Shown piece after piece: positions 1 through 64,000 of a DNA stretch of 64,000 bases. Position 1 is the first letter of the stretch, and each line of letters begins with the position of its first letter. The DNA is from Candidatus Melainabacteria bacterium 17Bon1m (GTDB taxonomy: Bacteria; Cyanobacteriota; Vampirovibrionia; Obscuribacterales; Obscuribacteraceae). The DNA is taken from NCBI GenBank assembly GCA_032128875.1, contig JAVLKG010000002.1, forward strand, positions 160,001 through 224,000. Reading direction: 5' to 3'. The position numbers and the translations under genes are program-made. The notes beneath the pieces are model-generated. The model was not told the origin of the DNA, made no database searches, and worked only from the letters and a program-made list of their open reading frames with translations.

Positions 1-892
1 GACTGTCCATGTGAGCCGCTTGCGATTGCAAGTCTTCTTGGTTTTTCGCCAGATCAACTGCACGTTGGCAATGCTCTACCGCCTTTGTGATATCGCCGCG
101 TTTCAACCACGCGTTGCCGATGTTGCCGAGCCAGATTCCGACGCGCCGCTGGTCCTCTGCTTTCTCGGAGAGTGTGAGCGCTTCTTCATAGCACTTCGCT
201 GCTTCCTCGTAGCGTTTTGCCTCGAACATCGCATTGCCCTGGCTTCCGCGACAGATGGCTTGCGTTCTTCTATCTTGGGTGAGACCCGCTTCGTTGAATG
301 CTCGTGCGAAGTAATCGTTAGCGTCGTCGTACAAGCCGAGCTCGGTGTACGCCAAGCCGAGACTGCCTAGCCATGCGGCTTTGTTGGGTGTGTCGTCGCG
401 CACCTCGATGGCGTGGCGGAACCATTCTATAGATTGCTCTGCCCAACCTTTTTCTAAGTACAAGCGACCGAGATTGCCGAATGCGATTTCCATGCCGTTG
501 CGGTCTTCGCATGTGTAGGCGGCGTCGAGTGCGCGCAGGAAGTATGCGATGGCGTCGTCGGCATGACCGTCGTCGCGGTATTGTTCTGCCAAAAGTAGCG
601 ACGCGTGCGCTTCGACTTTGGCGAGTCCGAATTCGCGCGCGGTCTCGATGGCTGTTTTGAAGGCGGCGACGGCTTTGTCCATCTCGCCTGTGTGAGCCAA
701 CGAGATGCCCTGATAGCTGGAAAATACAGCAATCGCGCCGTGGTCGCTCACCTCTTTGGCGAGTGCCACAGCTTTCTCGTAAAAGCCTATTGCTGAGTTG
801 TAGTCGCCTTTCTGAAAAGCTGCCCAGCCTTTATCGCCCTGGGCTTCCATGGCGGCTCGTTGCTTTTCCAGATTGACGGGTTCGTTTCCCAT
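1..892 (-). CDS. TPR-repeat protein (runs off the window start)
   Basis: Not in the ORF track because no stop lies in the window. Read manually from ATG at 892: MGNEPVNLEKQRAAMEAQGDKGWAAFQKGDYNSAIGFYEKAVALAKEV..., with repeated TPR helices (GNLGRLYLEKG, GSLGLAYTELG, GNIGNAWLKRG). Confidence 0.85.
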   Translation of the reverse strand, partial: MGNEPVNLEKQRAAMEAQGDKGWAAFQKGDYNSAIGFYEKAVALAKEVSDHGAIAVFSSYQGISLAHTGEMDKAVAAFKTAIETAREFGLAKVEAHASLLLAEQYRDDGHADDAIAYFLRALDAAYTCEDRNGMEIAFGNLGRLYLEKGWAEQSIEWFRHAIEVRDDTPNKAAWLGSLGLAYTELGLYDDANDYFARAFNEAGLTQDRRTQAICRGSQGNAMFEAKRYEEAAKCYEEALTLSEKAEDQRRVGIWLGNIGNAWLKRGDITKAVEHCQRAVDLAKNQEDLQSQAAHMDS

Positions 893-1127
893 CTAGGACC
901 TCAGGAGGTACGCCTCCCCTCCATATTGAAGGATATCTACTTTTCAGCCAGGACGAAAGCTGCCATTGGGCGTTGGTTGATTGATTGGTTGGTTGTGGGC
1001 TGGTCGCTTGGTGCATGAACGGAAGTTCTGCCGGACCCTTTCATCCTTTGGTTGAACGTATCTATCCGGCAAGTGGCAAATTTGGACAGGCGAGCCGTCT
1101 ATAGGTTTCTAATGTTGGGAAACGCTT

Positions 1128-1390
1128 GGGAGCGCGGGCGGCTCGCCCGCTTTGGGGTGGGTTCTTGGCGTGGGTGGTGATTCGTGGGGGCGCCGAATGA
1201 CGTGGGGGCACCGAATGGTGTGGGGGCGCCGATGACGTGGGGTCGCCGAATGGCGTGGGGGCGCAGAATGACGTGGGGGCGCCGAATGGCGTGGGGGCGC
1301 GTTGCACGCGCCCAGAGTTGCAAGCTGAAAAGGGCGATGCATGGCATCGCCCTACAATTTTTCGATGCCGGCGAGCCGCCGGCGCTCCCA
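1128..1390. repeat. REP-like palindrome cluster with a 17-18 bp tandem array
   Basis: Contains GGGAGCGCGGGCGGCTCGCCCGC (1128-1150) and six CGTGGGGGCGCCGAATG(A/G)-like units (1183-1289) ending in the full palindrome CGTGGGGGCGCGTTGCACGCGCCC (1290-1313). Also an inverted GTAG-type copy (1332-1355) and an inverted TGGGAGC-type copy (1367-1390). Confidence 0.85.
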
Positions 1391-1392
1391 GG

Positions 1393-2616
1393 TTAATAAG
1401 TCCCGTGACGGTACGTATACGAACCGTAAGTAGCCGTGGGTGGTGGCATTTTCGCCGAGATGTACGGTGCAGCGGCGCGCGGTGCACTGGCTACCTGGCG
1501 AACAGCGACGACTTTTGGTCCTTTGCTGTAGCGATTTTTCGGGCGCATTTGCACGACATTACGCGGCTTTGCAAAGCCGGCGCTGTGAATGTTCGAGGTA
1601 AAGCCGGCTTTTGCCAAATGTTGTTGACCGCCGCCGTGCCACGAACCGAAGTAAGCTTTTGGTGCTGCTGGGCGCATACTGCCGCGACCCATTCCCATGC
1701 TGCCCATTCCGGGAGCCATACCAGGGCTTGCCATTCCAGCGCCCATGCCTGCTCCCATTCCGGCGCCCATGGCTGCGTCGCCACGTCCGCCGCGGATGAA
1801 GTTTTTCAGTTGAGCTTCCGGAACCAAATTCAGCGGAAACGGCGCAGGACCTGCGGTTCCTTGCTGTTGTGGTCTGTCGAGATTGCCTATAGGTGCGTTG
1901 AGTTGGCGCTCGATGTCGGCTTCTTTGGCGGTGAAAGGCGCAAAGTTTTGCGGCATTACAGGCGCTTGAACTAGCGAAGCGCCGGCTTGCGAGATCATTT
2001 TCTCGTCGCCTTTCGGCTCGCCGAGCCAATCGTCCATTCTGTCTTGGAGAGATTGTTTCGCTGTGTGCTTCGCATTCTTGAGATTCTTGGCTGACGGTGC
2101 GGCTCCCATGTGATGTGCACCAGCAATCGCTTGACGCGCCATCGCTACTGCATTGTCGCGAAGGCTTCCGGAGCCTGCGCCCAAGCCCTTCGGAACCATG
2201 TTCGCCAAACTTTGCGGCTGGCGGTAAGCGGCTCTAGGTGCCGGATACTCGGCATATTGAGACTGCGAAATATTGCCTGCGAGCTGCGACGGGTCAAACG
2301 CCATGCGCGGCGTTTGTGCCACGAGCTGCATGTCCAGGTCGCGCTGCGAAGGCAGCTTGCTGACCTTATGCATTGGCTTCAAGCGCGCAACATACGCGTC
2401 GAAAGAGCGGTCTCCGCTGCTGATCTTCTCGGGAATCGAGACCTTCATTCTCGACGACGGCACGTCAGCCTTGCCCTTCTTTATAGAAGCGAGGTTGCTC
2501 TTGAGCCAATCGCCCGTGTCGGCGTGCCCTTCCTCGGCTGCAGGTGCCATTTGGCAGAATGCAATCGGTAAGGACGCTGCGATGTTGACGCTGAGAAGTA
2601 GTGCAGATAGTTTCAT
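1393..2616 (-). CDS. Hypothetical exported protein, Met/Gly/Ala-rich low complexity
   Basis: 407 aa ORF with a signal-peptide-like N-terminus (MKLSALLLSVNIAASLPIAFC) and MGAGMGAGMGAGM repeats. Confidence 0.7.
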   Translation of the reverse strand: MKLSALLLSVNIAASLPIAFCQMAPAAEEGHADTGDWLKSNLASIKKGKADVPSSRMKVSIPEKISSGDRSFDAYVARLKPMHKVSKLPSQRDLDMQLVAQTPRMAFDPSQLAGNISQSQYAEYPAPRAAYRQPQSLANMVPKGLGAGSGSLRDNAVAMARQAIAGAHHMGAAPSAKNLKNAKHTAKQSLQDRMDDWLGEPKGDEKMISQAGASLVQAPVMPQNFAPFTAKEADIERQLNAPIGNLDRPQQQGTAGPAPFPLNLVPEAQLKNFIRGGRGDAAMGAGMGAGMGAGMASPGMAPGMGSMGMGRGSMRPAAPKAYFGSWHGGGQQHLAKAGFTSNIHSAGFAKPRNVVQMRPKNRYSKGPKVVAVRQVASAPRAAAPYISAKMPPPTATYGSYTYRHGTY

Positions 2617-2916
2617 CAGGATGCCGTTCCGCTTTAGCCAGAGGGTGGATGGAGAAGAAGTGCGCTATGCACACGGGGCACTCGGGGTGTGAGTGGCTCG
2701 CCGATGACATGAGTTTATAAATGGTAGGTTGCTAAGTCACTGGGAAAAGTACGCAAGCGATTGCCTGAACTAACTTTTCGAGCGATGAGGGTGGGAATAT
2801 TCCCCTCTTGGCAACGAGGCGTTTAATGTTTTGAAAGGGGTTCGACAGACTCGGATTAATCTTTGGGCGTTCCAAATTCAAGTGTCGATTGCGCTGAAAA
2901 ATCTTCCTTGCGCTGA

Positions 2917-3357
2917 CTATTTGTTTTTTTCTTTGTCCTGGAACGATTTGTATTCTTTGTATTCTTGGCTTTCTAAGATTGTTTGTCTAATCGACTCTGC
3001 AATTGAAATGGGGGGAGTTTCGCTGGCAGCCTCTTGCGTCTTTGCGCGCTCGCGCCAAAACTTGGCTTTTTCCGCGTTTTTCTCAACGTAGATGCCCTGA
3101 TCGTGCCATTCTGCGAGGCGTGCCTGTGCCTTTTCAACGCACCCCTCTGCCGCCTGTGTATATAGCTGGTGAGCCTTCTCGAGATCTTGCGGTACTAATT
3201 CGCCTTGCTCGTAATACCAACCGACCTCATAAGCCGCAATGGGAGAGCCCTTCTCAGCCTCAAGCGCGTTTTGAAAGCACTCGAACGCTTCCCGTAAATT
3301 GCCTTTCTCGCGGGCTGCATAGCCTGCGTACAGGCTTTTCATAAATGAGTTTGCCAT
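2917..3357 (-). CDS. Sel1-like repeat protein
   Basis: Sel1 motifs AAYEVGWYYEQGELVPQDLEKAHQLYTQAAE and AQARLAEWHDQGIYVEKNAEKAKFW. Confidence 0.85.
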   Translation of the reverse strand: MANSFMKSLYAGYAAREKGNLREAFECFQNALEAEKGSPIAAYEVGWYYEQGELVPQDLEKAHQLYTQAAEGCVEKAQARLAEWHDQGIYVEKNAEKAKFWRERAKTQEAASETPPISIAESIRQTILESQEYKEYKSFQDKEKNK

Positions 3358-3379
3358 GAAATCTCGCTGTGGGTGCGGT

Positions 3380-4063
3380 TTAGTCCCAGACTAAACGATA
3401 ACCGACTCCGCGCACAGTGAGTATATGCTTGGGCTGGCTGGGGTTTTCCTCGAGTTTTTCGCGCAGATATCTGATGTGAACATCCACCGTGCGGCTCTCT
3501 CCAAGGAAATCGGAGCCCCATACTTGAGCGAAAAGTTGGTCGCGGGTAAAGACTCGATTGGGGTGTTTCGCCATTGCAGCCAGCAATTCGAACTCTTTGA
3601 AAGTGAGATCAATCTGCTGATTGTTGACCGAAACCGTGCGGCTGTCCATGTCTATGAACAATGCACCCAGTCGTAAACCTTTGGGAGCGGGCGCTGCGCC
3701 TGGCGCTTCACGTAAATGCGCTTTGACGCGTGCGACCAATTCGCGCAGCCTGACCGGCTTGGCGATGTAATCGTTGGCGCCGAGTTCGAGTCCGACCACA
3801 GTGTCAATCTCGGAAGTCCGCGCCGTGAGCATGAGTATCGGGGTCTTGCGGTCCTGGCTGCGAACGCGTCGGCAAACCTCATAACCGTCCAGCCCCGGCA
3901 TCATCAGGTCCAGGATGATCAGGTCGGGCTTTTCCGATTCGGCAACTTGAATAGCCTTAATCCCATCGTGGGCAAGCAATGTGCCAAAGCCTTCCTGATT
4001 CAGCACGTACTGAATCGAATTGGCGATATCTACTTCATCATCGACGATAAGTATCTTTTTCAT
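3380..4063 (-). CDS. OmpR/PhoB-family response regulator
   Basis: REC domain (ILIVDDE, DLIILDLMMPG, KP) and winged-helix motifs (LTFKEFELL, RTVDVHIRYLREKLE, TVRGVGY). Confidence 0.95.
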   Translation of the reverse strand: MKKILIVDDEVDIANSIQYVLNQEGFGTLLAHDGIKAIQVAESEKPDLIILDLMMPGLDGYEVCRRVRSQDRKTPILMLTARTSEIDTVVGLELGANDYIAKPVRLRELVARVKAHLREAPGAAPAPKGLRLGALFIDMDSRTVSVNNQQIDLTFKEFELLAAMAKHPNRVFTRDQLFAQVWGSDFLGESRTVDVHIRYLREKLEENPSQPKHILTVRGVGYRLVWD

Positions 4064-4299
4064 CTAACCCTTCAGACGTTTTCTCACTCAACAAGTGGTT
4101 CATAGTATCATCGACTTTGATAGCAGTACTGCTTGATTTGCTCCAATTTTCGATTGCATCGAAGAGCGGAATTCTTTAGATATCCTGGGATATCCGTGGA
4201 TATGTATAAAGTAGCCAAATTGGCGCCGCATGTAGCCAAACATGAAGCGGCTTCGGGGCGGTACTCGCTGGAATGTGATGGGGCAGGATTCTTTTAGCA

Positions 4300-5616
4300 A
4301 TGTCCGGTAAACACAAACATCGATTCGAGCGCATTTTCGCCCTTGTTTTGGCGTCGCTGGCGATATTGTGGCCGGATTCTGTGGCGCTTTCGGCGACCAA
4401 GAAGCCCGAGACTGACTCGAAACAACCAATGGTGTGGCCGACTTTTGGTCCATATCCGCCAATGGTGCACCCCGTGCGCATCGGCATCGGCACGCGTGCC
4501 TCGGTGGCACGTATTGCTGTATGGTCGCCTGGTTTTGTGTTTGTTGACAATCGCCCTTTGATGCCGCTGAAGCCTCAGGTTATTTACCAAATCACTCCCG
4601 GCAGAATTACAGAACTCGCGACCGGTCGCTCTACTGCTCTGCCACTGGATAGACGCACCCAAATTGCGGCGCGCGATATGAGTGGAACGTATGCAGTGTG
4701 GGCGAACAACCGCTGGTGGCGTGGAAGTTTGGAACTGATTTTGACGCGCGGTGTAACCACTATCAATTTGCTCGACTTGGAAGATTATTTACAAGGTGTG
4801 GTTCCGTCAGAGATGCCTGCAAGCTGGCAGCTTGAAGCATTGAAGGCGCAGGCAGTCGCCGCTCGGAGTTATGCTGTAGCCCACTTGGGTAAAGGTTCTA
4901 AGTGGCTGAACAGCGAAGGCTTTGACCTCGTTCCTGATGTGCGCGACCAAGCGTATAAAGGTTTGGCGGCTGAGGCGAACTCGACTCGTATTGCGGTTTT
5001 TCAAACGCAAGGAATTATTCTTCGCGACGCCGGACGAATCAAGCCCGGTTTTTATCGTGCCACCGTGGGCGATTACTACGAAAATTTGAACATCCGCACG
5101 AAGTCTGTGCCGAAGAGCTCTGTTGAGAAAGTCACTGGCGTTAATGGTGTTGTCGGTATCACTGTGAAACAGTGGACAATCAATGGTGATGCGCATTCGA
5201 TTCAAATTATGGGATCGAAACGATCCAGAGAAGTTGATGGAAAGTCGTTCGCAAGAATGTTGGGGTTGTCGACTCCTGGCATACTTGATGTTCGCGAGGA
5301 TGGCAGCAACTGGGTCTTCACTTGCCGCGGACCAGGCAATGGTGCTCGCGGTTTGAGCCAACATGGTGCCAACGCGCTGGCGAAACGCGGCTGGCGTTAC
5401 GAACAAATTTTGCAGCACTACTATCAGGATCCTGATGGTCAGCTGCGTCTGGAATTCATCGATCGCTCCAGCTTTGCTGCCGCTGCGGCTGCCGCTGCTG
5501 CCCGCTATCGCATGCCGTACGCGCGCCCGCCTAAAGGTGGACGTGCTGCCGCGCCTCAGCCTGAGCCGGAAGAAGAAGAATCAAGCGACGAAGAAGAAAA
5601 AGACGAGAAGAAATAA
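4300..5616 (+). CDS. SpoIID/LytB domain lytic transglycosylase-like protein
   Basis: Family motifs LEDYLQGVVPSEMPASWQLEALKAQAVAARSYA, DQAYKG and GLSQHGA...YEQILQHYY; N-terminal hydrophobic segment. Confidence 0.85.
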   Translation: MSGKHKHRFERIFALVLASLAILWPDSVALSATKKPETDSKQPMVWPTFGPYPPMVHPVRIGIGTRASVARIAVWSPGFVFVDNRPLMPLKPQVIYQITPGRITELATGRSTALPLDRRTQIAARDMSGTYAVWANNRWWRGSLELILTRGVTTINLLDLEDYLQGVVPSEMPASWQLEALKAQAVAARSYAVAHLGKGSKWLNSEGFDLVPDVRDQAYKGLAAEANSTRIAVFQTQGIILRDAGRIKPGFYRATVGDYYENLNIRTKSVPKSSVEKVTGVNGVVGITVKQWTINGDAHSIQIMGSKRSREVDGKSFARMLGLSTPGILDVREDGSNWVFTCRGPGNGARGLSQHGANALAKRGWRYEQILQHYYQDPDGQLRLEFIDRSSFAAAAAAAAARYRMPYARPPKGGRAAAPQPEPEEEESSDEEEKDEKK

Positions 5617-5632
5617 TCGTTTTGCAGAGTTT

Positions 5633-5655
5633 GTGGCGGCGCGTTGCACGCGCCC
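5633..5655 (+). repeat. Single REP-like palindrome
   Basis: GTGGCGGCGCGTTGCACGCGCCC, the same core as the copies at 1290 and 31919. Confidence 0.7.
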
Positions 5656-5754
5656 AAAGATTGGAAAAACATCAGAGTAAAGTGAGAGTAACCGCATTAT
5701 AAATTTGGTCCAGAGTTCAGTAATCAGTTAGAAAGGCACCCCTAAGGAGCGAAC

Positions 5755-6678
5755 ATGTCCAGCCCAAGCGACACGCGCATCAAAACTAACTTTCTTGAGA
5801 ATCAAGCCAAGGAAGTATCCGACAAGAAGATGTCCAAAGGACCGCTCATTGCTTTTGGAATCGTTTTCCTCGCTGGTATCAGTTTTGCTGGCTATAAGGT
5901 GACGGAATTCTTGATGAATTACGAAACCATCGCCATGATGAAGAACATCGAACTCATCTTGGACAGCCCAACTACAAAGAATGGACAAGCGACTGTAGAC
6001 ATCGTTGTTCGTAACAACAATCCTTTTCCAGTGCAAAACTTTGAGATCGCCTACACTATTGATGGCACCACTGGTGGTAGCGTCTCGAAAGGCGTCGCGA
6101 AGATTGAAAACCTCGTGCCAGCCGCTGACGAGCGCAAGTTTGCCGCCGTTTCACTTGGCGCCATGAACGGCGAACCAGGCAAGATGCACGTTGATTTGAC
6201 TGGTGCAAAAATTTCTGAGAAGTCCAAATTGCCCGGCGACGTTCAGCAGCGAATTACTGATGCACTGTTTCTCAAAGAGCAAGACAGCCTTGCGGCATTC
6301 CAGCAATTGGACAAAGAGCTGCCCAACAATCCTGTGATTCTCAACGGATTGGCTCTGACATATGAAGAATGCAGTCAGAAAGACAAGGCGAAAGAGACTT
6401 ATGAGAAGTCGATTTCGACCAGTCAAGCCGGTGGTGTGAAGGGCGGACCTGATGCCGCTGAAGCTGCGACTCCGACTGCTACGCCAGCTGGAGAAGCTTC
6501 TTCCGCTGAGGCTGCTAGTGGTGCCACCCACAATTCGACTTTGGAAAACGCGCACTATCACCTCGGGCTCTTGCTTTTGAACACAGACAAGAAAAAGGCT
6601 CAAGCTGAGTTTGAAGCAGCCGCGCAGCTCGATCCCAACGATCCCGCCGTCAAAGCCGAACTGGAAAAACTAAAGTAG
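5755..6678 (+). CDS. Membrane-anchored TPR protein
   Basis: RBS AAGGAG upstream; N-terminal TM (LIAFGIVFLAGISFAGY); C-terminal TPR (AHYHLGLLLL...AEFEAAAQLDPND). Confidence 0.8.
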   Translation: MSSPSDTRIKTNFLENQAKEVSDKKMSKGPLIAFGIVFLAGISFAGYKVTEFLMNYETIAMMKNIELILDSPTTKNGQATVDIVVRNNNPFPVQNFEIAYTIDGTTGGSVSKGVAKIENLVPAADERKFAAVSLGAMNGEPGKMHVDLTGAKISEKSKLPGDVQQRITDALFLKEQDSLAAFQQLDKELPNNPVILNGLALTYEECSQKDKAKETYEKSISTSQAGGVKGGPDAAEAATPTATPAGEASSAEAASGATHNSTLENAHYHLGLLLLNTDKKKAQAEFEAAAQLDPNDPAVKAELEKLK

Positions 6679-6683
6679 AAAAG

Positions 6684-6879
6684 CGTGGGGGCGTGTTGCA
6701 CACGCCCGTTGTCGTGGGGGCGCGTTGCACGCGCCCGTTGTCGTGGGGGCGTGTTGCACACGCCCGTTGTTGTGGGGGCGCGTTGCACGCGCCATTTTTT
6801 GGGCGGCATGAATGCCGCGCCCTACAGCGGAGATTGGCTTAGGTAGCGGATGCTCTGGGAGCGCCGGCATCCTGCCGGC
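6684..6879. repeat. Four tandem 29-bp REP units plus two further REP types
   Basis: (C/T)GTGGGGGCGYGTTGCACRCGCCCGTTGT x4 (6684-6793), an inverted GTAG-type copy (6801-6825) and TGGGAGCGCCGGCATCCTGCCGGC (6856-6879). Confidence 0.85.
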
Positions 6880-7066
6880 TCTTCTATCCAAACACTTTTG
6901 AAACCGTCGCGCTGCAGGTCTGTTGGTCGGCTGCACCTTTTAGACTGTATTTATGCGCCGGGGAAGCCTGGTTCTTTCAAGGAGACCGGTCCGCTCAGCG
7001 CAAGCACTAGTAAGTTAAGCACGAAGCGACGTGTGGCAGATTTAAGACTCAGGAGCGAGAGTAATT

Positions 7067-7354
7067 TTGCATACAGTCAACTCAATCTATCCTGTAGTAA
7101 GTTTCTTTGCTAAGCGCGGTTTATTAACCGTACCAAGAGCCACTGTTTCTGCGGTTTGGTGGAACACTGGAAGTACTGTCGCCGATCTACCAATTGGATT
7201 AAACCAGGTATCACGGGCGGTGCTTACCGTATTTTGGGTAGCGGTTTGTAGCGCAGTTCTTTTAGTAACTTACACACTCATCAGCGCCATTTGTTTCGCG
7301 GAGTTGTTGAAGAATATTTCGAGCAAGCAGGCTGGTACCTGGCGGTCTCACTAA
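7067..7354 (+). CDS. Possible small membrane protein
   Basis: 95 aa ORF with TTG start about 11 nt after AGGAG and one hydrophobic stretch (AVLTVFWVAVCSAVLLVTYTLISAICF). No recognisable homology. Confidence 0.35.
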   Translation: MHTVNSIYPVVSFFAKRGLLTVPRATVSAVWWNTGSTVADLPIGLNQVSRAVLTVFWVAVCSAVLLVTYTLISAICFAELLKNISSKQAGTWRSH

Positions 7355-7373
7355 ATCCTATTGAGAGGATAGT

Positions 7374-7606
7374 GTGGGGGCGAGATACATCTCGCCCGGC
7401 ATCTGCTAGTCGCCGACGCACCAGAAAAAGGTCGCATGCAATGCGACCCCACAGAAAGCTGTGAGCATGTAATGCGACCCCACAGAAAGCCGTGAGCATG
7501 CAATGCGACCCCACAGAAAGCCGCGAGCATGCAATGCGACCCCACAGAAAGCTGTGAGCATGCAATGCGCCGTTACAAAAACGGGCGTGTGCAACACGCC
7601 CCCACG
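7374..7606. repeat. REP cluster with a 31-bp tandem array
   Basis: GTGGGGGCGAGATACATCTCGCCC (7374-7397); units GCATGCAATGCGACCCCACAGAAAGCYGYGA starting at 7434, 7465, 7496 and 7527, plus a partial unit at 7558; inverted REP at 7583-7606. Confidence 0.85.
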
Positions 7607-7610
7607 CTTT

Positions 7611-8624
7611 TTACCAAACGCCCATAACAGAGCTGGCTGCCGGCGCAGTCATTGCGACGAATCCGCCCTGTTGCGTGCGAGCTTTGTCCATGCGCAGCTG
7701 ATCGAGCTTGCGGTACATCAATTGCACCGTTCCCGAATTTTTGCCGTAGGCGTTTTCGTAGATGTCGATAACGCGCTGGTAGAGAGCTTCCGCTTCCAGC
7801 TTGTTGCCTGCTTCTTCGAAGATCTCTGCCATTTTTGCGATGCAGCTTGCGACGCTCAATCCTTGCGGACCGTGCACTGCTTCGAGAATGATTACTTGGC
7901 GTTTCAGTATTTCCGTCGCCTTGTCGAAATTGCGGAGAGCCTGATAAACACGGGCAAGTTCAGTCAATGTGTTGTTGGTTTCAACCGCAAAAGGACCATA
8001 CGCAGCTTCTTCCACAGCAAGCGCGCGTTCGTACAACGGCAATGCCGCCATGTAATCGCCTTGACGTGAATAGCACTCAGCGAGCCGGTTTAGCGCGAAC
8101 ACCATGGAGATATTATCAGCGCCGACGACTTCTTCCTGCAATGTAATCAGGAAACGATACAGCGCTTCTGCGGCGTTTTGTTTGCCGATCTTCTCGTATA
8201 CGTTTGCTACTTGCTCGACTGTTTTGTTGTAGAGCTCATCTACCGGTGATGTGGTCAAAGACCGCACGCGAAGTAGTGTTTCGGCGAACTCTTCAGCTAG
8301 CTGGTAGCGTCCAAAATTCGTGTAGAAAGTGCAAATATCTTCGAGGCACTTTTCTGTCTCGGGATGCTCTTCACCCAGTGTCGTCATCTTCATGTCGAGC
8401 GCGGATAGGAAGAGTCGCTCTGCATCAGCATTGCGGCCCTGCTCGAGAAAGCGCTGCGCCATCACTGCGGGATCAACGCTGATTTCGACGGTTTCTTTAC
8501 TGTAGTAATTATCGTTCTCGGTGCTCGTTATCTTCGGCTCGTGGCGTTTGTGCCGCGAATGCTGGCGAGCGGGGGCGTTTGTGAGCATCGCCTGGGGGCC
8601 TCTTATGGGGCGTGAGTATTCCAA
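7611..8624 (-). CDS. TPR protein (kinesin-light-chain-like TPRs)
   Basis: Motifs LGEEHPET, ALNRLAECYSRQGDYMAALPLYERALAVEEAAYGP and AEALYQRVIDIYENAYG. Confidence 0.85.
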   Translation of the reverse strand: MEYSRPIRGPQAMLTNAPARQHSRHKRHEPKITSTENDNYYSKETVEISVDPAVMAQRFLEQGRNADAERLFLSALDMKMTTLGEEHPETEKCLEDICTFYTNFGRYQLAEEFAETLLRVRSLTTSPVDELYNKTVEQVANVYEKIGKQNAAEALYRFLITLQEEVVGADNISMVFALNRLAECYSRQGDYMAALPLYERALAVEEAAYGPFAVETNNTLTELARVYQALRNFDKATEILKRQVIILEAVHGPQGLSVASCIAKMAEIFEEAGNKLEAEALYQRVIDIYENAYGKNSGTVQLMYRKLDQLRMDKARTQQGGFVAMTAPAASSVMGVW

Positions 8625-9296
8625 TGTTTCACCTATTTATTTGGAGAAACCCGGAACTGCGCTTGAATGGAAGTTTGAATAGCGCAGTTCAATGATATGC
8701 AGGAGTCAGCCTAATGACAAGTATGTCCAACGCGTATATCGTGGGAAAAACCGCATGAAAAGCCTGACTCCATCAGTTCTATGACAACGTAATATATGAT
8801 CATTACTTCTAGGTAATATGGGAAAAAAGAGTAGTTTTTAAGTTACTCGAGCTAACGATTACCTAGCGGGCAAATTTCACACGTTGCTGGACGACCAACC
8901 TTTCGGAAGAGCCATCAACAAAGTCATTCGCAAGATCTCAACTATATGTAGTACACGCCATACGTACAAAAGTTTTGATCGATCCAAATAAAATTGCGCG
9001 CCAATAGGGACGCTTGATGATTCCCCGAACGCGCCGCCAGAGCGCAATACCTGGTGTCGTGGGCAGCGATAGCCCTCGATCATCCCCAACGCCAGCCTTA
9101 AAAAACTGACCTTGGTGTGACGCGGTAACAGGTCAACGGTTCCCGCCGGTTTCCTAAAACTTTCACGCCCGCCTAAAGCAGTTCTAAGCAAGCGTTAAAC
9201 CAGTTATGTGGACAGCTGTCCCGCGGCAGGCATATCATTGAGGTCGCCTGTTGAAAACCAGGCGATGGCACCCATGGATTTATTCCAAAGTAAAAC

Positions 9297-10568
9297 GTGA
9301 GTACCGAAGACAAACTGGCAGCGCCAGTCCAACCAAAGAAAACCCGTTTTCCCGGCGGCCGATTCGGCTTGTCGGTGTTTGGTTTTGCGGCGGTAAACGC
9401 GGCGATAGTAGCCTCGGTCGTGGCTTCCAGCGGCACGATGCCGGGCGGGTCCATCTCTGAAGATGTGCTCTCCAACAACCTCAAGCAAAGCCCTTCGTTC
9501 GGAACCTGGAGCTGGTGGGCCGCTCACGCATATTTTGGCGAGAAGAAAGCTCCGGATGTAGTGATGATGGGCAGCTCGCTGGTTAATTCAGCCTGCTGGT
9601 CTGCCGACGCCACTACTACATACAAGGATATTGATTGCGCGCTTCACCATCGCGTCCACACGATGGAGAAATTGCTCAAAGAGCGTCTGCCCGGAGAGGA
9701 GCCGACCGTGCTCAATGTCTCGGTGCAAGGTGCAGGCGCGTGTGACTATTACATGATGACGCGCGGATTGATGGAAGGCGCGCGCAAGCCAAAAGTGCTT
9801 GTGGTCGGCATAGCGCCGCGCGATTTTATCGACAACAAGATTCATAACTTGGGTGACACCGAACCTTTCATGTTCCACCAGCGCTATGTTGAGTTCGATG
9901 AAACGGTCGCAAAGGCATATTCAGACCCGTTTGCACGCGCTATGGGCGAACTCGAATGGAAAATAGGCCGATTGCCGTTGCGTCGTCTGCATGCAGGCGT
10001 TGCAAGTTATTTCACGGACGGCACTGGTGCCGAAGGTACTCGCAGAAAAGAAGCAGGAGACGAGCTTCGTCATGCTCTTTCCGCGTCGTCGCAGAGAATT
10101 TTCCCGGGCGACCTTGTGGTGCCCAAAGTGTTGCAGGACGCATTTTTTGACAACACTGCCGAATACGCGAGCAGATATAAAAATCCGCATCCCAAGCAAT
10201 TTACGACGCAGCTCTTCTTTTTTGAGGAGATGTTGAAGCGCATGAAAGCTCAAAATATTCACGTGCTCGTTGTTGATATGCCGACATTGAAACGGAATCG
10301 CGATATGTTGCCGCCTGCGTTTTGGAGCAACTATAAGTTGCGAATCAAGGAGCTTTGCGCGCGCCAGAATGCTGACTATCTTTATCTCTCCGATAGTCCT
10401 GATTTTGTCCAACGTGACTTCGTTGATAACGTCCACGTCAGTTATCGCGGTGCCACGAAAGTACTTGAAAAGATAGCAGCCGAAATAGCCGGCAATCCTG
10501 CTCTTGCCTCTGCGATGGAAGGCAAAGAACAGATGATTAGCGCGAAAAAGTCATCGTCGATTGATTAA
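9297..10568 (+). CDS. Membrane-anchored SGNH-hydrolase-like protein (DltD/DUF1574-like)
   Basis: N-terminal TM, GSS nucleophile-like motif (VVMMGSSLV) and C-terminal DxxH (FVDNVH). Confidence 0.6.
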   Translation: MSTEDKLAAPVQPKKTRFPGGRFGLSVFGFAAVNAAIVASVVASSGTMPGGSISEDVLSNNLKQSPSFGTWSWWAAHAYFGEKKAPDVVMMGSSLVNSACWSADATTTYKDIDCALHHRVHTMEKLLKERLPGEEPTVLNVSVQGAGACDYYMMTRGLMEGARKPKVLVVGIAPRDFIDNKIHNLGDTEPFMFHQRYVEFDETVAKAYSDPFARAMGELEWKIGRLPLRRLHAGVASYFTDGTGAEGTRRKEAGDELRHALSASSQRIFPGDLVVPKVLQDAFFDNTAEYASRYKNPHPKQFTTQLFFFEEMLKRMKAQNIHVLVVDMPTLKRNRDMLPPAFWSNYKLRIKELCARQNADYLYLSDSPDFVQRDFVDNVHVSYRGATKVLEKIAAEIAGNPALASAMEGKEQMISAKKSSSID

Positions 10569-10750
10569 GTTCGGCGCAAGAATTTTGACGAAAAACTAAA
10601 TTTGTCCAGCTTCCAGGCTACGGAACTTTCGCGCATCGCGTAAGTCCTTTAGTCCACGATTGGCTACAGTCCAGGGATCAACTTAAGGCATGAAATTCGG
10701 AAATCTGAAAAACGAAAAGCTCTTCCACGACTGGGTTGCTCGAGGTTTGG

Positions 10751-11050
10751 ATGAAATTTAGACTTTTCATTTGTGGTGAAAATACATCATCAAATCTGGC
10801 GGTACAAAATGCGCGCCGGCTGATTCAAGGACTGAATGGAAACGGTCATGATCTTGAGATCATCGACGTTCTGGAAAATCCAGAAATAGCAGAAGAAGCT
10901 CGCATTCTGGCGACGCCCACTCTTTTAAAGGAAGACCCCGCACCCCTGCGAATGCTGGTTGGTGATCTTTCTGATTTGACACGGGTTCGCTCCATTCTCC
11001 AGTTGCCTGCAGAGGTCGAACACGAAAAAAATGACGGAGGTCATCAATGA
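10751..11050 (+). CDS. kaiB: KaiB-family circadian clock protein
   Basis: KFRLFICG...LEIIDVLENPEIAEEARILATPTLLKEDPAPLRMLVGDLSD matches the KaiB signature. RBS GAGG precedes ATG 10751; ATGA overlap with kaiC. Confidence 0.92.
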   Translation: MKFRLFICGENTSSNLAVQNARRLIQGLNGNGHDLEIIDVLENPEIAEEARILATPTLLKEDPAPLRMLVGDLSDLTRVRSILQLPAEVEHEKNDGGHQ

Positions 11051-12564
11051 CAATCGCGCTCGAAAGAATTATTACTGGCATCGAGGGGCTCGATGCAATA
11101 TTAGAGGGCGGTTTGACGCGTAACAGAGCTACTCTCGTTGCCGGCACCTCTGGAAGTGCAAAGACGGTTCTTGCTGTTCAGTTTTTGGCTGAGGGAATAA
11201 CGAAATTCGATGAGCCTGGAGTTTTCGTAACCCTTGAAGAATCTCCGGATGATCTTCGGAAAAATATGATCGGCTTTGGATGGGATATCGAGAAGTGGGA
11301 ACGTGAGGGAAAGTGGGCTTTTGTTGACGCTTCTCCGCGCGGGCGAGAGCAGCCTATCGTCGCTGGCGAATTCGACTTCGGCGCGTTGATTGCGAGAGTG
11401 AAAAACGCCGCAGGTAAAGTTAAGGCTAAAAGAGCATCTATAGATACGCTTGCCGCAGTTTTTCTAACCTACAAAGATGTCGATATCGTAAGAAGAGAAT
11501 TACTCCTTCTTACTGAAGCCCTGAAAGAATTGAAAATCACATCTTTAATTACTGTTGAGAGATTGCACGAATACGGCGAGATTAGCCGCTTTGGCGTGGA
11601 GGAGTTCGTCACGGATAACGTGATTGTGTTGAGAAATCCAATGGAACGCGAAAGAAGGCGTCGAACAATTGAAGTTCTAAAACTGCGCGGTGCCAATCAC
11701 AACAAAGGCGAATTTCCATTTTGTGTGACTACTGGTAGAGGCATTGCGGCAATCCCGCTTTCTGCCATTGAACTCAAACAGCACTCCTCAAATATTCGAG
11801 TAACTTCTGGCAATGACATTCTCGACAGAATGTGCAATGGAGGAGTGTTTAGAGACTCGGTAATTCTTGTATCCGGAGCGACGGGCACAGGAAAGACTTT
11901 GCTGTCGACGCAATTCTTGAATGGTGGCGCTGCGAAAAATGAGCGCTGCTTGCTCTTAGCATTTGAAGAAAGTCGTGAACAACTTTTCCGAAATGCGCAG
12001 GGATGGGGCGTCGACTTCGCAGGATTGGAGAAGGCTGGACTTCTAAAAGTAATTTGTATGTACCCTGAAGTTCGCGGACTTGAAGATCATTTGTTGGCAA
12101 TGCGAATGGCCATTGAAGAGTTTAAGCCTAAGAGAGTAGCCGTAGACAGCCTTTCTGCGCTGGAAAGAGCTGGGCATCCTCGTGGGTTTAGAGAACTAAT
12201 AATTGGTTTGACATCGTTTATCAAAACCAAGGAAATTACCGGCTTGTTTACTGCGACGACATCAACACTTGTTGGTGGCGCATCAATTACTGAGACACAT
12301 ATTTCGACAATCACCGACACAATCATTTTGCTTCGATATGTTGAATTATTTGGTGAAATCAAACGCGGTATCACTGTTTTGAAAATGCGTGGGTCAAAAC
12401 ACGAGAGAGAAATTCGCGAAATGCTCATCGATGAGCATGGCATGCACATTAAAGAACCGTTCAGGCGACTAGCGGGTGTTTTGAGTGGTAATCCTCAAGT
12501 ATTATCAGAACCCTTCAGCCCTGACGGAGATTCGCATGCGGAGGCATATTCAGAAGATGGATAA
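11047..12564 (+). CDS. kaiC: KaiC double-domain RecA-like ATPase/autokinase
   Basis: CI Walker A GTSGSAKT, TLEES, KLRG; CII GATGTGKT, AFEES, DSLSALE, phosphosite region ITETHISTITDTIILLRYVE, KMRGS. Confidence 0.95.
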   Translation: MTIALERIITGIEGLDAILEGGLTRNRATLVAGTSGSAKTVLAVQFLAEGITKFDEPGVFVTLEESPDDLRKNMIGFGWDIEKWEREGKWAFVDASPRGREQPIVAGEFDFGALIARVKNAAGKVKAKRASIDTLAAVFLTYKDVDIVRRELLLLTEALKELKITSLITVERLHEYGEISRFGVEEFVTDNVIVLRNPMERERRRRTIEVLKLRGANHNKGEFPFCVTTGRGIAAIPLSAIELKQHSSNIRVTSGNDILDRMCNGGVFRDSVILVSGATGTGKTLLSTQFLNGGAAKNERCLLLAFEESREQLFRNAQGWGVDFAGLEKAGLLKVICMYPEVRGLEDHLLAMRMAIEEFKPKRVAVDSLSALERAGHPRGFRELIIGLTSFIKTKEITGLFTATTSTLVGGASITETHISTITDTIILLRYVELFGEIKRGITVLKMRGSKHEREIREMLIDEHGMHIKEPFRRLAGVLSGNPQVLSEPFSPDGDSHAEAYSEDG

Positions 12565-13690
12565 GTCGCTGTCACGGTCGAATCGAAAATTGCTTTCGAC
12601 CGGGAAGAATCTTCTTCGTATTCTAAATTCCACTGCCGACGGGATCATGATCCTCGACGCTACTGGACATGTCCTTTTCGCAAACAAAGCTGCGAATGAA
12701 TTGTTTTGCAAGAGTGACGAAGATCTCACCGGCACAATGTTCGGCTCACCAATTGCAGACGGGCACAAGACTGAACTGCAATTGCTCAGCGAAAACGGTG
12801 TGCGTACAGTTGAGATGCATGTTAGTTCTTTGGAATACGAAAACGCTGCGGCGGTCGTTTGTCTGCGCGACATTACTAATCACATCGACATGCAAGAAAC
12901 TCTCAAAGAACGCAATGAAGTTTTGTCCAAACTCAATGAAGATCTTGTGAGAGCGCGAGATGAGGCATTAAAGCAAACGAAATTGAAGGGGCAATTCGTC
13001 GCCAATATCAGCCACGAAATTAGGACACCTCTTACTGGCATAGCAGGTTTAGCTGATATTTTATTGAACGATTGCGAGTTGGATGAAGAAGCGAGTGAAA
13101 ATGTGAGACTGATTCTTCAGTCATCGAATCAATTATTGTTGATAGTCAACGACATCCTCGACTTCTCCAAGTTGGAGGCTGGACACATAGCGCTCAGCGA
13201 AGGTGAATTCAGGCTTGACTGCTTACTCGACGAAGTAAAGGACGCTGTCCTGCCTGCCACGTATCAAAAAGACGTGACGGTAACAACTAAGGTTGATGGA
13301 GAACTTCCTGTAAGTGTAGTTGGAGATTGTCAAAAACTGCGCCAATCGCTCTTGAATCTCGCGCACAATGCGGTGAAGTTTACCCCCAATGGATTTGTCA
13401 AAATCGCAGCAGAACAACTGCACGCGCAAGATCATACCGTTGGTGTGAAATTCAGCGTTGAGGATTCCGGCATCGGTATTTCAAAGTCAGCGTGCGACAA
13501 AATATTCGAGCCGTTTGTTCAGGCCGACGGTTCTACCACTCGCGATTATGGTGGCACCGGATTAGGACTCTCCATCACAAAGCACTTCATTGAAATGATG
13601 AAAGGCGAATTGCGAGTTGATTCCAAACCTGGAGATGGCTCAACCTTCTGGTTCGAAATCGATCTCAAAGTCCCGCCGGACGCCGCATGA
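12557..13690 (+). CDS. PAS-domain sensor histidine kinase (PAS-HisKA-HATPase)
   Basis: PAS (DGIMILDATGHVLFANKAA...LRDIT), H-box FVANISHEIRTPL, N-box NLAHNAVKFT, G-boxes DSGIGI and GGTGLGLSI. ATG 12557 overlaps the kaiC 3' end by 8 nt. Confidence 0.92.
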   Translation: MDKSLSRSNRKLLSTGKNLLRILNSTADGIMILDATGHVLFANKAANELFCKSDEDLTGTMFGSPIADGHKTELQLLSENGVRTVEMHVSSLEYENAAAVVCLRDITNHIDMQETLKERNEVLSKLNEDLVRARDEALKQTKLKGQFVANISHEIRTPLTGIAGLADILLNDCELDEEASENVRLILQSSNQLLLIVNDILDFSKLEAGHIALSEGEFRLDCLLDEVKDAVLPATYQKDVTVTTKVDGELPVSVVGDCQKLRQSLLNLAHNAVKFTPNGFVKIAAEQLHAQDHTVGVKFSVEDSGIGISKSACDKIFEPFVQADGSTTRDYGGTGLGLSITKHFIEMMKGELRVDSKPGDGSTFWFEIDLKVPPDAA

Positions 13691-13796
13691 GCGTGGGGGC
13701 GTGTTGCACACGCCCGCTTATTTATAGGGGTGACGGAGCGTGGGGGCGTGTTGCACACGCCCGCTTTAACGACCGGAGCGCTGGCTTCCAGCCGGC
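13689..13796. repeat. Two direct REP copies plus a CGGAGC-type palindrome
   Basis: GAGCGTGGGGGCGTGTTGCACACGCCCGCTT at 13689 and 13736; CGGAGCGCTGGCTTCCAGCCGGC at 13774-13796; lies between convergent genes. Confidence 0.85.
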
Positions 13797-13808
13797 TTTT
13801 GAGATTCC

Positions 13809-15713
13809 TTACCGCCTGTTGTACTTTACGGTATATCCGCGGTTGCTTCCCTGTGGCGTAACCTTGAACTCCGTTTCCGAAACTCGTTGAACTGTATAGC
13901 TATGGAACTGCGGCGCAGAACCTCTGTACATCTGAATCTGCGAAGCTAGGTTCGAACCGTCCATGTCGTGGTTGCTGAAGTAGACGGCGTCTTTTCTACC
14001 TTGTGCGTTGCGCTCAAAGTTCGCCAGTTGCGGTGGGCATTTCGGACACCACGTGGCTCCCCATGCGGCCTTTAACACCAGACCTTCATCCGCAGCTTTA
14101 GCGAGAGCATTGAACTCATCTTGAGTGGTGTTGCCGTCATGACCAGCGCGCACCAAGTTCGGAATTTCAGGATGCTTAACTTGTTCTGGCTTCGCAGGCG
14201 GTTTTACTTCCGGTTTTACCTGAGGTTTTACTTCAGGTTTAACTTGCGGTCTTACTTCTGGTTTTACTTGCGGGCTTACTTCTGGGCGCACCGGTGGCTG
14301 AACCGGCGGTTTTACCTCCGGCCTGACTTGCGGCTGTACCTGTGGTTTTACCTCAGGCTTAATCGCGGGTCTGACATCAGGTTTGATAGGCGGGCGTCCA
14401 TTATTTGGATTCTGCCGATCCGTGGCTTGGGACGGAGAAACTCTATCCGCTGGGGTTTGCTTGGGTTTACCATCCGGACCGACATCTTGTTGTTGACCAG
14501 GTCCAACTGGACCGATCTTGTTCAATTCATGTTGCGCCACTCGCTTCGCAAACGTATTCTCGGTTTGCGGCGTGTATCCTGCGTCGCGCAATCTATTGCG
14601 GAAGGCAGGGTCCATGTACATGTTTGGATTTCTATCTCCAGCGGACATCAGCCATTGTTCGCCGATATCTTTATAGTTTTGATTCCACTTCATGCACGCA
14701 AAGCCAAATTCCATGCGCGTTTTCCACGCGGCATCTTGCAGCTTCTGCATCTGGTCGATTTGCGTTTGCAGTTCTTTTATTTTGGTCTGATCGCCGGTTC
14801 CTTCAGCGACCTTCTTCGCATCTTGGACTTTGGCGATGTCGGCCTTCAGCGCATTCTGATCAACTTTGTCTGCCGCACGAATTGCTTGTATATAGGCTTT
14901 CTCGCCTTCGCGCCAGTCCTTTGCGTTTTTACCCGCCTCAAGACCACTATCAATGTCCTTGAGCAATTCTGCGTTGTTTTTCTCTGCAGGCTTTGCCTTC
15001 TCCTGCGCATCAGCTTTCGGCGCGGTGCCGTCGCCCGCATCAGAAGGTTTGACGTTGAACTGGCGCCCTTTCATTGCGTCTTGTCCATACTTCACATGCT
15101 GTGAGAGCATGCCTTGTATTTGTTCTCTTCCGCCCCAAGTTGACATCATGGCTGGCTCAGGAACAGGATTTCCAGCAGCATCAGGCTTCTGAGTAAAGAC
15201 AATTGTGTGCGCTAAATTATGCCCGCGCACGTTTGCGTCGACGAATTTCGCCAGACCCGAATTCGGATTTTGCGCAACACGGTCCATATCTATATAGACG
15301 TAAGTCGCATCGGCTGCACCATTTTTCGCTGCTGCCGCAACGGTGTTGAGCAACTTCTGCGTGTCGGGCGTATCTTTGGAGCCAAAGACTGCGACTACCG
15401 GCTGACCTTTTGCGGCGGCATCTTTCAGCGCCTGGTCGTAATTCTGATCAGTATATTTGCACGCACCCTTTACTGCGGTGTCGTACTGTTCGGGCGTGCC
15501 GAACGCATTGGCTTCCGGAATAATTACGCCAGTATCGCCACCGGCGACGTCACCACAACCACCGCGTGTACCGCGCCTGCAGGAGTTGTTGTATGCCATT
15601 TGGTCGGCATTTGACGGGTAAAAATTGCTGTTATCGCAAGTTTGACCGCCGTTGGACGGATAGCATTCTTGCGGTTGGTAAGTCTGACAAGGCGAACAAC
15701 GACCTCTGCCCAT
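13809..15713 (-). CDS. Multidomain protein: Cys-rich N-terminus, thioredoxin-like domains, PxV(K/R)P repeat linker
   Basis: ATG 15713 follows AAGAGGA. C-terminal WGATWCPKC thioredoxin motif; (V)KPEV/(V)KPQV repeats; N-terminal segment AAAKGQPVVAVFGSKDTPDTQKL resembles a Trx fold without Cys. Confidence 0.7.
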   Translation of the reverse strand: MGRGRCSPCQTYQPQECYPSNGGQTCDNSNFYPSNADQMAYNNSCRRGTRGGCGDVAGGDTGVIIPEANAFGTPEQYDTAVKGACKYTDQNYDQALKDAAAKGQPVVAVFGSKDTPDTQKLLNTVAAAAKNGAADATYVYIDMDRVAQNPNSGLAKFVDANVRGHNLAHTIVFTQKPDAAGNPVPEPAMMSTWGGREQIQGMLSQHVKYGQDAMKGRQFNVKPSDAGDGTAPKADAQEKAKPAEKNNAELLKDIDSGLEAGKNAKDWREGEKAYIQAIRAADKVDQNALKADIAKVQDAKKVAEGTGDQTKIKELQTQIDQMQKLQDAAWKTRMEFGFACMKWNQNYKDIGEQWLMSAGDRNPNMYMDPAFRNRLRDAGYTPQTENTFAKRVAQHELNKIGPVGPGQQQDVGPDGKPKQTPADRVSPSQATDRQNPNNGRPPIKPDVRPAIKPEVKPQVQPQVRPEVKPPVQPPVRPEVSPQVKPEVRPQVKPEVKPQVKPEVKPPAKPEQVKHPEIPNLVRAGHDGNTTQDEFNALAKAADEGLVLKAAWGATWCPKCPPQLANFERNAQGRKDAVYFSNHDMDGSNLASQIQMYRGSAPQFHSYTVQRVSETEFKVTPQGSNRGYTVKYNRR

Positions 15714-15822
15714 TTTGGTGGTCCTCTTGAAGCGAGAATGGGGGTGTGAATTAACCTTAATGAAGAGAGTTTGCAATTTTGTTGCAGCGTCCGTCCGACA
15801 AGGGAAACCGGCAATAGGTAGC

Positions 15823-17187
15823 TTATCGAGGCGGGTAGAAAACGAGCCATGAGCCGACGGTGACGGCTAGGTGCAGAGCGAGCAGGCTGAGGGTCGCCCA
15901 CTTGCCGAACTTGTCACCCAGGCGGTAGAAGCCGGCAATGAGCATCGCGTCTATCGGGACAATCGACGGGAAAAGATATCGTCCGTGTGGACCCGTGACT
16001 TTGAGAAGTGTGGCGGTTATCATCGCCGCAAGATTCAAAAGGGGACAAAGAAGAAAGAGAAGCCAGATCATTTTCTCTACATCAATCTTCGATGTCTTCT
16101 TAGTTTCATCAAAACCATCCGCGTTGTCGGCTGCTGCATCTGCTGACGTTCTTGCGGCGGGAGTCGCCTTACCTTTTACGAGACCGGTCCAACCGACGAT
16201 GGCTGCGATTACATAAATCAGATAGGCAATATACGTCGGGCGGTAAATGTACCGTGTCATGTACCCAAAGAGACCGAAGAAGTCGAAAAACACATAGCGC
16301 CACCAGCCGAATTGATGCACCTCAGGCCAGGGGTGCACAATGACGCCGTTTTTTCTCGGAAGAATTTTCGACCAGCTCTCGTACATCGTGCGCGAGCCGA
16401 GAATGTCGCCTGAAAATTCGAAGTAATTGCGGACGAACCACCAGCCGCACGTGCCGGTAAAAACCGCAGCTGCCGCCGCAATTTTTTTGATTGCTGATGC
16501 CGCGGATTCGCCGCGCCCGAATGTTGCTGCTATAACTCCCAGACCGAGCGCTGGCACGATGCTGAGTCCAGTGTGTTTGGAAAGCGCCAACCATCCAAGC
16601 AGAAAGCCTAACGCAATGGAGGCTTTCATAGTCAGTCCGCGTTTGATTGCGCAAACTACTAGATAGATGGAGATGCTCGCCAAAGATACAGTGGTGGCAT
16701 CTGTGTTCGTATAACTTTGGGTGAAAACAAGCTGAGGGTGCAGCACTATAAGCAGTGGCAACGCTAAAGACCGGAGCAAGCAACCAGCAAAAATTTCTTT
16801 ACCGATGAGAAACGCGGCGATGAGCGTTGGTATCCCAGCAAGCACGCTGCCTATGCGAGAAAACGTAGGCATAGTGGTCTCGCTTGCGAAGAGCGAGCAC
16901 AGAACGTTCGGCAAATAGCCGAATTGTGGAAGCGAACCGTACTCAGCGGCACCACCAGCGGAAAAAACTTCATGAGCAGATGGTAAACGCAGATGAGTCG
17001 TCAGAAAGTGGGAAACCCAAAAATGGTTGCCTTCATCTGGTGCTTCGGAAATGGGTAGCGTAAATACCCACGGCAGCCGCAGCAACAAGTACAGCATGAT
17101 GAAAATTGCTAGCTGAACTTTCGAGTTATGCCAGAGGCTCGAAGGAGCCGCCGCATTCTCTAGGGTTTCAGCTGTTCTTTCCGTCAT
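15823..17187 (-). CDS. GT-C fold polytopic glycosyltransferase (GT39/ArnT/DUF2142-like)
   Basis: Multiple TMs, EAPDEGNHFWV acidic loop after TM1, WWFVRNY, C-terminal GRYLFP. Confidence 0.8.
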   Translation of the reverse strand: MTERTAETLENAAAPSSLWHNSKVQLAIFIMLYLLLRLPWVFTLPISEAPDEGNHFWVSHFLTTHLRLPSAHEVFSAGGAAEYGSLPQFGYLPNVLCSLFASETTMPTFSRIGSVLAGIPTLIAAFLIGKEIFAGCLLRSLALPLLIVLHPQLVFTQSYTNTDATTVSLASISIYLVVCAIKRGLTMKASIALGFLLGWLALSKHTGLSIVPALGLGVIAATFGRGESAASAIKKIAAAAAVFTGTCGWWFVRNYFEFSGDILGSRTMYESWSKILPRKNGVIVHPWPEVHQFGWWRYVFFDFFGLFGYMTRYIYRPTYIAYLIYVIAAIVGWTGLVKGKATPAARTSADAAADNADGFDETKKTSKIDVEKMIWLLFLLCPLLNLAAMITATLLKVTGPHGRYLFPSIVPIDAMLIAGFYRLGDKFGKWATLSLLALHLAVTVGSWLVFYPPR

Positions 17188-17188
17188 C

Positions 17189-17938
17189 TTACTTCTTGGT
17201 CAATGCTTTCGCTGCGCGCTTCCGGCACTCTTCGATAGTGCGGGTAGAAGTGCGGATATCGTGAGCAGCCTTGCCAATTTTTTCGTTGTCGTAATTTGGT
17301 CCTTGCGCAAGCTGTTTCAGCTGATCGCTTGCAGTTTGGATCTTGCTGTTAGCTTCGGTCATCAAACTGAGTTCCACTTTAAATGAGTCTTTGGCCGAGT
17401 TGGACAGCGAAACTGGAGGACACAATGCAGATACTTCGTGCTGCAAAATACCAACAACTTGCGCAACCTGATTCACATCGAAGTCTAGCCACTTCTTGCG
17501 CGGCGGAAGTAATGGACCAGTGCGCAACGAAGCATTCAAAGCCGGGTCCCACGGGTCATATCCAAACGGGTTAACCACTTGTTCTGTCACAATGTCCTGC
17601 ATATTTATGGGAGCGGCACTGTGCCGATTTACTTCTTTTACTGTCTCAGTGGCAGCATGGTCCAATTTCTTTAGACTCTCGCCAAGGTCACGCAACATTT
17701 CCAATTCAGTACGTTCGTCTACCACCATATCCGGTGGCGTCTTGTCCACGGCAAACGGTGCTTTATCCTTCAGTGATGGATCCATCGCGGGATCGGCCGC
17801 CGCCGCGTCTGCTGAGAAAGCTGAAGGTGCAAAACCTGCAACAGTGAGCATTGTAAGCACACTAGCCGCAACGCTAAATGACCCGCGCAATCGCGCTGTT
17901 CTTTTTTCGGGCACGATGTTTTCCTTGTGAGAGTTCAT
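17189..17938 (-). CDS. Hypothetical exported helical protein
   Basis: 249 aa ORF with a signal-like segment (FSVAASVLTMLTVAGFAPSAFSA); tightly packed in the operon. Confidence 0.75.
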   Translation of the reverse strand: MNSHKENIVPEKRTARLRGSFSVAASVLTMLTVAGFAPSAFSADAAAADPAMDPSLKDKAPFAVDKTPPDMVVDERTELEMLRDLGESLKKLDHAATETVKEVNRHSAAPINMQDIVTEQVVNPFGYDPWDPALNASLRTGPLLPPRKKWLDFDVNQVAQVVGILQHEVSALCPPVSLSNSAKDSFKVELSLMTEANSKIQTASDQLKQLAQGPNYDNEKIGKAAHDIRTSTRTIEECRKRAAKALTKK

Positions 17939-17952
17939 TGCGTCAGATCTCC

Positions 17953-20604
17953 TTACTGCACTTTTTTGAATAGTGGTTCTTTCCCAGTTGCTTCTTGAAT
18001 GACATCAAAGGTTCGCGCCCAAACAGGAGGACGCAAAAGGTCAAATTGCAATTTGCGCTTCAAATGTTCTGTGCGCAACGGCGTGCCGCTCACTTCGTAG
18101 AATGTGTAAACTCCACCACGCACGAGCATCGCCCCTTGTGACGTTTGGCACAGCATCAGCACCAGCCCAGGACGTCCCAACACCAGATTGGCGGATTTGA
18201 GCTGACGTTTGTAGATTGAATCCGGTTGTTTTGCCTTTGCGGATGCTCGTGCCGAATTTGCTGTCGAATTTGCTGTAGAACTTGCTGTAGAACTTGCTGT
18301 AGAACTTGCTGTAGAACTTGCTGTAGAACTTGCTGTAGAACTTGCTACACCTGCAGAACCCGTTGCGCTGCCAGAAGCTGCTCCACCTGCAGCACTGGCC
18401 GAATGTGATGCGGTCGCCGCTGCGGAGAGTATACTGCTGGCTGTTTTGCTCAATGCCGTTTTGCCGCTGTTGAGGATGCTGCTGCCGCTCGTCAGCGCTG
18501 CACCAGGTGTCATGCCCAGGGAATGCGATGGCATATTGATTGTGGGAGCCGGAGCCTCGGTTGGCGCAATAATGCTCAGAGCGCCTGGCAATGGTGACGA
18601 GACTTGATCAAGGATAAAGTCTATTCCAGCCAATAATTTGAAATCGACAGGCGAAGTCGGCTTGCCCTCAATTTCCGCGTCTGCGATTTGAGCTAAACGT
18701 TGTGCCAGACGTTTGAAGTCATTCAGTCGCTGTTCGTATTGTGCCGGGAAAAATCCAAGTGCTGTCAGTTTGTCCTGGAGAGTTCTGGCATCGGTTTCTA
18801 TGGCACGAAAAACACCAGGCACAGGCTCTAAGTAGTGGAACGATGCCGGCTTCACGACTGGTGCTCCAGCAGGAATGCTTGGTTGGGTAGTCGAAGGCTT
18901 ATTCGATGCACCTTGTGTGGTGCCCACGCCCTCCGCCGGTTTCACGCTAGCCCCGTCGGCACCAGTCGGCTTACTTACTCCGGCGCCAACCTCCGGCCTA
19001 CCTACTCCGGCGCCACCATCCGGCTTAATCTCAGCTAAAGCAATATGCGCATCGACCCACCCACTGAAGGCACTTTCGAGGTGTCTAGACATCCACAAGT
19101 CTGTCTTCAACGGACCTTGAGCTTCGGTTGGAAACTGTTTGAAATAGCCACTGAGAATATTCCAAGAACGCTCCCACGTCGCGGTCAATGGTTGCCCGGC
19201 TTTCGGTTTTGCGACCGCACGCTCCAGCTCGAGAATTGGTTTGTTCAAGTCCGGCTGTAGTACTGAAATGCCGTTGTACAAAATATTAGTGGCAGCCTGC
19301 GCTCCGCGAGCATGTAAGATGAGCAGAGAAAGAGGGCACCACACTGTTCCTCTGTCGTCGTCCGTGAAAGTGCCAGCGCGAGCGCGAAGCCAGGGAATCT
19401 CGGGATCTTCGATTAAGGGCATCAAGCGAAAAGATGCGTGCTGCGCATCGTCACCCGATGAGTCTGCTAGATCGAAAATTGAAGTGGCGCCCAGACCTAC
19501 AGGCTTTTGTTTGCGCACAGACAGCAAAAGTTTTGTTCTGAAAAATGGACTTGCCAGGTTGTTTAACGTGGTTTTCAAATCTTGAATGCCACCAGGTACA
19601 ACGGCCTTAAAGTCGGTGTATAAAAGTGTTCGTTGCCTGTTGCGTAAAGAGCTCGTAGCGAAAAGCTCCCACACCTGAACCAATCTTTGCCAGCTATCCA
19701 CTGCTGGTTTTCCATTGATGGTGGCACGGTCGAGCGCGCGATAGAGCAAGACAGATCTTCTAAATAAGTTGCCGCTGCCAGTCTCCGTATCGACAGTGAC
19801 GTCGGTCAGAGGAAAGTCCATTCTGGAAATCCATTGCGCGCAGCGATAGAAATAGGCAAGTTTTTCGCGTTTTGCAAACCAACCGAGCGGTGCGAGCGCT
19901 TCGAAGTTTTCTTCTCTGTCGAAAATCTCAGAGCGCGTTTTAAATCCGGCATCGATGTTCTTCATCTCTCGGTCGGAGAGGTCGGTGGCACCGCCCATAT
20001 CCGGGAGCTTTATCGATGGCTCGATGAGGCGAATTGCGACGATGAGAAACGCCAGGTTGCGCTGAATATCGTCCTTGATTTCAGCATCTTCCGAACGTCT
20101 GTAGTCCTCGACAGCTGCTTTGAGCATGGCATGCAAAACCTGCTTCAATTCAGGCATCACATGTTCTTCGATGACTGCTGCGATGAGTCCATTGGTCGTG
20201 GCGAAATACGGATGGACAATACTATCGAGCGTGACAAAATTTGGCTTACCCTTTAGTCTGTTGTCTCGATACAGGTCGCCCATTGTTTCGAAATTGGTGT
20301 TATTAATCACCACGAAGTGATTTTGCGCTAACAGATTTGTGGTGGCAGGTGTGACTCCAGGGATTTTGATTCCTGCAAGAGAAATCGGAGTTACCGGCGT
20401 AGTCGGCAACTCCTGTGGCTTCAAGATCGCTTCCAAACTCTGGTCTTTCTCCAAGCTAGGATGCTTGGTCATGCTCGCAGGCAACTTAATAGGATTCATT
20501 CCTGATTCCGTAAGCTGCGCTGAGGCACCCAACGGCAGAAGTCCGGTTTGGAAAATCAGAAGTGCCGAGACACTTGCAAATATTTTCTTTTTGGACTTGC
20601 CCAT
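17953..20604 (-). CDS. DUF3160-family exported protein with low-complexity inserts
   Basis: LAQNHFVV...LYRDN...PNFVTLDSIVHPY, RGGVYTFYE and PPVW resemble DUF3160; signal-like N-terminus. Alternative GTG start at 20631. Confidence 0.7.
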   Translation of the reverse strand: MGKSKKKIFASVSALLIFQTGLLPLGASAQLTESGMNPIKLPASMTKHPSLEKDQSLEAILKPQELPTTPVTPISLAGIKIPGVTPATTNLLAQNHFVVINNTNFETMGDLYRDNRLKGKPNFVTLDSIVHPYFATTNGLIAAVIEEHVMPELKQVLHAMLKAAVEDYRRSEDAEIKDDIQRNLAFLIVAIRLIEPSIKLPDMGGATDLSDREMKNIDAGFKTRSEIFDREENFEALAPLGWFAKREKLAYFYRCAQWISRMDFPLTDVTVDTETGSGNLFRRSVLLYRALDRATINGKPAVDSWQRLVQVWELFATSSLRNRQRTLLYTDFKAVVPGGIQDLKTTLNNLASPFFRTKLLLSVRKQKPVGLGATSIFDLADSSGDDAQHASFRLMPLIEDPEIPWLRARAGTFTDDDRGTVWCPLSLLILHARGAQAATNILYNGISVLQPDLNKPILELERAVAKPKAGQPLTATWERSWNILSGYFKQFPTEAQGPLKTDLWMSRHLESAFSGWVDAHIALAEIKPDGGAGVGRPEVGAGVSKPTGADGASVKPAEGVGTTQGASNKPSTTQPSIPAGAPVVKPASFHYLEPVPGVFRAIETDARTLQDKLTALGFFPAQYEQRLNDFKRLAQRLAQIADAEIEGKPTSPVDFKLLAGIDFILDQVSSPLPGALSIIAPTEAPAPTINMPSHSLGMTPGAALTSGSSILNSGKTALSKTASSILSAAATASHSASAAGGAASGSATGSAGVASSTASSTASSTASSTASSTASSTANSTANSARASAKAKQPDSIYKRQLKSANLVLGRPGLVLMLCQTSQGAMLVRGGVYTFYEVSGTPLRTEHLKRKLQFDLLRPPVWARTFDVIQEATGKEPLFKKVQ
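18259..18346. repeat. 12-bp coding tandem repeat (Ser-Thr-Ala-Ser)
   Basis: Six perfect copies of TGCTGTAGAACT (18271-18342) plus a degenerate copy; encodes STASSTAS on the minus strand. Confidence 0.95.
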
Positions 20605-20657
20605 AGGTTTACCGTTGCTTGAACAGACCACTGTATTGCGGCTTGTGTGCGTCTCTC

Positions 20658-22319
20658 TTATTTGCGAGTTTGCGGAATGAGCGATACGAAGCGCGCCATG
20701 TGAATGCCGTCGACTTCGTTCAGTTCGGTGATCAACTCTTGCTGAATCGGATCATCGAGAGTCATGACCATGACGGAGTCCTCGCGAATTCCTTTTCTTG
20801 CCACGGACATGGTGCTGATGTTGATATCGTGTTTGCCGAGAATGCCCGCTACTTTCGCGACCATCCCTGGTTGATCTCGGTGCATGGTGAACAGCATGTA
20901 CCGGGCCGGTGTGAGGTTGATCGGGTAGTCATTGATGCGGGTGATGATTGGCTCGTCGTGAGTGAGGATTGTTCCTGATAAGGAAGTGATACCCGACTCG
21001 GTCGAAAGTATTATTGTGAGCTCTTCGCCAAATTGGCTGCTCTCTTCGAATTTGCTTTCGCGCACCTGGATGCCATGCTGTCTTGCGATCAATGATGCAT
21101 TGACGTAGGTCACTCCTTCCATTTTTGTGAAAAGCATGCCGCGCAGAGCTGTCACCGTCAGTGGTGACGTGTCTTTGGTCGCCAAACCGCCGTATGCCAG
21201 AGTCTCTAATTCTTTGATAGAACCATTGCTCAATTCGCCGGCGATTGCGCCCATCGCTTCGGCTAGCCAGACATATTTGCCGAGGCTCTTCAAAATTTCC
21301 GGACGCATGAAAGGCAAGTTGACAGGGCTCTTCGCAAGACCGGTAGTGAGATAGTCGCGCATCTGTTCTGCGAGATCTATCGCTACGTTGAATTGGGCTT
21401 CGACTGTCGATGCGCCCAAGTGTGGAGTCAAAACAACCTTGTCGCCCAGCGCATAAAGCGGAGAGTCTTTGGGTGGTTCTTCATCGAAAACATCGAGTGC
21501 CGCACCAGCGACGCGCCCGTCTTGAATTGCTTTCGCCAGGGCATGCTCGTCGATGATTCCACCGCGCGCTGCATTAATGATGCGAACACCGGGCTTAACG
21601 CGGGAAAGTACGGTGCCACTGATGAGATTTGTTGTTTCTCGTGTCTTCGGCGTATGAAGAGTGATGAAGTCTGCACGACGCCAGATTTCTTCAAGCGAAA
21701 CACTCTGCATATGAAGTTGTGCCGCGCGCTCAGCACTGATCAGAGGATCGTATACGATGACCTTCATCCCGAGTGCTTGCGCTGTCTGCGCAACTCTCTG
21801 CCCGACTTTGCCAAGTCCGACCACACCGAGGGTTTTGTTGAACAATTCAGTGCCGGTGAATTTGCTGCGCTCCCACTTTCCGTCTTTCATCGAGCGATCG
21901 GCGGGTGCGACGTTTCTCGCTAAAGACATCATCAAAGCTACCGTGTGCTCAGCGGCTGATGCGGTGTTCCCTTCCGGCGAATTGACCACCAAAATCCCTG
22001 CTTCCGTCGCGGCACCAATGTCTATATTGTCGACGCCTACACCAGCGCGTCCGATGACTTTCAAGTTCTTTCCGGCTTTGATAACTTCGGGCGTTACCAC
22101 CGTCCGGCTGCGCACCAACAAACCTGTATATTCGGGAATCACCTTGATCAACTCTTCTGGCGTGATCTTCGGCAGGTAATCCACCGATAGCGCCTGCGAC
22201 ATTACATCCAAGCCTTCCTGGCTGATCTCGTCCGCCACCAATATTCTGTCTGTAGTTTTTTCAGCAGTCACTGCTTTTGCATCCTTTGTCTTAGTTGCGG
22301 TTGTATCTTTGGCGGGCAC
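20658..22319 (-). CDS. serA: D-3-phosphoglycerate dehydrogenase
   Basis: Motifs VIGRAGVGVDNID, GVVGLGKVG, NAARGGI and TPHLGAST, plus C-terminal ASB and ACT domains (HRDQPGMV). GTG 22319 follows GAAAGGA. Confidence 0.95.
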   Translation of the reverse strand: MPAKDTTATKTKDAKAVTAEKTTDRILVADEISQEGLDVMSQALSVDYLPKITPEELIKVIPEYTGLLVRSRTVVTPEVIKAGKNLKVIGRAGVGVDNIDIGAATEAGILVVNSPEGNTASAAEHTVALMMSLARNVAPADRSMKDGKWERSKFTGTELFNKTLGVVGLGKVGQRVAQTAQALGMKVIVYDPLISAERAAQLHMQSVSLEEIWRRADFITLHTPKTRETTNLISGTVLSRVKPGVRIINAARGGIIDEHALAKAIQDGRVAGAALDVFDEEPPKDSPLYALGDKVVLTPHLGASTVEAQFNVAIDLAEQMRDYLTTGLAKSPVNLPFMRPEILKSLGKYVWLAEAMGAIAGELSNGSIKELETLAYGGLATKDTSPLTVTALRGMLFTKMEGVTYVNASLIARQHGIQVRESKFEESSQFGEELTIILSTESGITSLSGTILTHDEPIITRINDYPINLTPARYMLFTMHRDQPGMVAKVAGILGKHDINISTMSVARKGIREDSVMVMTLDDPIQQELITELNEVDGIHMARFVSLIPQTRK

Positions 22320-22342
22320 TATCCTTTCTCCCTGTGGCGTGA

Positions 22343-25105
22343 TTATTGATTGGTCAAAATCAATTTGTGTTTTTCTTGCCGATCTACTTGCTTGTCCGAA
22401 ACTGCCATCGCATGTGGTTCCATCTTCAACCATGCCGGAAGCTGGTCTGCGCGATAGGAAGAAATAAGCTGTCCTGATTCACCAAGTGACAGATTGGAGT
22501 AAATCTTCTCATCATCAGCCATATCGATAAGCATGCGCAACGTTGGTCCCACCGATGATAGGAAATTCCAAGCGTCTTTCGAAGGCTTTATATTGGCTGC
22601 ACTGACAGTATCTTGGTCACCGCCAACAGATGACGGACCAATGTCGAGAACGGGGGCGAAGCTCGAATTGTATTTGGCGATTGGGTGGCGGAAAGTGACT
22701 TTGTGCAATGTTCCCCACGGAACAATTTTCGCATCTTCCTTCTCCGCAGAAACCCTCACACCCTTAAGCGACATTCCAAATGTCGAGATAAGGAACGCGT
22801 CATAGCTGCGCTCGCCTGGCGGCAACCACTGATTGGGGTGCGCGCGCAGAATTCGCTCGATTAAAACAGTCGAGCGCGGCCAACGTTCCAAATACTCCGC
22901 AGTTGCATCAGCTCCCAACTTCGGCTCCAGTATTCTGTGAGCCAGAGTGTTGATGAAGCTCTCATAAATAGCGGCAGGAACACTGTCAGGTGTCAGCTGA
23001 TACTGACGCTGAGACCAATTGTTTAACTGCTCCAGCGCAGTCAATTGCGTCTTATCAATCAGCTCTGTTTTGTCCGTGGCACGTTTTAATTCAGACTTGA
23101 CCAGCTCGATGAGCGGGGCCGTTTGATCCGTTTGCAGAAGACCGAGCTCCGGAAGACCAGCGCGTTGTCCGCTGCGTTTGTACGATGACAACACCTGACG
23201 AATTCGCATCGGCGGATATGGGCTGTTGATGCTGGGATGACCAGCAATTCGCTGCTCACCGGCGATGACAAAACCTTCTTTAGCGATAAGTTCCTGAGGA
23301 AGTTCTGCGGCTTTCATAAGCGGCGGAGCTTGTCTTACCAACCAACCGGGCACCATCACACTTCCACCACCGAACTTGCGGCGGTCAGGAACTGCTCCGG
23401 CAACTTTGTAGCCCACTGATCCTTTCTTGTCCGCGAAAACAAATGTCTGTGGATTGCCTTGATAGTCGTCCAGCGCCAATGAAAATGAAACCAAGTCTTT
23501 GGCTTTGTTCATTTTCCAAAGTGCTTCGATGATTGGCTTTAGCGGTCTAGAACCAGTCCAGCTGAGTGAAACGCCAGATGTTTCACTGCGAGTCAAGATC
23601 GGTCCGTGCTTTGTGGTAAGCACCTTGTGCAGCAAGTCCTTCTTCATACGAACGGGAATTGCCACAATGTTTTCAGCGACGTTTTGCCAACCTTCAGCCG
23701 TGCGATATTTATTGGGAAACTGGCTGGAGAACTCTTCCAAGATCAAGTCTTGTGTGTCTGCTTTGAGATTGGCAGAACCGAAAGAGATGAACTGATTGCG
23801 ACCGGTGATAATTCCCGGCACACCAGGAATGGTGGCACCGACCAAATGCGTTGACGGAGACTTGAGTGAGATTTGATAAAAGCGATCAGGCACCGTATAC
23901 AGTGCGTGCTTGTCGTTGGCAAGCAGACTGCCCCGTGTGTCTGACATGGCGCCGGAAATTCCAAACGCGTTGCTGCCGATTCTAGGATCCATCGACGCGA
24001 GAAGGGCTACAGCTTTTTTGTAAGACTCCAATGATGGCGCATAACCAGTGGGTGAAGTCGGGCGAGCTGGAGTCGACGGTGCCGGTGTGATATCTGGCGC
24101 TGTCGTCGGTTCGGGTTCTGATTGTGTAGATGGAGCTGTCTCCGCGGGTGGTGTGTAGCGCAGCGTAGGTGCTGTTCGTGGTGAGGGCGAAGTACCAGGT
24201 GTACGCGGAACACGTGGAGCGGTACGAACATTCGTAGAAGATGCTCTTGTTTCGGTGCCGGCTGCCGCTTGAGCGGAAGTTTTTGAGGCTCCATTTTTTG
24301 TACCCGGTGCTCCGCCAGGTGCTGTACCAGGGGTTGATGCATCCGGCAGCGCAGCAGGCTTGGCTGCATCGCGCGCTGCACCAGGAGTTGTTGCATCAGG
24401 CAACGCAGCAGGAGTCGCAGGCACAGGCTCTTCTTTCGGTGGTGGAATAGGCGACGGTGCCTGGTTGATTACAGAACGCAGCGGTTCTTCAAAAATTTCC
24501 GAGGCTAACTTCTCGCCACCTTGCTTATCGCAAATTCTCTGACGCAAATCATCAAGGCGCCAAGATTCATCTGCCTCGAATTGCAAATATTTGAGCACGC
24601 AAAGTGTGTCCGCTGGCTTCCAGGGTTCTGGTCTATAAGCCAAAGTTGCGAATTCCAGAGGCAAGGTTTTTACGTTGCGACGAAGGTATTCATTCACGCC
24701 CATTGAATACGCATCTAGAAATGCGCGCACATCTTGCGAGAGTTTTTTCAGTTCGGCATCTGCAATTTGTGAAATGCCTACGCTTCTCATGAGCTTGTCG
24801 TCGATCAAGCATTGTTCGCCAAATACTTCCGACATCTGCCCGCGTGCTGCACGCCTGAGCATGTCCATCTGAAACATCCGGTCCGACGCATGCGCGTAGC
24901 CTTCGACCAACCACAAATCTCTGTCCGATGACGCTTCGACATATGGAATTCCACGCTCATCAAATCTGATCTGCGCACCGTGCATCAATGGCTCCAATGT
25001 CACAACGCCGTCAGTGACAGGCAACGCTCGCTGGCAAAGCCACCATCCGGTGATTGGTGTTGCAAGGATAACCAGGACAAGAACAATGATTAGGATTCTT
25101 AGCAC
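22343..25105 (-). CDS. Penicillin acylase family (Ntn hydrolase) protein
   Basis: FDERGIPYV, GYAHASDRMFQMD, beta-chain start GSNAFGISG, LLANDKH, TKHGP, GESG; N-terminal TM. Confidence 0.9.
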   Translation of the reverse strand: MLRILIIVLVLVILATPITGWWLCQRALPVTDGVVTLEPLMHGAQIRFDERGIPYVEASSDRDLWLVEGYAHASDRMFQMDMLRRAARGQMSEVFGEQCLIDDKLMRSVGISQIADAELKKLSQDVRAFLDAYSMGVNEYLRRNVKTLPLEFATLAYRPEPWKPADTLCVLKYLQFEADESWRLDDLRQRICDKQGGEKLASEIFEEPLRSVINQAPSPIPPPKEEPVPATPAALPDATTPGAARDAAKPAALPDASTPGTAPGGAPGTKNGASKTSAQAAAGTETRASSTNVRTAPRVPRTPGTSPSPRTAPTLRYTPPAETAPSTQSEPEPTTAPDITPAPSTPARPTSPTGYAPSLESYKKAVALLASMDPRIGSNAFGISGAMSDTRGSLLANDKHALYTVPDRFYQISLKSPSTHLVGATIPGVPGIITGRNQFISFGSANLKADTQDLILEEFSSQFPNKYRTAEGWQNVAENIVAIPVRMKKDLLHKVLTTKHGPILTRSETSGVSLSWTGSRPLKPIIEALWKMNKAKDLVSFSLALDDYQGNPQTFVFADKKGSVGYKVAGAVPDRRKFGGGSVMVPGWLVRQAPPLMKAAELPQELIAKEGFVIAGEQRIAGHPSINSPYPPMRIRQVLSSYKRSGQRAGLPELGLLQTDQTAPLIELVKSELKRATDKTELIDKTQLTALEQLNNWSQRQYQLTPDSVPAAIYESFINTLAHRILEPKLGADATAEYLERWPRSTVLIERILRAHPNQWLPPGERSYDAFLISTFGMSLKGVRVSAEKEDAKIVPWGTLHKVTFRHPIAKYNSSFAPVLDIGPSSVGGDQDTVSAANIKPSKDAWNFLSSVGPTLRMLIDMADDEKIYSNLSLGESGQLISSYRADQLPAWLKMEPHAMAVSDKQVDRQEKHKLILTNQ

Positions 25106-25327
25106 TATGCCACCATATGTGGAGCCAACAACGAAAGGGAGCCTTCGCTCCTTACAAGGGCTCAGTTTTGCCCACTAGAACCGCCACAATTATATTAGAA
25201 GAGGCTTGCAGCAAGGCACTTATGAAGCTTCAAGCGCTACGCATTTTAACGACCGCTATTGATAGCAGATAGGGGTGCTTCTGGATACTGTTCTATATCC
25301 GAATGGCTGGAGCCGGGCTGAAACGGC

Positions 25328-25377
25328 CGGAGCGCCGCCTTCCAGGCGGCTTCGGGCGGCATTAATGCCGCCCCTAC
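25328..25377. repeat. REP pair
   Basis: CGGAGCGCCGCCTTCCAGGCGGC and inverted GTAGGGGCGGCATTAATGCCGCCC. Confidence 0.75.
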
Positions 25378-25398
25378 GTTCCGCAGGACGCGTCGCCG

Positions 25399-28300
25399 CT
25401 ACGTTTTCAAAAAATCATCGACAAAGATTTTTACTTTCTTGAATTCTTCTTGCAGTAGGCCTAGAGTGGCTTCTGCTGGTTCCCAAGCAGACTTTTTGGC
25501 TGATTGTTCGATTTCGAGGCTGAGTCTGGTCAGATTGTCGGCGCAAAGCACTGCGGACAAACCCTTCAGCTGGTGCGCTGTTGCTGCCAATTCTCTGTCA
25601 GACCGAGAATCTATTTGTGTTCTGGCTGATGCCAAGAGCTCCGTCGCCTCTGAGAGGAACATCTTGAGAATGTCGTGCAGGTCATCGTCTCCATAAAGTT
25701 TTCTCAGCTCATTGAGATTAATTGGCAGGGTCGCATCACCATTGACGCTATTTTTTGCGTCTCCTTTTGAGCTCTCATCTGTTGACATTTCCGGGTGCTC
25801 CGTCGAGGGCATTGGTTCCAGTGTGCTGTTGAGCGCCAAAGGTATCCATGAGGCGATTACTCGTCTCAATTGATCGTGGCCGACCGGCTTGCTCAAATAG
25901 TCGTCCATTCCTGATCGAATACAGCGCTCTCGGTCCGACGGCATAGCACCCGCAGTCATTGCCACAATTGGCACGCGCCCACCTGCAGTTTCTTCAAGCC
26001 GCCGAATTTCCAAGGTCGCTTCATAGCCGTCCATCTCCGGCATCTGGCAGTCCATAAAAATCGCATCGAAACGAGAATTTTTGTGATCCTCTGAGTGTTT
26101 TTGATTTTGCTTTTCAAACTCAGTAACAGCTTCTTGCCCGTTGGAGACAATCACTACATCCAGCCCGAACTTGCGCAATTGCCGCTCGGCGAGCTGCTGC
26201 AAGACTGGGTTATCTTCCGCAAGTAGCACTCTAAACTTGCCGTCTTTGGTTATCGGCGTTTCTGATTGAAACGCTCCTTTATAGACAAGATCATCGAGCG
26301 CGCGGTCAAAACCTAGTTCCACTGCCTCAGGCATCGACAAAATTTCTTGCCCGCGAAATCCTGGTTTCAAAACCACTTCCAACAGGTGCGCGCGCCGCAG
26401 CGGTTTTACAAGACACGCTGCTACTCCGTCTGTGACCGCTTTCTCCATTCGTTCTTTTTCATCAAATGATGCCACCAGCACCACTCGCCCGGCTGTCTCT
26501 GAGTGTGACTCTATGATCTTCTTCGCCAGCGCAAATCCATTGAAGCTGTCCTGTGACGCATCCACGATTGTGACCGTGTAATTGACTTTGTCGCGCACTG
26601 CTTGCGCCAGCAATTCGTGCGCTTCTTCCGGACCTGCGGCTTCGGCAACTTTGATTCCGGCGCTGGATAAATAGGATGTGATGATGCTGCGTGAAGAGGG
26701 GGATGAATCGATAACAAGGACATCAAAAGGCACTACCACTTGCAATTGTTCTGCCTTCAAGTCTGGTTGTGCCGGCCATTTTTCTCGCTCTAGTGGCACA
26801 GTAAACCAGAAGGTCGAGCCTTTCTTTTCTTCGCTCGAAACCCCGATTTCACCGCCCATCATCTCCACGAGGCGTTTGCTGATTGACAGTCCCAGTCCGG
26901 TGCCGCCGTATTTGCGTGTCGTGGATCCATCCGCTTGCGCAAACGGCTGGAAGAGGCGTTTTCTTGCTGCTTCCGACAAACCTATGCCTGTGTCGGTCAC
27001 TTGAAATAGGATGACGACGCGCTCATCTGATTCTCTAAACTTCGAAGCTTTGACCAGAATTTCGCCGTTTTCAGTAAACTTAATTGCGTTGCTCGCTAGA
27101 TTGAGCAGTACTTGACGCAGACGCACCGGGTCGCCTTTGACATATTGCGGAATAGACGGATCGCAAAAAGTCATCAACGCCAGCCGCTTGCGACGCGCCG
27201 ACGATGCCAACCAGTCCGCGCACCCTTCGACAATCGAGCGGACATTCAAATCGATGACTTCCAATTCCAACCTTCCTGCTTCCATCTTCGAGAAGTCGAG
27301 AATGTCATTGATGATAGTCAAAAGTGATTGCGCAGACTCGTTGACGATTTTGACAAAACTGCTTTGCTCGCTGGAAAGCGTAGTATCCATGAGCAATTCG
27401 GTCATGCCCAGAACAGCAGAAATCGGCGTACGAACCTCGTGTGAAATGTTCGCAACGAATTCCGACTTCAATTTTGATGCTTCCAGCGCTTCGTCGTACG
27501 CGAGTTCTAGTTTGTGAGTGAGGATTTCAAGTTCTTGGTTGACGGCGGCTAGAATGCTGACACGCTGAGCAAGGTCCTCGTTGAGTTGTTTTACTTTGTC
27601 TTCCGCCGCCTTCAGGTCGGAAATATCCATCAAAAGCCCGTTCCAGAGAACATCGCCGTTTTCCAAATATTCGGGCGTGGACGTCGCGCGCACATATTTC
27701 ATTGTGCTGCCGATTAAAATACGCATCTCGAATTTGAAAACCGACATTGATGCCGCTGATTTTTCAATCGCTTCATTCAGAGGACCGCGATCGTCAGGGT
27801 GAATGTTGACGAATGCGAGATTAGAGTCGTTCTCGATTTCGTGGCGTTCAAAGCCGAACAATGCACGGCAGCTCTCGCTGATGTACGGGAAATGATAGGA
27901 GTTGTCGCTCTTTTTCTTCAGGAATTGATAAATGACGCCAGGCAAATGTCGCGCCACATTATTGATGCGCGCGCTTACGTCTTCCAGCTGCGCTTCAGTT
28001 TGGCGACGCAGTGTTATATCATGCGCGACACCGTAGATGAGATTTGTCTCTATGTTAGAAGACGCGCTCCACATCAGCCATTTGATGCTGCCGTCTTTGG
28101 CTATATAGCGGTTTTCAAAGAAGTGAATGTTCTTTCCGTTAGTGAGGAATTCGGCTTGTGCGGCAGTGGCTTCGCGATCTTCCGGGTGAATAAGTTCCAG
28201 ATAGGGGCGCGAAAGCAGCTCTTCCTGTGAGTAGCCTAATACTTTGGTCCACTCTGGATTTACCTGTTTGAAGTAGCCGTCAAATCCTGCGACGCAGAAG

Positions 28301-29127
28301 AGTTCGTTAGAAAGCGTGAAGAAGATGTTTGCTTCAGCCAGCTCGCGCGTGCGCTCTTCGACTTTTGTTTCCAGGTCGGCATGCGCCGCGAGCAAACTGT
28401 CCTCTGCTCTTTTTCTGTCTGTGATGTCTTGGCTGAAAACCATGACGCCGGTAATTTTTCCATCCTTGTCTCTGAGCGGAATTTTGTCCACTAAAAGCCA
28501 GAGAATTTCGCCGGCTGAATTCACATATCGGTCGACAATGCCGAATTTCGCTTCGCCGGAATTGATGACACTTAGGTCGTCTTTGTGATACTTTGCAGCG
28601 TCTTCAGGATAAAGGTCGTAAGTCGATTTCCCGACGATGGTTTCCGTCGTATAGCCCATCGATTCGGCAGCCGGCTTGTTGGCGCGCAAAATGATGTTGT
28701 GGGGGTCCTTGTACCACAGCAATGCAGGCACATTGTCAAAAATAATTTGCTGTTCGGCTCTCGCCGCTCTTTCTTGCTGGACGAAATCGGTCAAATCGAC
28801 CGTCATTCCAAAGAGTTTCGTTTTCCCTTCTTTGATTTGAATATTGATGAGATCTTTGAGAAAGATCGTCTCGCCAGTCGGTTTTTTCCATTCATAAACC
28901 TCGGCCGCGCCGCTCGTCGCAAACCAATTCGCGTCAATCGTCGCTCCTGAGTCCAGAGCGTTCTTGATTCCAGGGTTTATAAAAGATGTTTTCCCCTGCA
29001 AAATCTCTTCTGCGGAATATCCCAGAAGCTTTTTTGCAGGCGTGCTTACAAAGGTGAAACGAAAGGGGGCAAGCTCTGCCTCCCAGATAACGCCGTCTAG
29101 GCTCTCTAAGATTTTTTTGTCAGTCAT
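25399..29127 (-). CDS. Multi-PAS hybrid histidine kinase (PAS x3-4, HisKA, HATPase, 2 REC, HPt)
   Basis: PAS/PAC repeats, FVANISHEVRTPI, NLASNAIKFT, GGTGLGLSI, FMDCQMPEMDG and HPt AHQLKG. Confidence 0.95.
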   Translation of the reverse strand: MTDKKILESLDGVIWEAELAPFRFTFVSTPAKKLLGYSAEEILQGKTSFINPGIKNALDSGATIDANWFATSGAAEVYEWKKPTGETIFLKDLINIQIKEGKTKLFGMTVDLTDFVQQERAARAEQQIIFDNVPALLWYKDPHNIILRANKPAAESMGYTTETIVGKSTYDLYPEDAAKYHKDDLSVINSGEAKFGIVDRYVNSAGEILWLLVDKIPLRDKDGKITGVMVFSQDITDRKRAEDSLLAAHADLETKVEERTRELAEANIFFTLSNELFCVAGFDGYFKQVNPEWTKVLGYSQEELLSRPYLELIHPEDREATAAQAEFLTNGKNIHFFENRYIAKDGSIKWLMWSASSNIETNLIYGVAHDITLRRQTEAQLEDVSARINNVARHLPGVIYQFLKKKSDNSYHFPYISESCRALFGFERHEIENDSNLAFVNIHPDDRGPLNEAIEKSAASMSVFKFEMRILIGSTMKYVRATSTPEYLENGDVLWNGLLMDISDLKAAEDKVKQLNEDLAQRVSILAAVNQELEILTHKLELAYDEALEASKLKSEFVANISHEVRTPISAVLGMTELLMDTTLSSEQSSFVKIVNESAQSLLTIINDILDFSKMEAGRLELEVIDLNVRSIVEGCADWLASSARRKRLALMTFCDPSIPQYVKGDPVRLRQVLLNLASNAIKFTENGEILVKASKFRESDERVVILFQVTDTGIGLSEAARKRLFQPFAQADGSTTRKYGGTGLGLSISKRLVEMMGGEIGVSSEEKKGSTFWFTVPLEREKWPAQPDLKAEQLQVVVPFDVLVIDSSPSSRSIITSYLSSAGIKVAEAAGPEEAHELLAQAVRDKVNYTVTIVDASQDSFNGFALAKKIIESHSETAGRVVLVASFDEKERMEKAVTDGVAACLVKPLRRAHLLEVVLKPGFRGQEILSMPEAVELGFDRALDDLVYKGAFQSETPITKDGKFRVLLAEDNPVLQQLAERQLRKFGLDVVIVSNGQEAVTEFEKQNQKHSEDHKNSRFDAIFMDCQMPEMDGYEATLEIRRLEETAGGRVPIVAMTAGAMPSDRERCIRSGMDDYLSKPVGHDQLRRVIASWIPLALNSTLEPMPSTEHPEMSTDESSKGDAKNSVNGDATLPINLNELRKLYGDDDLHDILKMFLSEATELLASARTQIDSRSDRELAATAHQLKGLSAVLCADNLTRLSLEIEQSAKKSAWEPAEATLGLLQEEFKKVKIFVDDFLKT

Positions 29128-29437
29128 TTAATGGTCGGAGCCATATGCCGGAAAGAAACCAATAAATCCATTCAAACCCGTCTAGAGCTAATCAGACCTA
29201 TCCAAATCCATTCAAACCAAGTTCTATCCAGGTTGAAGTGTAAAATTCAAGTTTCTCCGCAATATCCAGCATAGCTCACCCGACAGGAAGGCGGATCTAT
29301 TAATGAACTTGCCGGGCAAGATCGCTACATTTCTATGTAGGTCTCCGGGTAATAGCGCATCTACTTGTTAACTGGTTGTCGGGTAGCTGCGCCGAATTCC
29401 TTGACCTATCACTGCAACTTACTGGAAACTCTGAAAT

Positions 29438-30004
29438 ATGCGACGCCGTCCCCCTCAAATCATTGCCATCTGCGGTGGCTCCGGCTCCGGCAAATCCACC
29501 CTGGCGCGCAAGTTCGTCGGCGCGGCTGTGCTGGCAACCGACAGCTTCTATAAGGATATTGACGATTTAAAGCCCCGAGAGGACGGTACTTTCGATTTCG
29601 ACCACCCAGACGCTGTAGATTTGGACGAGTGCGCCGACGCGTGCATTAAACTTGCCGATGGCGAGGACATTATGATTCCGGTGTACGAGATGCGCAGCGC
29701 TAAGCGAGTTGGTCAGCAGATGGTGCCGGCTCCAACGAATTCTATTGTTGTGATTGAAGGCATTTACGCTTTCCACAATCCGCTGCACGAAATCGCGACG
29801 CTTCGTATCTTTATAGATACTCCAATCGATCAGCGCATGGCTCGCAGACTGCGTCGGGACGTAGAACGCGGGCGATCGACTCTAGAGTCGATTCAGTATA
29901 GTCTGCACGTTGAGGAAGCTTATTCGCGTTACGTTGAGCCAATGAGACATCTTGCCGACCTTATTTTGATGGGTGAAGAGATGCGAGGCAGTTTTTCGCT
30001 GTAG
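29438..30004 (+). CDS. udk: Uridine kinase
   Basis: IAICGGSGSGKST, DSFYK, FDHPDA, VIEGI, RRLRRDVERGR. Confidence 0.85.
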   Translation: MRRRPPQIIAICGGSGSGKSTLARKFVGAAVLATDSFYKDIDDLKPREDGTFDFDHPDAVDLDECADACIKLADGEDIMIPVYEMRSAKRVGQQMVPAPTNSIVVIEGIYAFHNPLHEIATLRIFIDTPIDQRMARRLRRDVERGRSTLESIQYSLHVEEAYSRYVEPMRHLADLILMGEEMRGSFSL

Positions 30005-30133
30005 CTCACCGCAATTCGCTGCAATACGCTGCAAGTCAGTGAAATCCGCGAGCAGTCCACTTAAATCTGCTGCAGTAATTAGTTAAGGACACTGGTGTCG
30101 TCGCCATTTTGAGGGGAAACAGAGGCTTTTATC

Positions 30134-31450
30134 GTGCAACTGAAGAAGCTTGATAATGCTCTGATTCTGATCTTCATTCTAGCCGCGCTTCTAGTGAGAG
30201 TGCCCTTTCTCTTCATCGTGCCCATGGTTGAGGCGCCCGATGAATATGCTCACTTCTGGGTTACAAAATTTTTGAGTGAAAACTTCACCGCGCCGGACGC
30301 CGCGCAGGTTGCGGCGGGCGGTCCATCTGCCGTTTATGGCTCACTGCCGCCTTTTGCTTACCTTCCACATGTGCTCTTTTCGCACTTAATTCCGGGTGTC
30401 GATATCTCCTTTTCCGAACGCATCGGTAGCATCCTTGGTGGACTCGTTACAGTCTTTGCTGCGTGTCGCATAAGCGCATTGCTGTTTGCCTCTAATCGTG
30501 CTCTTCGTCTTGCGCTTCCTCTGTGCGTTGTCCTGCATCCTCAATTTGGCTTCGTCAATGCATATTGCAATAGTGACTCTACCGCGTGTGCTTTTGCTTC
30601 GCTTTTGATTTGGACGAGCCTCGTGGTGATCTTTCGTGGACCTGAATTGCGATACGCCGCATTTGCCGGAATCTTGTGCGCTTTTATCGCTTTGAGCAAG
30701 TTTTCGGCATTGGCGATTGTGCCAGTCATTTTCTTTGCAATAATCGCATCGTGTTGGATCTATAAAAAGAACGCCGTGCAGACGGTCGCTTCTTTGGGTT
30801 TGACAGCCCTCACTGCGGCACTCATTTGTGTGCCCTGGTTTGCCCGCAATGCTGCCGTCTTTCATGGTGACTGGTTGGGCACCATCACCATGCGCGACAC
30901 CTGGGCCAAAACGTTTAATCGCTCGATTGAGCCTGTTAGTTTATCGTCGGTACTAAAACAAAAGGTATGGTGGCAACAATTATTTTGCAGCTTTTGGGCT
31001 GTCTTTGGATATCAAAAACACTATCTGCCAGCCGGTTTTTACCTCGCCTACCTTTCTATGATTCTCATTTCTAGCGCCGGCACTTTCACACAAATTTCAC
31101 AAGCAGTTCGCGCGAGATCAATTTCCTTTGATTTCCTGAGACGCCTTAGAGAAGGTGATGATGTGAGGTTGAAACATCAAGCGGCCTGGCTCAGCTTGTG
31201 GGTTTGCGTCGCATTTAGTTGTGCAGGACTTCTCTATGCTGCAGTGCAAAATCTAGGTGGTCCGCAAGGTCGATATCTGTTTCCCAGCGAAATTGCATTC
31301 ATGGCAATTATCCTTTCTGGACTTTATGAAGTTAATCAGAAGTGGGGCACACGGCTGGTCTTTGCTTTCATCGGTCTTAATGGAGTGACACTCATTTATT
31401 CTATGATTTTGCTTTACTCTATGTTCGGCGTGCGCATAAAGCCCTATTGA
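30134..31450 (+). CDS. GT-C fold glycosyltransferase, paralogue of 15823-17187
   Basis: EAPDEYAHFWV, YGSLPPFAYLP, LHPQ, WFARN, GPQGRYLFPS. Confidence 0.8.
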   Translation: MQLKKLDNALILIFILAALLVRVPFLFIVPMVEAPDEYAHFWVTKFLSENFTAPDAAQVAAGGPSAVYGSLPPFAYLPHVLFSHLIPGVDISFSERIGSILGGLVTVFAACRISALLFASNRALRLALPLCVVLHPQFGFVNAYCNSDSTACAFASLLIWTSLVVIFRGPELRYAAFAGILCAFIALSKFSALAIVPVIFFAIIASCWIYKKNAVQTVASLGLTALTAALICVPWFARNAAVFHGDWLGTITMRDTWAKTFNRSIEPVSLSSVLKQKVWWQQLFCSFWAVFGYQKHYLPAGFYLAYLSMILISSAGTFTQISQAVRARSISFDFLRRLREGDDVRLKHQAAWLSLWVCVAFSCAGLLYAAVQNLGGPQGRYLFPSEIAFMAIILSGLYEVNQKWGTRLVFAFIGLNGVTLIYSMILLYSMFGVRIKPY

Positions 31451-31486
31451 ACTTCACCTTGATTACACGAAAAACACACAATTTTG

Positions 31487-31861
31487 TCACGCAAATCTAA
31501 GGTACCGGCCGCATTTGCGTGGGAATGCTTCTGATAGAAGAAAAAAATCGATAGTGGAGGAACGTGTGATTCCTAAGGCTAGAACCTCTGGAAGGTTTGC
31601 CACCTTGAGTGCGGTCGCCTGCCGCTGGCAAGGAACCGCTAAGTAATCGGTTGGTTTGCGGCAGTACTCTGCCATCATCCACGGTGAGTGCGAGGCTCAT
31701 TTAGGATTGGATAAGGTCAAAGCAGATCAGACTAGACCTTAGCAGACCAACCGATCAATTTTCAGAAAAGAAACTCTACTGAAGCTGTGGGCAAGTGCCG
31801 AGTGTCGGGTTTCCCCCGAACGAACGCCGAGGAGCCGTACGCGGCTCTTCGGTGCCTTTTT
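31487..31861 (+). ncRNA. Candidate structured non-coding RNA (family not recognised)
   Basis: Dense nested stems, including 14-bp ATCGGTTGGTTTGC/GCAGACCAACCGAT enclosing three hairpins. Wobble pairs are G-U on the + strand. Ends in a terminator and lies between convergent genes. Confidence 0.55.
31826..31861 (+). terminator. Rho-independent terminator
   Basis: GCCGAGGAGCCG-TACG-CGGCTCTTCGGT hairpin followed by GCCTTTTT. Confidence 0.7.
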
Positions 31862-31864
31862 ACC

Positions 31865-32076
31865 TGCTGGCGTTGGGGCCTGCTGGCGTGGGGGCTTGCT
31901 GGCGTGGGGGCTTGCTGGCGTGGGGGCGCGTTGCACGCGCCCGATTTTTTTATGGTCGCGTGCAACGCGACCCCACGATATTATTTAGGTCGCATGAATG
32001 CGACCCCACGATATTATTTAGGTCGCATGAATGCGACCACACGATATTATTTAGGTCGCATGCAATGCGACCACAT
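31865..32076. repeat. REP doublet flanked by 16-bp and 33-bp tandem arrays
   Basis: TGCTGGCGTGGGGGCT-like x3 leads into a REP at 31919-31942. Inverted REPs GGTCGCRTG(C)AAYGCGACC start at 31954, 31988, 32021 and 32054, with an identical ACGATATTATTTA linker. Confidence 0.88.
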
Positions 32077-32080
32077 GCTT

Positions 32081-33568
32081 TTACTTCTCTAAGTTCAAAT
32101 CTGTGCGCAGCTTGCGAGGGTTTTGCCAGCCCATTTCATCGATAGCTGTGTCGAAATCGACGCGGCTTCGGCAGCAGTAGTTGAGCACGATAATCGCTTG
32201 TTCAAGCTTCATCAAAGTGGCTTCAATGAGCGGTCTTACGATGTGCGCTGCTTCGAAGGTATTCTTGTCGAACTTGCCTGCTGAAACCAAAATGTCGACG
32301 ATATCTCCGCCGTGTTTCCTCAGCACGGTCTGTGCTGTTTGAATATCAGTATCCGTAATAATTCCGGCTTGCTTGAGCAAATCGAACGCATTGCGGATCT
32401 TTTGAATTTCTTCGGGAGACTTCTGCCCTTTCTTCAGAGGTGCTGCCGGCTTGTCCGTTTCGCCTGCTGGAGCGCTGGCAGCTGGAGTCGGTGCAGCAGA
32501 TTTCTGTGGTGGCGCCGGTGGTGCGTTCTTCGCTTTGTCTCGCATTTTTTCCAGCACATCGCCAGTCAAATAATTGTCGATTCTCGAGCCTTCGCCGTGA
32601 AAACGTTCAAGCGCAGCCGGCGCGATTTCCGGGTCGATCTTCCCGTCATCAACCATCCCTTGAATTTTGAGCGCGGCTTCCAATGTTGTCTGTTTAATCA
32701 AATGCGCGTTGAGCAGCAGCGTGCCCAGATCCAGGGTCTGAGTCTTCGAAATCAAACTCATGTCGATACGCTTGAAGACGCCACTGTCGCCAAGCAAAGG
32801 AGTCATGGCGGTCTGAGCCGGAGGCGGCGCTGCCGGCGCAGGAGCGGGCACAGGCGGTGCGGGAACTGGAGCCGGAGCCATAGGAGCCATCGGCATTCCT
32901 GGCGCCATGCCTGGCTGCATCCAGGCGTTAGGATCGCCGGGCATTCCAGGCATACCTGGCATCATGCCTGGCATTCCGGGATACATTTGCTGAGGCATGG
33001 GCGGATAACCTGGCATCGGCGGTGGCGGATAACCAGGCATGGGAGGCGGATACATCTGCCCTGGCATGCCATAACCGGGCGGCGGATACCCACCGTAAGG
33101 GTTGTTGTACGCGGGCATCGTGCCCTGAGTAAAGTCTGAGCCGCCCGGAACCGGCGGGGGCGGCGCATAGGCCGGACCCGGAGGCGGGGTGACTTCAATC
33201 TTGTGGCTCTCTTTCGCCTTCAAAGAATCAGGAATTTTTGCGCCATCGGCATCAACAGCCGCCATGGCCGCCATGTCATACAAAAGTTGCAAGTCCGCCG
33301 ACCCGAAAGGCTTACTCCAGTGCATTTTCGAGTCTTCGCCCGACTGCTCATAGAGTGACCAAACCGGCAAATCCGCGCCATCTTCCCACTGGCAAGTGAG
33401 GGTGAACATCTGCCCCGGCTTCTTCGTCCGCCAAGGGACTTCAATCAGGCACCCGCGGCGGGTCTTGGACTCCGTGTACGCGAGGTCGATCATATGATAC
33501 GGGGGCAACTGGCTCTGAATGTCCAGTCTAAGACGATTTCCTGTCTTGGGTGGTGGTTGAGATTGCAT
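32081..33568 (-). CDS. Hypothetical protein with a Pro/Met/Gly-rich region and MshEN-like repeats
   Basis: LGTLLLNAHLIKQTTLEAALKIQ and LLKQAGIITDTDIQTA resemble MshEN/GspE-N motifs; PGMPGM region. Confidence 0.75.
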   Translation of the reverse strand: MQSQPPPKTGNRLRLDIQSQLPPYHMIDLAYTESKTRRGCLIEVPWRTKKPGQMFTLTCQWEDGADLPVWSLYEQSGEDSKMHWSKPFGSADLQLLYDMAAMAAVDADGAKIPDSLKAKESHKIEVTPPPGPAYAPPPPVPGGSDFTQGTMPAYNNPYGGYPPPGYGMPGQMYPPPMPGYPPPPMPGYPPMPQQMYPGMPGMMPGMPGMPGDPNAWMQPGMAPGMPMAPMAPAPVPAPPVPAPAPAAPPPAQTAMTPLLGDSGVFKRIDMSLISKTQTLDLGTLLLNAHLIKQTTLEAALKIQGMVDDGKIDPEIAPAALERFHGEGSRIDNYLTGDVLEKMRDKAKNAPPAPPQKSAAPTPAASAPAGETDKPAAPLKKGQKSPEEIQKIRNAFDLLKQAGIITDTDIQTAQTVLRKHGGDIVDILVSAGKFDKNTFEAAHIVRPLIEATLMKLEQAIIVLNYCCRSRVDFDTAIDEMGWQNPRKLRTDLNLEK

Positions 33569-33615
33569 AGGATTCTCTAGGACTTACTTTTTTCTATATG
33601 CCCTGTAGGTTTTGA

Positions 33616-36600
33616 TTATGACATTAGCTGTAACTTCGATGTGCCATTCATTTTCGTTATCTGAATGTGCGCTGGAAACATCTCCTTAATGTCGCTCATG
33701 TGGGTGATCACGAGGATGCGAGCAAAATCGTTTTGTATTGATTGAATTGCTTTTACCAGACGGTCGCGGCTGACCTCGTCCTGAGACCCGAAGCCTTCGT
33801 CGATTATCAGGGTCTCCAGCTTAGCGCCAGACCGGCGGGCGAGCAATCTGGACAGCGCAACGCGGACCGCGAAATTTACCTTAAAAGCCTCGCCGCCACT
33901 ATAAAGTTCGTAACTTCTGGTCCCCACCTCGTCAGCAATCATCAAATCGAGCGTCTCTACCATCGAGCCGGATTTTGTCTTTTGCTGGGTGACGAGAGCT
34001 ACGTGCATTCTGTTATCGGACAGTCTCGACAAAATTCGGTTAGCATCGCTTTCGATTTCGGGCACGGCGTTCTCGATGATGACCGCCTGGATACCCTTGC
34101 GTCCAAACGATTCCGAAAGGAAAAGGTAGTCATCGATATCTGCGTCGAGATCCTTAAGCTCTCGCCGGCGATCTTTCATTTGCGCAATTTCGTTGTTCAA
34201 TGTGTCCAAACGCGACTGTGAAATGGCGCAGCGGTTGGAGACCTGTTCTTTCTCTTTGCGCAGTGCTTCCAGCTCAGGCTTTATTGACTCCATCGCTTCG
34301 ATGCTATCAGGCAGTTTTTCCACCTGCTGTTGAAACGCAATCAGAGATGATTTAGCGTCTTCTAACTGAGTTTGCTTGGCTGCTTTCAAAGTCAAACACT
34401 CATCCAGGCTCTTCTTCAATTCAGGCTTATCTTCAAGTGCGCGCTTCAGCTCTCTGACCTGTTCAAGCGCTGGAGCTAATTCTTCCAATTCTTTGCGCAT
34501 CTGCAAGTGTTCGTCACGGTTATACTTCAGCTCTTCAAGCTTTTCTTTGACTCCTTTGAGCGCTTCGCGAGCCTCTGTGCCATATGTTTCGCCTTGCAAT
34601 TCGGCGTTTAATTTGGACAATTCTTCCTGACGCTGAGGCAGCTCGATGTCGAGTTCTTTGAGGTCTGCAAGGTCGCGCTTCATTTGGTTGAAACGCGATT
34701 CAATGTGCCGTTGAGCACGAACTTGCCCTTTCAAACTCGAATACGAAATGGGGTCGAAATCAAGCTTGTGAATCTCGGCTTTGACTGCGATGAGCGACTC
34801 TCTTTCTACTTGCGCATAGTCGCCGTCCGCCAATTGTTTTTTCAAAATTTCTAGTTCGTTTTTCACTGATTGGAAATTCTGAGCCGCTCGCTCAACTGCT
34901 GTGCGTCTCTCGTTGAGCTGACCAATTCGTTTGTCCAACTCTTTGCGATTTTCGAGTTGTTTTTTCAATTCGAGATATTTCTTGCGCAAGTCGCTCCGCT
35001 CTCCTTCGAGCTTTCCTTTGCGGCTTTTTGTCTCGGCGATTTCGCTGTCGATGTCTTCGTTTTGTTTTAAATACCTGGTGATCACAGCTTTGCGATCGAC
35101 AATTGGAGCGCAACACAAGGGACAAACAGAGCTGTGCTCGTGCTCTTCCAGCTCTTTGATTTTGTCTAGATTTTCTTTCTGGCGTCCCACCAAAACAGTT
35201 ACATGCGCATCCAAAGATTCAATCTCAGACTTGATTTCCAAGCCGCGCTGTTCAACTATGTCGAATTCAGCTTCCAGCGCATCGAGATTGTGCGATTCTT
35301 TTTCAATGGCATGGTGCTGCTCGTCGAGACTTTCTTTGCTGGTCAAAATTGATGCAAGTTCGGCCTCTTGCGATTCCTTTTGAGAAACCTTTGCTTCCAA
35401 TCGAATCTTCTCTTCAGTCATCTGAGAATTCAATTCGGCAGCTCTTTCGTTCAGCCTGGTATGCGCTTCTTGATTCTTCGATTGCTCTGCTTCTTTCTGC
35501 GACAGCTCCCGAAATTCGTCGAATTGCTTTTGAACCTTTTCCCAATCTTGAGTTTCTGTGCTCAATTTTTTATGACGCTTTTCGAGCTCTTTTAGTCTGC
35601 TCTCAACATTCTCAACCTGGAGTTCAAGGCGGCTTCTCAATTGTGCAAGCGTGGATTGCAAGTCCATGCGTTTTGTCGTCAGCTCCTGCTGAATCAGCGC
35701 TTTCTGCTCCATCTCCGTAAGCCCGGCTTTGAGCTTTTCGTACTTGGTCGCCTTCTCTTCAATTAGCGGTGAGTCGCTGACGAGTTTTGCAATTGCATCG
35801 AGCTTGTTTGTGAGAGTGACGGATTGCTCCTCGAGATTGGCAACAGCAGCAGTCAATTCTTCAATCTGTGTCTCAGTCAGCTCCATTTTTTGTTTGTTGA
35901 GCGTGAGCGATTGAATTTGCTCGTTCAGCTTTTGCGCAGATTCTTCTTGCGCGCTCAATTTTTCCGTCAAGGCTTCGAATTCGCCTTTCGCCTGCAGCAA
36001 GTCAGCATCCGCTTGCGCTAGTTCAGCCTCCGCCTCAGGCAAACGCGAGAGAGACATCTCCATCGCTTCTCGTTTGACTTTCAGCGCGCGTGCATGATCG
36101 CGCGATTGCTCTTTGAGTTTTTCAAAGTATGACAGTCCCAGAATTTCTCCGAGAACCTGCTTCCTGTCGGACGCTGCGCGCGTCGTAAATTCGTCTGCCT
36201 TTCCTTGCCGCAGGTAGGCGCTGTTGATGAAGGTGTCATAGTCCATGCGCAGAAGTTCGTTGATGTGCTTCTGCGTATCCTTCATCGTGTTGCCGGTCAG
36301 ACTGCGCCAGACGTCGTTTTCTCCGGGCAAGGAAGCGAGGACGTATCTGCGTCCATTACCGTTGCCGTGTCCGTTGCTCTCGCTATGTCCGTTGCCTTCG
36401 CCATGTCCGTGTTCTTTGCTATCTCCGGGGTCGTCGCTACTGCCACTGATGTGCGAATCATCATACTGAGCGGTATCCCCTTCACCGGCGCGGTTGAGAA
36501 TCTGAAATTCCAAGTTGCCTTTGGACGTTGTCTTCCCTCCCGACTTGCCGCCGCCCTTCATGCGTTGTCGTCGCACACGATAGGTGCGGTTTTCGTGCAA

Positions 36601-36819
36601 AAACGTGAGGTCAACCCAAGTCTCTTTCTCGCCAATGCGCATTAATTCGTCCGACGAAGCCCGCGCTGACTCCCAGAGCGCCCAAGTTACAGCATCGAGA
36701 ATCGCGGATTTACCCGCGCCATTGTGCCCGGAAAGGCACGCCACCGGTACCGTCGTCAAATCGAGAGTGGCGTCGGCGTAGCTCATAAAGTTGTGCAGTG
36801 TGATGGAGATGATAATCAT
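33616..36819 (-). CDS. sbcC: SbcC/Rad50 SMC-family ATPase
   Basis: LHNFMSY, Walker A GHNGAGKS, YLRQG, long coiled coil with central CPLC zinc hook, signature YSGGE, Walker B IIDEGFG, ITH. ATG 36819 follows AGGAG. Confidence 0.92.
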   Translation of the reverse strand: MIIISITLHNFMSYADATLDLTTVPVACLSGHNGAGKSAILDAVTWALWESARASSDELMRIGEKETWVDLTFLHENRTYRVRRQRMKGGGKSGGKTTSKGNLEFQILNRAGEGDTAQYDDSHISGSSDDPGDSKEHGHGEGNGHSESNGHGNGNGRRYVLASLPGENDVWRSLTGNTMKDTQKHINELLRMDYDTFINSAYLRQGKADEFTTRAASDRKQVLGEILGLSYFEKLKEQSRDHARALKVKREAMEMSLSRLPEAEAELAQADADLLQAKGEFEALTEKLSAQEESAQKLNEQIQSLTLNKQKMELTETQIEELTAAVANLEEQSVTLTNKLDAIAKLVSDSPLIEEKATKYEKLKAGLTEMEQKALIQQELTTKRMDLQSTLAQLRSRLELQVENVESRLKELEKRHKKLSTETQDWEKVQKQFDEFRELSQKEAEQSKNQEAHTRLNERAAELNSQMTEEKIRLEAKVSQKESQEAELASILTSKESLDEQHHAIEKESHNLDALEAEFDIVEQRGLEIKSEIESLDAHVTVLVGRQKENLDKIKELEEHEHSSVCPLCCAPIVDRKAVITRYLKQNEDIDSEIAETKSRKGKLEGERSDLRKKYLELKKQLENRKELDKRIGQLNERRTAVERAAQNFQSVKNELEILKKQLADGDYAQVERESLIAVKAEIHKLDFDPISYSSLKGQVRAQRHIESRFNQMKRDLADLKELDIELPQRQEELSKLNAELQGETYGTEAREALKGVKEKLEELKYNRDEHLQMRKELEELAPALEQVRELKRALEDKPELKKSLDECLTLKAAKQTQLEDAKSSLIAFQQQVEKLPDSIEAMESIKPELEALRKEKEQVSNRCAISQSRLDTLNNEIAQMKDRRRELKDLDADIDDYLFLSESFGRKGIQAVIIENAVPEIESDANRILSRLSDNRMHVALVTQQKTKSGSMVETLDLMIADEVGTRSYELYSGGEAFKVNFAVRVALSRLLARRSGAKLETLIIDEGFGSQDEVSRDRLVKAIQSIQNDFARILVITHMSDIKEMFPAHIQITKMNGTSKLQLMS

Positions 36820-37051
36820 CTGCCTGCTCCTGCGCTCGGGCGTCCGGCTTTTCCGCGGCCGGCTCAACTTTTGATTCTAACCTCTAATAATTGTCATGAG
36901 TGTTTGTATATATGAGCTATATGGTTTTAAAAGATGAAGTTTGAAAATCTCAGGTTCTGGTCGGGCTTACGCAAGTGCGCCTGAACACTGCCATAATCAA
37001 GAATGGCTGAAGTGCAGCGGTGTTGTGGGACGTGTTTGGGAGTTGAACTAA

Positions 37052-40021
37052 GTGCCCGGTTCCGGTCGAAAAACGATTGAAATCGCACTTTTAGTGAGTT
37101 TTGCGCTTTCCGGAGCTGCGGCTCTGCTGGCTCAGACTGTCTGGCAGCGCGAATTTGTTCGGCTGGTCGGTGCAACCACGCCGTCCGCGGCTGTTGTTTA
37201 TGCCGGAGTGATGGCAGGTTTGGGGGCGGGCGCTCTGCTTGGCAATGCCATTCTTGCGCGGGGGGGAGGTCTATTCAGCGGAGTAAATCCGCTTCGATTC
37301 TTGGCAGTGCTGGAGGCGATAATCTGTGGGTTCGCCCTTCTCTATGCGGTCTCTTTTCGTTGGTCTTCGTTTTCAGTCGCCGAATTGTCCATGTTTGCTG
37401 CTCTAGAGGACGAAACGCTTCGTCAAGCTCTAGCGTTTGTATTTGCTGCAGCACCGTCAATTGCAATGGGTGCGACCTGGCCTGCTGCTGTTGCGTCGGT
37501 AGAAAAGGTATCAATCGAGGTTAGTAAGGCGTCAATTATTTTGTACGCTGCTAATTTGGCAGGCGCGTTCATTGGTGTCGTATGTGGTGCTTTCTTTCTG
37601 ATACCTGCTTTCGGTCTTGCGTTGACGCTGGGTATTGCTGGAGCGCTAAACATTTTGGCAAGTGTCATTGCGCTGGTTATTTCATTGGCTGCTGTAAAAC
37701 TCATTAGTCCGCGCAATCTTGTCGATATTGCTGCATCCAGTCATGCGGATTCTGTTTTTCCGCAATTTGACTGCTTGTTGGTGTTCTTGTCTGCAGCCGC
37801 GGCTTTAGCTCTCGAAGTAATTTTTACTAGACTGTTCACACTACTGTTCGGCTCTTCGACATATAGCGTTGGTGTCGTTCTTTGCGGTGTGCTTCTAGGT
37901 GCAAGTGTTTCGGCTGCTGTTAGTTGGGTCTTAACGCGACGCACCAAGGTTGAAATTGCTACCAAAGCAGTGGTGTCTATGGTGGCTTCCTTTGCAGCGC
38001 TCATCGTATTTGCAGAAGCTTGTTTGATGAATCGATTTCCAGAATTGGTGCTGTTCTTTACACAACATGCTTCAGAACCTTCTCAAAGTTTGTCACTGTT
38101 CAGATCTTTTCTTTTGCCAAGAATTATGGCGTGCAGTTGTCTCGTATTCCCGCCGATAGTTTTTGTGAGCATCATTTTTCCGGTTGTCTTGTTCGGAAGC
38201 TTGCGTGCGGTCAACTCAAAAACGGCTCGGTCCAGCTGGCTTTATAGCGCGAGCACACTTGGCGCTGTGATTGGATCGCTAGGCACTGGTTTGTATTTGA
38301 TACCAGCGTTCAGCGAAAAATACGAAAGCGGCATGTTGGCGAGCCTCATAGTTGTCGCTGGAGTGTGTCTTCTAATCGCTGCGCTTGCAGCCTCTCATCA
38401 GATTTCAATTGTGTCGCAGAAAGAAAAACGTTCGGGAGTTGTGTTCTTATGCAGCGCCGCGTTAATCGGTCTCATAGCGACGCTATATCCACCGCGCGTA
38501 GATACCTTTATGCTCTCACAAGGACTCGGACTGCTGCCTATCGAAAGACCTCGAGTGGCTGGAAGTGTGCGCAAATCGATTGAAAAGCAGAGACAGAGCA
38601 CTTCGGTGGTGTTTTACAGAGATGGGTTAAACACGACTGTTACGGTCGAGGAAATGCCTAAAAATAATATTTGCGTGCTCAAGAATGACGGTAAAGTAGA
38701 AGCTGCTATCCCACAAAATCTGTCACTGCCTGCCCCGACAACTGACTATCCGACACAGATGCTGCTCAGTCTTTTGCCGTATGCGCTCAGCTCGCAAACT
38801 AAAGCTAATGCGGTTGTGATCGGTTGCGGTAGTGGCGCTACATATGGTGCATTGGCAAAGCAAAATAACATTGCAAGCTTGACGGTGGCAGAGATCGAAA
38901 AAGCGGTATTCGATGCGAGCCGTTTCTTTTTGCCGGCGGAAAAAAGGGCTGAGAGAGCCGATATCCGTAAGTTGGTATGCGACGCAAGAAATTTTCTTGC
39001 ATACTCGCCGGGCTCGTTTGACCTGATAGTTTCTCAACCCGCAGAACCCTGGGTAAATGGAGCCGGCGATCTTTACACCCATGAATATTTTGCGCTTATT
39101 GCCTCAAAGCTGTCTCAGAAAGGAATTTTCTGCCAGTGGTTGCAACTTTATTCAATTGATGAAAAGACGCTCTTGGTGCTGCTCAACACGGTTCAGAGCG
39201 TTTTCCCTTCTACATATGTATTCCACCCTCATGGCTCTGGCGAAATTTTGATTGTTTCTTTCAAGCCTCCGGTCACGAACGAAAAGCGATCTATTCAACC
39301 AATCAAAGAAATACCGGATGCTGCAAAGCTGAATGTTGTGCGCATAAGTGAGCTTTTGCGAGAACCGGTTCTTTCGCAGCAACTGAAGTACTGCCATATT
39401 GAGTCGGTGCCTGATTTGCTGTCCATGCTAGTTTTGACGCCGGTGGCACTCGATGAACTGCTCTGGAAAAAACTATCGACGGACCGCGTCGCTCTCAATA
39501 CCGATGATAATTTGACTAGCGAGTACGCACTTCCGTACCAGGTGATTAGTAAGGATGATCGGATTGAGAAAAACTTGGAATTGCTGCGCTCGTTTCGTTT
39601 TTACTTGCTCGCCTGTCTGAGTAATTTGCCGGTTGATGCCTCGCAGAAGGCTGAATTTATCGATAGAGTTGCGCTTTCCATGGCGGGTTTTTCTCAGAAA
39701 CACCCCGGCGAAGGGCTGGATGACGCGGCTCTTGCTGCCGCATACGAAGCCTGGACTATTTCAGAATCTCCGGCAACTGCGTCCGCTTGTGACGTTGTTT
39801 CATATATGACGGGCAGAATCGGTACGGAAAGAGAGCAGAAGACACCGGTCGTCCGAGTTGAAACGCTCACACCCGCGCAGGCATTTTGGGTCGGACAGGC
39901 AGAAGCGCTGAAAGGCAACAAGGCGCGAGCTATTGAGGTTATTCGCCAGGGAATTGCAAGAGACGGCGGCAAGAATCACGAGCTGAGCGATTTGCTGGAA
40001 AAGCTAACTCAGCGCCAATAA
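37052..40021 (+). CDS. Fused MFS-like membrane domain / spermidine synthase-like methyltransferase
   Basis: FALSGAAALLAQTVWQR and LYAANLAGA membrane repeats, then DGLNTTVTV, NDGKVEA, VIGCGSGAT, DARNFL and EPW...LYTHEYF. Confidence 0.85.
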   Translation: MPGSGRKTIEIALLVSFALSGAAALLAQTVWQREFVRLVGATTPSAAVVYAGVMAGLGAGALLGNAILARGGGLFSGVNPLRFLAVLEAIICGFALLYAVSFRWSSFSVAELSMFAALEDETLRQALAFVFAAAPSIAMGATWPAAVASVEKVSIEVSKASIILYAANLAGAFIGVVCGAFFLIPAFGLALTLGIAGALNILASVIALVISLAAVKLISPRNLVDIAASSHADSVFPQFDCLLVFLSAAAALALEVIFTRLFTLLFGSSTYSVGVVLCGVLLGASVSAAVSWVLTRRTKVEIATKAVVSMVASFAALIVFAEACLMNRFPELVLFFTQHASEPSQSLSLFRSFLLPRIMACSCLVFPPIVFVSIIFPVVLFGSLRAVNSKTARSSWLYSASTLGAVIGSLGTGLYLIPAFSEKYESGMLASLIVVAGVCLLIAALAASHQISIVSQKEKRSGVVFLCSAALIGLIATLYPPRVDTFMLSQGLGLLPIERPRVAGSVRKSIEKQRQSTSVVFYRDGLNTTVTVEEMPKNNICVLKNDGKVEAAIPQNLSLPAPTTDYPTQMLLSLLPYALSSQTKANAVVIGCGSGATYGALAKQNNIASLTVAEIEKAVFDASRFFLPAEKRAERADIRKLVCDARNFLAYSPGSFDLIVSQPAEPWVNGAGDLYTHEYFALIASKLSQKGIFCQWLQLYSIDEKTLLVLLNTVQSVFPSTYVFHPHGSGEILIVSFKPPVTNEKRSIQPIKEIPDAAKLNVVRISELLREPVLSQQLKYCHIESVPDLLSMLVLTPVALDELLWKKLSTDRVALNTDDNLTSEYALPYQVISKDDRIEKNLELLRSFRFYLLACLSNLPVDASQKAEFIDRVALSMAGFSQKHPGEGLDDAALAAAYEAWTISESPATASACDVVSYMTGRIGTEREQKTPVVRVETLTPAQAFWVGQAEALKGNKARAIEVIRQGIARDGGKNHELSDLLEKLTQRQ

Positions 40022-40116
40022 GGCGCTTTTAGTAACGCTTTGAGGTGTCAAGATGAATGATTCCTCCGGGAGGAGTACAATAGGCGCAAGGCTTACGGAC
40101 TGGAAGCGGTAGGCGG

Positions 40117-41049
40117 ATGAGCTATCGATTGCTGCTAATTGAAGACAGCCCGACTCAACTTCTCACTATAAGAAGGAATCTCGAGGCGGAGGGCTACACT
40201 ATTCTCGAAGCGCGAAACGGCGCTGAGGGGCTTGTGCGCGCTTACAATGAGCTGCCTGATTTGATCATTTCCGACGTCGTAATGACCGGCATCAACGGTT
40301 ATCAATTGTGCCGGCTGGTGAAAAACGATTCTGAGCTGTCGGGAACACCGGTAATTCTTCTGACAAAGCTAGATGGCTCCATCGACCGCTTCTGGGGGCT
40401 GAAGTCGGGCGCGGATCGGTACATTCCGAAAGAGCCCGGTTTTCAAAACTTGATTATGGCAATCAGAGAAATCCTGGCGGAGTCCAAGGTTCAGCCTCGC
40501 TTGCGTATTTTGCCTGATTCCTCAAGAGCACCAGCGCCGGAAGAAATCAACGGCAGACTCAATCAGCTGTTGGAGCGCTTGCTTTTCGAAGCGACAATCA
40601 TCGATGAAGTGCGCAGAATCGGTGAAGATCTTTTGGATCTTGATTTGATTACTGAGAAACTTTTCGCGCTGCTATCTTCAATTCTCAACTACCAGTCTTG
40701 CGCTGTTGTGGTGAATCAAGGCGCATATTCGAGTTTGCAACTTGATTTGAATGACGACGCGCAAGAAAGTGCAGTCAAATCGTATGTCTCCAAATTGTCT
40801 ATGCAATTGGGTCTTCCGCCAATGCGCGAAGAGGGAATCAAACCTGGTGGGTTGATTGAAAACGCTCTTACTCAGCCGATCGACATGACTGGTTTGCGTC
40901 TTGGTTTGTTGATTGTTATTCCGTATCCCAACCAGTCATATAAGCCTGGCGACCAAAAGGTTGTTCGACTAATTGCCGAACAGTTGTCCATTGTTTTGCG
41001 ACTCTATCGTTCGCATCAACAACGCGAAGGCTCTGCAATCTCTGGTTGA
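40117..41049 (+). CDS. Response regulator (REC plus GAF-like C-terminus)
   Basis: LLIEDSPT, DLIISDVVM, ADRYIPK; C-terminal LGLLIV...YKPGDQKVVRLIAEQLSIVL. Confidence 0.85.
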   Translation: MSYRLLLIEDSPTQLLTIRRNLEAEGYTILEARNGAEGLVRAYNELPDLIISDVVMTGINGYQLCRLVKNDSELSGTPVILLTKLDGSIDRFWGLKSGADRYIPKEPGFQNLIMAIREILAESKVQPRLRILPDSSRAPAPEEINGRLNQLLERLLFEATIIDEVRRIGEDLLDLDLITEKLFALLSSILNYQSCAVVVNQGAYSSLQLDLNDDAQESAVKSYVSKLSMQLGLPPMREEGIKPGGLIENALTQPIDMTGLRLGLLIVIPYPNQSYKPGDQKVVRLIAEQLSIVLRLYRSHQQREGSAISG

Positions 41050-41064
41050 TAGTCGAAGTTTGAA

Positions 41065-42732
41065 TTAGACGACGGCTGTCGCCGCAGACGATTCTTCTTT
41101 TAGAGTGGTCCTTTGTTTTGCGCTTCGTCGAGATACAGCATCAAATATGCGCTGCTCGAACAGTGAACCCGGCTGAAAGGATGATGGTGCTGCGATGCAT
41201 TTCAGCAGCCGAAAAGAGCGTGACGGAACTCGCAAATAACTCAGCACATAAAATACTGCCATGCCGATGATACGGTACATAAGAATTTCGAGTGAACTTA
41301 CGTGGCGACAAAATGTTTTTGCAAACGTGAAATCAAACTGTGTAATAAGTGCTTCGAAATAGTTGTCTCCGATCGGACCAAGTGCTCCCTCTTCATTGAG
41401 TTCGTCGAACAATTCCGATCCAGGATAAGGTGTGAACGCTGATACATTGCAATCATCAACACCCATCAACGCTAAGCGCCACATCATGAGCAGCGTTTTG
41501 GCAATGTCAATTCTCTTCTCGAATGGAAAACCAATGATGAAATTGACTTTCACAACGATTTTGTTTTCCAGGGCGGCTTTTATTGAAAGAAGCATGTTGT
41601 CCAAATTGACACGCTTTTTAATCATATTCAACGTGCGCTCGGAACCGCTTTCCGGTGCGTAGACTAGAAATTCGCAGCCGGCTTGTGAGAGTGACGATAT
41701 CACATTCTCATCTAGGCTTTCAGAGCGAGTGCCTGATGGCAGCTGCCAAACAACGTCTATGTTTCGCGCTTTGATTTCTTTCGTGAAATCGAGAATCCAT
41801 TGTTTTTGAACAATTGCTGTTAGATCATAAAAATCGATGCTGTTCACGTTGTAGCGACGGATGTTGTCCTCTATTTCTGAAACAACATCCTCGACTGAGC
41901 GCATCGTATAGCGCGTAGTCCACATTGTCGGATTGGAGCAGAAGGTGCATTGATACGGACAACCTCTTGTCGCCAACATGGCGATGTTTCGTCCACGTCC
42001 GATTCCCATTGTAAAATTTGGACGAAAGTAAGGCTCTACGTCAATCAAGTGCCATGCCGGCCAAGGCATTTGCTTGATGTTTGCGATTCTTGGCGCAAGA
42101 CCATTGTCGATATATTTGCCATCCTTTAAATAGCAAATTCCACTGATGTCTCCTACCGGCAATCCGGAGCGAGTCTTGTAGACAAGTTCTAGCAAGGCTA
42201 GCTCCCCTTCCCCTTTAATCAAATAATCAATGGCTGGGCAGTCCCTCAACGTATATTCGGCCATCGCGGTAGCGTGCTCGCCTCCCACAACGATAGTGGC
42301 ATCAGGAAAACGCTGACGTACCTTATTTATAAACTTGCGTTGGTGGGGCCACTCTTGCGAGAACATCGTGGAAATTCCGATCGTGTCGCTATTCGGATCG
42401 ATGAGTGCGAGTGCCTCATCGTCATTCACTCCCATAACGTTAAAACGGCCGTCGTCACTTAGCCTAATTGCTTCGACACCGCGTCCAGGTACGTCGATAA
42501 TCTCGACTTTGTACGAAGCTTTCTCTAGGACTGCGGCAAGATAGGCAATGCCGATCGGCATCGCGAGGGGAGTGCTGTAAGAATTTTTGGAAAAGACAAT
42601 CGATGGGCGAACGAGCGAGACAACCTTAGTCGACTTTTGATCGGGATTGGCAAAAGCAGAAAATGCATCTTCAAGCGGCGTCGGATTGGCGCGCTGAATA
42701 TATGCATTATTTTTTGGAACAGTGTAGGTCAT
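41065..42732 (-). CDS. Cobalamin-binding radical SAM protein
   Basis: PIGIAYLAA, VVGGEHAT, GEGE, TRGCPYQCTFC, ESGS, FIIGFP. Confidence 0.92.
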   Translation of the reverse strand: MTYTVPKNNAYIQRANPTPLEDAFSAFANPDQKSTKVVSLVRPSIVFSKNSYSTPLAMPIGIAYLAAVLEKASYKVEIIDVPGRGVEAIRLSDDGRFNVMGVNDDEALALIDPNSDTIGISTMFSQEWPHQRKFINKVRQRFPDATIVVGGEHATAMAEYTLRDCPAIDYLIKGEGELALLELVYKTRSGLPVGDISGICYLKDGKYIDNGLAPRIANIKQMPWPAWHLIDVEPYFRPNFTMGIGRGRNIAMLATRGCPYQCTFCSNPTMWTTRYTMRSVEDVVSEIEDNIRRYNVNSIDFYDLTAIVQKQWILDFTKEIKARNIDVVWQLPSGTRSESLDENVISSLSQAGCEFLVYAPESGSERTLNMIKKRVNLDNMLLSIKAALENKIVVKVNFIIGFPFEKRIDIAKTLLMMWRLALMGVDDCNVSAFTPYPGSELFDELNEEGALGPIGDNYFEALITQFDFTFAKTFCRHVSSLEILMYRIIGMAVFYVLSYLRVPSRSFRLLKCIAAPSSFQPGSLFEQRIFDAVSRRSAKQRTTLKEESSAATAVV

Positions 42733-42884
42733 CTAGGACTTTAGCCGGCGAAGTGATTTTTCAGCAGTGTAGCCGAGTGATGTCTTTACTTCGTTACGTA
42801 TTTCTGATTTCAATCATTTCATGATCTAAAAAACTTTTATTTCGAGGACATGAAGGTTACTCTAGATTCCACTATTCTGTGACG

Positions 42885-43700
42885 ATGAGTGCCGCCACCA
42901 CATACAAAAAAGTTGAAGCCGCTCCAGTCGGCAGTGGTTTCGATCCAAAGTTTTTCGCTGAGATTGCGGCTTTAGAGCAACACAATTTCTGGTTTCGCGC
43001 GCGCAACAGCTTGATTGTCTGGTTTTTGGGAAAGTCAGTAAAACCAGACGCACAGTTTTTTGAAATTGGTTTTGGCACGGGTGTCGTTCTAAACGCGGTC
43101 GCTAAAAGCTTTCCGGGCATGCGTCTTTTGGGCGGAGAGTTGTTCTCTGAAGCGTTGGAGTTTGCTCGAAAGCAAGTGCCAATGGCGAATCTCTTCATCT
43201 GTGATGCAACTGAGATTTCTGCTTTGGGAGACTACGATTGCATAGGTGCGTTTGATGTCCTAGAACACATCGAAGACGATCACCTGGCTCTTCGAAACAT
43301 CTACGCTGCTTTGGCACCGGGCGGATTTCTGATGGCGACAGTGCCCCAGCATACTTGGCTCTGGAGTCCTTCCGACGAGATAGTTTTCCATCACAGACGT
43401 TATTCACCCGGCGAACTCGAGTCCAAGCTTTGCGATCATGGATTTCACGTTGTTCGCTCCACCTCTTTTATGTTCTTTCTCCTGCCGCTTATGGCACTTT
43501 CTAGGATCTGGCAAAGAGTAGCCAAGCCCAAATTCAATGTGTTTTCCGAGCTGCGCGTAAACACGCTGCTTTCCTGGGTATTTTCTGCTGTTTTGCGTTT
43601 GGAGATACTAGCAATAAAAGCTGGAATCAACTTCCCTGCGGGTGGTTCGAGGTTTGTCCTTGCACGCAAACCGCTTACAGTGGCAAATGAAGGCATATAA
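42885..43700 (+). CDS. Class I SAM-dependent methyltransferase
   Basis: HNFWFRAR, EIGFGTG, FDVLEHIEDD, TVP...HHRRY. Confidence 0.88.
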   Translation: MSAATTYKKVEAAPVGSGFDPKFFAEIAALEQHNFWFRARNSLIVWFLGKSVKPDAQFFEIGFGTGVVLNAVAKSFPGMRLLGGELFSEALEFARKQVPMANLFICDATEISALGDYDCIGAFDVLEHIEDDHLALRNIYAALAPGGFLMATVPQHTWLWSPSDEIVFHHRRYSPGELESKLCDHGFHVVRSTSFMFFLLPLMALSRIWQRVAKPKFNVFSELRVNTLLSWVFSAVLRLEILAIKAGINFPAGGSRFVLARKPLTVANEGI

Positions 43701-45501
43701 GGTCGATCTCTTCGATCTATTGCTTCTGGTTGCAGTAGTCATAACAACTCTTTTTTTGACGGCGACTGTCTTTTGGGGCCTCAACCGCGGCTTTGACTTA
43801 ACTGACGAGGGATATTACCTGGTTTTAGCGAGCAACCCTGCAAAATACGCAGGGGTAAGCGCTTTCCATTTTTTGTTGTCGAAGTTGCCGAATTTGACAA
43901 CATCCAAGCTGATTGATCTGCGCATCTTCCAGTTACTGGGCCAAATCGTCTCGTGTCTGCTCCTTTCGTACGGTTTCTGGCAGATGAATTGGTCGAACTC
44001 TTTTCGACCTACAAAGACGCAATTGGCGATCAGCGTTTTCTTTACTGTTCTGGCCAGTTTCCTCTTGCAAGCAATTTTTCCGCCTTCGCTTTCATACAAT
44101 GGACTGACTTATTTTTTGATTTTTTCTTCGTTTGGACTTCTTTTTGCCGCTGCTGGAGTGCCTTCCGGTAAGGCCAACCTTCCTGTGCTTCTCAGCTGCA
44201 TCTCGGGTTTTCTCTGCGTTTTTGAGCTGCCTGTCAAATTCACGGCAGGTGTTTTGTCAGTTTTCTTAGGCTTTGCTTGGCTCTGCATCAACAAAAACCA
44301 GCGCTCACTTTTGACGTCTTACTCGCTGGGCTTATTTGCCGGGGCCGTATTTTTTCTTTGCGTAATTCAGACTCCATCACAATTTCAAGAACAGTTGGAG
44401 CAAATAAGATGCTATGCGACGATGACGACAACGCACTCGCCGGGCGCAATTTTGCGAACCAACTTACTAAATATCAAGACAACATTGGAAACTGGCTGGG
44501 TTAACTTTGGTTTTGTTCTTTTAGTACCGGCTTTGTCCGCGACGCTCGCTATATTGGCTGCAAAGTCAAAGTTGCCGGCAAAGAAATATGTAATCGGACT
44601 TCTGGCGTCTGCGTGTCTGCTGCCGTCACTTTTTCTAATCAGCACCAAAAACGGTGCGTACTATCTATCGTACGTTGACGTACAAATTTCCGTATCACTC
44701 GGTATGTCGGTTTTGCTGATTTTTGCCCTAACGAGGTATACCCATGGTTTCAGATTGATTTCGCACCTGCAATTTCTTTCTTCTTTGGCAATCTTATTTG
44801 TACTGCCTCTCGTGTGCTCTTTTGGCTCGGCGAATCCACTGCCCTTTCAACTCGTTTCCTGTATGTCACCCGTCTTTCTGGCGCTCTCGGCAATCTCATT
44901 GAAAGTCCTTACTGGAGCGGTTGCTGCGCCGTTTCGATTTGCGTTGATCGGTGGGTTGACCAGCTTGGTGATTAAGGTATTTCTGAACGGATACATACAT
45001 CATCCTTATCTTCTGTACGGCAGTTTGGAAGAGCAACGGTATGATGCGTCCGATTTGCCAAACTTACGAGGCGTCAAACTCAGCAAGGATAGCCTGAACT
45101 TCCTGTCGTCAACATACGAAATTCTGACGCAAAATGGCTATCAGCCGGGCGATCCGATTATGAGCCTTTTCGATATTCCCGGAGCGGTCTATGCGCTGGG
45201 TGGAACTGAAGTAGGTTCTCCGTGGCTTTTGTCGCTACCTTCTTTCAAGGACTTTCGCCCTCGTTGGTACAGGAGCTGTCGTAAAGACGTTACGGACAAA
45301 CTTTTCGTCCTGAATTCCTGGGAGCTTTCTGCGCAAACAAGGAAAAGCCTGCTGGAAGCTGGTTTTGACTTCCCTTCGGATTTTGAATTGGTCGGAATGA
45401 CTGACATGAAACCGTATTCCTATGGGCTACAGAGTTCCGGAACGGGTGATAGATATTTGGTCGGAAAAGTCCGGCTTTATAGGTGGCGGGGCAGTCGATG
45501 A
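43687..45501 (+). CDS. Polytopic membrane protein, possible GT-C glycosyltransferase
   Basis: More than 10 hydrophobic segments; RGFDLTDEGYY acidic loop after TM1; start overlaps the previous gene. Confidence 0.65.
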   Translation: MKAYKVDLFDLLLLVAVVITTLFLTATVFWGLNRGFDLTDEGYYLVLASNPAKYAGVSAFHFLLSKLPNLTTSKLIDLRIFQLLGQIVSCLLLSYGFWQMNWSNSFRPTKTQLAISVFFTVLASFLLQAIFPPSLSYNGLTYFLIFSSFGLLFAAAGVPSGKANLPVLLSCISGFLCVFELPVKFTAGVLSVFLGFAWLCINKNQRSLLTSYSLGLFAGAVFFLCVIQTPSQFQEQLEQIRCYATMTTTHSPGAILRTNLLNIKTTLETGWVNFGFVLLVPALSATLAILAAKSKLPAKKYVIGLLASACLLPSLFLISTKNGAYYLSYVDVQISVSLGMSVLLIFALTRYTHGFRLISHLQFLSSLAILFVLPLVCSFGSANPLPFQLVSCMSPVFLALSAISLKVLTGAVAAPFRFALIGGLTSLVIKVFLNGYIHHPYLLYGSLEEQRYDASDLPNLRGVKLSKDSLNFLSSTYEILTQNGYQPGDPIMSLFDIPGAVYALGGTEVGSPWLLSLPSFKDFRPRWYRSCRKDVTDKLFVLNSWELSAQTRKSLLEAGFDFPSDFELVGMTDMKPYSYGLQSSGTGDRYLVGKVRLYRWRGSR

Positions 45502-45691
45502 TTCGTTTCTTTCCAATTTGTAACCTTGGCTTTAATTAGTAATACTTGTGAAAGCCCGCCCTCTGCGATTCAGCAAGTGATCGGCTGGCTAAAAGGTGTT
45601 AAAAGGATAAAGACTTAATGCGTGAAAAGCAGACCTAGTGCGGAGATGGATGTTAATTTACGTGTTTAAACCAATGTCTAGTCTGAGTCTC

Positions 45692-46891
45692 ATGAGTACA
45701 GAAGAAATGATTACCGCCACAAAACCAGCGATTTTAGGCTCCCGCGCGACCTTCGAGTCTACGCTGCGACTTGTGATTCCGGACTTGCCTTCTTACTCGT
45801 CCATGCAATCTGAATTCTCTGATATCGTCGATTCAGGAGTTCTTACGAAAGGTCGCCATCTCCAGCAGTTTGAAAAGAGCGCTGCAAAACATTGCGGCAG
45901 CAACTTCGCAGTCGGCGTTTCCAGTTGCACCACTGGTCTCGTCTTAGCGCATAAGGCTCTGGAACTTCATGGAGAAGTGATCCTTCCAAGTTTTACTTTT
46001 CTGGCATCGGCACTTGGTTGTGCTTGGAATAACACTGTCCCCGTTTTTGTCGACATCGATGCCGATGATTGGACAATCAATCCGAAAGCAGTTGAAGCTG
46101 CAATCACGTCCAAGACCACTGGAATCGTAGCTACTCACGTCTTTGGCAACCCGTGCCAGATAGACCAGTTGGAAGAGATTGCGAAGCGTCATGGAATCAA
46201 GCTGATATTTGACGCGGCCCACGGATTTGGTGCTCTCTATCAAGGAAAAGCGCTAGGCAGCAGGGGCGATCTGGAAGTCTTTAGTTTGAGTCCGACAAAA
46301 CTTGTTATTGCCGGCGAAGGTGGCATGATCACCTTCAATGATGAGAAATTGCGAGACAAGCTTCAGGTCTTGCGCGAATATGGAAACGACGGTCAGTATG
46401 ACCTTATCGATTCTGGTTTGAATGCGCGCATGCCTGAGATCAATGCCCTTCTGGGTAACGAAGGTCTGAAGCGGCTTGAAGGCGTCGTAGAGAGACGGAC
46501 AAAGGTCGCAACCGACGTGATTGAGCATCTTAAAAATGTACCCGGAATAAAATGGCAGCAAGTTCGCTCCGGCAATCGCTCATCGCTTAAAGACCTAGCG
46601 ATGCTCGTTGAAGAAAAGACTTTTGGTATGTCTCGGGACATGTTGGCGAAGACTCTCGCCGCTGAAAATATCGAGACACGCAATTATTACGATCCGCCGT
46701 GCCATAGGCAGTCTTACTGGCAAGAGCGTTGTCGCGTGAATGGTACGCTGACCGTTACTGAGCAGCTTTCTAATGGTGCGCTGACGATTCCGTTGCATTC
46801 AAAAATGACTGATCAGGATGTTGCACAGCTTGCCGGCGCGATAACCGCTGCGCATAAGTACGCTTCGGAAATTCGCAAGGCAATCGGTTAG
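45692..46891 (+). CDS. DegT/DnrJ/EryC1/StrS PLP-dependent sugar aminotransferase
   Basis: SSCTTGL, PSFTF, PVFVDI, FDAAHG, FSLSPTKLVIAGEGG. Start position approximate. Confidence 0.92.
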   Translation: MSTEEMITATKPAILGSRATFESTLRLVIPDLPSYSSMQSEFSDIVDSGVLTKGRHLQQFEKSAAKHCGSNFAVGVSSCTTGLVLAHKALELHGEVILPSFTFLASALGCAWNNTVPVFVDIDADDWTINPKAVEAAITSKTTGIVATHVFGNPCQIDQLEEIAKRHGIKLIFDAAHGFGALYQGKALGSRGDLEVFSLSPTKLVIAGEGGMITFNDEKLRDKLQVLREYGNDGQYDLIDSGLNARMPEINALLGNEGLKRLEGVVERRTKVATDVIEHLKNVPGIKWQQVRSGNRSSLKDLAMLVEEKTFGMSRDMLAKTLAAENIETRNYYDPPCHRQSYWQERCRVNGTLTVTEQLSNGALTIPLHSKMTDQDVAQLAGAITAAHKYASEIRKAIG

Positions 46892-46910
46892 CTATCAAAC
46901 CGTAGCTCGG

Positions 46911-49157
46911 CTAAACAGCGGTCAAGTCTACTTCTTTTTCTGCTGCTCTGGAAGTCTGATTAGTGTGGTTGTCCATCATCCAGTATTTCTCGAAGAACAA
47001 GCCAGCTGTGGGATTCTTCAATCGGAACAGGATGGTCTTCAGCAATATTTTCACGTCCAACAAAGGACTCCAGTTAACCATATAGAGTACGTCTAGCCCA
47101 TTCAAGCAGTCGAAGTCCAAATCTCCTGTCACATTCATATGACACCACCCGGTCAGTCCTGGTCTTGTTGTCCATGCGGTTGGGTGGTTTTCTGGTCGAT
47201 CGCTTAGTTGAATTTTGGGGCGTATGCGTGTTCCGACAATACTCATGTCACCTTTGAAAACGTTGATGAGCAAAGGTAACCAAGCCAACTTGCAATAGAT
47301 GCTCTGATTTACTTTCCAATCACCAAAAGAATAAACCGCAAAGGTGTGGTTTCGCTTACCCATAACCGTTTGAAGTTCAAACACCGGTTTGCCTGCTTTA
47401 CGCGCGGACTGCCGAGCTAACGCAAAGACAGGTAAAAAGAATACTATAAGCGTCGAGGCTGCCGTAATATCAAAAAGACGCTTCGCAAGTCTCGGCGCGG
47501 GGACGCAGAAGAGACTCGCGATCGCCTCGAAGACGACCACTGGGTGATACATCGGTAGGATTCGACCTGCTTGAGAAAGCCGATAGCCAATGCGATCTCG
47601 CATTCTCTTCTTGGTCAACGCAAAAGGATATGCCAACCAAAAGAGCAGGGCGGGAAATATTCGCGCCGTATACGACATTACGGAAGCGAAGCTTGTGTTT
47701 CCATCTACGCGGAAGAGCGGTTGAATCAGTGTGCTAATTCTGTTTTGAAATTCAATTACGGGTCGATAAAGGTCGGTGAAATAAGGACCAGACATTCCTT
47801 CAATCTCATAGCGAAACTGAAGCGAAAGAATTGCGAGCAGCAAGAATGGTGCAATCAACGAACGCCAAGCAATCACATGCCAGCGATAGCCTGAATGTTG
47901 TGTCTCTGAATAGCATTGTTGATAAAGCTCGTTCAACTTTCTAACTGTTGATTTTAGCGAAAACTCATTGAGCATGAGTTCCCGTCCGGAGTTTCCCAAG
48001 CGTTGCGCAAATTCCGCATCTCCCAAGAGTCTGCTGATGGCCGCTGCAAGCTCCTCAGTATTATCCATCTCGACCAAAAGCCCGGTTTGTTCATGACGAA
48101 CTGAATCAACCATACCGCCAACTCTGGTTGCAACAAGAGGTCTGCTCATCAGCAAACTCTCAATCGTTCCACCCAAATTTTCACTGCGAGACAATTGCAG
48201 TGAGACTGAAAGCGACGACAAAATTTCCGGCACATTTTCACGATGACCCACAAAGTGAATATATTTGCTCAAACCCTTTGCAGCAACGCTGGCTTTAAGG
48301 TCTTCCATGAGCTTCTGACCGGGCTCGCCCCAACCATCTCCAACGAAAAGGAATCGCGCCTTAGGACACACCGAGAGGATCTGTGGAACAGCCTCAATAA
48401 GTGTTTCATGTCCTTTCATTGATTTGTTCCAAACGGACTTAGGATAGTGTCTGGATTCTGTAAGAGGAGCGTAGAAGTAAGCGACCATGCCAACTAATAG
48501 AACATCTTCATCTAATTCCAACTCTTCGATTAGGCGACTACGTGCGCTCTCAGCATCAAAGTTAGTGGGTGAAAAATTGCTCTCATCGGCACCGTAATAA
48601 ACTAATTCCAAGTTTGTCGCAGGTACCCCTGCGGCGCGATACTGTTGCCCCGAATACGTGCACGAAACAATGACACGTGAATCCATCCAGCAACTGCCCA
48701 ACTCGACTGCTTGCGGAATTTCCGCATCCATGTAGAACGGACCGGGGATCATACTCAAGCGAACAGGTACATCCGCGATCCAAGCAGCAAAACGGCTGAC
48801 AATCATTGATGGATAGAGGTGATGATGAACCACATCATATCGCTCTATGGTGAAATGTTTGGCGAGACTGTAGATGTTTTTAAGACTGGGTAAAGCCTGC
48901 CTAGAATGCCAGGGAAAGCCGATTTTATGAAAGCAATGATGCACTCCAAAGGAGTCGAGCTTCTTGCTGAGGTCTCCTTCTTCAGGAATGATCGACGCAA
49001 CTGAGTGGCCTAAGCTCTTAAGTTCCCTAAGTTGCTCCGCCATCCAGGTGGCACCGCGGGCAGTGTCAGCTGTATGGGCAATCTTAAGTTTGTTTGTGGC
49101 AGTAGGTGAAGTTTTTGCGCTCAAGATGCTTCGAAACTTTGCACTCAACCAGTGCAT
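46911..49157 (-). CDS. GT4 glycosyltransferase fused to a sugar-transferase (monoPGT-like) domain
   Basis: GT-B motifs KGHETLIEA, SRSENLGGTIESL and ATRVGG; C-terminal KRLFD, GDMSIVG, RPGLTGW and LDVLY..NWS..LDVKILLKT. Confidence 0.85.
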   Translation of the reverse strand: MHWLSAKFRSILSAKTSPTATNKLKIAHTADTARGATWMAEQLRELKSLGHSVASIIPEEGDLSKKLDSFGVHHCFHKIGFPWHSRQALPSLKNIYSLAKHFTIERYDVVHHHLYPSMIVSRFAAWIADVPVRLSMIPGPFYMDAEIPQAVELGSCWMDSRVIVSCTYSGQQYRAAGVPATNLELVYYGADESNFSPTNFDAESARSRLIEELELDEDVLLVGMVAYFYAPLTESRHYPKSVWNKSMKGHETLIEAVPQILSVCPKARFLFVGDGWGEPGQKLMEDLKASVAAKGLSKYIHFVGHRENVPEILSSLSVSLQLSRSENLGGTIESLLMSRPLVATRVGGMVDSVRHEQTGLLVEMDNTEELAAAISRLLGDAEFAQRLGNSGRELMLNEFSLKSTVRKLNELYQQCYSETQHSGYRWHVIAWRSLIAPFLLLAILSLQFRYEIEGMSGPYFTDLYRPVIEFQNRISTLIQPLFRVDGNTSFASVMSYTARIFPALLFWLAYPFALTKKRMRDRIGYRLSQAGRILPMYHPVVVFEAIASLFCVPAPRLAKRLFDITAASTLIVFFLPVFALARQSARKAGKPVFELQTVMGKRNHTFAVYSFGDWKVNQSIYCKLAWLPLLINVFKGDMSIVGTRIRPKIQLSDRPENHPTAWTTRPGLTGWCHMNVTGDLDFDCLNGLDVLYMVNWSPLLDVKILLKTILFRLKNPTAGLFFEKYWMMDNHTNQTSRAAEKEVDLTAV

Positions 49158-49266
49158 TAAAATGGAGTGAGGATTTCAGTAGCAACCCTAAGTATACTTG
49201 AAGGTAAATATTGGCGAGATTGTTATTATTTCAGGCTTTTGATGTTGTAAAGGGTGGGTTTTGATA

Positions 49267-49887
49267 ATGAAGGGGCTTGTGAAGGTTGTCGTCATCGGCA
49301 CTGGAGGACACTCAAAGGTTGTTGCTGAGACGATTCTTATGGACGGTCGCTATGAGCTGTCCGGCTTTGCCAACGCCGAAGCTGATATCTCTGAGTTTCT
49401 TGGATATCCGGTATTTCGCTCCGTAACCGACTTTAAAGAATCTCACTTTATTGTCGCTGTAGGTAATAACGCTGCTCGGGCAAGGTTGTTTGCAGAACAC
49501 ACTAAAGACGGCCTTGTTGCCGTTTCTGCCATACATCCAAAAGCGATAGTGTCACCTTCAGCAATTGTTGGTGAAGGTACCGTCGTCGCCGCTGGTGCGA
49601 TAATCAACCCATATGCTCAGATCGGCCGAAACTGCATCATCAATACAGGCGCCGTCGTGGAACATGATTGCGTTATAGGAGATCACACGCACCTTGCTCC
49701 GGGAACGAAGCTTGCCGGCAACGTAAAAGTTGCGGAGGGTTCATTTCTGGGGATTGGAACAACCGTCATTCCTGGAATAAAAATCGGCGAAAACTGCCAT
49801 ACCGGTGCCGGCGCCGTAGTAATCAGGGACGTGGAACCATCAACAACAGTTGTTGGAGTTCCAGCAAAACTGCTATTGAAGAAGTAG
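49267..49887 (+). CDS. PglD/NeuD-family sugar acetyltransferase
   Basis: IGTGGHSKVV, VAVGNNAAR, hexapeptide repeats, INTGAVVEHD, VVGVPAK. Confidence 0.9.
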   Translation: MKGLVKVVVIGTGGHSKVVAETILMDGRYELSGFANAEADISEFLGYPVFRSVTDFKESHFIVAVGNNAARARLFAEHTKDGLVAVSAIHPKAIVSPSAIVGEGTVVAAGAIINPYAQIGRNCIINTGAVVEHDCVIGDHTHLAPGTKLAGNVKVAEGSFLGIGTTVIPGIKIGENCHTGAGAVVIRDVEPSTTVVGVPAKLLLKK

Positions 49888-49923
49888 AGGCGCATTGTAT
49901 GCGCGTGGTTCAAAGGTGTTCGT

Positions 49924-50020
49924 GGACTGCGAAGTGCTGGCGAAGTGCCGTGATTGCGAAGTGCTGGGATTGCGAAGTGCTGGGATTGCGAAGTGCTGGG
50001 AGCGCCGGCAGCCTGCCGGC
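49924..50020. repeat. 16-bp tandem array leading into a TGGGAGC-type REP
   Basis: GGATTGCGAAGTGCTG-like units (four plus one partial), then TGGGAGCGCCGGCAGCCTGCCGGC (49997-50020). Confidence 0.85.
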
Positions 50021-50033
50021 TTTTGAGCGGCTG

Positions 50034-53000
50034 CTACTTGCCTCTGTGATGACGTCGTCCGAGCATTCTGCGTCGCTTGGACAATGCGGACTCAGCATCT
50101 GCATTTGCGGCTGCCTTGTCATCACCGGCGGTATCGTCTTCTTGTTCTTTCTTGGCGTTGGCAGTGCCATTGTCGCTAGTCTCTGCCGTGGCTGAACCCT
50201 GAACTTCATCATCAGTAGAAGTGGCTGGAGCAACGGCTTCGTCGCTAGTGCTTGTTGTGCCGTCGGCATCAGCTTTCTTGATTTCGGCGTCATCAGCTGC
50301 TGCGTCTTCGCTAGCATCTTTGCTTGTAGCCGCTTTCCGCTCTGCTTCATCGTCCAATGCTACATTGTCAGCGACTGCATCTTGCGCAGCTTCATCTTCC
50401 GCAGACTCATCTTCCGAAGACTCATCTCCTGCAGATTCATCTTTTGCGTCTTCATCTGGCGCGGCATCATCGCGGGCGGCTTCATCCCGTGCAGCTTCAT
50501 CTTGGGCCGTTTTATCTTGCGCAGCTTCGTCTTCCGATGTCTCCTCTGCCGCTAAGTCTTCTTGTGCTGCACCTTCATGCTCTGCACTTTGCTCATCGGT
50601 GATCTCCACTTCAGGCAATTCAGGTTCGCTCACCTCGTCGGCAAGCTCTACGTAAGCATTTGTTTCCAGTGAAGTGATGCTCACGGAGCGTTGTTCATCA
50701 GCCTCTTCGCTGTCGACTACTTCAGCTTCGACTTGAACCGCATCATCATCGGATTGCATCGAAACTTCTTCTTCGTCGTCTTCTTCTTCAAATACAGGAA
50801 TAGCGGCGTCTGGAATTCCTTCTATTGCTTCTGCCGATTCTAGTGATTCGAGCGCGTCGGCGTCGTCGATGATATCTGCTTCTGCTGTGTCAGTTACTTC
50901 GACGGCTTCTACGGCTAGGTCTTCATCGACAAATGATTTCACGTTGCCTGCAAGAGCGTCTTCATCAATGATGGGCGGTTCCACCGTCGGCACTTGCCTT
51001 GCCATGTCGGGTGCTTCCATGTTTTCGGCGGCAGCTTCTTCAGCATCATCCAGTCCGATAACAATACTCGGATTGCTGCTGCCTTTTAAGGGGGTGTGGA
51101 ATGATTCTTCTTCTTCAGGCGATTCCAAACTATCGGTGGATTCAACAAACGAGTCTATTGAATCAGTAGATGCAGTAGCTGGGTCCGCGTGCGCCGGGAA
51201 TTGGTTAACTCCTGGAATTGACGGTCGCACCATGTCTAGTGTCTCAGACCTAGAACTTTCCAGAGCCTCTTGCGGTGGAACTTCCACTATGGCTTCTTCA
51301 CCAGTGATGGTTGTGCGTCCTGATTGCGAATCTAGCTGCAATTCAAACGGATTTTTCAAACGCTGCCAACCACCCGACATGCGCTTTTCCTTCGCGAGTC
51401 GCTCTTCTTCCTCGGTCGAGTTCGCTTGGTTATTTGCTTGTCCGGAGCGTTTTTGCTTGGACGGAATTATAAATTCATCGTCTTCCACATCCCAGAGCGG
51501 GCGGCCTGTTTCATCGTTGAGCTCTTCTCTGTATTCTTCACCAAGGAAGGATTTTAGCTCATCGTCGGGCTTGTTCTGTGGCTCGATCGCTTCAAGATCG
51601 AGGTGTCTGCTGATGTCGACTACTTCTGATTCTTGGCTTGCTGTTGTCGGTGGCATTCCTTCCTGATTTTCATGATCAGGCGCGTTCCACTCTAAATTGT
51701 CTTTCCAGCTCGGCACCGCATTCGATATTACAAGCTGGCGATCGCCGGACTCTGAATCTTCCTGTTTTACCTCACCAGATTGCTCGTTTTCATCCAGCTG
51801 AAAAGTATTATGCAGGGGCGGTCTGAAAGCTGGAATTCTGTCGCGTGTGGTTGATTGAGCCTTTTTGGAGTTGATGTCGTCGCCACTTGCTTGCCCGACA
51901 TCGATTTTTGGCTGCTGATCTCCTGATGCACTATCCAACTCGTGCAATGCGCGGTCGGTGAATGCAAACGCCGGAATGCGTTCGTGTGTGGAATCGGTTG
52001 TTTTGTCGCGACCTGAACCGTGCAAATCTAGCTCTGCATCAGCATCTACAGCTGGTGGTAATGATGCGTCAACTATGGCAGCGCCCGAATCGATGAGCGT
52101 GATGTTTCCTTCGTCGTCCTCTTCTTCATCTTCGTTTTCATCTTCATCATCGTCGCTTACGCGTTCTTCTGCATCAACGAAGCCTGGGAATTCAGCACCG
52201 CTCGATGCATCCATAAAACCGAGCTGGTCACTGGATGCGGTATCAGGTTCACCAGGAGAGATGGTCGCATTAAACGCTGGATCTATGTCATCAGCGCCGA
52301 ACAATTCTGGACCACTAGATAAATAACTCTCGGCCTGCGAGCCGGTCAATTCAATTTTCTTACTTAACTCACCAGTGTCGCGCTGGTTATCGGTCTTCTT
52401 GCTATCTGGCTTGAGCAATTCCTCTTTATACGCGGCACCTTCATAAGTGTCGGAAGCCACGTCTTGATTTGCGCTGCGATTGAGACTGGGATCGAATGCT
52501 TGAGCAACTTCGTGCAGCTCAATGTTTCGCTTTTTCCTGGGCTCTTTTTGCTCTTTTCCTGTAGGAGTTGTTTGCAGCGGCGGTGCCTCCGGCGGTGCCT
52601 CCGGCGGTGCAGCAGGCAAATTGGGTGCAGCAGGTGGTGGTGCCGGTTGAGAAGGTGGTGCACTCGCTGCGGCTGGCGCTTGAACAACAGGGTTTGAAGC
52701 AGAAGACGAAGCACCTTTCAGCAAGCCGCCCATTGTAGAAGGCGGTGCTGTAACGTCGCCGTCTTTCGAGCCGGAAAGAAGTTTGCCCAAAATGCCTGCG
52801 GCCTTCTCGCCATTGCCACTGGCGCGGGCTGATACCACATCTGGTGAGCCAGGCGGCAACATTTGAGCAAGCAAATTGGAATGACTTGTGATTTGTTCGT
52901 CAATTTTCGGCTGCAGCGGAGGCTGCGTGTAAACCGGCGTAGTTACCGGGCGATTCAATTCGGCTTCGGCCTCAGCTTCCACTTCTTCGAGGTGATCGAG

Positions 53001-53603
53001 ATCCGACTGAGTGACGTATCCGCGCTCGACGACAGTTTCTGCAACAGGAACGCCGCTTGACTCCAGCTCTTCCATTGCAGCTTGATATTGAACAACGGTA
53101 ATAAGTCCCTTGCGCAAAAGTTTTTGAGCAAAGAGTACTGCTTCGAGCTGATACTCTTCAATAAATCCTTGTTTGACGAGGAAGCTGCCGAATTGCATTT
53201 CCGGCATCGCCTTGTGCATGTCGCACGCGATTTCCAGCTCAGAGCCTTCTAGCAAGCCGGCGACATTGAGAAGCTCGCCAATCTTGAGATGCAATCTCTG
53301 CCCAAGCTCGCCCGGCTTCTTCTCTTCCGGCGTTTGCACCATAGATTCGCCGCGAAGACCCATGGTCCTCAAATCGTAATCGGTCCTGGTGACTGGATCT
53401 GAGAGGATGTCGTAGGCAATGCAGATAAACTTCAAATCGTAGAGAAGCTTGTTGCGGCGGTCAATGTCCGTCGTATTCAGCAACTCACGATGGATACCCC
53501 GAGTAAGTTTGTAATAGCGCGTGCGGACGCCTTCCATTGGCGACATCTGGGAGACGCCTAATAGAGTGTAAATGTCAGCAAGAGGTGACTCTTTGTCTGT
53601 CAT
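50034..53603 (-). CDS. Large acidic protein: J-domain-like N-terminus, MshEN-like repeats, long D/E-rich disordered region
   Basis: DIYTLLGV...AYDILSDPVTRTDYD; KIGELLNVAGLL and FGSFLVKQGFI; DEAA(R/Q) repeats. Alternative GTG start at 53777. Confidence 0.8.
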   Translation of the reverse strand: MTDKESPLADIYTLLGVSQMSPMEGVRTRYYKLTRGIHRELLNTTDIDRRNKLLYDLKFICIAYDILSDPVTRTDYDLRTMGLRGESMVQTPEEKKPGELGQRLHLKIGELLNVAGLLEGSELEIACDMHKAMPEMQFGSFLVKQGFIEEYQLEAVLFAQKLLRKGLITVVQYQAAMEELESSGVPVAETVVERGYVTQSDLDHLEEVEAEAEAELNRPVTTPVYTQPPLQPKIDEQITSHSNLLAQMLPPGSPDVVSARASGNGEKAAGILGKLLSGSKDGDVTAPPSTMGGLLKGASSSASNPVVQAPAAASAPPSQPAPPPAAPNLPAAPPEAPPEAPPLQTTPTGKEQKEPRKKRNIELHEVAQAFDPSLNRSANQDVASDTYEGAAYKEELLKPDSKKTDNQRDTGELSKKIELTGSQAESYLSSGPELFGADDIDPAFNATISPGEPDTASSDQLGFMDASSGAEFPGFVDAEERVSDDDEDENEDEEEDDEGNITLIDSGAAIVDASLPPAVDADAELDLHGSGRDKTTDSTHERIPAFAFTDRALHELDSASGDQQPKIDVGQASGDDINSKKAQSTTRDRIPAFRPPLHNTFQLDENEQSGEVKQEDSESGDRQLVISNAVPSWKDNLEWNAPDHENQEGMPPTTASQESEVVDISRHLDLEAIEPQNKPDDELKSFLGEEYREELNDETGRPLWDVEDDEFIIPSKQKRSGQANNQANSTEEEERLAKEKRMSGGWQRLKNPFELQLDSQSGRTTITGEEAIVEVPPQEALESSRSETLDMVRPSIPGVNQFPAHADPATASTDSIDSFVESTDSLESPEEEESFHTPLKGSSNPSIVIGLDDAEEAAAENMEAPDMARQVPTVEPPIIDEDALAGNVKSFVDEDLAVEAVEVTDTAEADIIDDADALESLESAEAIEGIPDAAIPVFEEEDDEEEVSMQSDDDAVQVEAEVVDSEEADEQRSVSITSLETNAYVELADEVSEPELPEVEITDEQSAEHEGAAQEDLAAEETSEDEAAQDKTAQDEAARDEAARDDAAPDEDAKDESAGDESSEDESAEDEAAQDAVADNVALDDEAERKAATSKDASEDAAADDAEIKKADADGTTSTSDEAVAPATSTDDEVQGSATAETSDNGTANAKKEQEDDTAGDDKAAANADAESALSKRRRMLGRRHHRGK

Positions 53604-53881
53604 TCGGTTTGTATCTGCACCCTCACTTGTTTTCCTCGGGCTTCCTGTCGACCCGCTCCTGAAAGCCAGCGGACCCTTTGGACCGGTTGTAATCTCGCCG
53701 GTTGTTTCTCCGGGCGAGAGGTCAATCCGTATAGGGCCGACAAACTCATTATGCCTTTCAGAAGTTGTATTAAACACTTAATGTATATTCTTATGCTTAT
53801 AAGGGTGCCTTGGCATCTCTGCCGCCTCCCCTCGACTTGGCTGCAAGCGATTTTATGAGGGTTTGCGAATACAATTAACAG

Positions 53882-54646
53882 TTGAAAGTTATCAGTCCTT
53901 GGGAAGCCGCCGTGATTAAAGAAAGTCTGCAAGAAGCCCTGGAGCTAAACAGGGACGTCCTCTCGGCCTTAGACGCCGATAAATTCGAGAAATTGCGACT
54001 GTTTCTCAACTCTCTGATTGCCTACAACGAACACACCAACCTGGTCGCAAAGGCTGATGCGACCGTCCTTATCGAGCGTCATGTGCTCGATTCTTTGACC
54101 CTTTTGCCGATTATAAGGCGTTTTATGCCAGAGCAAAGTTTGACCACCTTGGTCGACGTTGGTGCAGGCGGCGGTTTTCCTGGCGTTATCCTGGCGCTAT
54201 CGCTGCCCGAATTGAAAGTCTCTCTCGTTGAAGCAACCGCTAAGAAGTGCCGATTCCTTGAACAGGCAAGCGATTTGCTCAAGCTTGAGCATCCCATAAG
54301 CGTTATCAACGGGCGGGCTGAGGAATTGGGTACTCTGTGCGACTACAGAGGCACTTACGATTTGGCTACAGCGCGCGCTGTTGGCTCGACTGCGTTGGTT
54401 TCTGAGCTGCTGATTCCGCTCGTTAAGGTCGGCGGTCATGCTCTTCTGCAGAAGACCAAGAGCCAGCTCGACCAGGAGATGGGCGAGGCTGAGAAACGGC
54501 TGAAACAGATGGGTGCGAGCGTCGAAGAGATGGTGAATATCGAGCCTGAAAAGGACGAAACCGAGCGAGTAGTCTTGGTCTTGAAAAAACACAGTGAAAC
54601 GCCGGACGGCTATCCGCGCCCGTGGTCACGAATTAAACGAGACTGA
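53882..54646 (+). CDS. rsmG: 16S rRNA G527 N7-methyltransferase
   Basis: NEHTNLV, RHVLDSL, DVGAGGGFPG, EATAKKCRFL, GRAEE, ATARAV, TPDGYPR. Confidence 0.93.
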   Translation: MKVISPWEAAVIKESLQEALELNRDVLSALDADKFEKLRLFLNSLIAYNEHTNLVAKADATVLIERHVLDSLTLLPIIRRFMPEQSLTTLVDVGAGGGFPGVILALSLPELKVSLVEATAKKCRFLEQASDLLKLEHPISVINGRAEELGTLCDYRGTYDLATARAVGSTALVSELLIPLVKVGGHALLQKTKSQLDQEMGEAEKRLKQMGASVEEMVNIEPEKDETERVVLVLKKHSETPDGYPRPWSRIKRD

Positions 54647-54648
54647 AA

Positions 54649-55608
54649 CTAGCCGGCAGGCGTAGCCCAGTTGGTCGGCTCCGTCCCGCCTGGGGCGGTC
54701 CATTCATCAGGCTGCACTTCCTCGTCTCCGGTCAGCGGAACCATCCATCCTTCTGCCGATGCCTGCATGCGCGCCTTTTCATTGTCGTTGTCGATAGATA
54801 GCTCCAAGAGTCTGCGTCGGCTGCCGAACATATACTGTGCGCGGCTAATCAACGCAGTTACATCTAAGCAATCGTGAGCAAAAATGATGTTGTCCAGGTG
54901 CCTGTACCAATCATCGCCCGGGGGCACGATAATGTCTGCGATTAAATCGCCCACCTCCAGATTAACGGGTTGGCGGTTTGCGCGTGGCGGGAAATTAAGC
55001 GTATACAGCTTCGTATCGAAGCCGAGGCACTCGACCCGCCCCAGGTGCGGGGAAGTCTTCTCATCGAGGGTAAAACCTGCTTCCTCATATGCACGCAGTT
55101 CTTCATGCCAGAACTCGCGGAGCACTTCTTGCAAGGTGAGCATATGCGGCTCGAGGCGCCACATCTCGGTCGTCGGCATGTACGAAAGCGATGGGACGAA
55201 CTCCCAACTTTCTTCGCCGTATATAACATCGAATTGGTGCGTATATGCCCAGGATGTCATCAATACGCTCAACCAGATAGCGTTGTCGCGATAAACCTTG
55301 GCGTAGCTCTTCTTAAACCAATCCTGCCAATCTTCAAATGAATCGTACTGGCTGGAGCGCTTGTTCAGCCCGTCGCGCCATTCCTTTTCGTCCGGCGTGG
55401 TGTCTTCGGCGTTGAAGAATTCCGCCCAGTACGCGGTCACAATTGCCTGTTCGAGCAGCAAGGGTTCACTGCGCCCAACCTGCTGCTGCCAGAGCAACTG
55501 CACGGCTTTGAGCGTCTCTTCGCAGCGCGAATATGGGTTGGACTCTCTCAGATCAGGGCGGTGCCTGATCCAATCAATACCTGCTCGAATTAAGAATGCT
55601 GGATGCAT
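54649..55608 (-). CDS. Hypothetical protein
   Basis: 319 aa ORF filling the gap between rsmG and the rhodanese gene; acidic and Trp-rich; no recognised motif. Confidence 0.7.
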   Translation of the reverse strand: MHPAFLIRAGIDWIRHRPDLRESNPYSRCEETLKAVQLLWQQQVGRSEPLLLEQAIVTAYWAEFFNAEDTTPDEKEWRDGLNKRSSQYDSFEDWQDWFKKSYAKVYRDNAIWLSVLMTSWAYTHQFDVIYGEESWEFVPSLSYMPTTEMWRLEPHMLTLQEVLREFWHEELRAYEEAGFTLDEKTSPHLGRVECLGFDTKLYTLNFPPRANRQPVNLEVGDLIADIIVPPGDDWYRHLDNIIFAHDCLDVTALISRAQYMFGSRRRLLELSIDNDNEKARMQASAEGWMVPLTGDEEVQPDEWTAPGGTEPTNWATPAG

Positions 55609-55672
55609 AGTCAGATAAGACTATATCAACTGTTCGGGCTCTTGGTATCTGCTCAGCCCGGTTACACTGCAC

Positions 55673-56575
55673 TTATGGTTCGTCCGGTTGAGTCTGACAG
55701 CTCGAAATTACCGTAAGATCGGAATGATGCGACCATTCCATGAGTGAACCGTCGTAAACAGGTAAAACTTTTCCGGTCGCGAGTTCATATAACAGCGAGA
55801 ATGTCGCCGCGCGAACACCGACCTCGCAATAAGAAGCCTTAACATTCGAAAGTATGTTTTCGGATTCTAAGAGCTTTAAAAACTCGGTGTTGCCAATAAA
55901 TTTGCCGTCGTTTGCAAAGAAGCGGTCAAACCAAATGTTTACTGAGCGAGGCATGTGGCCCATGCGCGGTTGGTAGTCGTAGAGTCGCCCTTCGAATTCG
56001 AGTGGTGAGCGGGTGTCGACGAGAATCGGGTGTGTGCCGCCGTCTTCTTCCAACATCCTTTTCACATCATTGAGCTCGACTCTTCTGTGAGGTTGAAGTG
56101 AAACCTTAAAACTTTTGCGTTTTGCTTTTCGCTCATGCGCGGAGAGCACTTTGGTGGAAACTTCACCCTTCGCTTGGAGCCAGGCATTGTAGCCGCCATC
56201 AAGGATATAAACCTTCTCAATTCCGAAGTAAAGCAGCATCCATGCGACTCTTCCTTCGCGTCCTTTTGATGCGATGCCACCAGAATAGACAACGACTGTG
56301 CCATCGTTGGTGATACCAAGGTCGCCGAGCGCATTTTCGACTTTCTCAATCGATTCGACGTTCAGATTTCCCCAATAGCCTGGTTCGAACAGCGTAGACT
56401 TGGCTGAGGATGGCGCTTTCGAACACCACTCGAACCACTGATTTGAAATCGCTCCTGGAATATGTCCTTCTGAAAATTCCAACTCTTCACGAGTGTCGAG
56501 TAACGCAGCTGAGGTGTCTTTTTTGAGAAGAGCCTTGAGTTGTGTTGGGTTGATCAGGTGGATTTCTTGTTTCAT
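55673..56575 (-). CDS. Tandem rhodanese sulfurtransferase (SseA/TST-like)
   Basis: LLDTR..GHIPGA, ILDGGYNAW, GHMP, active-site YCEVGVRA, YDGSLMEW. Confidence 0.9.
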   Translation of the reverse strand: MKQEIHLINPTQLKALLKKDTSAALLDTREELEFSEGHIPGAISNQWFEWCSKAPSSAKSTLFEPGYWGNLNVESIEKVENALGDLGITNDGTVVVYSGGIASKGREGRVAWMLLYFGIEKVYILDGGYNAWLQAKGEVSTKVLSAHERKAKRKSFKVSLQPHRRVELNDVKRMLEEDGGTHPILVDTRSPLEFEGRLYDYQPRMGHMPRSVNIWFDRFFANDGKFIGNTEFLKLLESENILSNVKASYCEVGVRAATFSLLYELATGKVLPVYDGSLMEWSHHSDLTVISSCQTQPDEP

Positions 56576-56588
56576 GTAATCCCGTTTT

Positions 56589-56641
56589 GTAGGGGAGCCG
56601 CAGGCGGTTCCCTGGCAGGGCGGCATATATGCCGCCCATAC
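56589..56641. repeat. Inverted pair of GTAG-type REPs
   Basis: GTAGGGGAGCCGCAGGCGGTTCCC and the reverse complement of GTATGGGCGGCATATATGCCGCCC. Confidence 0.7.
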
Positions 56642-56643
56642 AA

Positions 56644-58377
56644 TTACTTAGCAGATTTTGCAGCAATTTTGCCAGGCAATCTGTCGGTCTTCGAAATCAG
56701 GTTTTGGAACGCTGAGATGTTCTCTGCATACTCTGGACGCTTTTCTAACTCGTCCAGGCTTGCTTCCAATCTTTGGCTCCAATTCACGTCACCGGCTGCA
56801 CCGGGTTCGTTGAATCTTTGCGTTGTTCCGAGCAGGTCGGTGATCATTAGCAAAGCCATCCAACATGGGCTTTCCATCAGGACTTTCAAAAAGGTTTTGT
56901 GCAGCTCTGGCGTGAAAGTGAGCGGAGGATTTTCTTCATCGAGACCAAGGAAGCGCATCAAGCGTTGAACTTCCTTCCAACCTTCGCTGCCATCTGGACC
57001 ATGCCACCATTCGACTAATCTTTCGTAATAGGCTTTCAACGGCTCATGGTCGTGAGTTCCGTAAGTTCCTAAACTCAGTGGCTGCATATCTTCACTTGGC
57101 TCGAATTCACGTGTTTCTTCATCTCGTTCGAAAATCGGAATTGCAAATCCTGCCATTCCCAAACTTCTTAGGAGCGGACGGACATATTTAGGAACGCACC
57201 CGAGATCTTCTGCGACTATCCACGCGCTTCCAGATGCTTCCATGACCATTTCCAGGAAGACTTTTCCTTCTTGCTCGTTCAGTTTTGCCTCTTTGGGTTC
57301 GTCATCCGAGCGCGGGAGAAACTGTGGAAGATTCCCACCGGTTTTCTCTTTCGCTTCTTCTTCAGTTAGCTCAGTAAATTCCCAGTTGCGTTCTGGAATC
57401 CACGGGAATGAGTAGATTCGGAAAAATCCGAGCACATGATCAATGCGGAAATCATGAAAAATTGATGTCGCCATTCCAACGCGCTGACGCCACCACTGGT
57501 AGTTATCGGCTTTGTGCTTCTTCCAGGCGTAAAGCGGAACTCCCCAGTTTTGCCCCCACTTTGCCGTGAAGGGATCTCCCTGGAAATATGCTTCCGGTGG
57601 TGCGCCACCGGACCACTCAAGATCGAAAAGATCACGTTGTGCCCAAACGTCAGCGCTGTATCGACTGACACCAAATGGGATATCACCCATTAAGCGCACA
57701 TTTTTCTCATCAGCATACTTTCGAACTTCGTGCCATTGCTCGAATGCTTGCCACTGGACGAATTCGTAATAGCTGATTAGTCTTTCGAAATCAGCTTTCT
57801 TGGGACTCTTCGCTATAAATGCGATTGCCTTCTTAGGATCTCTAAAGTCTTCTTCCCACTGCGTCCATACGCTGCTGCCGTTATGGTGATCGACTAGAGT
57901 TCTGTATAGCGCATACGGAATCAACCAGCGCTCATTGCTCTTCTTAAACTCTGCAAAGCGTTTAACTTCTGCGGAGTTTTTCTCACCTTTCTTAAACGAG
58001 TCGAATGCGATGCGTAGAAGCGCGTGTTTAAGCGCTTTAACCTCATCGTACTTTACCGGTCCTTCATTCAATCTGCTGCGAACCGCTTCAGTCACGACCG
58101 AACGAAAATCCTCATTCGACAACCAAGGCATCACTTTTGGTGTCACCGTCAGAAGTGTCGGGTCGAGTGCGACAGAACTGATTGCCGAATACGGACTGTG
58201 GTCACCACCGGTCTCGTTAATCGGCAGCGTCTGCAATTCGCCAATCTCGTGGCGAGCGCAGAAGTCGATGGCTTGCTTGACGGCGGTTGTATCACCGACT
58301 CCCAAATCCTCGTTGTGCCGCAACGCGAAAACCGGAATCAAAACACCAGCAAGTTTCTTTTTCGGGTCAATTCTCAT
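56644..58377 (-). CDS. malQ: 4-alpha-glucanotransferase (amylomaltase, GH77)
   Basis: GVLIPVFAL, SPYSAIS, GDIPFGV, GAPPE, GQNWGVP, FRIDHVLGF, AEDLG, GTHDH, FNEPG..NW. Confidence 0.95.
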   Translation of the reverse strand: MRIDPKKKLAGVLIPVFALRHNEDLGVGDTTAVKQAIDFCARHEIGELQTLPINETGGDHSPYSAISSVALDPTLLTVTPKVMPWLSNEDFRSVVTEAVRSRLNEGPVKYDEVKALKHALLRIAFDSFKKGEKNSAEVKRFAEFKKSNERWLIPYALYRTLVDHHNGSSVWTQWEEDFRDPKKAIAFIAKSPKKADFERLISYYEFVQWQAFEQWHEVRKYADEKNVRLMGDIPFGVSRYSADVWAQRDLFDLEWSGGAPPEAYFQGDPFTAKWGQNWGVPLYAWKKHKADNYQWWRQRVGMATSIFHDFRIDHVLGFFRIYSFPWIPERNWEFTELTEEEAKEKTGGNLPQFLPRSDDEPKEAKLNEQEGKVFLEMVMEASGSAWIVAEDLGCVPKYVRPLLRSLGMAGFAIPIFERDEETREFEPSEDMQPLSLGTYGTHDHEPLKAYYERLVEWWHGPDGSEGWKEVQRLMRFLGLDEENPPLTFTPELHKTFLKVLMESPCWMALLMITDLLGTTQRFNEPGAAGDVNWSQRLEASLDELEKRPEYAENISAFQNLISKTDRLPGKIAAKSAK

Positions 58378-58434
58378 GTCGAATCTCTCATAGCAGACAT
58401 CAAACGTCAGAGTTCCGAGCGTTCGAAAAGGCGA

Positions 58435-59730
58435 TTAGACGCCGATTCTGTCGAACACTACGTCGATGTTTTTCAAGTACTCATTAGGATCGAAGCAGGA
58501 GGCGATTTCCTCTTGTCTCAAGTGTTTGGTTACCGATGGATCTTTGGACAAATATTCTTTGAAGTTGCCGTTGTCGGAGTTCCACGCTTTCATTGCGTTG
58601 GTCTGCACCAATTTGTACGACTCTTCGCGGCTCAGTCCTTTTTCTATGAGTTTGAGCATCACAGCTTGTGAGAAAATCACGCCGCCAAATACATCGAGGT
58701 TGCGCGCCATGTTTTTCTCATACACCACAAGCCCAGCCATAATTTTGGTGAATCTGGCAAGCATGTAATCGAGCAAGATGGTGGAGTCGGGCACAATCAC
58801 TCGTTCTACGGAAGAGTGACTGATGTCGCGCTCGTGCCAGAGTGGAATGTTTTCCAATGCAGCCATCGCATTGCCGCGCAATATTCTTGCCAGCCCGGTG
58901 ATGTTTTCCGAACCGACCGGATTACGTTTATGCGGCATCGCCGACGAACCTTTTTGTCCGTGCGAGAAGGGTTCTTCCACTTCAAGGACATCAGTGCGTT
59001 GCAAATGTCTGATTTCAGTGGCGAACTTTTCGAGCGACGATCCAATTAGTGCCAGCGTAAAGAGAAATTGTGCATGGCGATCGCGCTGAATAATTTGCGT
59101 GGAAATCTTGGCTGGTGTCAGCCCGAGGATTTCGCATGTCAATCTTTCCACTTCAGGCGAAATGTTGGAAAACGTACCTACGGGTCCACTAATCATTCCG
59201 ACCGAAATGTTTTCAATTGCGTCGTCAAGACGCTTCTGATGGCGTCTTACTTCTTCGAGCCACACGCCGAGTTTGAAGCCAAAAGTCATGGGCTCTGCGT
59301 GAATGCCGTGCGAGCGCCCGATTTGAACTGTTCCTTTATGTTTGCGAACCTGACCCAAAATTGCGTCGTGCAAATTGTCGAGTTCTTTTCTCAGCATTAA
59401 ACCTGCGCGGCGCATGTTGATGGCAAGAGCTGTGTCAATGACATCTGAGCTGGTCAAACCGAGGTGGATGAAGCGGGAATTCTCACCGACGTTCTCGTTG
59501 ACGTTGGTCAAGAAGGCGATGACGTCATGTTTGACTTCTTCTTCAATCTCTTTGATTCTTTCAACATCAAATGTAGCTTTGGCTTTGATATCTTTCAGAG
59601 CTTCTTCGGGGATGACTCCCAACTTGACTTGCGCTTCACAGACGGCGATTTCAACTTCGAGCCAAGTCTGAAATCTGGATTGGTCCGTCCAGAGCGCGCC
59701 CATTTCTTTGCGAGTGTAACGGTCGATCAA
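58435..59730 (-). CDS. purB: Adenylosuccinate lyase
   Basis: MIDRY, HDVIAF, HLGLTSSD, GRSHGIHAEP, GSSAMPHKRNP, WHERDISHSSVER. Confidence 0.97.
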   Translation of the reverse strand: MIDRYTRKEMGALWTDQSRFQTWLEVEIAVCEAQVKLGVIPEEALKDIKAKATFDVERIKEIEEEVKHDVIAFLTNVNENVGENSRFIHLGLTSSDVIDTALAINMRRAGLMLRKELDNLHDAILGQVRKHKGTVQIGRSHGIHAEPMTFGFKLGVWLEEVRRHQKRLDDAIENISVGMISGPVGTFSNISPEVERLTCEILGLTPAKISTQIIQRDRHAQFLFTLALIGSSLEKFATEIRHLQRTDVLEVEEPFSHGQKGSSAMPHKRNPVGSENITGLARILRGNAMAALENIPLWHERDISHSSVERVIVPDSTILLDYMLARFTKIMAGLVVYEKNMARNLDVFGGVIFSQAVMLKLIEKGLSREESYKLVQTNAMKAWNSDNGNFKEYLSKDPSVTKHLRQEEIASCFDPNEYLKNIDVVFDRIGV

Positions 59731-59918
59731 TGCAAAAACCTCGGCTCTCGCCTTTGCAGGCCTATGTGGGAACGAACGCTATTTTACGACGTCGCCCGCA
59801 TTGCCGCACTGGGCGGTATCTTTCGGTAAAGTTGCATCTTTAGAACCACCAGAGCTAATGAATCCCAACCGCGCTAGAATATCGGCTGTTTAGCCTGGCC
59901 CTCAGGAGATTAAATCGC

Positions 59919-60827
59919 ATGGCTTCTCTTACAAATGGAAGGGTTCTTTTGCCGGTTGATGTAACTCATCCGACCAAAGACCTGGCCGAACGTCTCGAAC
60001 AAATCATGCCTTTGTCGGGCTTGAAGGCACACTTGCTTTCTGTAAGAGAGGAATTGCCGTCTTACGAACGTTTGTTGGCTACAGTCGCCGATTTTCCTGA
60101 GGATGTGCCGCACGCTTTTGAGGCGAAGGCTAAAAAGGTCCTCGATGGCGTGGCCGAAACGTTGTCCAAAAAGGGCGCTGAAGTTTCGCAAGAATTAGTC
60201 TCTGGTCCAACGGTTGCGATGATTGAAAAAGTCGCCAGGGATGAAGACTTCACTTTCACGGCTTTGGCGCCCGGAGCGCATTCGAAGGTAGAACTTTTCT
60301 TTCTGGGCTCGACAACTCTTAGAGTTGCGAAGCACTGCCCAGGAATGGTGCTTGTATTGCGAAACGCACAAGACACGGGCGAACTCGATACGGTTGTCTG
60401 CGGGCTGGACGGCTCTGAGAATGCGAAAGCCGCTATGGTTCAGGCAATCAAAGCATTCAAACTTTCCGAGCGCAATGTCAAACTCGTATTGTGCAGTGTT
60501 GCGTTCGTTCCGACTGCTCTGACTTTCGTTTCGCCTGTTGAGTTTATCGCTGCGATTGAATCAAATGCAAATCTGGCGGCTGAAACCATTCTTGCCGATG
60601 GTGAGAAAACCGCGTGCGATCTTGGAGTTAAGCAAGAAAACATCGAATTGATGGCAAGACATGGTGATCCCTCCAACGAACTTTTGCAAGCCGCAAAAGC
60701 TAGAAAGGCTGGATTACTTGTAATTGGTGCCCAGGGTCATTCTGCAGTTGAACGCTTTTTCCTGGGCAGCGTTGCCCAGCGCGCTGTCATGCACGCACCA
60801 TGCCCGGTGGCAGTAGTACGAAGCTGA
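59919..60827 (+). CDS. Tandem universal stress protein
   Basis: Two USP domains: VLLPVD...FLGSTT and VVCGLDGSE...GAQGHSAVERFFLGSVA..HAPCPV. Confidence 0.92.
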   Translation: MASLTNGRVLLPVDVTHPTKDLAERLEQIMPLSGLKAHLLSVREELPSYERLLATVADFPEDVPHAFEAKAKKVLDGVAETLSKKGAEVSQELVSGPTVAMIEKVARDEDFTFTALAPGAHSKVELFFLGSTTLRVAKHCPGMVLVLRNAQDTGELDTVVCGLDGSENAKAAMVQAIKAFKLSERNVKLVLCSVAFVPTALTFVSPVEFIAAIESNANLAAETILADGEKTACDLGVKQENIELMARHGDPSNELLQAAKARKAGLLVIGAQGHSAVERFFLGSVAQRAVMHAPCPVAVVRS

Positions 60828-60940
60828 AACAGCCGTGAAAAGATGAAGCAGTCGCTTGAACGTGATTCAGCAATTCGACGCTGAGCCTAGGGAAGGAAAC
60901 TGAGTTTATAGTCAAATCTCATTGGAGTTTGTGAAAGGTC

Positions 60941-62116
60941 ATGAATCATTCTTCCAAACCGCGAATCATTGCCGCATTGTTTGCCACTTTGGTGGCGGTT
61001 TCCGGTAGTGTGCCTGCGTTCTCGCAGGATGGCATGGCTGCTGAGCAAGCCAGAGAAAGACAAGAACTCCAAGATATGCGCGACGAAGTCGGCGACATCA
61101 AAGGCACCATTAATGATGCTATGCGTCAGATGACCGAGTTGAATAATCAAATGAAAAACAATGAGTATTTCGAGGCTCATTTGTTCGCCAAAGAATCTAC
61201 AGTGAAGGTAGCTGGCGATGTTTCGATAACTGCTCTAACCTATAATGGAAAACTCCCCGGACCAGAGCTTAAGTTTTTCCAGGGCGATAAGGTTAGGCTG
61301 GTCTTGCACAATCAAATGAAGTTTCCCACCAGCCTGCATCTTCATGGAATGATTATTCCCGGAACAGTCGATGGATTGCCGCGCCCTGACTCGGGTATCG
61401 TGAAGCCGGGTGCAACTTATGCGTATCAATTCATCGCCAATCAACCTGGGACTTACTGGTATCACCCACAAGTCATCCATGGAGATCAGAAGGCGAAAGG
61501 TCTCTTTGGCTCTTTTGTAATTTTGCCGAAGGGCAATCAGCGTGCTGATGTGCCTGACAAAGATGTTGTACTTGTTATAGGCGACATGAAAGCTGAGTAT
61601 CGGAGTTCTGAGAGCAGAGCAAGCGCTCCATCCGGCGGTTATGACGGAGGCACCACTGCAAAAGGCGATGCCGCAAGTCAGTCGTTGTCTGGCTCACCAA
61701 TGCGAATTTTTCAAGCCGTTGCGACGAGCAAAAAAGACGCTCAAACTTTCTATTTGATCAATGGTAAAAGTGCACCAATGGCGCCACCAATCGATGTGCG
61801 CCGTGGGCAGAAAGTGCGCTTGCGCATCATCAACAGCGGGCAAACTGCCGTGCCGCTGCACTTAAGCGGACATAGATTCGAAGTGCTCGCGAGAGATGGC
61901 AGCGACATGCTGGAGCCTCGGGTTTACCGGGACACAATCACGGTTAATGCGGGCGAGCGTGTCGACGTTGAATTCACGGCGGACAATCCCGGACTCTGGG
62001 CGTTGGCGTCGGAAGTGTTTGAGCAAGCGTCGCGCGAAGGTCGCACTCCTGGTGGCATCGCTTGCATTCTGCGCTATACCGACATCGTAGAGCCAGCGTT
62101 GCAAAACCCTAACTAG
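60941..62116 (+). CDS. Exported two-domain multicopper-oxidase-like protein with degenerate Cu ligands
   Basis: Signal peptide; YNGKLPGP, TSLHLHG, PGTYWYH, LINGK, VRLRIIN, FTADNPGLW. Confidence 0.85.
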   Translation: MNHSSKPRIIAALFATLVAVSGSVPAFSQDGMAAEQARERQELQDMRDEVGDIKGTINDAMRQMTELNNQMKNNEYFEAHLFAKESTVKVAGDVSITALTYNGKLPGPELKFFQGDKVRLVLHNQMKFPTSLHLHGMIIPGTVDGLPRPDSGIVKPGATYAYQFIANQPGTYWYHPQVIHGDQKAKGLFGSFVILPKGNQRADVPDKDVVLVIGDMKAEYRSSESRASAPSGGYDGGTTAKGDAASQSLSGSPMRIFQAVATSKKDAQTFYLINGKSAPMAPPIDVRRGQKVRLRIINSGQTAVPLHLSGHRFEVLARDGSDMLEPRVYRDTITVNAGERVDVEFTADNPGLWALASEVFEQASREGRTPGGIACILRYTDIVEPALQNPN

Positions 62117-62136
62117 ACAGCGAAGCGGTTCTATAG

Positions 62137-62160
62137 CGTGGGGTCGCATTGCATGCGACC
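62137..62160 (+). repeat. REP-like palindrome
   Basis: CGTGGGGTCGCATTGCATGCGACC between convergent genes. Confidence 0.75.
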
Positions 62161-62189
62161 GAATTGGTATTGCGCATTGCACGCTACTG

Positions 62190-62495
62190 CTAATTGCCTT
62201 CTCTAAGCTGTTCCAAGCGCAGGTTCACTTTCTCTCTGGGCAGCCCGGTATGCTGGCAGAATGCGCTCCATCCAACTTCAATCACTTCTTCCCAGTGCTT
62301 GAAGAAAATGTCTGTGTTGAAATAACCTTCTCCCAGCTCGAAAGAATAATCCGCGAGAATTGCTTTTGCCATGTCATGCTGAATCATGTGCTGGAGGTCA
62401 AACCACTGATCCTCCACCGCCAACTCGAACAATATGCCGAGAAACTCCTTTTGAGAGTAACGACTTTCGGCTAATTGTTTGAGCTTATCGTCCAT
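62190..62495 (-). CDS. Small hypothetical protein (101 aa)
   Basis: MDDKLKQLAESRYSQKEFLGILFELAVEDQWFDLQH...; protein-like composition from ATG 62495. Confidence 0.65.
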   Translation of the reverse strand: MDDKLKQLAESRYSQKEFLGILFELAVEDQWFDLQHMIQHDMAKAILADYSFELGEGYFNTDIFFKHWEEVIEVGWSAFCQHTGLPREKVNLRLEQLREGN

Positions 62496-62710
62496 CTGAT
62501 TTGTGTGTGAAACTGACGACCGTGATTCCAACAAATTCTTTCTGACTTGTCTGCCACGAAAACTAAGGCGGGCAGGGTCTGGACATATCATTAAATTAGC
62601 ATAAGAGTGAGTTTTCGCATCCAATTCCTCTCAAAATTTCATCTACAGGATTGCCGAAAAGGCTGATATGTCCTTGGTTTATAATGTGCATACTCTCGAG
62701 GAGCATATCC

Positions 62711-64000
62711 ATGCCTAATTTGACGAATGCTGATTGGTTGGAGCGCGACACGCGTTATCTTGCGCCCACCTATCACCGATGCTTCGAGATAGTTACCGAG
62801 AGTGCTAAGGGCGCATATCTCTACGACGTCGAGGGCAACCAATATCTCGATTTTACGATGGGAATCGCCGTAAACAACGTCGGGCATTGCCATCCCAGCG
62901 TTGTAAGAGCTGCGCAGGCGCAAGTCGAAAAATTGATTCACTGCTCGGCTGTGACCCGTCATACAATGAATATCAAGCTCGCGGAAAAAATTGCTGAGAT
63001 CGCGCCCGCGGGGCTCGATTGTGTTTTTCTCAATAACAGCGGTGGGGAAGCTGTCGACGCTGCCATCAAAATGGCGCGCTTCGTCACAGGGCGACCCAAC
63101 GTCATTGCCTTCAACGGCGCATTTCACGGGCGCACGCTTCTAGCAACCGCGCTAACGACGGCTAAATCACATTATCGGCAAGGCTACGAACCTCTGCCTT
63201 CCGGGGTTCTGCACGCACCTTACCCTTACTGTCTTCGCTGCCCGGTGGGTCAGGTTCCAGGCAAATGCAAGCTCGAATGCTTCGATGTTCTTGAATCAAT
63301 GTTCGCGCATCAGGTCAAGCCAGATACGGTTGGTGCAATTTTGATTGAACCGATGATGGGTGAGGGCGGGTATGTTGTTCCGGCGACAGGCTATAAGGTC
63401 GACAACGGATACATGCAACGTCTGCGCAAACTTTGCGATCAGCATGGCATCATGCTCATCATCGATGAAGTTCAGTCTGGTTTTGGACGTACGGGGAAGT
63501 GGTTTGCATGTGAGCATTACGATGTCGTTCCGGACATCATGATTGTGGCCAAGGGTATTGCAAGCGGTTTTCCAATGGCTGGTATCGTGTCCCGTAAGGA
63601 ATTGATGGACAAGTGGACGATGGGACGTCACGGTAGCACATATGGTGGCAATCCAGTCGCGTGTGCCGCTGCTCTTGCATCAATTGATGTGATTGAGAAA
63701 GACAATTTGCTGGAAAACACTCGCAAGATGGGCGAGTATTTTATGTCTCGCCTCAATGAGTTTAAGTTGCAATATTCATTTATCAAGGAAGTTCGTGGGC
63801 TTGGCTTGATGATTGGAATGGAAGTCGCCGATGAAACGGGCGCTCCTGATGGCCAACTTATTGAAAAATTGGTCGACGAGTGCTTTAAGAGAAAGCTTCT
63901 TTTGCTGGATTGCGGTATAAAGAATCACATCATCAGATTCGTCCCTCCATTGAATGTAACCAAGGCGGAAATTGATAAGGCGATTTCAATTATCGAGGAA
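62711..64000 (+). CDS. Class-III PLP aminotransferase (GabT/ArgD-like), runs off the window end
   Basis: RBS GAGGAG, then MPNLTNADWLERD..., AKGAYLYDVEGNQYLDF, GHCHP, NSGGEAVD, FHGRT, DEVQSGFGRTG, AKGIASG, STYGGNP. Confidence 0.93.
   Translation, partial: MPNLTNADWLERDTRYLAPTYHRCFEIVTESAKGAYLYDVEGNQYLDFTMGIAVNNVGHCHPSVVRAAQAQVEKLIHCSAVTRHTMNIKLAEKIAEIAPAGLDCVFLNNSGGEAVDAAIKMARFVTGRPNVIAFNGAFHGRTLLATALTTAKSHYRQGYEPLPSGVLHAPYPYCLRCPVGQVPGKCKLECFDVLESMFAHQVKPDTVGAILIEPMMGEGGYVVPATGYKVDNGYMQRLRKLCDQHGIMLIIDEVQSGFGRTGKWFACEHYDVVPDIMIVAKGIASGFPMAGIVSRKELMDKWTMGRHGSTYGGNPVACAAALASIDVIEKDNLLENTRKMGEYFMSRLNEFKLQYSFIKEVRGLGLMIGMEVADETGAPDGQLIEKLVDECFKRKLLLLDCGIKNHIIRFVPPLNVTKAEIDKAISIIEE

Follow-up and report, generated by a model that had tools for sequence, protein, structure and literature searches.

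A candidate structured RNA derived from a TadG-like VWA gene and restricted to one genus of Obscuribacteraceae

The spacer between two convergent genes of Candidatus Melainabacteria bacterium 17Bon1m appears to hold a real, selected RNA structure of the plus strand, restricted to one genus and derived from a TadG-like VWA gene. The preferred reading, to which a probability of about 0.65 was assigned, is that the spacer carries the relic of a gene cluster, and that a plus-strand fold of the VWA gene, a near-invariant stretch and an intrinsic terminator were kept by selection after the cluster was lost. All coordinates refer to the window, the whole stretch of 64,000 nucleotides that was analysed.

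The region, its fold and the parental gene cluster

The two genes that flank the region, 30134..31450 (plus strand, 438 aa) and 32081..33568 (minus strand, 495 aa), point towards each other, the arrangement described in an initial annotation of this DNA. The features found between them are listed below in the order in which they occur.

31455..31530, plus: block 3′ of the stop codon of the 438-aa gene; it holds the hairpin 31487-31522, with no T-run after it
31487-31496 with 31513-31522, plus: hairpin, read from the sequence
31556..31569, plus: putative remnant of a translation start (ribosome-binding site and GTG) that belonged to the first gene in the lost cluster, with TGA directly next to it
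31558-31562 with 31570-31574, plus: stem, read from the sequence
31570..31610, plus: upstream portion of the VWA-gene relic, with the hairpin 31577-31601; aligns to the DGQ-motif region of the intact VWA gene
31583-31587 with 31593-31597, plus: hairpin nested in 31577-79/31599-601, read from the sequence
31611..31639, plus: P1, nested hairpin of the conserved core
31644..31646, plus: in-frame stop TAA at the position of a Tyr codon of the ancestral VWA gene
31646-31659 with 31742-31755, plus: P2, 14-bp stem closing the junction (13 Watson-Crick pairs and one U-G)
31660-31673, plus: hairpin P3, inside P2
31677-31707, plus: hairpin P4, inside P2
31712-31741, plus: hairpin P5, inside P2; an insertion specific to genomes G000 (that of the window) and G011
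31806-31820, plus: small hairpin
31813..31826, plus: 14-nt near-invariant stretch directly 5′ of the terminator
31825..31860, plus: intrinsic terminator with a G+C-rich stem of 13 bp, a 4-nt loop and a T-run (hairpin 31825-31854, 9 of the 13 pairs G-C)

The stems of the initial annotation were all located by a direct check of the window sequence, at or within a few bases of where they had been placed, and the minimum free energy fold of 31487-31861 recovers them. The T-tract terminator that closed its list proved real, with 13 pairs at 31825-31854 followed by the T-run. Two of its elements had to be redrawn. The GCGG-type hairpin is present but starts at 31611 rather than at 31604, and the four-way junction is found in G000 and its nearest relative G011, while in the other six orthologs the junction is three-way, the hairpin 31712-31741 being an insertion specific to the G000/G011 lineage. 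Folding was compared with dinucleotide shuffles (n = 100), as had been suggested. The plus strand of 31487-31861 yielded -145.5 kcal/mol, the shuffles a mean of -117.5 (sd 5.4); this corresponds to a z-score of -5.18, and 0 of the 100 shuffles folded as well. The minus strand was likewise stable (z = -5.93), so that energy or z-score alone cannot choose the strand.

The block at 31455-31530 is present as a single copy in G000 and was recognisable in all 11 genomes that have an ortholog of the 438-aa gene, including those that lack the relic, although only partly in G002 and G004. Compensation in the stem of its hairpin (31487-31522), judged by eye, is only partial. The block could be the 3′ end of the mRNA of the upstream gene, or else the promoter or leader of the lost cluster.

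The parental cluster was recognised in two relatives. In G005 and G010 the same 438-aa gene is followed by three genes, of 195, 607/627 and 194/173 aa, the second of which encodes a protein with Pfam VWA and TadE/G-like domains. The cluster of G010 is flanked by the same convergent 495-aa gene; for G005, whose retrieved locus contains no 495-aa gene, only the upstream flank was confirmed. In these two genomes, 2.3 kb separate the match to the 5′ part of the region from the match to its middle. The segment 31556-31569 aligns with the leader and start of their 195-aa gene, as well as with the longer relics of G007 and G008, and 31611-31694, when translated, gives a 28-residue peptide that shares 64% identity with residues 514-541 of the VWA protein. 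The Tyr codon that is TAC in the intact genes of G005 and G010 reads TAA in G000 and G011, and TAG in G007 and G003; shortly past this stop, a 1-nt deletion is common to all six relics. The VWA reading frame of the window is thus interrupted by the TAA at 31644-31646 and by the deletion, and more than 500 codons are missing, which makes the locus a relic and not a gene. The terminator module showed a weak, non-significant similarity to codons 63-83 of the third gene of the cluster. From these alignments, 31451-31860 is read as what remains of a three-gene Tad-like cluster (genes of 195, ~610 and ~190 aa, the second of them the TadG-like VWA gene), which would formerly have separated the gene of the 438-aa membrane protein from its convergent 495-aa neighbour. 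The region had been called an orphan, a description that no longer fits a decayed cluster whose core is a fragment of a VWA gene. As a side observation, the GTG-TGA at 31556-31569 forms a one-codon 'start-stop' left by the first gene of the cluster.

A P1-type hairpin and the long stem P2 were also found in G005 and G010, where they lie within the intact coding sequence. The two VWA proteins are 88% identical, and overall synonymous codon identity between their genes is 0.50. Among identical residues, codons were identical at 33 of 38 positions in the core and at 226 of 478 elsewhere (P = 1e-6); for four-fold sites, the values were 19 of 20 in the core and 100 of 256 elsewhere (P = 6e-7). Of all 35-codon windows along the gene, the best is the one at the core. 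The fold of the intact orthologs had z-scores of -4.1 and -4.2. Seven paralogs from the genus share the local protein motif, and their equivalent 117 nt folded no better than shuffles (z = -1.1 to +1.6); the same was true of 10 homologs, ~50% identical, that belong to other genera of the family (z = -1.1 to +1.4). Since paralogs and homologs have the motif without the fold, the protein sequence does not by itself bring the fold about. These results indicate that the fold predates the death of the gene: codons ~513-551 of the VWA gene would have carried it on the plus strand while still coding, in the form of a hairpin and, after it, a long stem that closes a two-hairpin junction. After deletion of the cluster and breakage of the frame, selection would have retained the fold, together with the near-invariant stretch and the intrinsic terminator.

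The predicted transcription unit and its 3′ end

A terminator scan placed an intrinsic (Rho-independent) terminator at 31825-31860 and found no T-tract terminator between 31451 and 31824. A simple scan for sigma-70-like promoters on the plus strand of 31300-32200 returned none. As the 438-aa gene upstream is also encoded on the plus strand, with no T-tract terminator in between, the element could be the tail of its mRNA and may thus be a 3′-UTR-borne or 3′-UTR-derived sRNA, a point overlooked in the initial annotation when a stand-alone RNA was proposed. A 5′ leader or riboswitch had been ruled out in the initial annotation, and rightly so, given that the next gene, 32081..33568, lies on the opposite strand and that the terminator closes the unit at 31860. 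Three observations favour read-through from the 438-aa gene: no T-tract terminator precedes 31825, the promoter scan was empty, and the block 31455-31530 can be recognised in all 11 genomes with that gene. The RNA may accordingly be made as the tail of the transcript of the 438-aa gene, ending at 31855-31860, a route whose chances are put slightly below even; its production from the leader region of the old cluster, with the same end, is regarded as a good deal more doubtful.

Three sequencing runs labelled as RNA-Seq (X2-X4) contain the region, with contigs of up to 148 kb. Over 29300-33700, the pieces from these runs had the same lengths (6563 and 17973) as those of DNA run X1 from the same sample. 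Contigs so like those of DNA make X2-X4 uninformative on transcription. Runs X2 and X3 gave a separate contig of ~1 kb (30889-31910), absent from X4 and X1, at 1.6 times the depth of its neighbours, contig depth being unfit as a measure of expression.

The stretch directly before the terminator was strongly conserved. In all five aligned relics, including that of G006, 13 of the 14 positions of 31813-31826 are identical (the last base is A in G011), and a pattern search found the stretch exact in G008 too. It occurs once at the locus in each of the six relic genomes. Additional matches consisted of a second exact copy near a contig end in G006 and one 1-mismatch match elsewhere in each of G007 and G008. 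The second matches to the stretch and to the terminator that lie close to the ends of contigs, at G006:C290:5258-5271 and G008:C81:1-37, probably continue broken contigs of the same locus and would not be extra copies. The terminator hairpin is kept in five relic genomes, with two pairs changed on both sides. Further upstream, the junction stretch 31669-31695 is invariant.

A near-invariant stretch placed directly 5′ of a conserved terminator is typical of sRNA architecture. The region might thus encode a stand-alone, trans-acting sRNA that is transcribed from its own promoter and pairs with its targets through 31813-31826 as a seed, and both the near-identity of that stretch in the five aligned relics and the retention of the old leader region upstream would suit such an RNA. 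Nevertheless, the plus-strand promoter expected of it did not appear in the simple scan, and the same-strand gene upstream is separated from it by no T-tract terminator. When the 13 genomes were searched with up to one mismatch for the complement of the invariant P4 stretch and for 31813-31826, no conserved complementary site was found and the counts were within the range of chance; one recurrent match sits deep within a long ORF. A model built on the seed would moreover leave the large structured core unexplained. This reading is therefore considered unlikely, while still the strongest of the rivals.

A second possibility, judged distinctly improbable, is that the element is a purely cis-acting 3′ end of the mRNA of the 438-aa gene, serving only for stabilisation or 3′-end formation. 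The element immediately follows this gene on the same strand, with no terminator before 31825, and the block that follows the stop codon is recognisable wherever the gene is present among the 11 genomes. For such a task, however, the terminator hairpin alone would suffice. The core was already constrained when it lay 2.4 kb downstream, within another gene, and three species have no core at all. The invariant unpaired positions 31674-31695 and the near-invariant 31813-31826 also speak against a merely stabilising hairpin and suggest that something is specifically recognised.

On the preferred reading of a selected cluster relic, the invariant 31669-31695 and the seed-like 31813-31826 would together form a recognition platform for a protein or RNA partner, and this partner would originally have acted on the mRNA of the cluster. 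The RNA might then have a regulatory or decoy role that goes back to the control circuit of the parental gene; by analogy with known mRNA-derived RNAs (see below) this is offered tentatively, as a proposal with odds clearly against it.

Pairing and selection in the relic

Eight orthologous sequences were aligned under the guidance of a covariance model. Standard pairs occupied 90.7% of 300 cells, and 7 of the 38 pairs had changed on both sides (compensatory changes), a value reached by 2 of 500 shuffles; when the 3′ partner was slid by 1-3 columns as a control, only 25-49% of cells were paired. These pair counts were taken from an alignment fitted to the structure of the model, which favours that structure, and the sample consists of eight related, non-independent sequences from one genus; they are supportive but not decisive. 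In G007 and G008, all 38 pairs were standard. P2 was 91% paired in the eight orthologs, with 4 of its 14 pairs changed on both sides, and in P1 the outer helix was 96.9% and the inner helix 89.6% paired, its loop being free to vary. In G000 and G011 an insertion of ~40 nt, the hairpin 31712-31741, displaced the old 3′ arm of P2; a new 3′ arm and matching changes in the 5′ arm restore the 14 pairs. All eight orthologous cores folded better than shuffles (z = -2.2 to -5.6).

The choice of strand can be made from the wobble pairs, on which the initial annotation had already relied. Across the modelled pairs of the eight orthologs, read on the plus strand, 26 cells were G-U or U-G and 7 were A-C or C-A, so that the G-U pairs noted in the window hold for the orthologs as well. 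The energy of the plus strand was lower than that of the minus strand in 8 of 8 orthologous cores. Both results indicate that it is the plus strand that is selected for pairing, and the conserved terminator lies on this strand as well.

Conservation of the core was compared with that of adjacent coding sequence. Over 82 unambiguously aligned columns, core identity was 0.72-0.88 among the closest relics (G000, G007, G003 and G008) and 0.52-0.60 to the divergent G006. In the adjacent 438-aa gene, identity at four-fold sites was 0.31-0.50 between species (0.35-0.50 for the pairs among G000, G007, G003 and G008), and 0.75 for the close pair G000/G011; the four-fold sites of this gene are near saturation between these species. 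Within the core, 13 of 52 paired columns and 17 of 30 unpaired ones were variable (Fisher P = 0.004), i.e. loops change and stems do not. Outside the core, the relic differs between species by large insertions and deletions. The comparison shows purifying selection on the relic.

The same figures bear on the idea that the region is neutral pseudogene debris, in which chance inverted repeats of an old coding sequence await decay. The region is certainly the relic of a gene, three species have deleted it entirely, and the covariation is drawn from eight related sequences, all of which would be expected of debris. Neutral decay, however, would hardly leave the core at 0.72-0.88 among the five closest relic species (0.52-0.60 to G006) next to four-fold sites near saturation (0.31-0.50), nor would it spare the core while other parts of the relic accumulate large insertions and deletions, or let loops vary and stems stand still. 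The compensatory changes, the G-U excess on one strand and the scarcity of synonymous change across the fold where the gene is intact are no easier to reconcile with it, and debris is held to be very unlikely.

Still less probable is an element acting at the level of DNA, either an inverted repeat bound by a protein or a hairpin site in single-stranded DNA. A long inverted repeat is indeed present and both strands fold well, but the arms are ~60-80 nt apart with nested hairpins between them, the pairs favour one strand (G-T 26, A-C 7), a conserved same-strand terminator follows, and the element is single-copy with no recombinase or replication genes beside it.

Variable columns in the five closest relics were distributed over the codon positions as 8/28, 11/27 and 11/27, with no three-base periodicity, and a search of all six relics found no frame that is open and conserved throughout; hence the constraint is not protein-coding. 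A small protein, such as those of the 63- or 67-aa ORFs that do exist on the minus strand (31487..31678 and 31497..31700), where G000 and G007 keep an open frame across the core, is the least credible alternative of all, given substitutions without periodicity, the lack of a frame open and conserved in the six relics (G006 is at background score) and the extension of both ORFs into the indel-rich part of the relic.

Distribution, history and known systems

Searches of Rfam 15 at gathering thresholds gave no matches in the whole window or in five orthologous loci, in line with the earlier failure to assign the element to a known family. In E-value mode, nothing within 31451-31860 scored better than E = 1, and the cleaner relic of G007 gave no match at E <= 1; the only lower values came from microRNA-precursor models on the palindromic repeats at 31918-31978. 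ARAGORN found no tRNA or tmRNA genes in 31300-32200. The element resembles the structured RNAs in Rfam (riboswitches, RNase P, tmRNA, 6S RNA, cyanobacterial motifs) in size, multi-stem architecture and possession of a terminator, but differs from them in that no family reaches E = 1 on the core, whether that of the window or that of its G007 ortholog. A literature search, which was not exhaustive, returned only the general concept and no description of this element.

The region is single-copy in its own genome. By BLAST, as had been proposed, it was found in 7 of the 12 other genomes of the genus and in 0 of 28 genomes outside it. The covariance model, built from five orthologs, gave exactly one match per genome, always at the same locus, in 8 of the 13 genus genomes, and no matches in the 91 other genomes of the family or in three further genomes of the order (104 genomes for the family and 107 for the order in total). 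A pattern scan of metagenomes returned at least 119 stretches; among the 80 loci listed, on which the model was run, there was one true match, with a score equal to that of G007. The suggestion that the region is an orphaned mobile-element RNA can be set aside, the element being single-copy, at the same locus in eight genomes, and without mobile-element genes beside it. Specific candidates of this kind (a MITE, a group II intron, a retron or an IS-derived guide RNA) were rejected on the same basis; there is one copy per genome, and the neighbours are a kinase-like gene, a membrane protein and the 495-aa gene.

The 11 genomes (of the 13 in the genus) that have an ortholog of the 438-aa gene show the locus in four states.

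Intact cluster: G005, G010
Relic with core: G000, G011, G007, G003, G008, G006
Third-gene fragment only: G002
Bare spacer of ~135 nt: G009, G004

Both flanking genes are kept in G002, G009 and G004, and the core is wholly lost, so that it must be dispensable in these species. The copy in G006 is degraded in P3 and P4. In a tree of the 438-aa protein, G000, G011, G007, G003 and G008 are split from the rest and G006 adjoins the split; the branch to the outgroup is very long. A single origin of the relic in the ancestor of the six relic species would be compatible with this tree, the root of which is unsettled. The 1-nt deletion common to the relics favours a single origin as well, whereas the differing stop codons of G006 leave some doubt about it.

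An ncRNA born from a protein-coding gene is of a known kind. OxyS is described as having evolved from a fragment of a peroxidase mRNA (Krieger et al. 2022, PMC8825220). The likeness is twofold: in some lineages a protein gene at a fixed locus has given way to a short non-coding piece of its mRNA, and relatives with the intact gene reveal the origin (PMC8825220). Here too, an apparently selected non-coding remnant was found where relatives keep the intact gene. Compared with what that source relates of OxyS, the present candidate RNA is larger and more structured, its host is cyanobacterial, and its fold was already under synonymous constraint inside the intact gene. SroC, a sponge or decoy RNA derived from the gltIJKL mRNA (PMC4474525), is likewise a functional RNA carved from the body of a polycistronic mRNA, and could serve as a working model for the ancestral state in G005 and G010. 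The resemblance has the status of a model. According to Raghavan et al. 2015 (PMC4350180), new sRNAs arise in rearranged intergenic regions through point mutations that create a promoter. The cases agree in that a deletion or rearrangement makes a new intergenic region that hosts a lineage-specific RNA (PMC4350180), and differ in that here a pre-existing structured segment would have been retained. Two aspects are new: the synonymous-site footprint of a fold in a gene that is still intact, and the survival side by side, in a single genus, of the intact, relic and lost states.

The origin of new bacterial ncRNAs is an open question; that they can come from protein-coding genes is a recent proposal, exemplified by OxyS. 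This genus seems to present the whole series, from the fold in a working gene (two species) through a constrained relic (six) to loss (three), which makes the transition from coding to non-coding directly testable in it. A scenario with about an even chance is that the fold evolved under synonymous selection in the pilus-type TadG/VWA gene and became an autonomous ncRNA gene after deletion of the operon, in which case the function of the RNA would both predate and outlive that of the protein gene. The outcome is a new candidate structured RNA of ~150 nt with an invariant junction sequence, and the case suggests that 'pseudogene debris' between convergent genes can conceal selected RNA elements.

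Some minor observations concern the neighbourhood. The 438-aa protein, a polytopic membrane protein, has a paralog (34% identical) encoded at 15835-17112 on the minus strand, and neither of these two copies had a Pfam or NCBIfam match. The 495-aa gene (32081-33568, minus strand) belongs to no Pfam family, and shows an NCBIfam MshE-type cyclic-di-GMP-binding motif below threshold (32.9 bits, cut-off 38). Between the terminator and this gene there are two tandem arrays, 31863-31927 (16 nt x 4.1) and 31942-32072 (33 nt x 3.9), and each 33-nt unit of the latter holds a palindromic hairpin. The array units are multi-copy in the genome, the summed contig depth being 58-640 over the two covering bins (127-640 in the first) and 14-104 beside them; all four assemblies break at the arrays (31863-32072). 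In G002 and G006, the same spacer carries different tandem arrays.
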